Positions 1 through 20,000 of a DNA stretch of 20,000 bases are shown here, piece by piece. The notes below the pieces were generated by a model. That model did no database searches. It was not told the origin of the DNA and saw only the letters and a list, made by a program, of their open reading frames with translations. This DNA comes from an uncultured virus (IMG/VR IMGVR_UViG_3300042989_000017) (Duplodnaviria > Heunggongvirae > Uroviricota > Caudoviricetes): IMG/VR virus record IMGVR_UViG_3300042989_000017; one strand, given 5' to 3'. Numbering within the stretch: the stretch's first letter is position 1; each line of letters opens with the position of its first letter. Position numbers and translations under genes: made by a program.

Positions 1-747
1 ACCCTGACAGGATACCCACGGCTCGACATCACGGTACTTGAAGAAGTTATCATAAAAAATGCACCGCTTGACACCAAAGGCGACCCTGCAAAATTGACGC
101 AATACATCAACAACACCATCACCTCGATCACCAGTACGGTTTCAGGTTTACGCGCCGATCAAGCCTTCGTTCACACTGATAGTATTAAGGCGGATATGGT
201 TAATACCAAGTCAGCAGGCATGACTTTGAATATTGAGCCAATTATCAAAACACTCAATGCACAAAACCAAGCAGCCTTACGGGTCATGGCTACTACTTTA
301 GGTAGAGGGGAGAGCGGAGTTAATACTGCAAGTGTAGAGGCTTTATTGTTTGCGAAGAATGCCGAGGCACTAAATTTACCTATAGCAGAGCTTTGGGAGC
401 AAATTTTCACTTTCATTTTAAGACTAACTGGCTCTACGTCCAGAGTCGTTGTGAAGTTCAGGCCAGTTGAGCTTCGCCCCACTACTGAGCTATGGGCACA
501 AAAGGTGTTGCAACAATCCTTCTTGCAAAAAGAGTTGAGCTTAGGTTCAATAGATGATGACGACTATCATTTAGAGCTATTTGGTCACATACGCCCTGAC
601 TCCGCCCCTATTTTAAGTGGAACTGGTTTTAACGGGGGCGGGAGTGTAGTTAACGCTGGAGGTATTAGCCCTAACACCGACTCCACTGGTAGGTCGGTAT
701 CCTCTGCGGCTGATAAGACCGCGAAAAGTAATGCGGTTAAAAAGTAA
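1..747 (+). CDS. Probable portal protein, C-terminal part (5' truncated by the window)
   Basis: The frame of ORF 94..747 is open from base 1 (TLTGYPRLDITVLEEVIIKNAP...). It lies directly upstream of protease-decoration-capsid. Portal call rests on synteny and a portal-like C-terminus (VVVKFRPVELRP...LGSIDDDDY). Confidence 0.7.
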   Translation, partial: TLTGYPRLDITVLEEVIIKNAPLDTKGDPAKLTQYINNTITSITSTVSGLRADQAFVHTDSIKADMVNTKSAGMTLNIEPIIKTLNAQNQAALRVMATTLGRGESGVNTASVEALLFAKNAEALNLPIAELWEQIFTFILRLTGSTSRVVVKFRPVELRPTTELWAQKVLQQSFLQKELSLGSIDDDDYHLELFGHIRPDSAPILSGTGFNGGGSVVNAGGISPNTDSTGRSVSSAADKTAKSNAVKK

Positions 748-862
748 CTAAGGTAAACTATTAGTAGGTCACGTTCCTTTGCGTTCTGTGCCTTTTGACC
801 AAGGACGAAGTTGTTTTAGTTGATAGTTACTTAACCACCTACGAGCGTAAGTGGTAAACAAG

Positions 863-885
863 AAAAAGCCCTCAAAAGAGGGCTT
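863..885 (-). terminator. Intrinsic terminator-like hairpin, minus strand
   Basis: AAGCCCTC-AAAA-GAGGGCTT perfect stem preceded by AAAAA on + (a U-tract on -). It could end the minus-strand non-coding transcript. Confidence 0.55.
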
Positions 886-988
886 CAGTAATCTTCTGTT
901 CTTCGTGACCGCTCTTTACCTAAGGCATCGAACATCACATTGTTTCTGTTGGTACCAAACAGAGAAGACCGTAACAAGTAACCTACTG

Positions 989-1011
989 AAGCCTCCTTTC
1001 GGAAGCTTTTT
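989..1011 (+). terminator. Terminator-like hairpin, plus strand
   Basis: AAGCCTCC-TTTC-GGAAGCTT running into a T-tract (1007-1011); one mismatch in the stem. Confidence 0.35.
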
Positions 1012-1120
1012 GCTATCAGGTTGTTTATCTCGTAGATTCTACCGCCATAAGGCGATGTCACCAACTATCTGGCCACTACTCAGACTGTACCTGCAAACGT
1101 CTTTTAGTTCTTTACAATTT

Positions 1121-1194
1121 TGGCAGCGAGGGACGGAATCAAACCGCCTTCTTCGGTTTTGGAGACCGAGGTAATATCAATATACGACCAAGCT
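1121..1194 (-). tRNA. tRNA-Trp(CCA)-like gene, degenerate (possible pseudo-tRNA)
   Basis: Minus strand AGCTTGGTCGTATATTGATATTACCTCGGTCTCCAAAACCGAAGAAGGCGGTTTGATTCCGTCCCTCGCTGCCA: anticodon arm TCGGT-CTCCAAA-ACCGA, T arm GGCGG-TTTGATT-CCGTC, encoded 3' GCCA. Acceptor stem has two mismatches, T-loop is TTT rather than TTC, D-loop lacks GG. Confidence 0.75.
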
Positions 1195-1197
1195 AAA

Positions 1198-1387
1198 AAC
1201 TTAAAAATCCTAGGTTAAAACTGCTACTTCCCACCAGGTTTTTATTCGTCAACTACTCGCTCAGGTTTCAATTCTTTCCCGCAAAAGATATGCGATTACC
1301 TTTATGCTTCTAAACCCTCCTGTTCGCATTACTCAAGAGTTCATAGGCCAACCTACTATTCGGAGTTTCAACTTAGGTTTTTAAGTT
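1198..1387. repeat. Imperfect ~24-bp inverted repeat closing a ~140-nt insert
   Basis: AACTTAAAAATCCTAGGTTAAAACT (1198-1222) versus AGTTTCAACTTAGGTTTTTAAGTT (1364-1387): 2 substitutions and 1 indel. Confidence 0.8.
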
Positions 1388-1407
1388 CTCTCATTGTTAA
1401 GCTACAC

Positions 1408-1510
1408 GATAACTGACTAAACTCTGCTCACCAAGCCATCATTGTAGTAGCTGAGAAGTAGCAGGATTTATGGGGAACCCTTCCCAGCTCACAGAGTTTA
1501 GTCAGTTATC
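1408..1510. repeat. Perfect 19-bp inverted repeat closing a 65-nt insert
   Basis: GATAACTGACTAAACTCTG (1408-1426) and CAGAGTTTAGTCAGTTATC (1492-1510) are exact reverse complements. Confidence 0.95.
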
Positions 1511-1518
1511 AAGTAAAG

Positions 1519-1594
1519 TGGACTAGGTAAGGGACTCGAACCCCTATTTCCCACTTTTGAAAGCAAGCGTCTTAACCGTTAGACGACCCGCGCC
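1519..1594 (-). pseudogene. tRNA-Glu(TTC)-like element with broken acceptor and anticodon stems
   Basis: Minus strand GGCGCGGGTCGTCTAACGGTTAAGACGCTTGCTTTCAAAAGTGGGAAATAGGGGTTCGAGTCCCTTACCTAGTCCA: intact D arm (GTCT/AGAC), intact T arm (AGGGG-TTCGAGT-CCCTT), CT-TTC-A loop and 3' CCA. The acceptor strands do not pair and the anticodon stem is irregular. Confidence 0.7.
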
Positions 1595-1753
1595 AGAATA
1601 AACTATCCACTTCTTTTCGGCAACGGTAAGTGGTCAACCATCAATCAGAGATATGATGCACCCCTGCCTTCTTCCTTTTGACTCGAACTACACCCACTGG
1701 AGTAACCGTCTCAATAGCCAAGTATTGTAGGGAGGAAGCCGCCATGAGTTGAA

Positions 1754-1782
1754 AGATTACTTCGACTGACCTTCTTTGTCTG
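1754..1782 (-). promoter_or_regulatory. Candidate sigma70-like promoter for the minus-strand non-coding cassette
   Basis: Minus strand CAGACA-17 bp-TAATCT pointing into the cassette; -35 matches only 4/6. Confidence 0.3.
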
Positions 1783-1810
1783 TATCTTCTTTGTAACTTT
1801 TATAATCTGT

Positions 1811-1839
1811 TTGCAAACCTAGCCTCGTTATAGTAACCT
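1811..1839 (+). promoter_or_regulatory. Candidate sigma70-like promoter for the head genes
   Basis: TTGCAA-17 bp-TAACCT, 35 bp upstream of the protease ATG. Confidence 0.45.
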
Positions 1840-1873
1840 TAATACACCTACAAAATTTATACAAAAGTACGCC

Positions 1874-3037
1874 ATGAAACGTATTGAAATCACAGAACGT
1901 ATCAAAGCTCTCATCAAAGCATCAGTTGGAGATGAGATTGATTACAGCCAAGTTGCTGCTTTCGAGGCAACCGCAGTTACTTCCTTACCGCTCAATAGAC
2001 GCGGCTCTATCTTTGATAAGGGTCGGATCACTGCCGAGACATTTATCGAAGCAGCCACTCTTTTAAATACTGGCGGTTTCGTACCCCTTCACACGTTGCA
2101 CGAGCAAGATTATGAAATCCCAGTAGGTCGTCTGTTCTACGGTGAACATTTAAAGACACCTCAAGGTACTGACGAACTCCGTACTTTATTCTTTGTTGAT
2201 AGTACAAGCCCTAACTTAATTAGCCGCCTTGATACAGGAACCATTGAGGAGGTCAGCGTAGGTATGCAATTTAAGCGTTTACTTTGCTCTACCTGCGGTG
2301 TTGACCTGATGGAAGATACCGAATCTATGTGGTCGCAGACCTGCAAGAACGGTCATGTTATGGGTATGGGTACAAACCACGTTCGCCCTGACGGTGTCGC
2401 CAATTTCCGTGAAATGAGCTTAGTTTCCAAAGGTGCCAGTAATGGCGCGAAGGTTCTAGGCGCACAGAAGCGTTTACTTGCTTCCGCTTACTATAAAGAA
2501 GGCTCTCAATTAGCTGCTTCTTTGAAAGACCCTGAACTTATGCTTTTTGGCTCTCCCACTAAGCTTGCTGAGGAAGACCCTATGTTAATTGCTGAATTAG
2601 AAGCTAAGTTAGCAAAAGCTGAAGGTGATTTAACCTTAACAGCGACCGCTAAGATTGAAGCTGAAGGTAAAGTAGCTATGCTCGAAGCGGCTAAAGTTAC
2701 TCTGGAAGCGGCTAAAACTGAAACCGAAGGTAAAATCGTTGCTCTTGAAGCCAAGTTAGCAGTCGAAGCTGAGAATAATGTCGGCCTTGCTACCAGCGTC
2801 ACAACTTGGGAAGCAGCTTGTACAGCTTCCGAAGCTGCCAAAGTAGAAGCCGAAACTAAGTTAGCTGCGGCTGAAACCGAAGTCGCCGCCCTTAAAGCGA
2901 CCTCAAACATGACGCTGACTCAGCGACCATTTAAGCTCCCTCTTGGTGGCGTTGAAGGCTTGCGAGCCACGACTACCGATAGCGAAAACCCAAACCTTGT
3001 TACGATTGGCTCTACCGCCTTTCGGACACCCAAGTAA
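1874..3037 (+). CDS. Prohead maturation protease fused to a coiled-coil scaffold-like domain
   Basis: 387 aa. Motifs LHTLH...PVGR, EEVSVG and FREMSLV..GA resemble HK97/herpes-fold prohead proteases. C-terminal Ala/Glu/Lys heptad-rich region. Sits between portal and capsid genes. Confidence 0.8.
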   Translation: MKRIEITERIKALIKASVGDEIDYSQVAAFEATAVTSLPLNRRGSIFDKGRITAETFIEAATLLNTGGFVPLHTLHEQDYEIPVGRLFYGEHLKTPQGTDELRTLFFVDSTSPNLISRLDTGTIEEVSVGMQFKRLLCSTCGVDLMEDTESMWSQTCKNGHVMGMGTNHVRPDGVANFREMSLVSKGASNGAKVLGAQKRLLASAYYKEGSQLAASLKDPELMLFGSPTKLAEEDPMLIAELEAKLAKAEGDLTLTATAKIEAEGKVAMLEAAKVTLEAAKTETEGKIVALEAKLAVEAENNVGLATSVTTWEAACTASEAAKVEAETKLAAAETEVAALKATSNMTLTQRPFKLPLGGVEGLRATTTDSENPNLVTIGSTAFRTPK

Positions 3038-3072
3038 CTTTGTAGACTAAACCCCCACTAGGAGACAACGCG

Positions 3073-3462
3073 ATGACAGAAATCGCATCAGGTGGCGTGA
3101 CCCTCGTGGGCATTCCCCAACAAGACTTCCGCTTCACTTGCCGCTTAACCGCAGGTATGGTTGCTGCGGATATTGGCAAACCAGTTGCTTTATCGACTGC
3201 TGCCAACAACACAGTTAAATTAGCAGGCGATGGCGACATCGTGATCGGTCGCTTATTGACTTATCGCAATTTGACAACCGAAGGCATTATCGTTGGTAGT
3301 GTTGAGTTCAAAGGCGGTTTCCGCTTTGACACAACTGATACTGTCGTTATCGGTGACGGTGTTGTCGGTTCTGCAACGGCTGGTAAAGTCAAAGCAGGTA
3401 CAAACCCTCGTTCATTAGTAGTTGCCGTTAACGGTACAACTGCTGATGTAATCTTCATCTAA
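3073..3462 (+). CDS. Head decoration / minor capsid protein
   Basis: 129 aa, Gly/Ala/Val/Thr-rich (DIGKPVAL...TVKLAGDGD.VIGRL), RBS AGGAGA, immediately upstream of the major capsid gene. Confidence 0.7.
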   Translation: MTEIASGGVTLVGIPQQDFRFTCRLTAGMVAADIGKPVALSTAANNTVKLAGDGDIVIGRLLTYRNLTTEGIIVGSVEFKGGFRFDTTDTVVIGDGVVGSATAGKVKAGTNPRSLVVAVNGTTADVIFI

Positions 3463-3473
3463 GGAGTAGGTAT

Positions 3474-4652
3474 ATGCGTCCTTTATCAGATATTAAGAAA
3501 ACTACTCCTGAAGCCGTTGCTGCTTTGTTGATGACGATTAGCAAGTCTGACTCCAAAGAAAACGGCATGGCGTTAGTGAAAGAAGCTGCCTCTTTCGGCT
3601 TGAACCTACGTGATTACCTAACACTTTCTGTTGACACCAAAGGTGGCGAAGACAAGTGGAAAGGTTATAACGGTTATGAGGCGATTAAAGTTGCTTTGAA
3701 CTTGCCTCACGCAAATGACTTTGAAGCTGGTATCACTTTGCAAGCTGCGGCTAACACTTTTAACACATACGCGGGTACTCGCGCTATGTTCCCTGAAGTG
3801 ATTGACGATATGTTGAAGTTTAAAACGCTTCAAGATAACAAAGTTGAAAACATTGCTTCGATTGTTGGCCAGTCTCGTACTGTGTCTCAGCGTGAAATGA
3901 TTTCGACTTACTATGAAGATGACTTGGCTGACGGCAGCGTGGACACATTCACGATTGCTGAGCTCGGTAAAATCCCTGTTCGTAGCGTCCGCACAAGCCA
4001 AAGCTCTGTTAACTTCGGCAAACGCGGTAGTGGTATTGAGTTGTCTTACGAGTTCACTCGTGAAGCGTCTCTCGACATCATTGCTCCGTTTGCTGCTCGT
4101 ATTGCTCGTGCCTTGGAGAAATCCAAAGTGGCTGCTGCAACTTCGATCTTGATTAACGGTGATGGTGTTAACGCGGCTGCTGAAGTTCAAGCCTTCTCTA
4201 GCTTCGGCGCAACTGGCGGTGTTATCAGCGCGGCAAACTACAAAGCCTTAGCGAAGTTCTTAATGAGCAACGCTAACAACGGTTATGTCTTCGACACATT
4301 CGTTGTGAACTTTGATATGTATGTTGAATTGATGTTCATGTCCCAGCCTGTTGTTGGTGCTGGCTTGAGTACAGTTGACTTCATGCAGAACAAAGGCACA
4401 CCTGCAATCAGCACAACCTTACCATTTATGAATGGCATGGTTAACGTGGTTTTATCTTCTAGCGTACCTGCTGGCAAGATTATCGCCATGACTAAGGCTG
4501 AATGTATCGAAGAACTCGTTATGGCTGGTGGTAACATCTCCGAAAGCGAGCGTTCGATCACTAACCAATCTATCACTTATGTGAAAACAGAAGAGACAGG
4601 TTACAAGTTAGCGGTGCCTAAAGCGCGTGTTGTTTTAAACGTAGCAGCTTAA
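3474..4652 (+). CDS. Major capsid protein (HK97 fold expected)
   Basis: 392 aa, RBS AAGGAG, capsid-like segments (IAELGKIP, KRGSGIELSYE, ILINGDG), followed by a strong terminator; canonical position. Confidence 0.85.
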   Translation: MRPLSDIKKTTPEAVAALLMTISKSDSKENGMALVKEAASFGLNLRDYLTLSVDTKGGEDKWKGYNGYEAIKVALNLPHANDFEAGITLQAAANTFNTYAGTRAMFPEVIDDMLKFKTLQDNKVENIASIVGQSRTVSQREMISTYYEDDLADGSVDTFTIAELGKIPVRSVRTSQSSVNFGKRGSGIELSYEFTREASLDIIAPFAARIARALEKSKVAAATSILINGDGVNAAAEVQAFSSFGATGGVISAANYKALAKFLMSNANNGYVFDTFVVNFDMYVELMFMSQPVVGAGLSTVDFMQNKGTPAISTTLPFMNGMVNVVLSSSVPAGKIIAMTKAECIEELVMAGGNISESERSITNQSITYVKTEETGYKLAVPKARVVLNVAA

Positions 4653-4690
4653 CGGTTGTGGTCTGGGAGGTTGTAAAAAGCCTCCTGAAG

Positions 4691-4717
4691 AAAGCCCTGC
4701 GAAAGCGGGGCTTTTTT
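4691..4717 (+). terminator. Intrinsic terminator after the major capsid gene
   Basis: AAAGCCCTGC-GAAA-GCGGGGCTTT with a GNRA loop and a T-tract. Confidence 0.85.
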
Positions 4718-4747
4718 ATGTTAAAATATCCGAAACGAGGTGAAACT

Positions 4748-5071
4748 ATGTTAGTTATTGTAAAGACCACAGGTTCCTTTATGCTCTCCCCTTACGACGG
4801 TGGAGCTACCCCTTTGATTGAAGCGGGACTTCCAACATTATGCAAACTTACCCCCTTCATACAGTATCGGGTCAAGTTAGGTCAGTTAAAGATTTTGGCA
4901 GAGAATGTTCCCGAAACAGCAACTCAGTCAGGGATACTTGCTGGGATACAGGCTGCTGATGGAGATGTTGAGGCGTATATCAAAAGTTTGACTTCCGCTC
5001 TCCAGTTAGCCAAAGAAGTTCCACCAATAAAAAACCCATCTCCAACTGCAAAAACTAAAAAGAGTATTTAA
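4748..5071 (+). CDS. Hypothetical virion/head-associated protein (107 aa)
   Basis: Start moved from 4658 to ATG 4748 (RBS GAGGTG) because the longer ORF runs through the capsid terminator. Confidence 0.7.
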   Translation: MLVIVKTTGSFMLSPYDGGATPLIEAGLPTLCKLTPFIQYRVKLGQLKILAENVPETATQSGILAGIQAADGDVEAYIKSLTSALQLAKEVPPIKNPSPTAKTKKSI

Positions 5072-5073
5072 TC

Positions 5074-5793
5074 ATGGCAAATTGGTTTGAGAGTGGCGAA
5101 GCGGCAAGTTTAAGCTTTAACTTGATGCAGCAAGGGGATTTCGTCATTCCTGACCCTGCTACGAATGTTGTACTTACAATCCGAAACAAGCTTGGGGCGA
5201 CCCTTCATACCGAGTCTCAGACTTCAGCAGGTAGCCTGTACAGTTTTGCTGTCCCTGCTTTGACAAATACCCTAACAGGTTCAAATACGATTGAAGCTCG
5301 TTTCGTGAAAGTGAGATACGTTTTAAACGGTGGAGCGGAAACCCTTAACGAAAACTACCAGCTTTCAGCTTTTATCCCTTTTACAGTAACAAGTGAAAGT
5401 GTTAGAACCTACTTAGGGATTACGATTGACGAGTTAGAGGATAATGAAATTGACTTACTTCAGGCTTACCATACTCTTGTTGGTACTTACGGTTCAAATT
5501 TCACCACTCCGTTTGCCACTGAGGGTGTTCTTAGTTTCGCCGCCAATAAAGCTGTGGCGATCCAAGCAGCAATTAACCTTGCGGTCGGATTACCTCAACG
5601 CATCGCGCAGAAAACGGATGCTGAGAAAGCAAGTTTTCAACGGGCAACAAAATTTGACCCTTACAAGTTAATTGCCAAGCTTGAAGAAGAGCTGAGTGAG
5701 ACCTTAGCGGGAATTTTACCCTCAACAGATACAACTGTTGGCGCAGCTAACTTTTCCGTCTCTGCGGGTACTGACCCATTCACGGGGGCTTAA
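5074..5793 (+). CDS. Probable head-tail adaptor/neck protein
   Basis: 239 aa; VTSESVRTYLGI..DEL resembles adaptor N-terminal helices; position after capsid. Confidence 0.55.
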   Translation: MANWFESGEAASLSFNLMQQGDFVIPDPATNVVLTIRNKLGATLHTESQTSAGSLYSFAVPALTNTLTGSNTIEARFVKVRYVLNGGAETLNENYQLSAFIPFTVTSESVRTYLGITIDELEDNEIDLLQAYHTLVGTYGSNFTTPFATEGVLSFAANKAVAIQAAINLAVGLPQRIAQKTDAEKASFQRATKFDPYKLIAKLEEELSETLAGILPSTDTTVGAANFSVSAGTDPFTGA

Positions 5794-5850
5794 CCTTGCC
5801 TAAACTCCCCGCACTCCACAAACAGGAGCTTAACCTTGCGTAAACTCCAC
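5782..5850 (+). repeat. 29-bp direct repeat, period 40 bp, at a gene junction
   Basis: ACGGGGGCTTAACCTTGCCTAAACTCCCC (5782-5810) versus ACAGGAGCTTAACCTTGCGTAAACTCCAC (5822-5850), 25/29 identical. Confidence 0.9.
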
Positions 5851-6351
5851 CATAGACGGTTTAAGTTTGCCCTTAAAAACTTGACGCGAGGTGTAAGCTT
5901 GATGGGGGAGTTTGTTGACCCGTCAGGTGAACTTTTAGCAACTGAGGAAGCCAACCAGTTGCTTAGGGTGACAAAGAAGGCAGTTTTAAACTCGGGCGAT
6001 CATCTTTACTTTCAAGGCAACCACTATGGTGTTTCCTCTTATAGTAAAGAGGTCTTAGACACCATCTATCGCTTAATACCTTTTCCTGACATAGTAAGCT
6101 GGCAAGTGCAGCAAGTCTCAGTCGAAGACCCCTTAACGGGGCTGCTAAAGCCTGTAGATACTATCTCTCCGCCTGTTCAAGCCTTGCACTGTAAAAAGAA
6201 GACGGAAGGTTTTGAAGGTGATATTCACTCCAGCATGAAACCTAAAACCTGCTACCTGATGACAGAAGTGGTTAGTGTGGGCGACCTACTGGATGGTGTT
6301 CCTGTGAAACGGATTTACAAAGAGCAGGACATTTACAAGGTTGAAACGTAA
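5836..6351 (+). CDS. Putative head closure / head-tail joining protein
   Basis: 171 aa, TTG start with RBS AGGAG, stop overlaps the next start (TAATG). Function from synteny only. Confidence 0.5.
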   Translation: MRKLHHRRFKFALKNLTRGVSLMGEFVDPSGELLATEEANQLLRVTKKAVLNSGDHLYFQGNHYGVSSYSKEVLDTIYRLIPFPDIVSWQVQQVSVEDPLTGLLKPVDTISPPVQALHCKKKTEGFEGDIHSSMKPKTCYLMTEVVSVGDLLDGVPVKRIYKEQDIYKVET

Positions 6352-7202
6352 TGGCGGCGCGCGATAACTTTGCAGGTATCTTTAGTCAGGTGGCTACCAG
6401 AGCCTCCGAGCAAGGTCACGCAAACTTTATCGGTAAGATTGTCGCTGCCCCTCATAAGAAAGCTCTAGCTAAGAAGTTAAACACAAAACTGGATAAGTTC
6501 AAAGGTGATGTGGCCACCTTGATTATTGGGGTATCAAGTGGGTTGAACCTATCAAAGGAGCCTCGAAGTCAAGAAGACCCTAGTAAGTTCACAGGGGGTG
6601 AGACGCATGAGTACAAAACCCTATCCACTTCTTGGTTGAAGAAGAAAGCTAAGTATGGTGTGCCTACCCCTAGCTTCTTTAAGTTCAGCAAAGTTGTAAA
6701 AAGAACAGGGGCAAGAGGGGGCAAAACAGAAGAGAACACCCCTCAAAAGTTTCTTGGCGACTATTTAAACGAAAAACTGAGCCACGCTTCTGCTAAGTTC
6801 GGGGCTGTGAAACCTGCTGACATCAAGATATTCAATGAGCAGGGCGAGGAGATGAAACTCAAAGGCGGGGGCACAAAAGAGAGTCGAGCGATTAAGGCCG
6901 CAGGTGGAACACAAGGTAGCCGTATCTACAACTTCAGCCCAAAAGGTAGAAAGTATTCTGTAAGAGTTCGCCTGATGCCAAATGTTCGCTACTTGGGGCA
7001 GAACCCTATTAGACTTCAATACTTTGTAGCTAGGATCCTTGACCCCACAAACAACAACGCTTCGGGGTTTGCGCGTTCCAAGCTAGGGCGACAAGCCGTA
7101 GGCCGTCCAAACGTAGGCCATTTACTGTTATGGTACTATCAGGTCAAGTTACCTGCCGTAATCAAAAGCCACTATAGCCATACTAAAGTGAAGGAAATCT
7201 AA
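6351..7202 (+). CDS. Putative neck / tail-completion protein, basic
   Basis: 283 aa, Lys-rich, translationally coupled; YKTLSTSWLKKK resembles the W..LS..Y..RK-type segment of neck proteins. Function mainly from synteny. Confidence 0.45.
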   Translation: MAARDNFAGIFSQVATRASEQGHANFIGKIVAAPHKKALAKKLNTKLDKFKGDVATLIIGVSSGLNLSKEPRSQEDPSKFTGGETHEYKTLSTSWLKKKAKYGVPTPSFFKFSKVVKRTGARGGKTEENTPQKFLGDYLNEKLSHASAKFGAVKPADIKIFNEQGEEMKLKGGGTKESRAIKAAGGTQGSRIYNFSPKGRKYSVRVRLMPNVRYLGQNPIRLQYFVARILDPTNNNASGFARSKLGRQAVGRPNVGHLLLWYYQVKLPAVIKSHYSHTKVKEI

Positions 7203-7204
7203 TT

Positions 7205-7663
7205 ATGTTAATCGGCAACGGTTTACTTAACATCATCGAGTCTAGTTTACTGGCACGTTCTAAGGCTCTCGCAGAAGCGATTAACGGCACTCTTGGCTAC
7301 AATACAAAGTCTGTGTTGTTTGATGACTACACCCTAGAGGAAAAGCTCCCTCAGCAAGATATTATCGGTTGCTGGCAGTTAGAGTTAGAGGTTGATGAGC
7401 ATATTGTCTCAGGCACATTTCTACTAACCCTTAGCACCTTTAATGACGCAGGTTTGTTCCGCCTAAGAAATGCAGCGAGCTTGGTTTTCGATGAGATGAA
7501 ACCGATGCAGGAGTTTAGTCTCTATCAACCTGACGGTACTCAGGTTGAAGGAACTATTATTGTGATGAATGGTGTGAAGATGCTGCCTGTCGAGAAAGGG
7601 GATGAACGCCCTGCCAAGACGTTCGCTATCCCCTTCAAATGTACTCGGACTATTGGGCTTTAA
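7205..7663 (+). CDS. Putative tail terminator protein
   Basis: 152 aa, acidic, last connector gene before the tail tube gene. Confidence 0.5.
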   Translation: MLIGNGLLNIIESSLLARSKALAEAINGTLGYNTKSVLFDDYTLEEKLPQQDIIGCWQLELEVDEHIVSGTFLLTLSTFNDAGLFRLRNAASLVFDEMKPMQEFSLYQPDGTQVEGTIIVMNGVKMLPVEKGDERPAKTFAIPFKCTRTIGL

Positions 7664-7893
7664 TTAAAGAAACCTTCAGGGTCGTACACCTTGCCGTTAG
7701 GTATTTTCTCATGCCAATGTACCTCAAGCTGCTCAAGATTAGCTCCCCCTTTTAACCCTAACTCAAGATAGTGCCGAATCACATTTGTCTTAGTTCGGCC
7801 TTCTAAGGCTGCAACTTTAACAACCATATCTTCTAGCTCTTGCGTGATACGGACGCTGTACATAATATCTACTTTGGCTTTAACTCTGGACAT
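7660..7893 (-). CDS. Ribbon-helix-helix (Arc/CopG/MetJ-like) DNA-binding protein
   Basis: 77 aa; MYSVRITQELEDMVVKVAALEGRTKTNVIRHYLELGL fits the beta-alpha-alpha RHH pattern; GAGAG upstream of ATG. Confidence 0.75.
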   Translation of the reverse strand: MSRVKAKVDIMYSVRITQELEDMVVKVAALEGRTKTNVIRHYLELGLKGGANLEQLEVHWHEKIPNGKVYDPEGFFN

Positions 7894-7928
7894 GGTGAAC
7901 TCTCTTAATTCGTGTGTTTTAAAAACCT

Positions 7929-7972
7929 GTGGTTGTGTAAGTGTATCTTTGTTAAACTACAAGAACAACCAC
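7929..7972. promoter_or_regulatory. Overlapping divergent promoter candidates within an 8-bp inverted repeat
   Basis: Minus TTGTTC-17-TACACT (7968-7940); plus extended -10 TGtTAAACT (7950-7958); GTGGTTGT (7929-7936) / ACAACCAC (7965-7972). Confidence 0.5.
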
Positions 7973-7997
7973 TTTTTTGTAACTTCGGAGAACAACT

Positions 7998-8786
7998 ATG
8001 GCGGGCAACGCTAAAAGTATTGATTTCTTAGTCGGCACTGCCACCATTATGTTGGGGCTTCCTGCTGACTTACGCGATTTTCGTCCTGAGACTCACTCCA
8101 TTGGCTTAGTTAAAAACGTCAAGTTAATGGCTGAGGCAACTTATATTGAATTAACTCAAGGTATCCGTAACTCGATCGTTCACTCGATTAAAACAGGTGA
8201 GCCAGTTCGTGCTTCTGCCGAAGTTTACGAGTTTAATGCTTCTAACTGGAGCTATGCTCTAGGCTTTAGCGGTTACAATATTGTAAACACTGAACTCGAA
8301 ACAACTGTTACGACTGCTGTCGCTGCTTCTTCTTTAGGTACAGATACCTTTGACGTAACCTCAGCAACAGGTTATGTGGTTGGTGACTACGCAATGATGC
8401 AGGTAGGCTATGACGACGTAGTTATCCCTCGCCGTATTACTGCAACGACCTCGACAACTGTGACTTTCGATGCTCCGATTAAAAACGTAGCTGTTCCTAT
8501 TGGCGCGAAAATTCGTCGCTGCTTAGTTGTTCCTGTTGGTCGTAAGTCTGAGCAACCTTTCTTAGCTATGAAAATTGTAGGTAGTACGGCTGACGGTCGT
8601 GAGATTGCAATTGAGGTGCCGAAGTTGCGGGTTACTAAAGGATTTGACATTGTATTCCAGACTTCTGACTATGCAAACTTGCCGTTCGAGTTCACTGTCT
8701 ACGATCAAGTGCCTTCTGACCCTCAGTATGCTCGTTTCCAAAATGAGTTCGATGGCTCCTCGGCCACTGTTTACACTACCCATTGA
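7998..8786 (+). CDS. Major tail (tube) protein
   Basis: 262 aa, RBS GGAGA; SIGLVKNVKL...IEVPKLRV..GF.I.F...DY..LPFEF pattern of siphovirus tube proteins with a central Thr/Val-rich beta insertion; upstream of chaperones and tape measure. Confidence 0.8.
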   Translation: MAGNAKSIDFLVGTATIMLGLPADLRDFRPETHSIGLVKNVKLMAEATYIELTQGIRNSIVHSIKTGEPVRASAEVYEFNASNWSYALGFSGYNIVNTELETTVTTAVAASSLGTDTFDVTSATGYVVGDYAMMQVGYDDVVIPRRITATTSTTVTFDAPIKNVAVPIGAKIRRCLVVPVGRKSEQPFLAMKIVGSTADGREIAIEVPKLRVTKGFDIVFQTSDYANLPFEFTVYDQVPSDPQYARFQNEFDGSSATVYTTH

Positions 8787-8818
8787 TGTGTTAGAGAGTC
8801 CTCCTCTAACCTTTCGGT

Positions 8819-8850
8819 AAACAAAACCCGCTTAAAGCGGGTTTTGTTTT
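8819..8850. terminator. Bidirectional intrinsic terminator
   Basis: AAACAAAACCCGCT-TAA-AGCGGGTTTTGTTT between the convergent tail tube and antirepressor genes. Confidence 0.85.
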
Positions 8851-8858
8851 TAATCGGT

Positions 8859-9569
8859 TTAAGCGTTTAACACACTCTTTTTCCATTTGTAATTATAGCC
8901 ACTCTTGTTTCCGACAACCCATTGGTGGCGAACCGCAAAAGGTTTACCTTTATCAGTTGGTACCCACTCACTGTTGATCTTCGCCTGAAAGCCTCTTTCT
9001 TCTAACCATTGGTTCATTTTAACTGCTGTTAAACCTAAGCGTTTACCTAACTCGGTTGGCTCTACGGCTTCGTCTTCTAATCGGATCATGCCTTGAGCAG
9101 GAGCCAGTCGTAACATTTCGGTGAAATCAATGTGGTAAGTTAGTCTCGCACCTTTCACGGCTTCTACCTGTGCGAGATGGATTGGCACCTCGAAGAGGGT
9201 GGCTAACTGCATCACCGCAGTAATGTGGTTAAGAGCCAAGTCGGTAGGGGTTCGAGGAAGCACAGGAGCGGAGGAGGCGGTGAGAGTTTTCAACTTCCCT
9301 AAAACAGTACGCCGAACAGCTTTAGATCCGCGCATTGACACTAACATACATTGGTCTTCTGTTAATTTAAAAACAGTTGACTCAGTATTGTTTGAATTTT
9401 GCACTACGAAACTTTCGTAGTGGTCTCCTTCAAGTTCATCCTGAATACGCGAGATAAAATCATTTGCCCTAATAACTTTTTCACCATGCTGTAGGCGAGC
9501 ATTGTTTACGAGTTCCAGTAAGTCACGGCTGGACATAGTTGAGGTTGTTGCAGTTAAATCTTTCATCAT
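8859..9569 (-). CDS. Phage antirepressor-family protein (Rha-like N-terminus, ANT/KilA-C C-terminus)
   Basis: N-terminal TMSSRDLLELVN...DFISRIQDEL...QCMLVSMRGSKAVRR; C-terminal PTELGKRLGLTAVKMNQWLEERGFQ....WVPTDKGK. ATG 9569 is 7 nt from AGGA and preferred over TTG 9575. Confidence 0.8.
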   Translation of the reverse strand: MMKDLTATTSTMSSRDLLELVNNARLQHGEKVIRANDFISRIQDELEGDHYESFVVQNSNNTESTVFKLTEDQCMLVSMRGSKAVRRTVLGKLKTLTASSAPVLPRTPTDLALNHITAVMQLATLFEVPIHLAQVEAVKGARLTYHIDFTEMLRLAPAQGMIRLEDEAVEPTELGKRLGLTAVKMNQWLEERGFQAKINSEWVPTDKGKPFAVRHQWVVGNKSGYNYKWKKSVLNA

Positions 9570-9584
9570 CTTCAAATCCTAGAA

Positions 9585-9697
9585 ACAGAAAAGCCGTATT
9601 ATCATAAGCTAGGCAGTGGAGGGTTAAGTGTGGAACCCAACTAGCAAGATAAAACGGCTTTTCTGTACACTTAAAATACCCAATGTCTCGCCACTAC
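9585..9697 (-). promoter_or_regulatory. Structured 5' leader of the antirepressor gene (attenuator-like)
   Basis: 13-bp perfect stem 9585-9597/9654-9666 extended by TTATC/GATAA, GCTAG/CTAGC and GGGTT/AACCC; ends in a U-rich run just before the RBS. Confidence 0.7.
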
Positions 9698-9718
9698 GCT
9701 ACCCATCAGATGTTTATA

Positions 9719-9747
9719 ATTGTAAACGCAAGAACGCCTAACGTCAA
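9719..9747 (-). promoter_or_regulatory. Sigma70-type promoter of the antirepressor gene
   Basis: Minus strand TTGACG-17 bp-TACAAT. Confidence 0.8.
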
Positions 9748-9751
9748 TCGC

Positions 9752-9780
9752 TTAACAAAAATCGAACCACCTGTTACAAT
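9752..9780 (+). promoter_or_regulatory. Sigma70-type promoter of chaperone and tape measure genes
   Basis: TTAACA-17 bp-TACAAT with an extended -10 TG. Confidence 0.7.
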
Positions 9781-9806
9781 CAAACCTCACAAGAGAGGAC
9801 AAACTT

Positions 9807-10178
9807 ATGACTACCGCTTTAACCCAAACCTACACCGCGCCCGAACCTTTTTTCAATCTAACCAGTGGCCGAGAGTTAAAGATGACTTTTGGTATGCTTA
9901 ATCGTCTCGCTCGTATTGCGGGCAATGTTGAGACGTTAGGCATGGTGATGATTGACAGCGACCTCCAACAAGCCCTATTAAGCCAGTTGTTTGCCACCTA
10001 TGACGCAAACGGTAAGCAAAGTGCTTTAGCGGACATTGATGACATTAACTGTTCAATGGAGGAGCTACTTCAATTGTTAGCGTGGGTGTTAGAGAGTCTA
10101 ACCTATTTTTTTCTCAAGAATCTTCAAAACTCGGCGAAGATAGCGCAGCAGTACAAGCCCGAGGAAAAAGCACAGTAG
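9807..10178 (+). CDS. Tail assembly chaperone (lambda gpG analogue)
   Basis: 123 aa, RBS GAGGA, between tail tube and tape measure, overlapped by an open -1 frame. Confidence 0.8.
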   Translation: MTTALTQTYTAPEPFFNLTSGRELKMTFGMLNRLARIAGNVETLGMVMIDSDLQQALLSQLFATYDANGKQSALADIDDINCSMEELLQLLAWVLESLTYFFLKNLQNSAKIAQQYKPEEKAQ

Positions 10179-10510
10179 AGTTTAAGGCTTTCCAATCTTG
10201 GTTTGGAAGCCTAACCTTTCACGAAAGCGTGGCTTGGGCTTACGGTTGCTCTAAGAGCAACCTAAGAACAATCTACTGGAGTGAGACTTTTGAGGACATA
10301 CAGTTAAAGCTTCGTTTCAAGGTAGGGGAGAAACAGATCGAAGCCTCCCAAATGTACGAAGCGATAGTGTCCGTAGCGTCTCAAGTCTTTGGTAGTGATG
10401 AGGGCAGCAACTCGAAGGACTTGAGTAAGGTCAAAGTAGCCGATCAGAACGTGGCCAAGACAAGCCATGAAGCAATCAATATGTTCAACGATATTTTTGG
10501 AAGGGGTTAG
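10106..10510 (+). CDS. Tail assembly chaperone -1 frameshift extension (lambda gpT analogue)
   Basis: The -1 frame is open 10082-10510, lacks a convincing start of its own and ends 3 bp before the tape measure ATG. Slippery candidates T-TTT-TTT (10106-10112) and G-GAA-AAA (10163-10169). Confidence 0.7.
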   Translation, partial: FFSQESSKLGEDSAAVQARGKSTVEFKAFQSWFGSLTFHESVAWAYGCSKSNLRTIYWSETFEDIQLKLRFKVGEKQIEASQMYEAIVSVASQVFGSDEGSNSKDLSKVKVADQNVAKTSHEAINMFNDIFGRG

Positions 10511-10513
10511 GGT

Positions 10514-13500
10514 ATGAGCGGTGAGAATGAAAGTAAGTTGGTGTTTGATACGCTTATTGGCTCTGACACCCTGACCAAAGTTCTTGATAAACAGTTGAAT
10601 GTAGCAACGCTTCTCACCACTGAGCTTGGTAAGATTAAGAACCAAATAGCTGCTGCTAAAGCTCCATTAGACAAGGAGGGAATAAGCTTAGTTGGAATCT
10701 CCAGCCTTAGAACGACTGTTGAGCTTTACCATAAATTACTTGAGGGTAAAGAAGCTGTAGCGAAGATGTCTACAGGTTTAGGGCTAAAAGGGGGGGATCT
10801 AACTACCCTTGAAGGTATGATTAACGCCATGCACAAGCTGGTTGGCGTTACCGAGAAATACTCGCAGCTATCTAATAAGAAGCTACAGCTCGCAGCCTTT
10901 GACGGCACTCTTACCAAAGAGCAATTCGACCAGCATAAAGGTAACATCAACGCGCTAAAAGCAATTAACAAAGGCTATGCTCAAGGGCAAGCTCACCTTG
11001 ATGGTGAGAGTAAAGAGCGAGCCAAACTTGGTATTAAGCTTGTTGAAGAACACACCGCCGCTTTAGGAAAACAAAACCAAGAAAGGATTGTAGGTGAACG
11101 TCAAACAGCAGCCGAGCAACGTAATCGAACGCTCACCGTAGCTCGACGTATCAAGGAAGGCAATTCCAGCACTAATTTTATTGGTCAAGCTTCCCCTCTT
11201 GAAGCAAATCAATTACGGAGTAAGCTTCGCGTCGAGAGTTTAAGGGCTAACCTAACCCCCATTGAGCGCACTCGTATTGAAGCAAGCCTTGCTGCAACTT
11301 CCAGCCGTATCGAGTCTTTTAAAGCCCCTAAAGCTGCTGTTCCAGACCTAAGCTTCTTTAACAATTTAGGTAAGGGTTTTAAAGAGCAAGGTAATGCTCA
11401 GAATGCCTTAACAGATTTAAGGGCAGCTTTATCTCACGCTAAGAAAACAGGTAACGCTCCTGAGCGTGAACGTCTATCAGCAATCTACGAAGAGGCTCGT
11501 TCGATTGTCTCTAAGAAATTCGCTCCTCATTCCCCCCACCAAGAGCGGTTAAAGCAGAGTCTGGAGTTAGCCAATAAAACCTCTAAGTTGAATCCTGAGC
11601 AATTAGCTTCGGTTAGCTCAAGAGATGTCGTTGCCCAGCACCTTCGCCTTAGTGCCTTAAGAGCTAAGGACTTACCTGAGGGGGAGAAGAAGGATGACGA
11701 GCATCGTTACCAAAGACAGTTAAGTTTACATGGTAAAGAACTGGCTAAAATTGATAAGCGTAGCTCTGAGACAAGACCTCATGAGGCAGATAAAGAGTCA
11801 CCCACAGCCTACTTAAACCGAGCTAGACAGCATGGTGCAAACGAAGAAATAGCTAAAACTGATTTAGGCTTTAGAACTAAAGTTACAGAAGCGCAGCAGG
11901 CGGGAGCTTTAGCTGTTGAAAGACAGGCTCGTAAGAATAAACGCGATCAGGAGCTGGAAACACTAGCTAAGACACAATACTTAACGCTAAGTTCTCTGCA
12001 AGGTCTTACCCACGCTGAGATGGTTCAAGCTAGTCGAATTTTGAACTACCGTAAAAATATGGCTGTAGTGGCAGGTCAGGCTGACACCCTAAACATTAAC
12101 TTATTAGATGAACTGTCGAAGCAAAAGACAGCTTTGAAAAAACAGACAAGGGAAATCGAAAAGGCGGCTGAACGCCAACGTAGGTTGGCTGCTGACCCAG
12201 ATTATGCTGCAAAATACCACTTAAAAAACCAAAAGGATGCTTTGGTAACAAACAGCTTACAAGATCGCATGGAAGGTCAACGAGTGGCCGATGCTCGTTT
12301 ACGCACAAAAGCTGATAATGACCGCATACATGATGAGGCACGTCGGAATGGCACTTACGCCACCGATGCAAGTCTTCGAGCCTTAACTACACCAAGACAG
12401 GTTCAAGATGCTCGTGATGCTTTGAACTACCAAAAAGGGTTAGGGACACCTGCGGAGGTAATCCATGCAAAGGATATGCTGCAACTTCTTGGTGAGATTC
12501 ACGGCAAGGAGAAAGCTATAGCAGGCACTGACAACTTAATTGCTCAACTCGAGAAAACTCATTACCAAACCAAAGCTAGTCTTAATGGTTTGGGGCGTGA
12601 AGAGTTACAGCAGGCTATTGCTGTTCTAAGTTATCGGAAAAGTATTGCTACCACAGAGCAACAGCGAGCTGCTGCCCAAGGATTACTCAACACAGCAAAC
12701 CAAGGTTATAAAGTTAACCCTGAGCATCAAGCCGAAAACCGAGCAGGTTCACGCGAACGTATCCTCGGTGATGCAGGCGCGAGTGTGTTAACCATTCAAG
12801 CAGGCTTGATGCTTAACTACAAACTCTTGGCAGGTATGCAGGGTTTGTTCAGCAACGCTATCGGTTCAGTGATTGAACTAGATTCCGCCTTCCGTCAACT
12901 GCAAGCGATTTCCGCTTCAACGAACACCGAAATGGTGTCGATGAAACAGAACCTGATTCTTGTCGCGCAGGCAAGTAAGTTCAGCGCGGCAGAGGTTGGC
13001 AATACGGCTGTATTATTAGCACAAGCAGGCTACAGCGTTGGTGAAATTAGCCAGTCGATGAAAGGGATCATCTCCCTAGCTCAAGCTACAGGGACAGACT
13101 TAGGTAAGTCTGTTGACGTTGTTACCTCAGTGCTATCTGTGTTCAACAAAGGCGCGGGTGAGACTGCCCAAGTAGCTAACCAGTTAACTGAAGCGTTGAA
13201 CAGATCGAAACTTGACATCAACAAGATGGCGTTAGGTATTCAGTACGCAGGTAACATCGCTGCCGATTCAGGTGTGAGTTTTGAAGAACTCACGGCGGCT
13301 CTGGGCGCAATGGCCAACGCGGGTATTCGCAGCGGCTCGACCTTGGGTACTGGCACAAGGCAGATGCTCCTTGATCTACAGAAACCAAGTGAGAAGTTAC
13401 AAGCCAGACTAACAGACTTAGGTTTGAGTTTAGATCAGGTTAACTCTCGTTCACAAGGTTTAGTGGGTGTTCTTGAGAACCTAAAAAACGCTGGCTTTAC

Positions 13501-16500
13501 CACAGGAGATGCTTTTAAAACTTTCGAGGTGCGAGGAGCGGCCGCCTTTGCTGCCTTATCAGGTAACATGGAGGACTTTAACCAGATTAAAGAAAGCTTA
13601 AATGATACAACTGCGGCCTTCGACGCGAACGGTGTACAGCTAGAGGCTCTAGCTGTTCAATTAGACCATTTAAAATCGAACCTTGGCATCCTATCAGCCG
13701 AGGCCCTACAACCTGTTGCTGCCCTTGTACGGGACTTTGCAAAGGCTACTGCTCATGCGATGGAGAAGACAGAAGAAGGGTCAGGTACTCTACAGAAATT
13801 CGGTACGGTTTTAATGGGGCTAACTGTGGCAGTAGCTGCGGGGTGGATGGCTAAACTGACTTTTGAGCTTTTCGGGTTACTTGGAGGACTATACAAGTTT
13901 CCCGCCGCTTTCGGAGTGGCTCGGGCAAGTATGGTACTACACAACTCGGGGTTAAAGGTTCTCACAGGGGAGACCCTCGCGGCCACAGCCGCGACAGCTA
14001 CTTTTCGATCCCTATTATTTAGTATGGCTCCCCTTTTGATTGGTATCGCTGTAGGCGTTGGCGCAGTAGTCGCTGCCTTTTCCGCTTGGGATAGCGAGAC
14101 AGATAAGCTCAACGATAGATTGGATAAAGCAAAAGCGGCTTTCAATAAAGCAAAGGAAAATGCCGATGCCGCTAAGACGGCTTACGACAATGTGAATGAG
14201 GCCATAGTTCATCTTTCTGAAAGATACGGCACACTAGAGGGAAGTCAGGCAGCTACGACTGATGAGGCTCAGTCCCTGCTCACTAAGTTTGGCGAGATGG
14301 GTTTCACTATTGACGAACTTGCCAATGTGAAGGTTGAGCAGTTGATGGTGAAACTGCGCGAATTACGTGGGGAGTTAGCAGCTCGGTATTCTACAGGGAT
14401 AACTGACCAGTTTTCGGCTGACGTTAGTAAGCTTATCGCCACAAAAGATACAGCTACAGTCGTGCTTGCTAAACGTGAAAATTCTCCAGAAGCTTTGGAT
14501 CAAGAAGCGAAAGGATTGTTAGGTCAACGAGGGTCAGGTTTTGCTTCCAATAAAGGCTTGGCTGCCTTACTTGAGCCTGACCTAAGAGAGTTCCTCGCTG
14601 GGGTCGCTACTTCTCTAAGGGGAGTTAGTACCCCTAATGGGGTTAGTAATACTTTTAACATGACTAAGGCTAAAGGAGATTACGCAGCCCTAAAGCTTAA
14701 TTCCAACGCTGGTGCCTATGCCTTAGACTTTGCGGATAAGCAGATGGAGAGATTCGAGGGTCTCTTTAAAGCTTACGAGGAAAGGAAAAACTTTGAAGCT
14801 AACAAAACTAAACTCCAAACCAATCAAGATACCAAACTGTATTTAAACAACACCCTTCAAGATTCACGAGGAGCTGGAAAGGCTGTGGGCGAGGCTCAAG
14901 CTGCTCAAATAGAGTACACAAGCCTAGCCGCCGCTGTGGATCGAAGCAAAGCTAAACCTAACGAAAAAATCTTGCAGAAAGCAGCTCTGGCAACTAAAGC
15001 TGGTACGGCTGTCAAACTTCAGTTGAAGACCTTGAATGATAATAAGGACTTAGAAGAAGCAAGACTGAAAGAATACTCTAATAACAGTCAGTCAGACTCA
15101 GCGGGAGCTATTATCACCCGCCGTAATGTAATGGGTCTTAGCCAGCAAATTGCTGAGGTCGCAGCAGGTAACACCAAGATAGACGCAGATATTGCCGCAG
15201 GTGAGGAACTAAAATCCAAAGGTAAACTCCAAGACCTACAAATCCAAAAAGAAAAACTATCTCGTGAATTGAAGGTCTTGAAACGAGAGTCGGAAGACGA
15301 AACAGGTGTGGCTAAACAGGCAGGCAAATATCAACTTGTTGAAAACAAACAACGAGAGATTGATGCTGTTGAGAACGAAATCACAACCCTCAGTCAGAAG
15401 AAGGATGCTGATATAGCTCTTCAATTGAGGATGAAAGCTCTCGGTCAAGCCGCAGTATTGGAGGACATGAAAGTCCAAGAGCAGGAGAAACAAAAATCTC
15501 TGAAGTCGGCTGTCGCTAAACGGACAACGGATATTGACTCCGACACGGATAGGGGAAAGCTAACTGATTACAAGCAAGCTCAACAAGATTGGGTAGAAGC
15601 TAACAACCTAAGCGATGAGTTGTTTGCTAAGGCGCAGTCGGCTGCCCGTAAACGTGCCGAGTTGCAGGGCAAAAAAGTCCTCAACGCAGGAAATATGTTC
15701 AAGGACATTAACAAAGACCTTGCTAAAGCTGCTCAAGACGCTGCAAATGCAACGGGGCAGGCTCAAGAATACTCCAGCTATGGTACAGGTATTGGTGGTT
15801 TCTTTGCTCGCCAAGCGGCTAATGCGAAGAATGGGGTCAACGAAGGTAAGCTCAAACAAGAAGCACTGGCTCGTGAGTTCTTACAACTTAAAGCTAGTGA
15901 GGATCACTACTCGGCCCTCAAGCTGGAGGAGACTATTCCAAAAGCTCAAGCAGAACTCGCAGCAAAAAATATTGAGCTAAAGGCTATTGACGACAAACTT
16001 AAAAACTCCAACCTAAGTGACGCTGACACGCAGATGCAGGTGAGAAAAGACTTGCAAACACGGATTGATCGAATTAAAGAGCAGCTAAAGACTGACCAAG
16101 ACCTGCTTAAAATGAGTAAGGAAGACCGTGAGCGTAGATTAGCTGAGATCGGACGGTTAACCGAAGACCTCGCTGCTATGCAAGATAAGACCAATGTGTT
16201 TGCAGATTCCTTCGCCGCAGGCCGTCAAGCGTTAGACGCAGGGCTTTCCGCAGGGTTCCAAGACTGGGCAACCCAAACCATTAAAAACATTGATGACGTG
16301 GAGGCAGCCTTCAAATCAATGGGTATCTCCATTCTACAGTCGATGTTGAAAGTAGTAAGTGACCGTACAGCGACGGCGTTCACTAATATGTTACTTGGCA
16401 AGGCTGATGGTTCGGATGGCGGAGGTTTACTTGGTAAGCTGGGGGCTATGATTTTTAGGAGGAAACCTGACACAAGGGGTGTGACAGATTTAAGCTACTC

Positions 16501-16900
16501 AGCTCACGCAGCACAAGGGGGTTTCATAAAAGGAAACTCTGCTCGTCACTATGCAACAGGAGGTTCGGTTTCTGGTACGAGTGTCGGCCATGATACGGTA
16601 CCCGCGATGCTGATGCCGAACGAGTACGTGTTAAAACCCAGTGCTACCTCCGCCCTTGGTAAACCCTTCCTAGACCGCCTAAATGCCACTACTACGGGGT
16701 CATTGAAACAGTTGGAGGGTAAAGCGACTGCGCCACAAATAAGCGTGGTTCAATCACCTCCTACGAATGTCTACGTTGTGTCACCTGACCAAAAGAATCA
16801 GATGTCACCAGGGGATGTAGTTGTAACAATATCTGATGACATCAGTAGAAATGGCAGCATTAAGAAGCTAATTAAGTCCGTAATCAGTGGAGAGATATAA
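10514..16900 (+). CDS. Tail tape measure protein
   Basis: 2128 aa, helical and Ala/Lys/Gln-rich; TP901-type core (SKFSAAEV...LAQAG...AMANAGIRSGSTLGTG, ~12800-13700), hydrophobic segments (~13790-14090), C-terminal ATGGSVSG...DTVPAMLMPNEYVL motif. Confidence 0.92.
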   Translation: MSGENESKLVFDTLIGSDTLTKVLDKQLNVATLLTTELGKIKNQIAAAKAPLDKEGISLVGISSLRTTVELYHKLLEGKEAVAKMSTGLGLKGGDLTTLEGMINAMHKLVGVTEKYSQLSNKKLQLAAFDGTLTKEQFDQHKGNINALKAINKGYAQGQAHLDGESKERAKLGIKLVEEHTAALGKQNQERIVGERQTAAEQRNRTLTVARRIKEGNSSTNFIGQASPLEANQLRSKLRVESLRANLTPIERTRIEASLAATSSRIESFKAPKAAVPDLSFFNNLGKGFKEQGNAQNALTDLRAALSHAKKTGNAPERERLSAIYEEARSIVSKKFAPHSPHQERLKQSLELANKTSKLNPEQLASVSSRDVVAQHLRLSALRAKDLPEGEKKDDEHRYQRQLSLHGKELAKIDKRSSETRPHEADKESPTAYLNRARQHGANEEIAKTDLGFRTKVTEAQQAGALAVERQARKNKRDQELETLAKTQYLTLSSLQGLTHAEMVQASRILNYRKNMAVVAGQADTLNINLLDELSKQKTALKKQTREIEKAAERQRRLAADPDYAAKYHLKNQKDALVTNSLQDRMEGQRVADARLRTKADNDRIHDEARRNGTYATDASLRALTTPRQVQDARDALNYQKGLGTPAEVIHAKDMLQLLGEIHGKEKAIAGTDNLIAQLEKTHYQTKASLNGLGREELQQAIAVLSYRKSIATTEQQRAAAQGLLNTANQGYKVNPEHQAENRAGSRERILGDAGASVLTIQAGLMLNYKLLAGMQGLFSNAIGSVIELDSAFRQLQAISASTNTEMVSMKQNLILVAQASKFSAAEVGNTAVLLAQAGYSVGEISQSMKGIISLAQATGTDLGKSVDVVTSVLSVFNKGAGETAQVANQLTEALNRSKLDINKMALGIQYAGNIAADSGVSFEELTAALGAMANAGIRSGSTLGTGTRQMLLDLQKPSEKLQARLTDLGLSLDQVNSRSQGLVGVLENLKNAGFTTGDAFKTFEVRGAAAFAALSGNMEDFNQIKESLNDTTAAFDANGVQLEALAVQLDHLKSNLGILSAEALQPVAALVRDFAKATAHAMEKTEEGSGTLQKFGTVLMGLTVAVAAGWMAKLTFELFGLLGGLYKFPAAFGVARASMVLHNSGLKVLTGETLAATAATATFRSLLFSMAPLLIGIAVGVGAVVAAFSAWDSETDKLNDRLDKAKAAFNKAKENADAAKTAYDNVNEAIVHLSERYGTLEGSQAATTDEAQSLLTKFGEMGFTIDELANVKVEQLMVKLRELRGELAARYSTGITDQFSADVSKLIATKDTATVVLAKRENSPEALDQEAKGLLGQRGSGFASNKGLAALLEPDLREFLAGVATSLRGVSTPNGVSNTFNMTKAKGDYAALKLNSNAGAYALDFADKQMERFEGLFKAYEERKNFEANKTKLQTNQDTKLYLNNTLQDSRGAGKAVGEAQAAQIEYTSLAAAVDRSKAKPNEKILQKAALATKAGTAVKLQLKTLNDNKDLEEARLKEYSNNSQSDSAGAIITRRNVMGLSQQIAEVAAGNTKIDADIAAGEELKSKGKLQDLQIQKEKLSRELKVLKRESEDETGVAKQAGKYQLVENKQREIDAVENEITTLSQKKDADIALQLRMKALGQAAVLEDMKVQEQEKQKSLKSAVAKRTTDIDSDTDRGKLTDYKQAQQDWVEANNLSDELFAKAQSAARKRAELQGKKVLNAGNMFKDINKDLAKAAQDAANATGQAQEYSSYGTGIGGFFARQAANAKNGVNEGKLKQEALAREFLQLKASEDHYSALKLEETIPKAQAELAAKNIELKAIDDKLKNSNLSDADTQMQVRKDLQTRIDRIKEQLKTDQDLLKMSKEDRERRLAEIGRLTEDLAAMQDKTNVFADSFAAGRQALDAGLSAGFQDWATQTIKNIDDVEAAFKSMGISILQSMLKVVSDRTATAFTNMLLGKADGSDGGGLLGKLGAMIFRRKPDTRGVTDLSYSAHAAQGGFIKGNSARHYATGGSVSGTSVGHDTVPAMLMPNEYVLKPSATSALGKPFLDRLNATTTGSLKQLEGKATAPQISVVQSPPTNVYVVSPDQKNQMSPGDVVVTISDDISRNGSIKKLIKSVISGEI

Positions 16901-16901
16901 C

Positions 16902-17468
16902 TTAATCCGTTATCTCAACGGTATAAGCCATTAAAGCCTCGTAGACACGGATGTCTACTCGATCTTTATAAAGCTCGGCCATGCGTTTAATGTGGGCTTC
17001 TTTAGCTGTTTTGTAGACTTGGAAGGCTTCTTTGGGGGTTTTAAAACAACCCAGACGAGAGTTTTTACCTAGAGCGCTTAATCTAGCGAGATACCTGTTC
17101 CCACCCTGATGTAGCACAACACCTAATGGGCAGTCTCCTCGATACCTGAGCCTGTTTAAAAGAAGAGTATTTAAAGTTTTAGGCACAAAAACACAGGTGT
17201 CTTCAAAATAAATTCGGTAACCCTTAATCAGCAGGTTTTTATCTAGTTGATACCCAGCTAGGTTAAAGCCAATCTGTTGCTGAACCCACTTGTAAAAGAA
17301 ACTGTAGTCTTTAAAGTTTTCACTAACAGTACAGCCAACATAGGTTGGCTGTTTAACCTGAGTTTTTACAGAGTAGCATCGTCTCAACATATTTTTCCAA
17401 AGACTGTACTCCATGACTATCTTGCCGTTAACGACGGCAGGGCAACTACCGTCGTTAATACCTTGCAT
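16902..17468 (-). CDS. HNH-like homing endonuclease with C-terminal AP2-like DNA-binding domain
   Basis: 188 aa; YSLWKNMLRRCY...PTYVGCTV...LDKNLL.KG...TCVFVP..LN, then GV...YLARL...LGCFKTPKEAFQVYK. Free-standing, opposite strand. Confidence 0.8.
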   Translation of the reverse strand: MQGINDGSCPAVVNGKIVMEYSLWKNMLRRCYSVKTQVKQPTYVGCTVSENFKDYSFFYKWVQQQIGFNLAGYQLDKNLLIKGYRIYFEDTCVFVPKTLNTLLLNRLRYRGDCPLGVVLHQGGNRYLARLSALGKNSRLGCFKTPKEAFQVYKTAKEAHIKRMAELYKDRVDIRVYEALMAYTVEITD

Positions 17469-17498
17469 AATCTTTACCTTTTGCTTTCAAAAGCACGC

Positions 17499-17576
17499 GC
17501 TTAAAGAAGTTTCACGGCAACAGTTAAGCAGACTGTCATTTGGGAGCTACCCTAGCCGCGAATTTACAGTTTACCA
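17499..17576 (-). promoter_or_regulatory. Extended -10 promoter and three-way-junction RNA leader of the HNH gene
   Basis: Minus strand TGgTAAACT (17576-17568), then TTCGCGGC-TA-GGGTAGCTCCC-AAATG-ACAGT-CTGCTTA-ACTGT-T-GCCGTGAA. Confidence 0.6.
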
Positions 17577-17664
17577 AAAAACATCTTGGTTTCTCTGTAA
17601 CGCTTTCGTAAACTCGCGCCAAGAGTAAGAGGCACACAAACCAAAGGAAGTAAAGTTATTTCGT

Positions 17665-17871
17665 AAAACCCTGAAGCCCTAGAGCCATAAGGCTTTATCG
17701 ACAGGTTCTTTTGTCACCTACCTAATATACAGAAAAATAATCAAAGTCCCTTAAAGAAAAAAAAGTATAGAAATATAAATATTATAAGAAGCTCACGAAA
17801 ACCTCACATATTAAAGAGGTGACATTTTAACTCACCCTCTAACCCTTGTGGCTCTAAGGCTGCAAGGTTTT
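17665..17871. repeat. Symmetric inverted-repeat element around an AT-rich core (candidate replication origin)
   Basis: 28-bp arms 17665-17692 and 17844-17871 (24/28), inner 8-bp arms TGTCACCT 17712-17719 / AGGTGACA 17817-17824, 19-bp gaps on both sides, 97-bp AT-rich centre. Confidence 0.75.
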
Positions 17872-18098
17872 CAAATTAAACTTGATATTTCCCACTTTCT
17901 GTGAAGCGTTCATTATTTAATCAGAACTACTCAGTCACAATCGCTAAGACTGTGCTTTTCGGACAAAACCCTCAAAAATACCCTGCTTTACAAACCGTTA
18001 CCAGAAACCGATTTACAGTAAACCCAAAAACCTTCAAGCTAACCCTGTCGAAACACAAACGACGAAAACAAACACTTTCACATTTATGAGACAAGATT

Positions 18099-18782
18099 AT
18101 GAACCCTATCGACGCTGCAATTGCTCAAGCTGCTCAAGCTGCTCAAAACCTCCAAGACCAAGCTCAACAAGTTGTCGCCGTACAAACCTCCACTGCCGTT
18201 TCTACGTCTGTCGGCTCGTTCGACGATGGTGACGATACTCCGTCAGGCTTAGTTGTTGATCGTTGGATTCGTGTTTGCCCTGACGGGGTACTGTTTGACA
18301 AGACTCACACTGCTAAACAAGCCGTTGACAAGCCTTTCCGTGTAGCGATTAACACCCAACGCGAAGTCGGCTACCGTAATATGTTCTGCATCGCTTACGG
18401 CACACCCACAAAATACGGCAAAACTTACAACAACCCTAAAAAGGGTGCTGCTTTCGACGTTGATGGCCGCCCGTGGGCTACTGTTCTTGCTCAAGCTAAA
18501 GCTGAACAACCTTCCGCTTATGATTACCAAACCGCTGAAGTTGCTATGACCCTATTGGCTGATACCCCTGACCTTACCGCAGGCAAAGTGGTAGCTACCA
18601 GCTTCTCAAGCTCTCAAGCAACTAACTGGTTTAACTTCCTCAAAGAAGTGGCTGCTGCTGACTTGAAGGGTCAGGTTGTTGAAGTAGAAATTGGACACCA
18701 AATGGTTAAAAAAGGGAATTACAAACCTTGGGGTGTGTACACCTTCAAGTTGATTGGTGCTTACGCTGACCAACCAGCTTAA
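18099..18782 (+). CDS. Hypothetical replication protein, possibly single-stranded DNA-binding
   Basis: 227 aa; Ala/Gln N-terminus, aromatic-rich beta core, first gene of the replication block with its own terminator. CDS is solid; SSB function is a guess. Confidence 0.5.
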   Translation: MNPIDAAIAQAAQAAQNLQDQAQQVVAVQTSTAVSTSVGSFDDGDDTPSGLVVDRWIRVCPDGVLFDKTHTAKQAVDKPFRVAINTQREVGYRNMFCIAYGTPTKYGKTYNNPKKGAAFDVDGRPWATVLAQAKAEQPSAYDYQTAEVAMTLLADTPDLTAGKVVATSFSSSQATNWFNFLKEVAAADLKGQVVEVEIGHQMVKKGNYKPWGVYTFKLIGAYADQPA

Positions 18783-18798
18783 AACTTTCTACGTTTAT

Positions 18799-18825
18799 AA
18801 TACCCGCAGACGCGGGTATTTTTTT
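18799..18825 (+). terminator. Intrinsic terminator
   Basis: AATACCCGC-AGAC-GCGGGTATT followed by TTTTT. Confidence 0.85.
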
Positions 18826-18849
18826 AACTCGAACTCTCTTGAGGTGTTT

Positions 18850-19641
18850 ATGTTACACATCTATGATGCCAACAACCATATCCGTCGCGCCTTCGAGCGG
18901 GGTGACTCTGTAACCCAACTCATTCCCCTTGCACCGACTGAGGTTTCTATCTGGGTGTTTGATGGTGTAGGGGCTAAGAAACCACGCCTTGCTCTCTACC
19001 CAGAGTATAAGGCCAAGCGTAATGTTCAAGGCGCAATCGACAGCGGCTTCTTTGACTTCCTCCGCGCAATCGAGACAGACCTCTTAAAACACTGCAAGAA
19101 CACGTTTGTGGTGAAACAACCGTGTATGGAGGCCGATGATATTATCGCTGCCCTTGTCGATGCTTATGGAGCGTCTAATCAGATTTTGATTCACTCAAAT
19201 GATGCCGATTTCCAAGCCCTTGTTTGTGAAAACGTACAGGTTAGTGACCGAAGCAAGAAACTGTCTCACGTCGAACCCCACGACATACGGCTGTACAAAG
19301 CACTCGTCGGTGACGCTTCCGATAACATTGGCGGGATAGAGGGCTTCGGTGATAGCAAATGGCTTACGCTTACTGAGACAGATAAAGAAGCGTGGCGAAA
19401 CTTTCTGAAAGAAGAAATACCCGAATGGCTCGGCGAAAACATCTACCCACTTAACGGCCTCACTAAAAAGCCTTTAGAGTGGATGGGGGTTACAGAGAAC
19501 CAACAATTGTTACAAACCTACTGGCAGATTGTGGGGTTCTTACCTGTTAATATGCCAGAACTGAGTGACAAATACACCTCAGTTGGAGTTTACAATCCTG
19601 TAAAATTCCAAGAAACGCTCGATAAATTTATGTGGAGTTAG
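18850..19641 (+). CDS. 5'-3' exonuclease / flap endonuclease (Pol I N-terminal, T5 D15, T4 RNase H family)
   Basis: Motifs IYDANN, VFDG, YPEYKAKR, EADDIIA, SNDADF, LVGDASDNIGGIEGFG. Start moved to ATG 18850 (RBS GAGGTG), 263 aa. Confidence 0.92.
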   Translation: MLHIYDANNHIRRAFERGDSVTQLIPLAPTEVSIWVFDGVGAKKPRLALYPEYKAKRNVQGAIDSGFFDFLRAIETDLLKHCKNTFVVKQPCMEADDIIAALVDAYGASNQILIHSNDADFQALVCENVQVSDRSKKLSHVEPHDIRLYKALVGDASDNIGGIEGFGDSKWLTLTETDKEAWRNFLKEEIPEWLGENIYPLNGLTKKPLEWMGVTENQQLLQTYWQIVGFLPVNMPELSDKYTSVGVYNPVKFQETLDKFMWS

Positions 19642-19880
19642 CTATGCCCTTACGAACCTTCTGCCCTCTCAGTAGGCTTGACGCTTTCGCTGACTTTGTA
19701 ATGGGGAAAGGTTGCCCGAACCGCCACGGTAAGGGTAGCTATCAAGCCTTGCAGGTTTATGTCTCAGGCAAGTGGGAGATTCTCTACTCGAACCCCACGG
19801 AGTTCCCTAGTGTTTGTTTCACCGTGGGGGTTTCCCCTCTAAGTTTGCTTTTAGAAGGGTTTCTTAAAAACGAACACTAG
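19632..19880 (+). CDS. Hypothetical protein
   Basis: 82-aa ORF overlapping the exonuclease stop; the real start may be the ATG after GGAG (MPLRT...). Confidence 0.5.
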   Translation: MELAMPLRTFCPLSRLDAFADFVMGKGCPNRHGKGSYQALQVYVSGKWEILYSNPTEFPSVCFTVGVSPLSLLLEGFLKNEH

Positions 19881-19928
19881 GCAAAGTTTCCAAAAACAGA
19901 ACACCAACCACTCAAGTGAGTCCATACC

Positions 19929-20000
19929 ATGTTAGACCCGAACAAAATAGCGAAGACCTTAGTTGACCGCCGTAATATCAACGCGATACTTCCAAAAATC
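19929..20000 (+). CDS. N-terminus of a gene running off the window (possibly DNA polymerase by context)
   Basis: ATG 19929 with GTGAG upstream; MLDPNKIAKTLVDRRNINAILPKI is open to the window end. Confidence 0.45.
   Translation, partial: MLDPNKIAKTLVDRRNINAILPKI

Follow-up and report, generated by a model that had tools for sequence, protein, structure and literature searches.

A probable minus-strand transcription unit for accessory tRNAs in the head-gene block of an uncultured freshwater phage

What occupies the roughly 1.1 kb that separate the portal gene from the next head gene in an uncultured freshwater phage (IMG/VR record IMGVR_UViG_3300042989_000017)? In the stretch of 20,000 nucleotides analysed here, hereafter the window, this gap extends from 748 to 1873. 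An initial annotation, made from the letters of the DNA, had described about 1 kb lacking any credible open reading frame at a junction that is usually tight, and both statements are borne out. Only two open reading frames of at least 40 amino acids lie within 748-1873 (851-1174 on the plus strand and 885-1064 on the minus strand), neither of them with a PHROG match, and in Achromobacter phage JWF, whose major head protein is 51% identical to that of this phage, 79 nt lead from portal to the ortholog of the following 387-aa gene (38% identity, E = 2e-62). The label of protease once attached to the 387-aa gene was rejected, no family standing behind it: the product matches phrog_37797, a family of unknown function, and neither Pfam nor NCBIfam holds a match to it. 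The region upstream of this gene, 1799-1873 on the plus strand, keeps 74-88% identity among relatives, even where inserted genes intervene, and presumably contains, as candidates, the gene's own promoter and ribosome-binding site; a promoter scan of the same positions on that strand made no call. At the other edge, the spacer that follows the portal stop codon (748-834) is poorly kept in the relative L039 and has fold z-scores of -0.85 and +0.31. A closing stem had been drawn at 742-833, and it does not stand up (z = -0.85, 38 of 200 shuffles folding equally well or better).

The gap is probably a lineage-specific accessory tRNA transcription unit of the minus strand, inserted where distant phages have a tight junction. 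Read on that strand, it consists of a candidate promoter (1782-1754), a leader (1752-1591), a short array of tRNA slots, a trailer and a terminator (886-865). Here these slots are occupied by a decayed copy of a tRNA-Phe gene, two long hairpins specific to this phage and tRNA-Trp(CCA). The earlier proposal of a non-coding minus-strand unit, bounded by these two signals and with tRNA folds embedded in it, is supported at the level of sequence.

The organisation of the unit becomes apparent when relatives are compared. Twenty-six related loci were collected, and modules were tabulated for the window and 18 of these loci (19 sequences, near-identical contigs being left unmerged). The gap of the 18 loci measures about 370 to 2144 nt: 1162-2144 nt in 11 viral contigs and approximately 370 nt in L020 and L024. 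Promoter and leader occur together in all 19 sequences and are followed by varying tRNAs, alternative trailers and the terminator. Two versions of tRNA-Trp are found, type A in 13 of the 19 and type B in 2; tRNA-Pro and tRNA-Phe are present in 4 each, trailer 1 in 3, trailer 2 in 13 (6 of them partial) and HNH DNA in 15 (including 2 remnants and 1 copy cut by the contig end). Each relative's unit contributes one to three minus-strand tRNA genes, for Trp, Pro, Phe, Met or Ser. It usually adjoins free-standing homing-endonuclease genes of the HNH or GIY-YIG type. Indeed, the ORF of about 200 aa found in relatives matches phrog_953 (HNH endonuclease, E = 1.7e-73), and a GIY-YIG-type ORF of L008 matches phrog_314 (homing endonuclease). 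The gap of this phage is without such a gene, the closest copy in the window being at 16902-17468; when four relatives' ORFs were used in tblastn, that paralog was the sole match, and an endonuclease-gene remnant in 748-1523 was discarded as a candidate. When 700-1900 was compared with a phage DNA collection, the only match was a 53-nt segment of the tRNA, which aligned with tRNA-Gln from a crAss-like phage. In L020 and L024, a deletion joins the leader to the C-terminal remnant of an HNH gene, which shows that rearrangements occur at this locus. Judged from these alignments, the promoter and the leader are conserved and the modules behind them form a mosaic, and the comparison indicates that the main variable content of the relatives is tRNA genes and homing endonucleases, rather than unrelated cargo RNAs.

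The candidate promoter is of the sigma-70 type, with CAGACA (1782-1777) and TAATCT (1759-1754) separated by 17 nt, and its predicted start falls near 1748-1746 on the minus strand. An alignment of 18 distinct sequences shows CAGACA as the upstream hexamer in all but one, which has TAGACA; downstream, TAATCT is found in 13, TATTCT in 3, and TAGTCT and TATTAT in one each, and the spacer is constant in length (17 nt) and variable in sequence. A scan against the sigma-70 consensus returned no site, 1782-1754 included; by hand count, 7 of 12 positions agree with the consensus of E. coli. What argues for the minus-strand promoter first placed at 1754-1782 is solely the conservation of its hexamers and of their spacing. 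These hexamers always accompany the leader, also in loci where inserted genes separate it from the 387-aa gene. At the other end of the unit, an intrinsic terminator at 886-863 on the minus strand (9 pairs, 5 of them G-C, and a T-rich tail) had been recognised at 863-885, and the terminator scan confirms it at 886-865, where the G+C-rich hairpin and the U run of a rho-independent terminator are found. Equivalent hairpins exist in the relatives L018, L004 and L039.

The leader, about 160 nt long (1752-1591, minus strand), matches no described RNA family. Its sequence is 72-81% identical across the 19 sequences and is kept in all members, even when all the tRNAs are deleted; it exists as one copy in a 68.5-kb relative and is absent from phage JWF. 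No Rfam 15 family matches it in the window, either at the gathering score or at E values up to 5, and none matches it in the relatives. No frame is open throughout 18 sequences. A mini-ORF of 13 codons (kept in 17 of the 18, fused in L024) was not counted as a gene, because its third codon positions never vary and its two main amino-acid replacements correspond to the partners of a single RNA pair. Likewise, the possibility that a leader loop acts as an antisense regulator was set aside: the 10-mer TCGGCAACGG, or 11 nt if the following base is included, is met again at 7212, in codons 3-6 of ORF 7205, and is read as chance. L001 and L013, whose loci should by calculation extend to a presumed homolog of ORF 7205, contain no second exact copy of it.

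In the minus-strand reading, 437 of 450 cells of the leader helices are paired (97.1%). Controls in which the helices were slid give 38-53%, and a plus-strand reading of these helices gives 79.8%, a comparison of strands that is biased by the fact that the helices were picked from the same alignment used for counting. Four pairs show compensatory, two-sided changes, a number that 27 of 500 shuffles reach, while the covariation score is reached by none of 500. Since the helices were chosen from the alignment that was counted, and since this alignment has 15 distinct rows from few clades, the covariation is to be regarded as modest; it speaks neither for nor against a pairing of CUUCCUCC with GGAGGAAG. 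The leader of the window has a z-score of +2.2, its fold being equalled or surpassed by all 200 shuffles, and those of L013 and L039 have z-scores of +0.86 and -0.08. The outcome of the covariation and conservation check is divided, pairs being kept and compensated but the fold being no better than that of shuffles. A T-loop hairpin proposed at 1671-1738 could not be upheld (z = +0.40, 123 of 200 shuffles equal or better), and the 9-mer in it that resembles a T loop occurs in the window only.

Is the leader then kept as RNA or as DNA? One explanation, which we consider unlikely, is that most of the locus is debris, tRNA-Trp being functional if anything is, the leader being retained as DNA, for instance as binding sites for the divergent promoter of the 387-aa gene, and the inverted repeats being scars of break repair after the loss of an endonuclease gene. 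The leader, placed 110-280 nt ahead of that gene, does lack thermodynamic structure, and the 21-mer that is most conserved in it shows no change even at sites that would be free to vary in the loop of an RNA. (Five matches to this 21-mer in a genome-contig collection were read as chance, because the leader model covers only the 21-23 nt of the pattern there, with 19-22 bits; a search of the same collection with an alignment of the 387-aa protein found no relative.) The fusion of leader and HNH remnant in L020 and L024 is also as this explanation would have it, and endonuclease-driven rearrangement at tRNA loci has been reported (PMC13096335). Against it, the compensatory changes and the pattern of G-U pairs favour an RNA of the minus strand, with the reservation about helix choice made above, and the promoter-like hexamers stay with the leader despite the genes inserted before the 387-aa gene. 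Moreover, the same genotype, hairpins included, is essentially unchanged in sequencing runs of three studies, although this may represent only one widespread strain. Among the runs recorded as RNA, none contains the stretch; a contig covering 899-1091, from a library labelled metatranscriptomic, was flagged as probably DNA and was not counted as evidence of expression.

The tRNA-Trp-like fold noticed at first sight is called by ARAGORN as a tRNA-Trp(CCA) at 1121-1194 on the minus strand, with an encoded CCA, and scores 41.3 bits against the Rfam model RF00005 (cut-off 29). This gene, of type B, is deviant: 5 of 7 acceptor pairs form, the D stem has one mismatch and the T loop is the non-standard UUUGAUU. 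The type-B gene of L039 is 96% identical, scores 42.8 bits and keeps the same mismatches, and between the two a compensatory change, G-C to A-U, has occurred in the T stem. The type-A gene of relatives, missed by the Rfam tRNA model, has 100% of its cells paired and three compensatory pairs among five distinct sequences. Types A and B are unrelated sequence versions, both off the standard fold and hence putative as working tRNAs. Taken together they occur in 15 of the 19 sequences, which places tRNA-Trp second to HNH DNA in persistence among the variable items, and this persistence, together with the compensatory evolution, fits a product and not mere punctuation of the transcript. The second tRNA-like fold, first read as tRNA-Glu, is indeed present at 1524-1589 on the minus strand, but its identity was mistaken, as it aligns with the tRNA-Phe(GAA) of four relatives. 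It is a decayed copy, scoring 26.1 bits, below the Rfam cut-off of 29, with no ARAGORN call, an anticodon loop of 8 nt and a broken acceptor stem (3 of 7 positions mismatched, by reading); the T arm is intact.

Three of the six long inverted repeats of the whole window fall in this 1.1 kb, and most of the structures first described here withstand comparison with shuffled sequences. The long hairpin IR2 (1403-1515, minus strand) has arms of 24 nt (1403-1426/1492-1515, 92% identity) that contain, as a perfect 19-nt core, the perfect 19-bp inverted repeat noted at 1408-1510, and an inner stem of 10 bp; its z-score is -6.4 on the minus strand (none of 200 shuffles) and -4.8 on the plus strand. RNase III requires about two turns of near-perfect double-stranded RNA, a length that the stem of IR2, with 3+21 predicted pairs, would reach. 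In IR3 (1198-1387, minus strand), arms of 22 nt (1198-1219/1366-1387, 77%) flank 146 nt, and the z-score is about -2.1 on both strands, 4 of 200 shuffles being equal or better on the minus strand. Such near-equal folding of both repeats on the plus strand is what DNA palindromes would give and suits the explanation by debris and repair scars. As IR2 and IR3 are confined to this phage (1 of 19 sequences), they offer no evidence of conservation and nothing can be inferred about selection on them. A further inverted repeat joins 863-890 to 984-1011 (28 nt, 79%), and on the minus strand the segment 863-1011 folds better than all 200 shuffles (z = -4.4). Its arm at 984-1011 forms, on the plus strand, a terminator-like hairpin, hairpin B, which the terminator scan did not call; in L008 this hairpin comes straight after portal, at gap positions 23-55 (91% over 34 nt). 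Just past the terminator, the 8-bp hairpin at 835-855 on the minus strand is confirmed (z = -4.6, none of 200 shuffles) and is kept in L039, with A-U in place of a G-U pair. Trailer module 1 (1012-1120, minus strand) occurs also in L018 (80%) and L039 (87%), hence in 3 of the 19 sequences, and has z-scores of -1.8 on the minus and -0.2 on the plus strand; the junction of stems at 1017-1093, which it includes, holds with a z-score of -2.0 (5 of 200 shuffles equal or better, minus strand). The 3' module is 93% identical to that of L039, and all 6 substitutions that fall on paired positions are compatible with pairing on the minus strand. Thus 835-855, 863-1011, 1403-1515, 1198-1387 and 1017-1093 fold better than shuffles, but 742-833, 1671-1738 and the leader do not, an outcome that the initial annotation had itself named as counting against its proposal. 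Conservation or covariation of stems and swapping of modules among relatives, the check that it had suggested, are partly borne out, namely in the leader, the 3' module and the visible mosaic, but not in IR2 and IR3. Compensatory changes, as read from the alignments, are seen in the tRNA-Trp genes, in parts of the leader and in the 3' module.

Could the unit be something more unusual than a tRNA operon? It is quite unlikely that we are dealing with a new kind of non-coding operon, in which a leader acting on the transcript or on RNA polymerase precedes interchangeable structured RNAs (tRNAs and hairpin modules) that would be separated by tRNA-processing enzymes and RNase III, and that are traded through endonuclease-driven recombination to match host defences. 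The array proposed by the initial annotation, in which unrelated small cargo RNAs (leader, IR2, IR3, trailer and 3' module) are the real products, serving anti-defence, and tRNA folds and long stems are only marks for RNase P/Z and RNase III, is quite improbable. The modules do fill tRNA-sized slots with spacers of 3-15 nt between them, the predicted stem of IR2 (more than 20 bp) has a length compatible with RNase III, the decayed tRNA-Phe has retained its T arm, non-tRNA modules are exchanged among relatives (trailer 1 versus trailer 2), and leader and 3' module keep their pairs. Yet IR2 and IR3 are found in just one of the 19 sequences, no match to Rfam decoy, CRISPR-repeat or ribozyme families was obtained, the leader and the trailers are not above shuffles in stability, or weakly so, and the persistence and compensatory evolution of tRNA-Trp suit a product. 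No module is tied to any defence system, and no link of the unit to counter-defence goes beyond what holds for phage tRNAs in general. A precedent for small RNAs in a tRNA region does exist: RNAC and RNAD of T4, of unknown role, are transcribed from the same region as the tRNA cluster (PMC3014915). Finally, it is highly improbable that IR2 and IR3 are MITE-like miniature inverted-repeat mobile elements that landed in the array, for although they are short (113 and 190 nt), non-coding, bordered by terminal inverted repeats of 22-24 nt and missing from all relatives, their flanks show no clear target-site duplication by reading, they have neither a partner transposase nor a second copy in the 20-kb window, the 19-mer arm of IR2 has no other exact copy among viral contigs, and no contig in four runs bridges either element, as an excision polymorphism would.

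In the reading as an accessory tRNA unit, host RNA polymerase would transcribe the locus, and RNase P and 3' processing enzymes would release the tRNAs. The main product would be tRNA-Trp, which would supplement or replace the host tRNA and might counter tRNA-targeting defences. The leader would act in cis on the transcript that it heads, whether by way of 5' stability, of processing or of read-through. The two long hairpins peculiar to this phage would be either processing sites of the RNase III type or neutral products of rearrangement, and the mosaic would come from recombination around breaks made by the endonucleases. Punctuation of polycistronic transcripts by tRNAs is the mitochondrial model, and tRNA-like folds also form RNA ends, as in mascRNA; here too, RNase P and RNase Z would act on tRNA or tRNA-like folds and thereby set where adjoining RNAs end.

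The island is similar to tRNA regions already known from T4-type phages, where, as Brok-Volchanskaya is said to have described in 2008, a free-standing homing endonuclease is present and the content turns over by recombination. As in the region of T4 and T6, tRNA genes are clustered on one strand (one to three per relative, all minus), and in relatives a homing endonuclease lies beside them, as SegB does there, although this phage's own gap has none. Unlike the T4/T6 region, the present unit belongs to siphophages of a JWF/Seuss-like lineage, where it lies between portal and the head gene that follows, runs antisense to the structural genes and has only one to three tRNAs; its neighbouring endonucleases are mostly HNH (phrog_953) and not SegB, and it is headed by a conserved leader. 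PMC13096335 reports that SegB homologs co-localise with tRNA genes, that SegB drives the amplification of tRNA-Tyr against Septu, and that, with a homing endonuclease beside phage tRNAs, local content turns over through recombination.

Phage tRNAs are also known to oppose defences that cleave tRNAs: tRNA-Lys of T5 reportedly acts against PARIS and other phage tRNAs reportedly evade retron effectors (PMC11464382, PMC11555353), and tRNA-Tyr of T6 acts against Septu (PMC13096335). The present tRNA-Trp(CCA) is similar in being retained, in two unrelated versions with deviant arms, and by analogy this might be what is expected of a replacement tRNA that escapes a nuclease. Unlike in the PARIS, retron and Septu cases, no defence system targeting tRNA-Trp was identified.

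Phage tRNA genes rescue translation from tRNA-cutting defences, and homing endonucleases remodel the loci that carry them, as described in PMC13096335. The same association of tRNAs and endonucleases is now found in an uncultured freshwater siphophage lineage, and at an unusual site, antisense and inside the head-gene block. What is new to test is an unclassified leader present in every member and a persistent, deviant tRNA-Trp of which two unrelated versions exist. Should the leader turn out to work as an RNA, it would give access to the way in which phages regulate their accessory RNA operons; otherwise, the locus is still a clear natural case of module shuffling at a tRNA/endonuclease hotspot.

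The window falls within the structural gene block of a tailed phage, as judged from ORF calls and PHROG matches. It opens with the C-terminus of the portal protein (1-747; phrog_3753, E 1.5e-48) and continues with a plus-strand gene of 387 aa (1874-3037; phrog_37797, function unknown), the major head protein (3474-4652; phrog_3922) and, among the ORF calls, a 2128-aa ORF of tape-measure size. By head protein, the nearest cultured phages are Achromobacter phages 2-1 and JWF (51% identity), Xylophilus phage Lumi and Caulobacter phage Seuss; among public runs, those that contain the stretch come from freshwater metagenomes. In JWF, 79 nt lie between the portal and the start of the ortholog of that 387-aa gene (38% identity, E 2e-62). 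The 1126 nt that separate the two genes in the window (about 748-1873, hereafter the gap) are therefore unusual, and the initial annotation was right that this junction is usually tight. Its statement that the gap holds no credible ORF agrees with the ORF calls and the PHROG search. The flanking gene had been named a protease, for which no protease family match was found; with its C-terminal third, an Ala/Glu/Lys-rich repeat, the product looks more like a scaffold protein.

Read on the minus strand, the gap would form a unit in the order promoter, leader, tRNA slots, trailer and terminator. The candidate promoter (1782-1754) is followed by the leader (1752-1591), a decayed tRNA-Phe (1589-1524), two inverted repeats, IR2 (1515-1403) and IR3 (1387-1198), a tRNA-Trp (1194-1121), trailer 1 (1120-1012), hairpin B (1011-984) and the terminator (886-865). 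The promoter scan called nothing at 1782-1754, a site that is weak by the E. coli consensus, but hexamers and spacing are conserved at exactly the place proposed. Among 18 distinct sequences, 17 have CAGACA as upstream hexamer and one has TAGACA; the downstream hexamer occurs as TAATCT, TATTCT, TAGTCT or TATTAT, and the spacer between them keeps a length of 17 nt while varying in sequence. Constant hexamers at a set spacing, with a free spacer, are the footprint that a promoter would be expected to leave. The terminator was called by the terminator scan and has equivalents in two related loci, L018 and L039. In another relative, L004, about 150 nt separate the tRNA array from a strong terminator hairpin, past which comes a promoter-like site of its own for an HNH gene. 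Hairpin B resembles a plus-strand terminator, and in the related locus L008 it lies directly 3' of the portal; if it acts as such, 863-1011 would be covered by overlapping transcripts from opposite strands.

Searches with the 387-aa protein yielded 13 viral-contig and 13 metagenome loci (73-88% protein identity), along with one identical contig, and a leader pattern search added three further new contigs. Gap length is hypervariable, from about 370 nt in L020 and L024 to 1162-2144 nt in 11 viral-contig loci, and the single part that can be aligned in every sequence is window 1591-1760, extending to about 1790. Modules were counted in 19 sequences, the window and 18 loci, near-identical contigs being kept separate. 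The leader is present in all 19. The tRNA-Trp exists in two sequence versions, type A (13/19) and the window's own type B (2/19, the window and L039); with 15 of the 19 sequences carrying one or the other, it is the item that the lineage has kept. Other tRNAs are scattered: tRNA-Pro and tRNA-Phe in four sequences each, tRNA-Met in L007 only, tRNA-Ser and one additional tRNA (38.7 bits) in L039 only. Trailer 1 is found in three sequences and the L004-type trailer 2 in 13 (six partial). DNA of a minus-strand ORF of about 200 aa occurs in 15, including two short remnants and one copy cut by the contig end, and IR2 and IR3 occur in the window alone.

The ORF of about 200 aa in the relatives' gaps is an HNH endonuclease (phrog_953, E 1.7e-73); L008 has instead a homing-endonuclease-type ORF (phrog_314) and a KilA-N protein. 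No remnant of HNH, phrog_314-type or KilA-N genes was found in the window's gap. A 188-aa HNH gene does lie directly past the tape-measure-sized ORF (16902-17468, minus strand; phrog_953, E 8.6e-68), a paralog with 49-54% identity to the endonucleases of the relatives' portal gaps. The Rfam int-alpA RNA motif (RF02996) was detected in L009 and L011 at 4810-4875 on the minus strand (38.8 bits, cut-off 35.8), spanning the start of a second HNH gene, and weakly in L018 (109-175, minus strand; 24.4 bits), at a location taken as the HNH 5' untranslated region; it may serve these endonuclease genes as a 5' element. Between phages with leaders 72-81% identical to that of the window, accessory modules share 91-100% identity, which suggests recent exchange, the leader figure being relative to the window and not between the same pairs. 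In L020 and L024, which have the shortest gap (about 370 nt), a deletion at 3130-3230 removes all tRNAs and fuses the leader to the last 30 or so HNH codons. The leader is thus retained despite the loss of every tRNA.

Six helices were proposed for the leader from its alignment (A1), in which 437 of 450 cells pair (97.1%) over 15 distinct rows, helices and counts coming from the same alignment and the rows grouping in few clades. Sliding the partners lowers the figure to 38-53%, and reading the helices on the plus strand gives 79.8%. Four pairs are changed on both sides, which 27 of 500 shuffles attain; the covariation score is attained by none of 500. The covariation in relatives put forward as a check at the outset is thus partly seen in pairing and compensatory changes, but leader stability is no better than in shuffles (z +2.2 in the window, with 200/200 shuffles at least equal, +0.86 in L013 and -0.08 in L039). 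No frame is open across all sequences, and no Rfam family matched the leader of the window or its relatives. With the leader covariance model (R1), a single copy was detected in a 68.5-kb relative; JWF gave none. We read this element as a conserved leader at the 5' end that forms a few hairpins locally, has long invariant stretches of single strand and probably acts in cis. Of 18 distinct leaders, 17 keep a 13-codon mini-ORF (1646-1605, minus strand), preceded about 35 nt upstream by a strong Shine-Dalgarno-like run, a variable hairpin lying between; the invariant third positions of the mini-ORF point to RNA constraint and not to a peptide gene. On the plus strand, 7212-7222 is an 11-nt exact complement of an invariant leader loop, within codons 3-6 of the ORF 7205-7663. 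No second exact copy of the leader-loop 10-mer was found in L001 and L013.

The tRNA-Trp(CCA) was confirmed by ARAGORN and by the Rfam tRNA model (41.3 bits, cut-off 29), with mismatches at two acceptor pairs and at one pair of the D stem. The type-B genes of the window and L039 share their two acceptor mismatches and differ in the T stem by a G-C to A-U exchange. Type A escapes the Rfam tRNA model. Across its acceptor, anticodon and T stems, 100% of cells are paired and three pairs are changed on both sides, in just five distinct sequences; judged from these, selection acts on type A as a folded tRNA. Positions 1135-1187 are 88.9% identical over 53 nt to an annotated tRNA-Gln of an uncultured crAss-like phage, which hints that the window's tRNA-Trp was acquired from elsewhere or had its anticodon changed. 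The supposed tRNA-Glu at 1524-1589 is indeed a tRNA-like fold (26.1 bits, below the cut-off of 29; no ARAGORN call), but not of Glu identity: because it aligns to the relatives' tRNA-Phe(GAA), while its anticodon loop counts 8 nt and its acceptor stem is broken, we call it a decayed tRNA-Phe copy. Elsewhere in the window, ARAGORN called a 93-nt 'tRNA-Stop' (anticodon TTA; 9616-9708, minus strand) that overlaps a 19-nt, 95% inverted repeat (9585-9603/9648-9666) between divergent genes. An Rfam search over it gave no match even at E up to 1, and ARAGORN probably mistook a long hairpin for a tRNA.

Minus-strand folds were compared with 200 dinucleotide shuffles per region. All three inverted repeats claimed for the gap are real and fold clearly better than shuffles: IR2 (1403-1515; z -6.4, 0/200 equal), 863-1011 (z -4.4, 0/200) and IR3 (1198-1387; z -2.1, 4/200). 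This 1.1 kb accounts for three of the six long inverted repeats in the entire 20 kb. The hairpin 835-855 (z -4.6, 0/200) and the region 1017-1093 (z -2.0, 5/200) also score well, and the trailers weakly so (z -1.4 to -1.8). The 3' module (835-1016) is 93% identical in L039; all six substitutions at predicted paired sites preserve the minus-strand pair, the others lying at unpaired sites. IR2 and IR3 occupy the slot held by tRNA-Pro in relatives, 3-15 nt from their neighbours, and fold well on either strand. No homolog was found among the 18 loci and no other copy in searches, and four runs gave no excision variant; inverted duplication, a small mobile element and a selected hairpin are candidate origins. 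Over the gap, Rfam gave only tRNA matches; no other family emerged at the gathering score, nor with E allowed up to 5. The anatomy first proposed is largely real, its promoter and terminator having gained comparative support, but the modules 742-833 (z -0.85) and 1671-1738 (z +0.40) fail, as does the Glu label. That the unit releases cargo RNAs for counter-defence is improbable, resting as it does on modules that are unique to the window's phage or weakly structured.

Phage tRNAs can themselves bear on defence: the tRNA-Lys of T5 reportedly acts against PARIS, and some phage tRNAs are said to evade retrons. The closest known system is the tRNA region of T4/T6, from which the gap unit differs in place and orientation, in its few tRNAs, in the mainly HNH-type endonucleases of its lineage and in its conserved leader. 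In PMC3014915, the T4/T6 region is described as transcribing a pair of small RNAs, called RNAC and RNAD, of unknown role. PMC13096335 reports that SegB homologs and tRNA genes show significant co-location and that SegB-driven amplification of tRNA-Tyr counters the Septu defence. Taken as a whole, and on comparative sequence grounds, the best reading of the gap unit is that of an accessory tRNA operon within a recombination hotspot.
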